Below, in pieces: positions 1-32,684 of a DNA stretch of 32,684 bases. The translations under genes and the position numbers were made by a program. Numbering within the stretch: position 1 is the stretch's first letter; the number at the start of each line of letters is the position of its first letter. The notes beneath the pieces were generated by a model. It did no database searches. It saw only the letters and a list, made by a program, of their open reading frames with translations, and was not told the DNA's origin. The DNA is from Calcarisporiella thermophila CBS 279.70 (lineage: Eukaryota > Fungi > Calcarisporiellomycota). The stretch lies in assembly GCF_041956535.1 (NCBI RefSeq), contig NW_027192198.1, positions 1,158,451 to 1,191,134 of the forward strand. The letters are read 5' to 3'.

Positions 1-211
1 TGGTTGGAACAGCACATAGTGTAGATCCAACAGTGTTTAATAATAAAGCCGCTGTTCTAATATTCCATCCATTCAGGAGATATGAGCATTCAAAGGAAAA
101 TTGTTAAAACACGCTGTCACATTTTTCCCTACTTGTATAATTAGGTCTTTGACTATTTTCAAGCTCCGACAACCCTATAGAATCCATATTGTTTTTATTT
201 ATTAAAATATT

Positions 212-1219
212 TCAATATCTAGTATGAACCCCCTTTGCTTTTATCACAGACTCCAGACACCGTGGCATTTTCCATATAATTTTAGCACACAACTCTGGTT
301 CTATCATCTCCTACTCTTCCTGCAGTATATCCCAAAGTGACTGGGCATTAGCCGGCCGCTGCTCACGAAATTTGATTCTTTTGTCCAATTCATCCCACAT
401 AAATTCAATCGGATTTAAATCAGAGGGCTGAGCTGGCCATTCTAAGTACGTAATATCGTGATTGCTATCCATTCAACTGTACCACGCGCGGTATGCTCAG
501 GATTATTATCATGCTGGAAAATGATTTGATCCTTGTCCAATTCATACCAATCGAGCTTTCTAATTAGTTCTCCTCCTAAAATGTCCTGATAGAGTTGTGC
601 TTCTAGTCCCTTCTCAATTCGGCACATGAAGCCAACTCCTTTGGAAATGATGCATGCCCACACGGTAACCGACCCATCGTGCTTGACTGCATTTTTGAAA
701 TGACGTTTGCTTAAAGGAACGCCTGGAGTTTCCCAATTATATCTTCTTGTACCTCTGCCGAAGACTCTAAATCTACTCTCTTCTGACCGTATTACACGCT
801 TCCAGCCATCGAGACTCCAGCTTCGATATTTACATGCAATAGGCTAGTCAGGTTTTCCTATGATTAGCTTTCAAAAACGGCTTTTTTTTCCACACTATCT
901 CGAACTCATTTAGTTTCGTTGCATTGCGTTCCTTACAATTGTCACCAACAAATCGACATTGTAAACTTCTTTAAGATGTTGCTTTGAAGCTGGTATACCC
1001 TCATATATTCCGGGCTTGAAATTTTGTACTAGAACTTTCTCCTGTCTCTCGGTGAGTATAGGTGAGCGACCAGAAGCTGGTTTAGAGGATTCTGGGGCAC
1101 ATAATTTACGATTATTGACGGTGCAGTAGCTTATCCCAAGCTGACGCGAGATCTCTCTGCTGGATATACCCTCATTACATAACAAGAGTCTCCTTGACTG
1201 TTTCCGAGATATGCTCCAT
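212..1219 (-). mobile_element. Degenerate Tc1/mariner-superfamily (Tc1-like DD34E) transposase, frameshifted with internal stops
   Basis: Minus-strand fragments in the expected order: HTH region (EGISSREISRQLGISYCTV...SGRSPILTERQEK), KKKPFL, WKRVIRSEESRF (degenerate WSDES), VKHDGSVTVWACI, FQHDNNPEH and LEWPAQPSDLNPIEFMWDEL, ending ...VIKAKGVHTRY* near 212. Several frameshifts and stops. No convincing TIR pair found. Confidence 0.9.
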
Positions 1220-1412
1220 TGGAGTATGCCAAGCAATAAATTATATTATTGAGAAGACAAGGATGCAGGCAGTTTATAAAAACAATTATTTTAGTTCGAG
1301 ACTAATTTTTTTTCCAAGATAATGAGCGTTTAAATATTTGTAGAGGTTTGCCTCCGAAATTAAGTGAATGATCGGCGAATATTTCAAGTTCATAACCCAT
1401 GTATGAAGGGAT

Positions 1413-1465
1413 TATATATGTAACCATGTAGTAGCATAATATTCTACTACATGGTTACATATATA
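1413..1465. repeat. Perfect 22-bp inverted repeat with 9-nt spacer (hairpin/cruciform)
   Basis: tatatatgtaaccatgtagtag (1413-1434) is the exact reverse complement of ctactacatggttacatatata (1444-1465); spacer cataatatt. Confidence 0.95.
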
Positions 1466-1492
1466 TAGCTCTACCTTTGCTTTAAATAATAT

Positions 1493-2467
1493 TTAAAGCA
1501 TGGGTAGAGCTATCTTCACTATGTATCGCCAATTGGTGTTGTTAGAGTGAAGGAATTTATGGAAGTTAACAGTCAAAATATACCATTTTGAACTCAAACT
1601 CTTAGCCGAGTAGAGCAAGGAAACCATGAATACCTGGCTATTCCAAGATGAGCAAGGCGTTTTTAAAAACATTCGAGGGCTAATAATACAGTCTCTCGAC
1701 TGAATCACGTCTTTCAACATCGCCAGGCTTGCTTATTGAGGTTCAAATTTTATACGTTCGGGAAAACAAATCGAATACAGATCACTTCGTTTACATGCTT
1801 TGTTTGACAGGAATAAGGCAAAACGATTGAAAATGGACTGCATCTCATACTGAAAAGTTAAGAAGAAGGCGGCACTGTCAATACGGTAACTCCTCTCAGT
1901 GGAAATTCAGGTATCCCAACCTTCCCAACCTTTTTAGTTGCAAAAGTTATAGAATTCATCCACATACTTCAACAATATCCTCAATCCAGTTTCCCACTCT
2001 ATCATAGCCATCTGGCCAGCATACCCGTCGTGGAATACTTTACCCAATGTGGATGTTACTTCCGGCATAACAGCTCCATAGAACCAAAAAAAAAAGAACT
2101 CACACTTTATAGCGAAAAAGAAAGTCGCAATCCCATCATTTGAATCTCCGTTGATCTAGAACGGAGTAAGAATCAGATATCACCTCAACCCAACAGATAT
2201 CGAGAATCATCATAGACATATTGGGATAGCCATTCAGTGGATAAAGTAATAAATAATACTAGTGCAGATTTCATTCATAGATAGAGACGTAAAATAGCTC
2301 AGCTCTGAACTCACTTTGTGGCACTTGTTGAATATGATCTCATTAAAAGTCCAGTTCCAGCCTAAGGCTCCATTTCCCGCATCAGCAGCTTCGAGGTGTT
2401 ATCGAGTGCAAAGTATAAAAAGAGTAATAAAGTATACGAAATTGGATGCGAGATGATGCATTTTCAT
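1493..2467 (-). pseudogene. Possible decayed gene for a secreted protein, weakly PI-PLC/PLC-like phosphodiesterase-like
   Basis: ATG at 2467 gives a signal-peptide-like MKMHHLASNFVYFITLFILC, then an in-frame TAA (2401-2399), then WTFNEIIFNKCH followed by a GTGAGT donor. Later fragments are MMILDICW, KVFHDGY and LKDVIQSRDCIISP. The family call is a weak motif impression. Confidence 0.3.
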
Positions 2468-2741
2468 TGAAATTTGTATATATATTTCGATCAATTCAAT
2501 TTTAGGCCGGATGTTAAAATTTCTTTAAGTATCTGAGGGGTGGGGATCTTAAAAGTCCTTAGGCACACCTTCTTTAATGGAGAATTTGGACCACTTTATT
2601 CGAAGACGACAGATATGATTCAAATGTTCTCTGAAAATAATGTATTTCGAGGCTAGGTATTTACACATACATATAAAATAAATAATAAAAAGACCCGCTA
2701 CCCAATACTTACAATCAATAAATTACGCAGGGGACAGGGCA

Positions 2742-4130
2742 TTAAGCTGGTAGGCCAACATATTGTGCTGCTTTAACCCATAGTTCCTCCTGTTTCTTAA
2801 TACTGTCTGCCGCGGGATTATGGGGTTTAATCCGCTCGTCCAGCCAGTATTTGCCGGAGATTTGCTCTACTTCAGGAGAGAGCGATAGATAGATTGAAGT
2901 AAGGGCTCCGCGTTCGGGGCTTCTGAGAAAAGGTTTAAAGGTACGAGTAATGAACCAGAGCAGCATATAGTTTTCAAACAGATAGGTGGAAACAGCACCA
3001 GGATGCAAGCAATTGACAGTTACTTGGTTGTTTGGATTGCTGCGCAGGCGACGGTCCAGAGCAAAGGTGAAGAGAACCACCGCAAACTTTGACCAGCAAT
3101 AGTTAACCCACCGATGATAAAGGCGTTTGTCACGAAATCTTTCGTATTCTAGATTGGGAACTATTGAACAGATGACCGACATTGCATATAGCATAAGTGG
3201 ATATGACGCCAGGGAAAAAACAATACAAACTCTTGATAATACCTCCATAGTGAGCCGATGACGCAACATTAATAATACGGGCCGGTCCCGATTGTAGGAT
3301 GGTATCGAGGAGCTCGCGGGTCAAAAGATAGTGTCCAAGGAAATTCTACGAAACAACAGATTAACCTCTGGGCTCAAAAGTAACTACAGCAATGGGGTCT
3401 GCTTAGGATCAATACGCACGATTCCAAATTGGCTATCGAACCCCTCTTTAGTTTGTCTCCAAGGAGGGGTCATAACACCCGCATCTAGAGAATTTGGAAT
3501 TGATTCGAGAGAGCTGTTAGCTTTCCATCACTATCCATGCCAAGACGTGACTTATGGAATAGGTACTATTGACGAGGATATTGAGGGGAAGTTTCCGCTC
3601 ACAGAACTGACGCGAAAAGCTTCGAATGCTGTCAAAAGAGCCTAAATCCACAAAGCAGTATTCAGCAGCAGCAACATTGCCACATACTTCGTTAATGATA
3701 TTCGCGGCCTTTGTGCCTAAATCGCGGTTGATATCAAGCATGAATACTTGATAGCCAGCAAGCGCAAGAGCTTTCGAGGTTTGGAACCCAAGACCTCCAG
3801 CAGCGCCTATATATTAGTGTGGGTAGAGCTCGAATTAGGGAAGGGAAATTGACAAAACTTTATTGCAGAGAATGCTAAAAGGAATGGAGTTGCTTTTCCA
3901 TTTTGCTTAATACCTGTTACAATGGCCACTTTGGGTGAATTAGTTTTTGATAAACGAGCATTTTCAATCAGTGTATGAATTCGTAATTCTGCGGGTGGGA
4001 GCGCTCTGGTGATGGACTGGTAACCATTTAATAAACCTTCTAGTAGGATAATGAGGATCAACCGCAATTCAATTTTGATCCAACCATGGAGTTTTGCGAG
4101 TAGCAGAGCTCCGGAATCGTAAAAGTTCAT
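2742..4130 (-). CDS. Short-chain dehydrogenase/reductase, retinol dehydrogenase/WWOX/DHRSX-like (~347 aa, 5 exons: 4130-3914, 3806-3567, 3484-3420, 3345-3243, 3160-2742)
   Basis: The spliced product has VTGAAGGLG (Rossmann TGxxxGxG), LVNNAGVM, FGINFLGHYLLT, IINVASSAH, catalytic YCWSK and LHPGAV. All introns are GT-AG and phases are consistent. Confidence 0.93.
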
Positions 4131-4605
4131 TTCAGACAAGTATTGTAGAGGGCCGAATTATCAGCTTCCGAATGATCAGGGGAGAAAAACCCCTAAATAA
4201 ATAGGTCGCGAAAAATGAGACGGCCACTTTTGCCCGTTCCCATCAAATTCGTTAAATTAATTACATATGAATTTCTCCCCGCGGAGAGCCTAAATTCCAG
4301 TTCTTTAGCTTAAAATCCTAAGTTTCACCAGAGGGCAAATTGATATTAGTGTGCTTAAGCCTATGAGAAAACTCCGAAGCACAAGACATTCAATAGCTCA
4401 CTTTAGTCAAATGTGGAGAGCAGCCCCTCTACACATCCTAAAATGGCACTTTCATATAGGTTTCGACTCTACTATTCTCACAGGAGATGATATTCAATGT
4501 GCCTTTTCCAAAGCATCCAAGATCACCAGGGGGAATTTATTTGCCTAAGCATGATTGATGCTAAAGCAACTGCATTTTCAATAAAGGGCGTCGCGGAAAA
4601 GTGGA

Positions 4606-4638
4606 AGAAAGAGAAAGAGAGAGAGAAAGAGAAAGAGG
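4606..4638 (+). repeat. GA-rich low-complexity simple repeat
   Basis: gaaagagaaagagagagagaaagagaaagagg, downstream of the aquaglyceroporin stop. Confidence 0.7.
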
Positions 4639-4752
4639 CGTCAGAACCCAAAAAAGAATGCAAATTAATCCCTAAGCATTAATTATAAATACAAGAACCA
4701 ATACAAGAAATAAATAAAAGGAAATAAGTTATTAGGATTATGGGTAACTAGT

Positions 4753-6077
4753 TTAAAGGAAACTGGGGGAAATCGGAGAGTCTTCTCCCTGGTAAATCAT
4801 AATATCATACAAGAGGCCACCCAAAAGACCACCGATGGTGGTGCCGAACATTGGTACCCAGAAGTAGTGGTCGAAGGCGGTGAACGGCTGAGTTCCCCAA
4901 CCGGCAACGAGGGTGAAGAGGCGAGGGCCAAGGTCACGAGCAGGGTTGATTGCATAGCTAAGGGAGGAAGTAAAGGAGGTAAGTTTACCAAAAACAGCGC
5001 AGCTTGCTAGCTAGGTAGCACAGTTTCATAGATGAAATCGAGAACCTACCCAGTTTCCCAACCCCAGGAAGCGCCAAGTCCCAAAACGGTCAAACAGATG
5101 ACGATAGGGCCAACATTACCCGCGGGATTGTTGAATTTGTCACCGGTCGCCAAGATGACCATGAGCAAAACAGCGGTGCCAATGACTTCGGAAAAGAAGG
5201 AACCAACGGGGGTCATGAAGGGAGCGGGGAAAGTAGCAAATACACCAGCTATTTAAAGATCGAAACCAAGTGGGAATATTAGTATTTAGAGACAAGTGAC
5301 AGGTCCCAAGGCAATCACGATGCCATGTCTAGCGTATCGGGTGATCGCCAGTTGCTATATGACATACCAGTTGCAGTGTCGCCAAGGGTGGTGCGGACGC
5401 CGCCATCAAAGGCGTTGAGAGCGCTACGATAATTGGCAAAAACGAGAGCAGCACCAGTGAATGCACCCAACAATTGGGCAAAGCAATAACCAGGAACTTT
5501 TTTCCAGGGGAAGCCACGGTATGTAGCCATGGTGATGGTCACCGCTGGATTCAAATGCGCACCACTAATACCACCAGCAATATAGACTCCAGCCTAGTGA
5601 ACCACAAATGTAGAGGTTAGCGATCACGTTGGGCCAAAATGGAGAGGCACCTCATTGCTTACCAAGACACCAAGACCCCAACCCCAGTTGATGCTAAGCC
5701 AGTCACCTTTAGCGCCCTTTGACAAGACAACTTGTGCAACAACACCATCACCAAAAATGATGAGCACTAGGGTTCCAAGGAACTCGGCCAGATATTCGCG
5801 GAACTAGAGGAGGAGAAGGCAAGCATTCAGACGAGATTAATAACCTAATTTTGACATTGACGGTGCATTGGGGCGATGGGGGGGGGAGGGACTAATTTTC
5901 CCCGCACATGTCGAACTATTAATGGGGGTTTCAGCTTACCTCACGTTTCAGCTTAAGGATAGGTTTACGGGATTTAGAGGAGGCGTCGGAATTGTGTTCG
6001 ACATGCTCGAATTTCTCGTTTGTTGAGGAGGGGGATTGCTCTGAATCGGAGACGTTGACAATCACTCGATCTGTCAT
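4753..6077 (-). CDS. Aquaglyceroporin (MIP family, GlpF/AQP3-like; ~302 aa, 5 exons: 6077-5940, 5803-5663, 5593-5368, 5248-5050, 4957-4753)
   Basis: The spliced product has [21 protein letters not shown] (NPA1), AGVFATFP and [15 protein letters not shown] (NPA2 followed by D, the glyceroporin signature). Introns are GT-AG and in phase. Confidence 0.96.
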
Positions 6078-8708
6078 CTCTTTACTGTTTTTGCAGGGTA
6101 AGGATTAGAGGCTAAGGACTCATGACAGTGTTTAAGGGTGTAGAATTTCCGTAGTATATATATGGTTAAGAGAGGAATCACACTCCGAAAGCTTTTTCTT
6201 TTACGAGGATAAGACCGGTGCCAGGTTAGGAAACCGCATTTAGTGCTTAGAGGTTGTCAATATACTGCACAATACACGGCGTTAAATTTTTGCGGAGCGG
6301 AACATCTGTGTAATTTGTGTTGTAATCCGTTTTTTTTTCTAATTGTATCCAGAACTCAGCCGCAATCACGACGATGACGGAAAATCACTTTGACTTTTTG
6401 TTTACATGCCATGTGTCTGGAAGCATATGGCGCGTTGCCAGACCTTCCTTATAAACCCTGGGGCACCCGCGGTCACTGTGTTCCACCTGCCCTGCGCATG
6501 GGTGGAGAGGCGGGCGCCCTCACCGCTCAACTTGCCTTGCGGCCGCGAAATAAAAGCCTTCGCCTTCCCTCTCTCCACCCTCTCTACACGGCCCGGCTAA
6601 GCCCAGCTGGCATTGTCGGAATAGGAGCAGGTCTTTGTTCCTATTGGGGGGGGGGGGAGGGCGCGCGCGGGGAGAACAGACGTGGGGTAACGAGAGAGGA
6701 AAATCAGGCGCGCTGTACTTCTCCGTGGCAATAGTTGAGCAAGCGTTTGCTACTCAGCCCTACCCGGCCCTGCTCAATCACATGTTTCAACCTGGCCGGC
6801 GGAAGAGCTATGTTTATGGTTTTATGTTCTTGGAATACTTTTCGCACACTCCTTTGCTTCTGTTTTTTATTTTTCATGGTTGAGCATGAAAAGAACACCA
6901 GATCTTCTTACAACATTCCAAATTTCCGCTGAAACTGCCGCTCTTTTCCTCCTAACTCTGGCGTGGTTTCTAATACGCTTCCGAAATTCTACTGTCCGAA
7001 GGCTATCCGTGGGAAAAACTATTGTCAGTGCCGTTACAATACCACATGAGGGTGACGCTAAGTTGATGAGCGGCTGAGTAGGAAAAAAAATATAATTCAA
7101 GCTCTCAGAATTCTTTTGGTCACAAAGCCGAAAAGTCACCATTACACGTGATGAGGAATTCATGTTTACAGTTCCTCTCCCCCCGTATCCCACCCATTCG
7201 GTGAGACTGCCTTTTTGTTCAAGCATGATCATGAAAGGGTTTGCGTTAAGAGGTTTTGCATAATGGGCAATTCATGTTTGGTCCATGAGCCTGACCAACT
7301 CGGTGAATAAGCCACCCGCATTTTTCGGAGAGGCTTGAGGTGATCTGCTTCGCGCTTTCAATTTCGGGGGGCTGGTAAAATGGCGGGTTCCGAACCCCTT
7401 TCCATTTTTTTCCGAACTATTATTCTTGCTGCCCAGCTAGTCCGTTATGGATTCGAAACCATCCGGGGAGAGGGGAGGGAGGCTGTCAGTGCACTCGTCT
7501 CTGCCCCATGCAGGGATCACTTACCAAGCAGGCTATTTTGATTATCCATCCCCCATTTCCCCTTAAAACCTCATCCGCTTGGCTGAATAATGCAACCGGG
7601 CAAAACTTACGATGGGCCGCTTTCCAGCTCCGTCGGGAGGAGGTAAGAAAAGGTGTTCCGAGTAGGGAGGAGTATCAAAATATTTTAAGGCTGCGAACCC
7701 GATTGGTACCTTGAATATGGAGAAGAGCCGAAGCGCAAATGGGGGCGGGTTGACTTGCTTTAAATGCCGCATCACCGAACACGGAACACGTAGCGCTCGG
7801 GAACGTGGCTCTTTGGAGAGTGGTTCCGTTAGAGCCACATGTTAGCCCTTGGGTCCGGCCGTCAAATTTGGCCAATTTTCTCGGCAGAATGATGGCGTAT
7901 CGAGCTTGGGCTGCCCATGATTGCATTGTCTCATCTTTTCTCTCTTCCGTGAATTAGCAAGGAACTGTATTTCGAGCGGTATGGAGAGAATCAAAAATTC
8001 CTGTGGCAACAGACAAGTTCCATTCTAGCTCAGACGGGCTTCGGTAGTTGAGGCTTAGGATTTTTCACATGATTGCGCACTCGAGGAGTGAGCTTCGACA
8101 ATTCGCATTATTTCCAAGAGAGAGTAGCAAGGGTCCACGCGATTTATTCACAAGGACTCTTCCACCGCAGATTAGATGGGTTTCCTGAATGGCGAGATAT
8201 TCTCCCTTTTTCCCATGGAAGGTGTCTTGATCTGATATTGACGTATTTCGTGCAACGTTTTGCGAAATGCGTCAACTGACGTTTGTTGGCTTGCTATGGC
8301 AAGGGCGGGATAGCGGAATTGGGAAGAGAGACGATCCATACCAATGCGAGTCGAGCCTAGATAGCCTAATTAAATCCTCAAAACGATCCCAGTGCATGCG
8401 CAAAGGGATGAATCATCTGCCGCATTGTAACCAAGTAAACACATCGAATTGTCTTTTAATTTTTAAAATAGACGGCAGCAGCCATGACAACAGTAACCTC
8501 TACCACCTTGACAAACATATAAGAATGATAATGTGGGTTGAATATTAGCACAATTTAAACATGGAAAGGGATCGTACACAAAACGTAAAAGCAAGTATAA
8601 CAACAATTTCGACGGATTCGGGTGCGAAAATGGGCGCCAGGCGGTATTTTCGGGTCATCAGGTCCGAGCGCACCCCCCCCCCGAGGTTCCAGCAAATAAA
8701 AAATAGAT

Positions 8709-9989
8709 TTAGGAATAGATATTCGAGCTTTTATGGCTCTGATTCATAGTATTAGCGGCGGCGACGGCGGCCGAGAGCCAGGCCATCGCCGGGTCGGAGA
8801 TGGACTGTGTCTGGTCCGGCGGCGGGTAGTGGCTGGGGGAAAACTCCAGCTGTTGGGGGGAAACGGTGAGTATTTCGGGGAAGAAGCCAGGAGAAAACTC
8901 CTGAATGGGTATCATGCCGGGGGAGAGCTGGAACGGGAGCGTGGGCTGCGGAGCTAGCGCACTGGAAGGCGAGGAGAGGGTAATGGAGCGGGAAGGCGCC
9001 TCCGACGATGAGGACGACGACAGTGATGGCGGCGATTTGTGCAGGCTCTTCGCGGCGAGGGCGTCTCCCGCCGAAGCGCCACCGCCACTGCCTCGATTTC
9101 GCCGTCGAATGATGTCGGTCTTGAGGCTGAGAGGACGCACGACCCCATGCAGCCGGAGGAAGAGGCCGCATGCGTTGCACAGGGGCCGGCCGTTCGCATC
9201 GCGGCGCCAGAGGGGGGTGTTGCGGGTGTGGCAATTGGTGCACTCGGTGGAGCTGGAGAGCGAGGGCTTGACCCCGCGGTTTCGCGGCTCCTTTTTGAGC
9301 GAGGGATGGCCAGAAGCCTTAGAGCTAGCCTTGGTTTCAGAGGGCGAGAATTTCCTCTCCGGGGTACCCAGGCCCGGGTTCCAATTCGATCCCAGATTCC
9401 TGGAACTGGGAATTTGGAGGTCAAAATCGCGAGCCTCCTCCAACTCGCCGGTGTGGGGAATGGTGATGCTCGCGGGGGCGTACTGGCGCTTCGTGGCCAC
9501 GCCGCGAGGGGAGGAGGAATGGCGACGGTGGTCGATGTCCTGGCTGCTCCCTACTTCCTGTTCCGCTGGCGCCTCGGCCGCCTTGGCCGCTGTTTCGTCA
9601 CTCCGGCCCTTTTTCCTCTCGCCCTCGTCTTCCTCCATGACGTCGTCCAGCTCCGCCACCTTTCGTTTCTTCTTCTTCTCCATCTCTGCTTGGGCCTCGG
9701 CCCGCTGAGTGGACTCCACCTTGGCCATTGCCATTAGGCGCCAGGTGATGTTCTCCAGGCGGGCGCCGTGCGGTAGCGTGTTCTTTGCGCGGGAATAGAG
9801 ACGCCAAGCGCTCGCGGCCAGCATGCCCCGCTTGACACTGTCGTGCACGTCGAACACGGCGCGCTTGCGCTCTGCCCATGCAACCGCCTCCGCATTTCTG
9901 TTTTCCCCGAATTTGGGCGTGGTGGAGCGTTCCAGGAGGGATGCGAGAAATGAGACCTTGTGATTGACTCCGCTGCTACCACCTATCAT
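8709..9989 (-). CDS. GATA zinc-finger transcription factor, AreA/Nit-2/Gat1-like nitrogen regulator (426 aa, single exon)
   Basis: C-X2-C-X17-C-X2-C finger [50 protein letters not shown], and an N-terminal DUF1752-type motif [27 protein letters not shown] typical of AreA/Gat1. Confidence 0.93.
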
Positions 9990-10316
9990 TGGTTGACAAT
10001 AGGTTTCTGGAATGGGATGGGTACTGGAGGGGGATGGGGGAAAGGATGGGGGAAGAATTCAAAGGTGAGAGAATGAAGAAGGAATGGAATGAAACCAAAA
10101 AATATGAATTACTTGCACCCTTAATTTGGGAAAATTCCGACTTCTCCCGCCGACGGCGATTTTAATGTTTAAGAGAGGGGGGGGGAGAGAGCATATTTCT
10201 CAAAAATCACGCGAAAATGATCGCCCAAAAGATCGGGAACCTTGGCTTCAGACCAGTTTTCAGACCAACTAAAAATAAACCTGAGCTCTAAATTAAACCA
10301 AAATTCTTAATATTCT

Positions 10317-10340
10317 TTATCAGTTTTCGCCATTTTATCG
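10317..10340 (-). promoter_or_regulatory. Two HGATAR (GATA-factor) sites upstream of the GATA gene
   Basis: ttatca (10317-10322) and ttatcg (10335-10340) read TGATAA and CGATAA on the minus strand, about 330-350 bp upstream of the ATG. These are short motifs and could be chance. Confidence 0.35.
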
Positions 10341-10767
10341 GGGCCTTCGCTTTGACCAGGATGTTCGAGTTAATAGAGGTAGAAGGAAAGAATCGGGGGG
10401 AGGGGGGAGGGGGGAAGTGGGAGAGAAGGGGTCACTCCCCATTCACCACTCCGTGTATGGATCTCTGCCCACCCTTAGGGGCAAAAAGGATGGTGGAAAG
10501 ACGAGGGATTCATAGGCAAACGAAAGCGGCAGACGAGAAATTCTTCTTCTATTCGTAGCATTAGAGGTGGAAATAAGGAAGAGTTCTTGGGATAATTATA
10601 ACGAAAAGGAGAAATAAATTAGAGTTGGATGAAGCGAGATTAGAGCATAGGTTTAATACAAGATATATAGGAAAAAGCACAGGAGTAACAACGGCGGAAG
10701 TTATTAGAACAAGGGCGGTGGTTTTGTTTTTTCATCTCTAGGATGGAGTGAGGAGCTCGCCTCCACA

Positions 10768-12624
10768 TTAGCAGCAGCCGTAGGCAGGGTTGATAGGGAT
10801 GGGATAGGTGGCATTCGTGTTTTCGACCTCGAGGAAACGGGGCTTGCGGCGGCCCTGGAGCCTTTGCTCCAGCGCATAGCCGAGCGAGATGAGGGTCGGC
10901 TCGCTGTAGGCAGTGCCCCAGAACGCAATGCCAAAAGGCACGCCCCAGGGATCGATGCCGGCGGGCACGGTGACCATGGGGTAGCCGGCGAGGGCAGGCA
11001 CTTGGGTGGAGGGGGACAGGTTGTCGGCAGGCACGATCAACGCGTCCAGGCGGTGTTTCTTGAGCACGTAGTCGATGCCCTCCTCGCGGGTGTATTTGCG
11101 GTTGGTGCGGAGGGCCTCCTTGTACTCCTTGGTGTGGGTGCCGGTGGTCTTGTCGGCCTCGATCAGCACGTCCTGTCCGAAGTAGGGCATCTCGGTGTCA
11201 GCGTGCTCCTCGTTGTACTTGATGATGTCGGAGAGGGAGTGCACGCGCGAGTTCTTCAGCTCCTTCAGGTACTTGTTGAGCCCCTCCTTGAACCCGGTCT
11301 TGCATACCAGGAACTCGTTCGGCATCCATGTCCAGCCCTTGCCGAGGTTGATTTTTTCGGGGTGGGGCAGGTTGGTGTTGTTGACGACGGTGGCGCCGAG
11401 ATCCTGCATCAGGCGAATGGCCTTCTTCAGTTGCGGGATTTGGTTCTTGGTGGTGGGCGACTGCCAAATATCCCCCCACGGAATGCCAAGCCGCTTTCCG
11501 CGGAACGCATCCTTGCGCAAGTACTTGGTGTAGTCGGGCTTGGCTCGATGGATCTGCTCCCTCGTGACGGGGTCTCTCGGGTCCACGCCGCGGATCACGT
11601 TGAGCACGTGCACGGCGTCGCGCATAGTGCGGCCGATGCAGCCCACCGTGTCTTGCGCAGCGGCGAGCGGGATCACTCCGGCACGGGAGGTCAGGCCCAG
11701 GGTGGGTTTGATCCCGACCACGCCATTGCGTTGAGCCGGGGCAACCACGCTGCCATCGGTTTCCGTCCCGATAGCAACCGCGATCATGTTGGCGGCCACA
11801 GAGACGGCAGAGCCCGAGGATGAGCCTCCGGGGTCCTGGGTGGTGTTGTAGGCATTACGGGTCTGTCCCCCACGGCCAGACCACCCCTCTGAGTAGGAGG
11901 AAGCGCGAATATCGGCCCACTCGCTCATGTTGCTCTTGCCGAGGATGATGGCACCAGCCTTGCGCAACAGGGTCACGATGTATGCGTCACGGGGGGGTTT
12001 GGAGCCAACCAGGGCAAGACTGCCGGCGCCCGTGTTCATCTTGTCCTTGGTAGCGATGTTGTCCTTGACTAGAATCGGAATGCCGTGCTAAAAAGCGACG
12101 ACAGGTTAGCACTAGTTGAAGCCGCAGATTCGAATGCATTACTCACCAAGGGACCACGGACATGGCCGTGTCGGCGTTCGTGGTCGAGCTTGGCTGCAAT
12201 CTCTTCCCAATCGGGATTGAGCTCGATTACGCTGTGGAGATGCGGGTTGAGTTGTTTGATGCGCTAAGAAGGAGAATGAATAAAAGCACAAGTCAGTAAA
12301 TATCCCGCCAATCAAGGAACAAAAAAGGCGAAGCCAAAGCAGAAGAGACGGCCAGCATCCTCGTACCCTGATATAGCATTTAGTCAGCTGCACAGAAGTG
12401 AGCTTGCGCGAGGCCAGCGCGTGCTGCATCTCATCGAGAGTTGCCTCCTCAAGCTGGAATCCGTAACAATCGGACATGCGAAATTTCACGTGGGCGTCAT
12501 GGTTCCCTCCACGCTTATCGTGATGGCCGTGGTGGTTGATCTGATGGTGGTTCCCATCGTGGGCACTAACCAGGGGGGTAGAGAGAATGGCCAGGATGGC
12601 GGTCGAAATTAGTAAAAGGCGCAT
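10768..12624 (-). CDS. Secreted amidase-signature family enzyme (~564 aa, 3 exons: 12624-12367, 12263-12147, 12087-10768)
   Basis: Signal peptide MRLLLISTAILAILSTPLVSA; LEEATLDEMQ; GPLHGIPILVKDNIAT (catalytic Lys); GGSSSGS and GTETDGSV (Ser-cisSer-Lys triad); GVVGIKPTLGL; GYPMVTVPAG. Confidence 0.95.
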
Positions 12625-13378
12625 GACGGGGGGGGGGGGAGATTAGGGGGACGAGTTAGAAGGATGGGGAGAGGCGAATTAGTGGAGACTCAATGGGAGG
12701 AAAAGGGGCGTGAGGGCGATTAGGCCAATCGTTGCGGCGGTCTAACGAAGGAAGATATGAAAGAGCTTTTGAACTATTAGGCACCGGAATGGAAAGGATT
12801 ATAAAGGTTTTTGGGGGGGAAAGCAATCCAATGAAGCAGCGAACCACTAAGACGCTGAGGATTCCGAGATTAGATTTGGGCTCCGAACTCATTCGAGAAC
12901 AACCAAGACAGCCCGGAAGACTTGTTTCAATTGCACAGACTGCGGCCAGCCTCTTGTACTCTGCGGCCAGGGCATCCTTGCAATCCTCGGGCCACCAAGA
13001 GGTTATATAACCTAGCACTAAAACCTTGTTTTCTCCACACCAAATGCTGCGCAGCCTCAAAGCGGGCCCCGCGGCGCATTCGTCAAAGAGCCTATGCCCG
13101 CTGCGGCGTACGAGGGGAAAACCTAACGTTGGGCAGAGTTAAGCTTTTAGCGCACACGCTGGAGAGCCGGAATCCCAGACAATAAAGCTTAACCGACGCT
13201 TGATCCCTGCCCTCGAGCTTTTTTTTCCCGAGCACTTGTCCGCAACGACAAAGCGCCTATTGTCCCTCCATCTATCGGCTTCGCTCCCGTCTGCAGCAGT
13301 GCTCCAGCCATATCGGCTCTAATGAATCGTCGCCGCGATCCTCGCAGCGGCCCGCCGCCGTTGACAGCCCCCGCCGCC

Positions 13379-13389
13379 CGATAAGATAA
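13379..13389 (+). promoter_or_regulatory. Tandem HGATAR sites in the divergent amidase/GPCR promoter
   Basis: cgataagataat contains CGATAA (13379-13384) overlapping AGATAA (13384-13389). A further TGATAG lies on the minus strand at 13527-13532. Confidence 0.4.
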
Positions 13390-13674
13390 TGCGTCTCAGG
13401 ACGAATGCTCTGGTTGCGCTTGTGTTCCCAGCGGTCGTACCTTTCGTAAGCAGCGAGGACTGTGATGAAATTTTTGGAAAATTGGAAAAATAAAATCGTG
13501 GTGGTTTGTCTTTTTTCCGGGTTTCGCTATCAACCAAAATTATTGACGTTCCTTTCCAGTCTTTGGCACGGCGGTTCATTTCCCCCTGCCTTCGTCGGTT
13601 GCAAGACAGCGTGTTGAAGCTTGAAGTGTTTCCTCTCCTTCCTTTTCCCTCTCAATACCAGAAGCTATACCAAC

Positions 13675-15246
13675 ATGGGCGTGGACTGGGACTATAGCCC
13701 CCCGTATAACTTGAAGATGGACGACGAGTCGGCTCCGTTTTTCGTCCCGGTAAACGTCACGCTTAACAGCATCTCCATAGTCAGTGGGGTGATCGTGTGT
13801 GCACTCATCCTAGCCATCCGCCTTTACGATGCAAAGCTGGTGGATCGAGTCAGCTTGCGATTGACGGCGGCCATCAGTGCGGTAAGCACCCACCTCCCTC
13901 TCAACGATTTCATTGTAGGCCGCGTGGAGCTTACTCTCCCCCCCAGGTTGATAGCTTAAGGGCCGCGGGGTTGATTTATTTTACATATACGGTTGCCGAG
14001 GGGCCTCTCTGTGATTTCTCTTCCTGGTAAGTGGTGTGGCGCTCTTGGATTTAGGATGGCCGCTGAACACTCTCGCCACGCACCCCCTCTAGGATCCTCA
14101 TCTTCCTTACCAACTACTATCTCCTGCTCACCTGTGCCATCGCCTTTAATTTACAATGGGTTTTGATCCACCAGAAGCCTTTCACCCGCTCCCTGGAGAT
14201 ATGCTACTTTGTGGTCACTCTTCTGTTGGCATTGGCGACCTCTTCGATTCCCTGGGCACTTAGCCGCCTTGGATACGATGAAAACTTGGGCGTGTGCTGG
14301 TACCGAAGCTACAACAGCATCCGCACCATCTTGTGGGAGTGGGGCACCTTCTTGTCGTGGAACATTTTCGGCTGTCTTTACTGTCTGATCGTCGTGGCGT
14401 GGGTCATCGCGAAGCTCGAGCACAACTCTCGTAGATTGATCAAGGCCGGCGCCTCCTCCACCCACTGCAGCTCCGCCAACCGCCCCGGCGGACAGAGCTC
14501 CGCCGAAGAGCGCACAAAAAGGGCCCAGAGACAACTGAGAAAACTAGTCACTCGCATTTCGCTCTATGCCCTCATCCCGCTCGTCACCCAGGGGGGATGG
14601 TATATCCAAGAAATCTGGTTTCAAACACAGCATACGTTCATTCCGGGGCTGAATTGGTGGTGCATTGTGGGCACCGATATCCCTGGTAAATCATCAAGCC
14701 TTCTCTTCGGCACGAATATTGCCCCGATAGCTAATCGATATGTTTGCTATTTCCCGGCGATTAGGTTTATTCAACCTCATTGCCTTCTTGTTCGATCCCG
14801 CGCTGCACAACTCGATCAAAACCATTCGAAAGGACCTCATTGCAAAATTCGGCGACGACTTGCACATGATGAACGATAACATGCGCCATCACAGCCGGAG
14901 GGAAGAACCAGGTCGCCACAAATTTGCCCGGTGGTTTGTTCGCACTTTCCTTGGGACGAAAAAAATCGATCACACCGGCTCCACATTTTATCGCATGGAG
15001 ACCTCCGCCGGGTATTCGCAGCATACCGTCGAGCGTGCAACAGCACACACCCTCTCTAGCTCCTTGGCCAATCTCGAGGCCGACACCGAAAAGGCCTACT
15101 TCCCTGGGCACTACGATTTTTCCGAAGACATAGAAATAGGCCCTGTCCCAATGCTATCCATCGCTTCGCACACTGCCTCGCAGCAGATGCGGGCACAACA
15201 GGAGTCGGAGGATAAGCGTGTTGAGAGAATTGCGCGTGGCCTATAA
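13675..15246 (+). CDS. Seven-transmembrane GPCR-like protein, cAMP-receptor/Git3-like class (~453 aa, 4 exons: 13675-13881, 13947-14026, 14093-14685, 14765-15246)
   Basis: About 7 hydrophobic segments; LVDRVSLRL after TM1; Cys before TM3 (GPLCDFSSW); TCAIAFNLQ; extracellular LGYDENLGVCWY; basic ICL3 ending LVTRISLYALIP; TM7 GLFNLIAFLFDPA. Introns are GT-AG and in phase. Confidence 0.85.
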
Positions 15247-16122
15247 AAATAGCTATCTTAATCTCATACCCTTTCGGGCTTCGTCTTTGTGTTATATTGA
15301 TGGTATATCTGTATTAACATTATTCCCCTTTTATAATCTATTAATTCTAATTTCTCTAAAGTTTGATTCGAAACCTACCCCGTTCCTCCTCTCTGTTTAA
15401 TTTCTGCTTTTTTTCCCTAATATATTTGTTAAGTTAAGCATTGTAACAGGGGGTGGGGTCTATGTCCTCTGCAGCCTGCCTCGAGACCTTGAGTTTGGTT
15501 CGTTTAGGGTCGAGGGTGAGCGGAATTCAAACTCGGCCTTTGTGCTAGAGAAAATATTCTATTTTGTAATTTGCCATGGATGTGGGGTTACTCCCGCTTC
15601 AACCCTAAAAAATTCTCATAAAATGGCACAAAAGTAAGAGTACGAGAGAGCAGGATAATGGGTTGGTTATACAATCTGATAGAAAGCGCTTCCCTTATGG
15701 TTCACTGAGGAAAGTGTAGGCTGTATCCATTAGAATATTCCATATAATCTAGTTTCTTTCACGCAAAGGTACACCGAGCCACCGAATCAAAAAACACCGT
15801 CGGATACTCAGCCAGTTTGCCATTCAAAGTAAATCCGAAGTAGCTTAAGCTTTTCTACTGCTAGCCCAATGTCAGGAGATAAGTATCCAGGTTTATTGAC
15901 GTCAGGGATATACAAGATGTGTATATCAACTTAGTCTTGCGAGAAGAGAATAAAGTGTCCAAGCGGGTTTAGATAAAAACGCAAAATATGAAAAGAAAAT
16001 ACTCGAAAAAGCATCAATAGAGAACACAGGGAATGTCTAGAGCAAAATCAATGTGTAGTTATCGCGGGGTATTTCCAAATACTTGGAAATGACCCAGTAG
16101 AAACGTCTACTTGCCGGGGGAG

Positions 16123-17327
16123 CTAGAGCTTGCTCTTGGACTCTCTTAGAACTATATCAGGATAGACTTCCATTTGCGAGTTTCCAGTTAACCAATGTCC
16201 ACCGTCGACGACCAAAACTGCACCTGTGGTCCAGCAAGAGGCATCCGACGCAAGAAACACGGTGGCTTGCTCAATATCGCGGATAGTTCCAAAGCGTTGC
16301 AAGGGGATCAGCTGCTTCGCACGTTGAAGCATACCTTCAGGCATTAAGCGAGAGTATCCCTCCGTATCAGCGATAGGTCCGGGTGCAATACAGTTCACTG
16401 TAAAAGAGAAAAAGGGGTTGACCGAGTTAATCCCGAGGCCTAAGCAAAAAAAAAAAGCATCCATCTCATTACCTCGGATCCCGCTCGGGCCCAATTCGAC
16501 GGCCATGTGTTTAGTGAAGGTGTCAATGGCAGCTTTCGCGGCTCCCGCATGGGACACCATGATGGTTCCGTTATAACCTAGCGTGGCAGACACATTGATG
16601 ATGGAACCGCGTGTTTGGCGCAGATAGGGAAGCGCGGCCTTGGTGAGATTGAAGGTTCCAAGCAAATCAATCTCAATCACGGTGCGGAAGGCATTATAAG
16701 AAAGATCGTCAATGGTGGCGAGGAAATTGCCCGCAGCTATTGAAAAAGAATCAGATGATGGTGATCAGCCATTAAATTGTGGATTGAGCAGCTTTTTCTC
16801 GATCGTCTTTACACACCTCCATTCACCAGAATATCAATACGCTTAAATTTTTCAATCGTCTTTTGCACTGCAGCTTCCAAGTCTGCGGGTTTCCGCACAT
16901 CAGCTGCCAAAGCCCTGTATGCAAATACTGTTAAATAAAGCTAGAAAATGAAGGTATTTCCTATTAGGCATTCTATTTACAAGACTTCAGTTCCGGTTTG
17001 CTTTCGAATATCTTCGGCGGCCTCCTCGAGTTTATTTAGCCTGGATATATCGATAGGATCAATAAGCAAACGCATCAGTAAAATAAATGAATGACGGTCC
17101 ACTTTATGTTCTTACTTTCGACTAATAATAGCAAGCTTTGCACCATGCCGCGCAAGCGCGGTAGCCATTCCTAAAATATATGGGGTGTAGTAAACACTAC
17201 GAAAATATCAAATAGCCTCTCTATCCTACATACCTTTGCAAATTCCAGTGCCACCTCCCGAAACAAGGGCCACTTTTCCTTTGAAAAGGTCTTCTCGGAA
17301 TATTTTGGTAGTGTCAACGGGGTCCAT
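16123..17327 (-). CDS. SPS19: Peroxisomal 2,4-dienoyl-CoA reductase (SPS19/DECR2-like; ~281 aa, 6 exons: 17327-17234, 17170-17116, 17040-16981, 16914-16817, 16736-16473, 16397-16123)
   Basis: FKGKVALVSGGGTGIC, LVNGAAGNFLA, LSYNAFRTVIEIDLLGTFN, HAGAAKAAID, VNCIAPGPIADTEG, and C-terminal PTS1 -SKL. Confidence 0.93.
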
Positions 17328-18870
17328 GGTCGAGGAAATTGAGTTGAAGGGTAAAGCAGAAATCGGAAAGCCAATCATCCAGGTAAATATACTGCTCTTC
17401 CCACGTGAAAATTAATTTGAAGCTGCTGCGCACCATTGGTAAATAGGTGCCAATTATGGGTCACGAGCCTTGAGGGTCGGCTCCTTACTTAAGCAGTCGG
17501 ATTATATGAATGCCGAGTATTATTCAAAATTGTAGGTGAAATATAAATTATCCCAAATGAAGGGTGACATCTACTCTTTCCGACAAAATTTGAACCAAAT
17601 CGAAACTAACTCGGCATTTATTTAAGGTATTAGCGAGAATCATAAAAATGGATCATAATTTATTTTCATATTCATATATTGCATATTTGATTTTATACCT
17701 TTTCGTGCAAAGTATCCATTCTCGTGTTAGCCAATGTCAATGGGTGCATGTAGCTATTTCCCCAGCCTCTTCCCAATTTGCGCTGTACCAGAAACGGTCA
17801 AGACGATACATGGTTTTTTATCGAAATAATCTTATTTTCAGTAGGTATATTTGACCATAGAACAAGCATGAACGAAAATATCAAACTTTCTCGATAAAAA
17901 GATTTAAAACATAGTTTAAATAGCGTGTCAAACAAGGAATTGCTATGATTTCAATATTTCAATATATGTGCCTTCATTAATATCCCTTTTAAAGATAGTT
18001 TTTTTTTTGTTTGCTGGATAACTACACAATATAGCCCTCCTTTCCACTTCAATAGCAGATTTTTTCAGAAAGAGCTGCGCAATATTGCTTTGGTTCAGTT
18101 TGATACACAATTCTTGATTTTCTAATGCAGATGAGTATCTGCAGAAAACCACGCCCTCCTTTCACTTTTAATTCCGATACGAGTTCAGAAATAGCTAAAG
18201 CCGATTTTTAACATGAGCATCGCTCATATCTACCAACATTCTTACCATCTTTCCTTTAGTCTCCGCTTTATATCTGAAGAAACGTGCTGTAAAGAGGGGT
18301 GACTCATTATATGTTTCCATTTTCAACTAGTTCCCTTATAGTCCCCCTCCCCATGGTATTTCAAATTCTCCCCAAAAGAAATCTAACACATTATTTGATG
18401 GTTTTCTGCACCAGGAAATTAAACTTCTCCGCCCCAAATTATTCGGAAATACTCCTCATGACCAACTAAAGAGGTACGAGGATAAGGAGGGCGAGGTGAA
18501 GAGTACAAAATGTATTTGTGCTTCAAGTGATTTTTTTTTCCATCTAGAATTGATTACATAAATAGCAGTCATAACGGTCTTGGCATTGGTCGAAGGATTT
18601 TCATTATAATGGGATAGTGATGATCATGGTTCGTCACTGAGAGGCCATCCCCATATGCAGCAATCCCATATTCCATATACTAAGACTAGAGTATATCGTA
18701 CACAAGAACTTAAAAAAGCTCTAGTTCTTTTCGAATAAAAAGGCTCTGTTGATGCACACTTTTTTTTCCCTTGTGACTTTATCAATTTCTGGTGCGACTA
18801 TTCAAATAGGGGCAATCTTAAGTTCATCCGGGGTAAGGAGATGGAGTACCTGTGTTTTCCTGGCTGCTTG

Positions 18871-18878
18871 TATAAAAA
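18871..18878 (+). promoter_or_regulatory. Probable TATA box of the GH31 gene
   Basis: TATAAAAA about 170 bp upstream of the ATG at 19044, followed by a CT-rich tract typical of fungal core promoters. Confidence 0.45.
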
Positions 18879-19043
18879 CCAGTGAAGGGGTGTAGGGAGC
18901 TTGTATTCCTTTTCTCACCCTCTCCTCTATTCCGTCTCTCCCCAACCCACTCTTTCACTAGAATTCTTGTCCTATTTATAATATAGATACAATATAATTT
19001 TTAATTTAAAATTTTCCCAAGGGACTGAAATAATTAATAGGAA

Positions 19044-21655
19044 ATGCGTTTCACCACGCTTGTTCCAATTTTAATTGGGCTTCTCACGGGGGTTGCTGCC
19101 GAGTGGGAATCCTTTGGAAACGTGAAGGATATCACTTCCGCTGGCAAAAATACGTTTGAAATTACATCGACGGGAAAGGCGCGAGCAAAAGTCATCTTCT
19201 ACGAAGATCGCGTATTTCGCGTAGTGGCCACGCATGACGGCAAATATGAGGACATTGGAGATACGGATTTCGTTGTGCAAAAGAAATTCAAGGAACCTCA
19301 AGTGAAGCTTGAAAAGAAAAAGGATGCCTTCGAGATCAAGTCCCGCGATGTTACGCTGCGCGTGAAGAAAAATCCTATGTTGCTCACACTCTTGGATAAG
19401 AAAGGCGCTGTCATATTTGAGGAAAAAGAGCCCCTCTCGGTGGACTGGAAGGCCGAAAAAACCAAACAAACTCTTGGCATTGGGAAGGATGATCAATACT
19501 TCGGTGGAGGTATGCAAATGGATCGATGGAACCATCGTGGAAAGCGCATCCGTGTGGAGGTCAACTATGACTGGGATTTTGGCCAGCCGAACAGTCAGCC
19601 ATTCTACATGTCCAATGCAGGTACCATCATTTGCATATGCTGCGCTCGATCCATGACTGATTGAAGATTCATTTGCCATTTGTAGGATACGGCGTGCTCC
19701 GCCATACGTTTGCTCCAGGAATCTACGACTTCACCGATTCTCCCCTTACCGCGACCCACAATGAAACCCGCTTTGATGCTTACTACTTCAACGGCAATTT
19801 GAAAGAAATCCTCGACCAATACACCGAGCTCGTCGGGAAACCCTTCCTCCCCCCGATTTATGGCCTCGAGCTCGGCGATAGTGATTGCTACTTGAATAAT
19901 GCTAACCGAGGCAAGCGCAACACTCTTAAAGATTCAACTGCTGTTGCCGATGGATTCGTTAAAAATGGTATTGTACCATTGGTGAATGGTTTTCTCTCAA
20001 AGCTTACATTTACCCATTGTCATCCTCATTTTACTATCAGATATCCCACTTGGATGGATGCTTGTCAACGACGGATATGGCTGTGGATATGAAAATCTAG
20101 TGGAAACCCACAACGCATTGCAGAATCGCCATATGGAGCTCGGCCTGTGGACCGAATCAGACTTAACAAACCAACCCTTCGAGGTTGGGAAAGCCGGTGT
20201 GCGTGTTCGCAAACTCGACGTTAAATGGGTCGGCTCCGGATATCAATTTGCATACAATGCTTGCAATATTGCCTATGATGGAATCGAAAAGTATAGCAAT
20301 GCACGTGGTTTCGTGTGGATCGTTGAGGGCTGGGCAGGTATAATATCCTAACGGATACACACTATTACATCGCCGGCCTTTAATACGTTTAATTAACCGG
20401 TCAAAAACTTTCCTGATATCCTAGGAACACAAAAATGTGCTGTAGCTTGGACTGGTGATCAATCTGGTAACATGGGCAACACTGCGCGACACGTTGCTAC
20501 CTTCCACGGATCAGGGCTCTCGGGGATGCCTTGGGTCGCTGGTGATGTGGACGGTATCTTTGGTGGTACTAACATCTCTTCGGTGCGCGATTTACAGCTC
20601 AAGGCATTTAGTCCATTGCTTATGAACATGAATGGATGGGCCAAGTTCGACAAACAGCAATGGCGCCGAGGCGAGCCGTGGACAAGTATCAATCGAAAGT
20701 ATTTGAAATTACGCATGCGTTTGATGCCGTACATCTATTCCTATGCATTTGAGGCACACACCAAGGGACTTCCTTTGACCCGTTCACTAGTGCTTGAGGT
20801 AGATTGACTCGCTGATATATATCATGGATTCATCCCACTCTAACTTAGAATACCACATAGTACCCTAAAGACAAGAATACCTGGACTGAAGCGGCCAAAC
20901 ATGAATACCTCTTCGGAGAATATTTTCTTGTGGCCCCCGTCATTGACGACGGCGAACAGCGTGACAATATCTACCTACCAGAGGGAGAGTGGATTGATTA
21001 TTGGACGAGCAAGGTCTACCAGGGATCAAAGGTGATCTACACCTATCCAGCTCCTTATGATACCTTACCGCTGTTTGTGAAGGCCGGGGCCATCATTCCT
21101 ATGTGGCCCCAGGTTAACACTGCGTCAGAGCGCAAGCCCGATGATGATTTAGTACTGGATGTGTATCCTAAGGGCAAATCGAGCTTCACTCTCTACGAGG
21201 ATGATATGGTTACGCGCGAACATCGCGATGGCCACTATTCACTCCAGACATTTGAGTCACAAGTCACCGGGAATAAGATTGTGGTGCGCATTGGCAAATC
21301 AAATGGCAGCTACAGCCTAAAGCCTCAGAGCCGTGGATATGAAGTACGCGTGCATGTGGGCAGCAACCCACGAAAGGTTACTTGGAGCAGCGGTAAAGCT
21401 CAGCGCCAAACTCAGCTGACCTTCACTAAAGACACGGGTTCAAAACACTCGGCTCAGTGGTGGGTTGAGAGTGCCCATACGCACGAGGAAGGAAAATCAG
21501 AACGTCCTCAAACTAAACAGAAGCATTCGAAGAAATCAAAACACGAAGTTAACAAACGAGCATTCAAAAAGGCCTCTGGATATGATAAAGTAGTGGTTGT
21601 CCGTGTGCCGGATGCATCCCTTAATAAGGAGCACACAGTTACTGTTGAGTTGTAA
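19044..21655 (+). CDS. Secreted glycoside hydrolase family 31, bacterial Nag31/CPE1046-like (putative alpha-N-acetylgalactosaminidase); ~774 aa, 5 exons: 19044-19620, 19686-19967, 20041-20337, 20425-20798, 20861-21655
   Basis: Signal peptide MRFTTLVPILIGLLTGVAA; YFGGGMQ; PFYMSNAGYGVLR; DIPLGWMLVNDGYGCGY; KLDVKWVG (nucleophile Asp); GWAGTQ..WTGDQSG (acid/base Asp); GDVDGIFGG; RLMPYIYSYA; YLPEGEWIDYW; LPLFVKAGAIIP; FTLYEDD. The four GT-AG introns are in phase (2325 nt CDS). Confidence 0.92.
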
Positions 21656-21943
21656 ACTTTTCTCGAGAATCCTATCTCCTCCCTCTATCGATTTTCCTTA
21701 TTTAATCATCCTAATTTTTTTTTTCGGTTGAACACTTTCAACTATGACTTTTTAATAACAAGGTTATTTGCTCTTAAGTTTATTCGTTATAGCAAAACCT
21801 TTTCAGTTACATAATCGCCATCAAAGTATTGAAGACTTTTCTTTTATAATAATCAAATTATTAAAGTGAATAATGAGCAGGGAAAAGTGAAAATCTATTT
21901 ATGTAGCGGTATAAAGTTTACAATGGCTTTTATAATAAATTAA

Positions 21944-24452
21944 TCAGAAAGTACGCGGCGTTTCAACCGTCAACAAACTTTGAATTACATCGCCCTCTCT
22001 AAACCCGCTGAACCCCTCAAAAGATAATCCACATTCAGTGCCCTTTCGTGCTTCGGACACATCTTTTTTATGGTGCTTAAGGGCACTAAGTTCTCCCTCC
22101 CATATCACTGCTTGATCCCGAAGCACCCGCACGGAATTCGTCCTCGAGACTGCCCCATTGGTGACACGACAACCGGCAACTGCGTGTTGCTCTTTGCCCT
22201 TGGCACTCACCTGGAAAATCTGTAAAACGGTGGCCTCACCCGTAACTTGAGTGGTGATGGTAGGCGGGAGAAGCGCTCCAAGCGCAAGTTTAACATCGTC
22301 AAGAAGTTTATAGATGACGCTGTATGATTTGATGGTGACCTTCTGCTGACGAGCTTCCTGTTGTGTGCGCTTGTCCGCCTTGACATTGAATCCAATGATG
22401 AGCCCATCGCATGCAGTCGCCAGCTGGACATCACCTTCGGTAATATCACCGACGCCCGAGCTCACGACTTTGACACGCACCTCCTTATTCTGTAACCCAG
22501 CAAGGGAATCCACTACTGCTTCGACAGTGCCACTCACATCGCCCTTCACTATGGCGCGTAGCTCCTTTACCTCTGTTTCCTGACGTTCCAAATCCGTCTC
22601 ATTCGCGAGCTCGTTGCTTTCACTTACATCCTTTGTCTCTACTCGCTCATTCACCCTAAGCTGTTCTCCACCCGCCTTTGATCGAATTGCTTCTTCACGC
22701 GCCTTACGCCTTTTCTCGTTAATTGCCTCCAAGTCTTTAATTTGCAAATCTCTTGCACGCCGTGCCTCCCGAATTTCAACTACTCGCTTGGCGACATCCT
22801 CGCTCTCTGCCTGTAGCATCGTATCCCCGGCAGCCGGCAAATCTCTCCATCCAATTACCTTTACCGGTGTGCCAGGCGCGGCAATTTTAATAACTTTGCC
22901 TCGATCATCTATCATAGAGCGCACCCTACACCACGTATTGCCTGCCACAACGACATCCCCTGTTCTCAAAGAGCCACGCCGAATAAGTAGGGTGGCTACA
23001 TTTCCTCGCCCTTTCTCTTGCTGGGATTCAATGACTACACCCTCTGATGCACCATCGGCTTCCGCTCTCAACTCTAGAAGTTCAGCCAGCGTGACAATGG
23101 CTTCTTCGAGCTGATCTAAACCTTTGCCTGTTAGTCCCGATACTTCAACTGCCTGAACATCACCTCCGAACTCTTCGAGCTGCACGCCGTGTGAAAGAAG
23201 ACTCTCCTTCGCTTTTTGGGGGTTTGCGTCATGTTTATCGCATTTATTTATGGCAACAATGATAGGAACACCCGCTTCATTCGCATGGCGAATAGCCTCG
23301 GCAGTTTGAGGCATCACTCCATCATCCGCTGCTACAACCAGAACTACAATATCTGTCACGTGCGCACCTCGCGCCCGCATATTTGAGAAGGCCGCATGAC
23401 CAGGTGTGTCAAGGAAAGTAATACGTTTTCGTGAAGGGAGTTCAACAGAAAAAGCGCCAATATGCTGGGTGATACCTCCGGCTTCGCTTGCTGCAACGGA
23501 AGATTTACGTAGAGTGTCGAGCAAGGTGGTTTTACCATGATCGACATGACCCATAATAGTAACTACGGGAGGTCTCAGTGGTAACGAACTAGGATCCGAG
23601 GGTGGGGGGCGCGGGTGAAGATCGAAAGTATTCGACTCAGTTTGGACGATGGGGTTAAGGTTGTATTCTAGACAAATGAGAGAGGCATCATCGGCTGTGA
23701 GAACGTAATCGTGTGAAGGGTTTTCCATGCCGAGCTTCCGCATTTTATGTTCGAGATCAGCTAGTAAAATGTGATTCGGATTTAGCACATATGTTGCGCT
23801 CATCGGCACACAATATATAAGTGATATTCCAAACATTAGTGTTTTGACAATTACCTAATCTCACTCCCATTATTCGGGCCAAATTGGCGACATTGATTGC
23901 CTCTGGCACCAATATATCCTTCATAATCACGGGTTTCTTTCTCCTCTTAACTTTGCCTAGTTGGTCTGAATCCACTCGTCCAAATCCTTCCTCAGCACCC
24001 TCCTTCCGTCTCCCAGCGGTCCGACTTTTATTGGCATATCCAGTCGATAGGCTTTTACGCTTATCTTTCTCATGCTTTTGCCATTTGTCGAGCAATGTGT
24101 GTTTATGTTCTTGCATGTTGAGTTTTTCAGGGTGCATTTCCTGGAATTCTTGCTGTCGATTTTGATCTCTAATTCCGCCACCTGATTTTCCACTAATATT
24201 TTGAGGTCGCGCCCATTTGTTTGATTTGTAATCGCCATTTTGGGTTAGTACCCGAGAATTTAATCGTCGTGTACGTGATTTGGAATCCAGAGTTGGCGGC
24301 CCTAAACGTGCCCCTCCTTCCCTAGCGCTAGACAGAGGAAATGACTGAACAGTTTGCTGTGAACCTTTGAATGACAATGTGGGACGTGAAGGAACACTAC
24401 GCAAGAAATAGCGGACGGCATGGATTGCCGTTAAGGTGCGTGAAGGAAGCAT
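21944..24452 (-). CDS. IFM1: Mitochondrial translation initiation factor IF-2 (~804 aa, 2 exons: 24452-23855, 23760-21944)
   Basis: Arg/Ser-rich presequence-like N-terminus; RPPVVTIMGHVDHGKTTLLD (G1), GGITQHIGAF, FLDTPGHAAF (G3), NKCD (G4), KGDVSGTVEA, GTECGLSF. Confidence 0.96.
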
Positions 24453-24737
24453 TTGCAAGAAAATTCACAAGTGTGCTGCTCAATACATGCGTTTATAATG
24501 AATCATGCACGGCCTTTTAATCCTTATTACATTAACCAGTTTTACTTTAATAGCTCTCGGGATTAATAGTACTGTCAACACGTGGCGCAGCAGAGGGATT
24601 TTTGGTCGATATTTAATATTCAAAAAACGCGGAAACAGATTATAATACAAAATTTAGAAAATTTAAGCACGAATAAGCACCGAAATAAACAGGGATAATA
24701 AAAAAATGCACAGCAAGCTTAACACTGGATATAATTT

Positions 24738-26990
24738 TCATATTCTTTCGCTTTCTCGTTTTTCCCACTTGGCTTCTGAACAGGATGGACGCCCTTTATT
24801 GTTATCATCAGTACTCGCTAAATCTGTAATGATTGCAGAGCCTGCCTGGTATCTCTCGGGACCGGCGGATTGTTTTTCTGCAATCCACGTCAAGTTCTTT
24901 CCATTGTCAGCCGATATAACTTCTGGCACAGATTTCGAGGAACTATTGGGTTGGTTGTGAGGGGGTGGAGGCGGGGGCGGTGGGGGTAGAGTGGTAGGGG
25001 GTGGTGGAGCAGGAGGGACTACATTCCGTAACCGAATACCTCTCCTCCACCTTCCACCAGCAAGTGCCATGGCAATATTGCCACGTATATTAGGGGGTAC
25101 TGGCGTACTCATTGAGCGATTTTTCGTTTCATCCAGGAATTCCTTCAATAGTCTCTCGTCATTCGAGAGAGTCGCGGCATCAAATGAATGGAAATGTGCG
25201 CGCAGAGAAGCGAGATCTTCGGGTAATATGCACTCCTCCTCTGTGAGGCCATATTCTTCTGCAAAAGCAGAGCTAAACACCCCAAGTGACATGGTCGATG
25301 GAAGCGATGGTAGGGATGCAGAAGGATTCGAGGTGGGATAAAATAATCGGTATGCCATACCACTCCTGAGCATTCGCAATCTATCCTCGGCGGCAATTTC
25401 CAAATTTGCCCTCAGAGCTTCTCTTGCAGTGAGCCTCTCAGCTTGCTCCTGTTCCTCACGCATGGAGAGCTCCAGTTTGCATCTACCTACTACTTCTTTC
25501 AGCGCACTGAGCCACCGTGACATCTCCGTCGAATTTTCAGTCTGCAAATAGTGCGATTTTCCCTTTGGCGTGATCTTTATAACAAAGGGCTTACCCGGAA
25601 ATTCGTCACATACGAAAACGGAGGTTTCCGCGTCCAATTCAATTGCTTCTGTTGCAGGCTGAGAATCACTTCCACACGACTTGTACATGTATAGTGATCG
25701 ACCGGCAAGCACGCAATGCCTGCGACGCCACTTTGCGATTGGGAAAAATGTCGTAGAGTACATCAGAAGAGCCCCCGCGATATTCGGCTCTCCGCCTAAA
25801 CACTGGTGCAGCTGCTGTAATGTAGGATTGCTTCCAGAAGTAGAAGGGGTTGGAGATTCCATTTGTGAATCGTTGCTATCCCGCCGTTCGCTAATTTCAT
25901 CTGTGGAGCTGAATGATGCCGACGATAATGCTGTTTGCTGATCACGGCGAGGCACTAGCGAAGACGTTGAGGAGTCAGTACTGCTTGAGGGACTCACCGA
26001 ATCGATTCTCGGTTTATTTGAGCCAATGCTAGCTGAGAATGGAGTTTGGTATGGCTGTCTGCTACGAGTAGGCGAAACAGGGGCCGCAAAGAAACTAGCT
26101 GTGGGCTTCTCCATATACTCATTTCTCTGAACTAATTTTTGACGCTGTTCATCTTGCTCATATAACGGAGGAAGAACTTCTTCCATTATTGACGGGGTGG
26201 AACGTTGTGACGGGTATGAATTTGGCTGTGGTACGAGCGGATGGGACTTGAGTTCAGTGGTCGTGTCGACGCCCAACATTGTAGGCCGGCGAGGGTGAGC
26301 AGCACGAGTGCGCACTGAGTAAGGGGATGAAGGGGAAGTGTATTGTGTAAGAGGAGCCGAGATCTTCTTGAGATATGTGATCGGCTCTGAAGGCTTTTGT
26401 TTGGTGGAAGATGGCTGAGGGGAGGGCTGTTTCGAAGGTAATAAAGATGAAGAAAGCAAAGAGGATTGTTCAAGCTTAGGAGGTGAGGGTGTATGAAGGG
26501 ATCTCCTAGTCTGCTTCATGGAGGCTGGCCTTGTCTGTTCAACATATTCAATATCTACAGGAGTGGCATTATTAGAGCAAGGCTCTGAACGGCGTTTTGG
26601 CGGTAGCGGCGGCGATATTGTGTCTCTCTGCAATGTTTTATATTCAAATCTTGCTGCATCGGGGAGCTTATCTTGGGGTATTTCTGAAATAAAAGTTGGC
26701 TGGGCTTCATTTGCTGATTTCGTTGAAGCGTCTCTCTTATTCTGAGACTCTGATCCAGGAATTTCGAGCTCATGAGTCTTGATATCAAGATGTTCCGGGA
26801 AAACAGGAAAACTTGTCTCCCGTTCGTCACTATCACCTTCGTCTTCCTCATCAAAGTGTTGAGTCAACTCAAGCGAAGTAGTAGCTTTCGATTTGGCTCG
26901 ATCGTGGCCTAGCATCAGTTGCTCAACGCTCTTCTCCAGTTGTGCCAGCTGCTCCTTCCTAGTCGCGTCGTCTTCATCATCATTTAACAT
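24738..26990 (-). CDS. PH-domain protein with long Ser/Pro-rich disordered regions and a C-terminal polyproline tract (~750 aa)
   Basis: Long uninterrupted ORF. PH-like segment KWRRRHCVLAGRSLYMYK...PFVIKI...HYLQTENSTEMSRWLSALKEVV; PPAPPPPTTLPPPPPPPPP. The first ATG is at 26990. A probable 5'UTR intron lies at about 27183-27050 (GTATGT...CTAAC...pyrimidine tract...AAG/TAG). Confidence 0.8.
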   Translation of the reverse strand: MLNDDEDDATRKEQLAQLEKSVEQLMLGHDRAKSKATTSLELTQHFDEEDEGDSDERETSFPVFPEHLDIKTHELEIPGSESQNKRDASTKSANEAQPTFISEIPQDKLPDAARFEYKTLQRDTISPPLPPKRRSEPCSNNATPVDIEYVEQTRPASMKQTRRSLHTPSPPKLEQSSLLSSSLLPSKQPSPQPSSTKQKPSEPITYLKKISAPLTQYTSPSSPYSVRTRAAHPRRPTMLGVDTTTELKSHPLVPQPNSYPSQRSTPSIMEEVLPPLYEQDEQRQKLVQRNEYMEKPTASFFAAPVSPTRSRQPYQTPFSASIGSNKPRIDSVSPSSSTDSSTSSLVPRRDQQTALSSASFSSTDEISERRDSNDSQMESPTPSTSGSNPTLQQLHQCLGGEPNIAGALLMYSTTFFPIAKWRRRHCVLAGRSLYMYKSCGSDSQPATEAIELDAETSVFVCDEFPGKPFVIKITPKGKSHYLQTENSTEMSRWLSALKEVVGRCKLELSMREEQEQAERLTAREALRANLEIAAEDRLRMLRSGMAYRLFYPTSNPSASLPSLPSTMSLGVFSSAFAEEYGLTEEECILPEDLASLRAHFHSFDAATLSNDERLLKEFLDETKNRSMSTPVPPNIRGNIAMALAGGRWRRGIRLRNVVPPAPPPPTTLPPPPPPPPPHNQPNSSSKSVPEVISADNGKNLTWIAEKQSAGPERYQAGSAIITDLASTDDNNKGRPSCSEAKWEKRESERI

Positions 26991-28331
26991 AATCACGCGA
27001 TTTATAATAATAAATGGGTGGAATGTGGGTGAATTAGAGAGAAGCTCTACTTGCAAGCAAATGAAAGGGAACAAAGGGAAACCGTTAGAACATGAGAGAT
27101 CTCAATGCAACAACAAGTCTAACTATATTACTTTAATAGGTGCAAATTATGAGTGTTTACATACTCCACAATCATCAACATACGGAGTAGAGATTATATC
27201 CAACTTCACATGTCAGGATCAATGGTTGTCAACAGGAAAAGACACACTGTTTGTTGTGCAAAATATGAGACACGATAGACAAGGGAAAAAAATTGTGCAC
27301 ACCGGGGTCTTAAAAAAAAAAAGCACAAAAAAACCAATTGCAAGCAAATGAATAATTTCAAGTGGGGAAATTGCAAAATTGTAATATGTGGCGGTATGAG
27401 ATGAACCGTGTGCAGTTTTAGCTTGTTTATTGAGCGTTCCTCTTTTCCCTTTGTTCCTGATATTATCAATCTTCCACTAATTGAAATCCCAAACCGAATC
27501 ACTACAAAAACGTCCTTTTTATCGAATCTCATCTGTAGGATCAATATGCCTTATTTAAGCTGCGGAGTTATGCCAGAGCTCTACTCAGAATTTCGTATTT
27601 AGAGGCTTCTTCCCAACTATATCTGTACACCGTTTGTAGGATTCTTTCTCTCACTTGTACCAAACTGGAACAGGCATCTCTAGTGAAATGGATTAATTTC
27701 CATGGTCGTTTACGCTAAATTAATGCCACCTGGGCGATATTCATATGACTATCCACTTATTTTACTACGTCATTTTGAGATAAGAAATAGGAAGGCACTG
27801 CCAATTTCAAGGTGTGGCCACCGATGTTTCACTTCATCGCACCACACAACAAAGACCGGATATCCACACAAACGCCCAACAATATCCTCAATGAAATAAC
27901 ACAATAAAAAGCTTTCTTCTGGCCTCTATACTCACACGAGTCAACTGTGCTCCTCGGCTTGGCAAAGCACATAACAGCCTTCAATGGTTTGATCAACATC
28001 TTAGCTTTGTCCACGCCATTATTCATCGATAAATAAGGATTCTTGCTTAGCGTTATCATTATTTTTAAGCTAATATATATCGTATTATCTATATTCATTA
28101 AGATGAGGTTTTTATCTAAAGGAGGGCAAAGGTGAAATATCTTATTTGATGCTTAGTATGATGGGTTTTCTCTATTCGCATGCCCGCATTAATATTATAC
28201 CACTTTCAGAATCAATAGTTAATGGTTAAAATTTCAGTGTAATAGGTCTATCACAATTTCTTCCCATATATTTATTAATTTTATTTCGGGATTACTATTA
28301 CTGCCTTTACTTCAATATTTGAAACTTCCTA

Positions 28332-30185
28332 TTATTACTCCAATGCACACTGCTGGTACTGTTCACCCTAAAAGTACAATGGTTTTAATTCATAATAAAT
28401 TTTTTTTACCAAAGTACTTGAGTAAACATAGAAGTAATTTGTCATTTCAAAGCCCAAAAATATCTAGGCTCTGAACACTATTATGGCCCATTATGACTAA
28501 CTACCAGTAAGAGCACCGGCAAACCAATGAACTATTTCCTTGTGATTTTTCGTTACCTAATCTTATAATAATTTCATGTGATGATATGGGCTTCCAAAGT
28601 GAGACTATCAAAATTTACTTAGTAATCCAATAAAAATGTCCTTAAAATCAATAATATATATCTCTTTGCTAGGACCAAGTAAGTTAACCAAAATTCTGGC
28701 GTTTGACTTGCTCATTTTTTCAATTCGAAATTAAAGGGTTTATTATCAAGGAAGATATACATATAAATATCACTTAGTACTTATCACTTACTTGAATCTG
28801 TTCTTTGGTGGGGGAATTTGTTTCTATCTTTTTTCATCAAGGAGGTCCAAGCGACGTCATCTCAGAGCCATTATCTAAATCGTTATTAATAATAATGTTA
28901 CTGTTGCAATATTCACTATTTTTATATAAGGCTATGATCTAGAGATGATAATATCACAGGATTTAAAATTAAATTGCAAAAATCCTTATGCAACTGCGCC
29001 CAATAATGAAAGGTTGCTTTACTACATTCTTCACTTCTTAGGAATCTAGGTTCGTGGTAGTCTGTTAATGTCGCAATATTTTCATGATTTATTCGAGAGG
29101 AAAACTAGGTCAATTGTGTAAATGTTGAACTGAGTTACTTGAACTTCTTACACATCCATAATTTGGAACCAAAACGATACTTATGGCAAAGAATGGATCT
29201 AGTTGAACTCATCTTGTCTGGCCTAAATGCTCCTGAATATAGTTTAAGGTCGTCTGCTGCGAATTATCTTTGATTCAGAAGAATCTATAGCGAAGTTAAG
29301 GGTACAGGATCTCATCTATGTCTATAAAGTAGCATCCAAATTGGACAAAATTGTCTAGCTCTAGGATTTAACAAATATTATTTTTATTTTCATTTATTTA
29401 TTGTTGTACTACCGACAATAAGATACTAAAGTATAAAGTCAGATCATATCTACGACTCTTAAGCAAAACTTTCAATTGCACTGAAAAAGAGTGAAGAAAA
29501 TAGAAATTCTGTCAAGTCTATTTTCGATTGTGTAGTCAAATTATTTCATCTAGTAACACTTGATTAAAATTGATACGAGTTTAAGTGTTCTAAAATATAC
29601 CAAGGCGATTTTGTCTTGCAATGAGAGCTACTATAGAGAAGATGAATTTGCTTTTCATAGGCGTTAATTTAAAGCTAGTCTATTTATCTAGTTAAGACAC
29701 TGATTAAGATACCTCCATTAAGTTCTAATTCGATATTCCAAATTGTGGTTAGGATATGCATTCCAAGACACTCTCCAGGTTATTACATGAGGTATTGGTC
29801 ACACTAAATTAAACACTTTAATCCGTGCTATACCTTTCCTAAATCAACCATATAGTTGATTCTATATTCATGAAAATGAAAATGGATTTGTATCTTTTTG
29901 GGATAAATCGAGGAGCTTGAGTTTTAGAAGGTAGATTTTATCTAAATTCTGGCATCCTTCAATGTCTACATGAAATAATTTTAAACAGTTAAATGGATTA
30001 AGATGGTAAACGAGTTCTAAAATAATTCTATGAAGCATTTAGCGTATGAATCCTTTATCGAACTAATGGGAGATTATAAAACTTTCAAGGATCTTCTAAT
30101 GCTAACAGACTTAAAATTGGGACTCGTGACAAAGGAGGAATTGATAGAGCTATTTGAAGCAATTAGTTTCGAATTGACGCAATGA
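28332..30185 (+). pseudogene. Possible heavily decayed F-box/LRR-like gene relic
   Basis: AT-rich region with stop-riddled fragments: LLLQCTLLV..KVQWF*FIINFFYQ (F-box-like), IQ*KCP, LSYLNFLHIHNL..LVELILSGL, and a 52-codon terminal ORF 30030-30185. Motif impression only. Confidence 0.25.
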
Positions 30186-30432
30186 TGTAATACACAGCCT
30201 AATCTTACAATGTTGGAGGGACGAGAAAAATAAAAGAGGAATCTGAATGTTAACTGTAAAATTCTGAGATTTTTTTTTTGCATAGAAAGGAAGAGGGAGT
30301 ATTGATTATTGGGTTAATTTTGTCTAAACTTCTTATAATAATTACATAAATAAAGAAAAATACAAAAACCCGGTTTATTATAAAATTTTTGTATACCCTT
30401 CATAATAGATCAATTTTAAATCATATTGTTTT

Positions 30433-31203
30433 TTATGCCCTCCTCTTCTTTATTTTCCCTGCTGAAGTCTGGCGCGCCTTAAGGTGGTGCTCTGGAATCC
30501 AGGATTCATCATAAACAGCACTGCCCTCGCTCGAATCGGTGGATGTAGTAGCCGGTGCGGGTTGAACAGGTTTTTTCTTTTTGGATGCAACAGTAGCAGG
30601 GAAGAAGGCTTCCTTTACCAAGTAGCCAATTCCCACGGCAGTGGCAGCAAGAATTAGATATATGGAGATTAGTTGCAAATCAAAAATGGAATGCTCTGGG
30701 TCTACAACAGTGACAGTGCTGTTAAAGCCGACGCCACGGAAAGTATGACCCGTAGAGGGGTCTTTAAAATCAATAATCACAGTGAGGCCGAGATCTTGGG
30801 GGGGGAATTCAGGGTAGAAGAAGTAAGGAACGTCTACTGTTGTGTTACCATCCACGGCAGTTCCATATCGATAGGCGGTTATCTGTAGGATATCATTGAT
30901 GAGGCAATAATTCATTAGCATCATATAAATTCAGATGATGCAAAATAAAATAAGGCTTACGTTGCGAATTATGTGTGAGAAATTATTTGGGTTAACAAAT
31001 GCGCCTGACATGTGCTCGATAGTGTATTGCTTGTTATCATGATTCCTGAAGGCTACACGCACTTTATTGCGCTGTCCATTTACAACCACGCCAATCGGAT
31101 TTTCCAATTCGCCGGTTATCTCTACATCAGGAACTCGCTCGTCAGCCGCCATTGCTGTAGAAAGTAGAGCAAACAGAACGGCCAAGAGACAAAAGGGCTT
31201 CAT
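30433..31203 (-). CDS. Translocon-associated protein alpha subunit (TRAP-alpha/SSR1/Irc22-like; ~230 aa, 2 exons: 31203-30961, 30882-30433)
   Basis: Signal peptide MKPFCLLAVLFALLSTAMAA; VVNGQRNKV, HIIRNITAYRY, VPYFFYPEFPPQDLGL, FNSTVTVVDPEHSIFDLQ; a single TM; C-terminal YDESWIPEHHL and a basic tail. Confidence 0.88.
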
Positions 31204-31300
31204 GATGGGGCAACCAAAGAGGGAAAAATAAAATCTGCGAGAATAAAGATTTAGAGATGAGAACTTTTTCACATCTCGAGCGTAAATAGACCTCACTGGC

Positions 31301-31308
31301 CCACGTCA
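31301..31308 (-). promoter_or_regulatory. UPRE-like element TGACGTGG (Hac1/XBP1-type bZIP site)
   Basis: ccacgtca on the + strand reads TGACGTGG on the gene strand, about 100 bp upstream of the TRAP-alpha ATG. Confidence 0.55.
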
Positions 31309-31330
31309 ATGAATGCTGGGACTGCGATTT

Positions 31331-31410
31331 TATTAATCTTGAATTAATCCATTAAATGGATTAATTCAAGATTAATATCAAATTTAAGATTAACATCAAA
31401 TTTTGATGTT
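31331..31410. repeat. 47-bp perfect palindrome plus adjoining 18-bp tandem duplication and 19-bp palindrome
   Basis: tattaatcttgaattaatccatt (31331-31353) / a / aatggattaattcaagattaata (31355-31377); aagattaa[t/c]atcaaattt twice (31368-31403); aacatcaaa-t-tttgatgtt (31392-31410). Confidence 0.93.
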
Positions 31411-32526
31411 GATAAAAATTTTTGGACTTTGAAGTACTGAAGATGTCAGTTGTTTGAAACGATTTGATAAGTGAAAGTTCTAAAAATAAATATATATAAT
31501 AGGGTTATAATATAATTGTAGCTATTAGTTTTATTTGTAGCAGAGGAAATACTTCGCTTTACATATGTGATAAGATTTTTATAGATTTTTATGTTAATAA
31601 AAATTCTTAAATTATATCTATTAAGCACAAAGTAATAAGCTAATCTATACGCATACTATATATTATAAAACTTGGTTCAATATAATAAGCAGGTTCGACG
31701 CGTTAAGCTGATGACAGTAGAGCGTTTTTTTTACTATTTCTCTGTAATATACTTATTCAATAGAAATTTTACTATATACTGGCTCGTGAGTCGGCAATTT
31801 CTATGCCCGTTGTATCATAGTCCAAATTTTCTATAATGATATCAATATCGGAGAACTATGATATCATTGGCCGAAGGACGTATAATTATTCTCTATTTGA
31901 TACCGACAGGTACTGATTCATTTTCTATTTACTAGCAGTTATTGTAGTATTCAAGTTGCACTATTTTTTTGAAGGAAAAATCTAATTAAAAAGTATCCAT
32001 TCAATACCTGGTGGAAAGGAAAGGGAAAAAGCATGGAAAACAATGAAAGTCATGTAAGACGTGGTGGCCTTAAATAGTAGGGTTGAGGGAGGAGGACATG
32101 GGCGAAATTTATTTAGAGGGGTGTAACAGGAGGGGAAAAAAATGAAGCATTATTAATAAAAATAAAAAATATACTTACGTGGTAAAGAGAATACAAAAAA
32201 TTTCAAAGAGATCGCACTAGTAATTAATATGGAAGGGGAAGGAGGAGAGTCCTTGTATCTAGGATAAGAGCCAGTAATAATAGTGAGATATTCTGCATAT
32301 ATGTTTGGAGTTAGGTCAACTTGCCGATCTTTAACTTTCTTAAAGTATCTTGATTACACCTTTTACGAAGACAAATTGGGCGTAAAGTTTATACAAAAAT
32401 ACTACTTCTTCGCGAATTTAAACATAAAATACTTGCAATCATATTGAATGACATTATTTTTAATCTGCTTGATAATAAATATGCCTAATTTAGATGCATG
32501 AAATATCATAAAAATAAAAAAGCTTG

Positions 32527-32598
32527 GGGCTCAACTGGGAATTGAACCCAGGACCTCTCCCACCCTAAGGGAGAATTATACCACTAAACCATTGAGCC
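32527..32598 (-). tRNA. tRNA-Pro (anticodon AGG), intronless
   Basis: GGCTCAATGGTTTAGTGGTATAATTCTCCCTTAGGGTGGGAGAGGTCCTGGGTTCAATTCCCAGTTGAGCCC has acceptor stem GGCTCAA/TTGAGCC, anticodon arm CTCCC-TTAGGGT-GGGAG and T-arm CTGGG-TTCAATT-CCCAG. An oligo-T Pol III terminator follows. Confidence 0.97.
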
Positions 32599-32684
32599 AG
32601 CCCTAAACTGTTTGTTGTGATTGTTACATGAATATCGGTATTTCGTACAGACAGTCATAACTGCGCCACTACAAGCCAAAAAAT

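What the first reader, a model, noticed from the sequence alone, without database searches (positions are those of the whole stretch)
19044..21655. Bacterial-type Nag31 (alpha-GalNAcase-like) GH31 domesticated in a fungus: probable HGT with 4 gained introns and a secretion signal
Seen: the spliced protein lacks the WIDMNE nucleophile motif of ordinary fungal GH31 alpha-glucosidases. It has instead PLGWMLVNDGYGCGY, KLDVKWVG, GWAGTQ..WTGDQSG and GDVDGIFGG, plus a signal peptide, four in-phase GT-AG introns and a TATA/CT-rich promoter, and it lies between core eukaryotic genes (SPS19, IFM1), so contamination is unlikely. Known: this motif set (NDGYG, KtDVaWVG, WtGDQ, DmDGIFGG) marks the CPE1046/Nag31 clade of GH31. 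Its characterised members release alpha-GalNAc from O-glycan cores (Tn antigen), and the lepidopteran member was itself acquired from bacteria. Inference: an old bacteria-to-fungus transfer; from memory the DSDCYLNNANRG segment resembles actinobacterial homologues. It would give the fungus a secreted enzyme for animal mucin/glycoprotein or other alpha-GalNAc glycans, suggesting a host-associated or glycan-scavenging niche.
Basis: partly seen in the sequence, partly recalled or inferred. Interest (0 to 1): 0.85.

Follow-up and report, generated by a model that had tools for sequence, protein, structure and literature searches.

The report
Actinobacteria-derived GalNAc-cleaving enzyme in early fungi
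A soil fungus carries a secreted enzyme of bacterial origin that probably clips the sugar GalNAc off animal-type glycoproteins; the same gene lineage occurs in chitin-eating chytrids and insect-attacking Conidiobolus, so it entered fungi long ago rather than in this species alone.

Summary
The gene is real: five exons, four GT-AG introns, 774 aa, identical to the public model VTP21DRAFT_11331 of Calcarisporiella thermophila, single-copy on a 1.2-Mb contig between an SPS19-like gene and mitochondrial IF2. Exons 1-4 have Enterococcus faecalis GH31 alpha-N-acetylgalactosaminidase as best solved relative; both catalytic Asp (D346, D397) and the mapped pocket residues are kept, so an alpha-GalNAcase (GH31_18-like) is likely, not assayed. 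Bacterial origin holds, but it is not private to this fungus: relatives in chytrids and in Conidiobolus/Neoconidiobolus form one fungal clade with it (UFBoot/SH-aLRT 99-100/99) inside an Actinomycetota-Bacillaceae group. AU tests reject separate transfers from sampled bacteria and reject a fungi+choanoflagellate clade. None of its four introns is shared with other fungi, while chytrids share theirs. Best reading: one old actinobacterial transfer into early fungi, then wide loss; fungus-to-fungus passage is the main rival. A host-associated niche is unsupported (saprobe); scavenging invertebrate O-GalNAc glycoproteins is inferred. No paper I could read describes the fungal clade; the GH31 subfamily paper was not available.

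The parts
18871..18877 (+). TATA-like box (TATAAAA), 173 nt upstream of the ATG; pyrimidine tract follows at about 18907-18956
   Evidence: common motif in this window, weak
19044..19620 (+). Exon 1: signal-peptide-like N-terminus (aa 1-19) and GH31 N-terminal beta-sandwich, includes W177 (= EfNag31A W221)
   Evidence: (PF13802)
19621..19685 (+). Intron 1, 65 nt, GT-AG, phase 1
   Evidence: not shared with other fungal members
19686..19967 (+). Exon 2: start of the catalytic barrel, with the DSDCYLNNANRG loop shared with actinomycetes and chytrids
19968..20040 (+). Intron 2, 73 nt, GT-AG, phase 1
20041..20337 (+). Exon 3: NDGY motif (D297, Y299), W323, K344 and the catalytic nucleophile D346 in KLDVKW
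   Evidence: aligns to the column that differs between 6m76 (D), 7f7r (N) and 7f7q (A)
20338..20424 (+). Intron 3, 87 nt, GT-AG, phase 1 (contains in-frame stops if retained)
20425..20798 (+). Exon 4: acid/base D397 in WTGDQ, D426/I430/F431, M454, W457; divergent stretch 402-410
   Evidence: (PF01055)
20799..20860 (+). Intron 4, 62 nt, GT-AG, phase 0, CTAAC branch-like site at -21
20861..21655 (+). Exon 5: GH31 C-proximal domain, DUF5110, a lysine-rich insert near the end, stop; no carbohydrate-binding module
   Evidence: (PF21365, PF17137)

Best explanation
The gene encodes a secreted, retaining exo-alpha-N-acetylgalactosaminidase of the GH31_18/Nag31 kind. Shown: intact gene model, GH31 domain order, both catalytic Asp and the pocket residues of EfNag31A. 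Inferred from established GH31 chemistry: D346 attacks the anomeric carbon of a terminal alpha-GalNAc, D397 acts as acid/base, and the Val after the nucleophile (Met in the DMNE enzymes) leaves room for the N-acetyl group. Origin: one transfer from an actinomycete-like bacterium into an early fungus, with the C-terminal sugar-binding modules that many bacterial relatives carry (NPCBM, F5/8, ricin) absent, a eukaryotic signal peptide in place, and introns gained separately in chytrids and in the Calcarisporiella line; kept in chitin- and arthropod-using lineages and not found in the other fungi my searches reached. Role (inferred): stripping the core GalNAc from invertebrate O-glycoproteins in dead arthropod or other animal material, after beta-galactosidases remove core-1 Gal, to gain the sugar and open the protein to proteases.
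For: Best PDB relative of exons 1-4 is EfNag31A (E 1e-12, 1e-10, 1e-7, 9e-27). D297, Y299, W323, K344, D346, V347, W349, W394, D397, D426, I430, F431, M454, W457 and W177 match the family consensus. GH31_18 holds only alpha-GalNAcases so far (PMC13096917; 10.1101/2024.03.27.586211). Fungal monophyly 99/99 (64 rows, LG+G4) and 100/99 (40 rows, LG+C20 PMSF); kept with slow sites only (98.8), Dayhoff-6 recoding (99.5), and with either partner group removed (99.8, 100). Fungi+Actinomycetota-like rows 97/96; with Bacillaceae 100/100. AU rejects Calcarisporiella+Bacillaceae (p 8e-9), +either actino group (0.024, 0.0002), other placements outside the fungal clade (0.002, 0.002), chytrids or Conidiobolus separate (0.004, 0.0002) and fungi+choanoflagellate (2e-5). 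Chytrid genes share introns at positions 171/phase 0 and 292/phase 2 across Polychytrium and Chytridiales, so the gene is old there. GC3 0.52 is like the neighbours' 0.43-0.54. The genome keeps ordinary W-DMNE GH31 genes elsewhere and two GH35 loci. Invertebrate O-glycans are mostly Tn and core 1 (PMC6272458).
Against: No activity assay; no member of this actinomycete/Bacillaceae/fungal subclade was among the characterised enzymes named in the papers read, and identity to the deepest Nag31-like rows is only 33-39%. Calcarisporiella deviates from conserved residues just after the acid/base (W>M402, R>A406, P>A410) and has K348 for Ala. No intron is shared among the three fungal lineages and the Conidiobolus genes are essentially intronless. 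Vertical descent needs many losses (Mucorales, Mortierellomycotina, Glomeromycotina, Dikarya and others; from my knowledge of fungal phylogeny). The order of the three fungal lineages is unresolved (87/62; Calcarisporiella+chytrids not rejected, p 0.30). The exact donor is unresolved: actinomycete monophyly with fungi outside is not rejected (p 0.33), and slow sites put a Bacillaceae row next to fungi.
Confidence: 0.45

Rival explanations
1. Same enzyme, one entry from bacteria, but spread afterwards by fungus-to-fungus transfer among fungi sharing arthropod/chitin substrates (for example from chytrids to Ancylistaceae and to Calcarisporiella).
For: Very patchy distribution, no shared intron site among the three lineages, intronless Conidiobolus copies; fungal monophyly fits equally well.
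Against: The weakly supported branching (Calcarisporiella+Entomophthoromycotina versus chytrids) matches the species tree; no lineage nests inside another; long stems (0.57-0.84) imply great age; Calcarisporiella also keeps other families lost from most Mucoromycotina, such as tyrosinases (PMC10079182).
Confidence: 0.3
2. Two or three independent transfers from one bacterial lineage that is extinct or unsampled (for example a fungus-associated actinomycete); the fungal copies look monophyletic only because the donor clade is missing.
For: No shared introns across lineages; BLAST identity to bacteria (50-55%) equals or exceeds that to other fungi (49-54%); seven columns, mostly N-terminal, match bacteria rather than other fungi against three the other way.
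Against: No bacterial row among about 440 proteins fetched from very large metagenome-derived collections falls inside the fungal clade; AU tests reject all sampled donors for single lineages.
Confidence: 0.14
3. The protein belongs to the clade but acts on another substrate (alpha-GalNAc of microbial wall or biofilm polymers, or a different alpha-sugar), or is poorly active because of the changed segment 402-410.
For: Soil actinomycetes and bacilli dominate the sister groups; Hoskinsella GH31_18 cleaved only the pNP substrate (PMC13096917); substitutions at conserved positions; paralogues in other fungi vary at the nucleophile+1 position.
Against: All mapped -1 pocket residues kept; 8 deviations in 142 conserved columns is within the range of other intact members; bacterial relatives carry NPCBM and F5/8-type modules, families known for Gal/GalNAc binding (CBM32 of the C. 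perfringens enzyme binds GalNAc).
Confidence: 0.15
4. Vertical inheritance of a eukaryotic GH31 lineage from the opisthokont or eukaryote ancestor.
For: Related genes exist in a choanoflagellate (Salpingoeca helianthica) and in dinoflagellates.
Against: Those sit in a different clade next to Myxococcota; fungi+choanoflagellate rejected, p 2e-5; fungi are nested under several layers of bacterial branches.
Confidence: 0.03
5. Bacterial contamination or assembly chimera.
For: Closest BLAST hits are bacterial.
Against: Four spliceosomal introns needed to keep the frame, host-like GC3, position inside a 1.2-Mb contig between spliced eukaryotic genes, and orthologues in other fungi.
Confidence: 0.01

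Closest known systems
EfNag31A / EfGH31, Enterococcus faecalis GH31 alpha-N-acetylgalactosaminidase (PDB 6m76, 7f7q, 7f7r), CAZy GH31_18
   Same: Domain order of the core, nucleophile and acid/base motifs, and pocket residues.
   Different: Eukaryotic, spliced, signal peptide, no wall anchor or extra C-terminal modules; Val381 for Leu at the L492-equivalent; Lys348 for Ala; divergent 402-410 segment; belongs to an actinomycete/Bacillaceae subclade far from the Enterococcus-like rows.
Lepidopteran GH31 (BmGH31/BmNag31, DpGH31)
   Same: Same subfamily, also a bacteria-to-eukaryote transfer (PMC3606386).
   Different: Donor Enterococcus, genes intronless, recipient insects; a separate event. The lepidopteran sequences were not in my trees.
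Other characterised GH31_18 enzymes (Bacteroides caccae, B. thetaiotaomicron BT3169, Akkermansia Amuc_1008, Clostridium perfringens, Hoskinsella)
   Same: Predicted release of alpha-GalNAc; most act on core GalNAc linked to peptide.
   Different: All from gut bacteria and mostly with CBM32 modules; the present enzyme is from a soil saprobe and has none.
Uncharacterised actinomycete and Bacillaceae GH31 proteins with NPCBM/NEW2 or F5/8 modules (Streptomyces, Nocardia, Kitasatospora, Jiangella, Virgibacillus, Lentibacillus)
   Same: 50-55% identity over about 680 aa; the L[HN]NANRG loop is shared with many actinomycetes.
   Different: Bacterial, often with appended binding modules; annotated only as alpha-glucosidase or by domain.
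Bacteria-derived xenologs of early-diverging fungi (PMC11291939)
   Same: Intron gain after transfer and loss of bacterial domains are described there as common.
   Different: That survey's text and held supplements gave no hit for GH31 or for the Conidiobolus accessions; this case spans three phyla.

Membership tests
Glycoside hydrolase family 31 | N-terminal beta-sandwich, TIM barrel, C-proximal and distal beta domains | tested here: met
   PF13802, PF01055, PF21365, PF17137 over their cut-offs, exon by exon
Glycoside hydrolase family 31 | Two catalytic Asp (nucleophile, acid/base) | tested here: met
   D346 aligns to the residue mutated in 7f7q/7f7r; D397 in WTGD, conserved in 62 of 63 rows
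GH31_18 / Nag31 alpha-GalNAcases | Nearest characterised relative is a GH31_18 enzyme | tested here: met
   EfNag31A is the top PDB hit for exons 1-4 by a wide margin, third-tier for exon 5; a close Bacillus relative scores 455 bits against it, 247 against the next GH31
GH31_18 / Nag31 alpha-GalNAcases | GalNAc pocket residues (W221, D384, Y386, K453, V456, L492, D538, I542, M567, W570 in EfNag31A numbering; list from memory, positions checked on the HMMER alignments) | tested here: met
   All identical except L492>V381, which is the majority residue of the clade (46 of 63)
GH31_18 / Nag31 alpha-GalNAcases | Formal CAZy/dbCAN subfamily HMM or SSN assignment | not testable with these tools
   No subfamily HMM library; the defining paper (PMC10074150) is not held
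GH31_18 / Nag31 alpha-GalNAcases | Hydrolysis of alpha-GalNAc (pNP substrate, peptide-linked core GalNAc) | not testable with these tools
   Needs an enzyme assay
Ordinary eukaryotic GH31 alpha-glucosidases (GH31_1: lysosomal-type, ER glucosidase II) | W-x-D-M-N-E nucleophile motif | tested here: not met
   Absent; present in two other GH31 loci of the same genome
Bacteria-to-fungus horizontal transfer | Eukaryotic gene nested among bacterial homologues with support | tested here: met
   root taken on distant Bacillota-type Nag31 rows
Bacteria-to-fungus horizontal transfer | Integration in the host genome (introns, flanks, composition) | tested here: met
Bacteria-to-fungus horizontal transfer | Absence from most fungi and outgroups | tested here: inconclusive
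   No other fungal groups among the top hits, but those lists are capped and one search missed known members, so absence is not shown
Single ancient acquisition with vertical descent | Fungal gene tree matches species tree; shared introns | tested here: inconclusive
   Monophyly met; internal order 87/62, alternative not rejected (p 0.30); no intron shared across phyla

The most novel reading that the evidence does not exclude
An actinobacterial alpha-GalNAcase entered fungi once, before chytrids and terrestrial fungi split or by later passage between fungal phyla, and is kept specifically by fungi that feed on arthropod remains or live arthropods, where it removes Tn-type GalNAc from cuticle and gut glycoproteins: a fungal O-glycan-stripping activity not described so far, thermostable in Calcarisporiella.
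Probability: 0.3. Interest if true: 0.6.

Novelty: new member of a known kind. Interest (0 to 1): 0.42.

Why it matters
It would be the first fungal branch of GH31_18 to be characterised, and shows that GH31 counts in early-diverging fungi, read as alpha-glucosidases in surveys (PMC6690862), include a different activity. A gene shared by chytrids, Conidiobolus-type fungi and the deepest Mucoromycota-side lineage dates a bacterial transfer to early fungal history or documents cross-phylum transfer. Coming from a thermophile and lacking bulky appended modules, the enzyme is a practical candidate for O-glycan analysis. The enzyme class and the mode of origin are both known kinds, which caps the interest.

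Tried and rejected
RNA support: the look-up of sequencing runs listed no RNA run. The search for related loci on bacterial genomes gave only five distant loci. My first exon-5 start was off by one base and gave stops; corrected. An alternative acceptor at 20849 for intron 4 is out of frame. Best-BLAST donor Bacillaceae: rejected by AU. Long-branch attraction as the cause of fungal monophyly: not supported by the mixture model, slow sites, recoding or taxon removal, and equally long dinoflagellate/choanoflagellate branches do not join the fungi. Support values printed were shifted by re-rooting; one search gives the correct ones. GH101 search of the genome was uninformative (control silent). 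No hidden gene found between the SDR and this gene. Rahfeld 2019, Miyazaki 2020/2022 and Arumapperuma 2023 were not held. As the operators asked, the spliced model was searched only exon by exon: the joined protein was never sent as a query to a database search, fold or atlas; it came back as hit P0188 from searches with other fungi's proteins and was used only in local alignments and trees. No contig taken for human was met.

Full report
Observation. The region 19044-21655 holds a five-exon gene (19044-19620, 19686-19967, 20041-20337, 20425-20798, 20861-21655) with four GT-AG introns of 65, 73, 87 and 62 nt, phases 1, 1, 1, 0, giving 774 aa and a stop. The only markedly hydrophobic stretch is the N-terminal 3-19. 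A homologue search with a chytrid protein returned a 774-aa NCBI protein of Calcarisporiella thermophila, VTP21DRAFT_11331 (P0188), identical letter for letter to my model, so an independent annotation has the same four introns. The gene is single-copy and lies on a contig of more than 1.19 Mb in a 28-Mb assembly, between a spliced 2,4-dienoyl-CoA-reductase-like SDR and a mitochondrial-type IF2. GC3 is 0.52 against 0.43-0.54 in these neighbours. The TATA box is there but common in the window. No RNA run was listed, so splicing is not shown by reads.

What the protein is. Pfam gives the GH31 N-terminal, barrel, C-proximal and DUF5110 domains in order. Exons 1-4 each have Enterococcus faecalis GH31 alpha-N-acetylgalactosaminidase (6m76, 7f7q, 7f7r) as best solved relative; the less specific C-terminal exon prefers other bacterial GH31s. 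The D in KLDVKW (D346) aligns with the column where 6m76 has D, 7f7r N and 7f7q A, that is the nucleophile mutants. D397 of WTGDQ is the acid/base position. Mapping the EfNag31A pocket (residue list from memory, positions verified on the printed alignments) gives W177, D297, Y299, W323, K344, V347, W349, W394, D426, I430, F431, M454 and W457 identical, and V381 for Leu, the majority residue in this part of the family. Papers read state that GH31_18 holds only alpha-GalNAcases so far (PMC13096917) and that members remove core GalNAc from peptide (10.1101/2024.03.27.586211; PMC11992087), with one member active only on the pNP substrate (PMC13096917). The genome has ordinary W-DMNE GH31 genes at two other loci. 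I put alpha-GalNAcase activity at about 0.85. Points of doubt: K348 for Ala and a changed segment after the acid/base (M402, A406, A410), though 8 deviations in 142 conserved columns is within the range of intact relatives.

Relatives. The exon-4 search of 1.84 billion representatives and three full-length searches with other fungi's proteins found close relatives in Bacillaceae (52-55% identity), Actinomycetota (about 50%), and in fungi: Polychytrium, Chytriomyces, Obelidium, Podochytrium, Rhizoclosmatium, Siphonaria (chytrids) and Conidiobolus coronatus (three copies) and Neoconidiobolus thromboides (two). More distant members occur in the choanoflagellate Salpingoeca helianthica and in dinoflagellates. 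Nearly all fungal members start with a signal-peptide-like stretch and lack the NPCBM, F5/8 or ricin modules of many bacterial relatives. These lists are capped and word-filtered (one search missed known members), so absence from other fungi is suggested, not shown.

Phylogeny. In a 176-row FastTree, a 64-row IQ-TREE LG+G4 tree and a 40-row LG+C20 PMSF tree, all fungal sequences form one clade (SH 100; 99/99; 100/99). It sits with Actinomycetota-like rows (97/96), these with Bacillaceae (100/100), and further out lie Myxococcota plus the choanoflagellate and dinoflagellate rows, then Paenibacillus, Clostridium and other Nag31-like rows used as root. Fungal monophyly survives removal of fast sites, Dayhoff-6 recoding, and removal of either partner group (98.8, 99.5, 99.8, 100). 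AU tests reject Calcarisporiella with Bacillaceae (8e-9), with either actinomycete group (0.024, 0.0002), outside a clade of the other fungi plus actinomycetes (0.002), chytrids or Conidiobolus placed separately (0.004, 0.0002), and fungi plus choanoflagellate (2e-5) (groups were chosen after seeing the first tree, LG+G4). Not resolved: the order of the three fungal lineages and the exact donor (p 0.30, 0.33). Rows left out: fragments under 450 aa, near-duplicates; the lepidopteran and E. faecalis sequences themselves were not on hand.

Introns. Mapped on the Calcarisporiella protein, its introns fall at 193, 287, 386 (phase 1) and 511 (phase 0). Chytrid genes share 171/0 (four genes) and 292/2 (two genes) among themselves; four of the Conidiobolus-type genes examined or inferred have none or one near the end (P0189, P0291, P0292 none; P0396 one). 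So the four introns are most simply gains in the Calcarisporiella line, the gene is old in chytrids, and it was probably intronless when the three lineages parted or exchanged it.

How it most likely works. Shown: an intact, integrated, secretion-type GH31 with the Nag31 active site, from a bacterial stock, shared by three fungal phyla as one clade. Inferred: retaining double displacement on terminal alpha-GalNAc; one entry from an actinomycete-like donor into an early fungus; wide later loss. The carriers are, from my knowledge, chitin-bait chytrids and arthropod-associated Ancylistaceae; invertebrate O-glycans are mostly Tn and core 1 (PMC6272458); the genome has two GH35 loci and many GH18 hits. 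I therefore favour scavenging of invertebrate O-GalNAc glycoproteins. C. thermophila is called a saprobe and keeps other families typical of Entomophthoromycotina, such as tyrosinases (PMC10079182), which fits retention of old genes and does not fit a host-associated niche. Rivals: fungus-to-fungus spread (0.30), repeated transfer from an unsampled donor (0.14), another substrate (0.15, partly independent of origin), vertical eukaryotic descent (0.03), contamination (0.01).

Comparison and novelty. It works like EfNag31A and passes the sequence tests for GH31_18, but the formal subfamily HMM and the activity could not be tested. It fails the motif test for ordinary eukaryotic GH31 glucosidases. 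The lepidopteran gene is a separate Enterococcus transfer (PMC3606386). Transfers of bacterial glycosidases into early fungi with intron gain and domain loss are a known pattern (PMC11291939), whose text and held supplements did not mention this family. Ten literature searches found no description of a fungal GH31 alpha-GalNAcase, but the subfamily paper was not readable and CAZy may already list these proteins.

Noticed in passing
P0018 (L013:3001-6962, assembly GCA_027596945.1) and P0142 (Podochytrium): Divergent paralogues in the chytrid subclade; P0018 has Asn at both catalytic Asp positions and a long C-terminal extension, P0142 deviates at 42 of 142 conserved columns: probable pseudo-enzymes or binding proteins.
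   Followed up: partly
P0176, P0179, P0200; P0291, P0292: Fungal members with the nucleophile motif changed to KLDEKW (two chytrids and one Conidiobolus copy, apparently in parallel) or KLDGTW with DLNGI: possible shifts of sugar specificity after duplication.
   Followed up: no
P0060 (Salpingoeca helianthica), P0023/P0031/P0022 (Durusdinium, Cladocopium): Nag31-like genes in a choanoflagellate and in symbiotic dinoflagellates form a separate clade near Myxococcota: further eukaryotic acquisitions of this subfamily.
   Followed up: partly
window 21470-21570: Lysine/histidine-rich insert near the C-terminus, with a dibasic KR site, not seen in the other fungal members.
   Followed up: no
window 8709-12039: AreA-type GATA factor and an amidase have GC3 0.75-0.83, far above the 0.43-0.54 of genes at 16-27 kb: sharp compositional heterogeneity within the window.
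   Followed up: no
L010 (Conidiobolus coronatus KQ964531.1): At least two of the three Conidiobolus copies lie within 10 kb, divergently, next to an M28 peptidase; the third is on a contig of the same length.
   Followed up: no
L024 (G000:C5:461095-461400) and L018 (G000:C1:1324878-1325927): Two further GH31 loci in this genome in which my motif scan found no W-DMNE; not classified.
   Followed up: no
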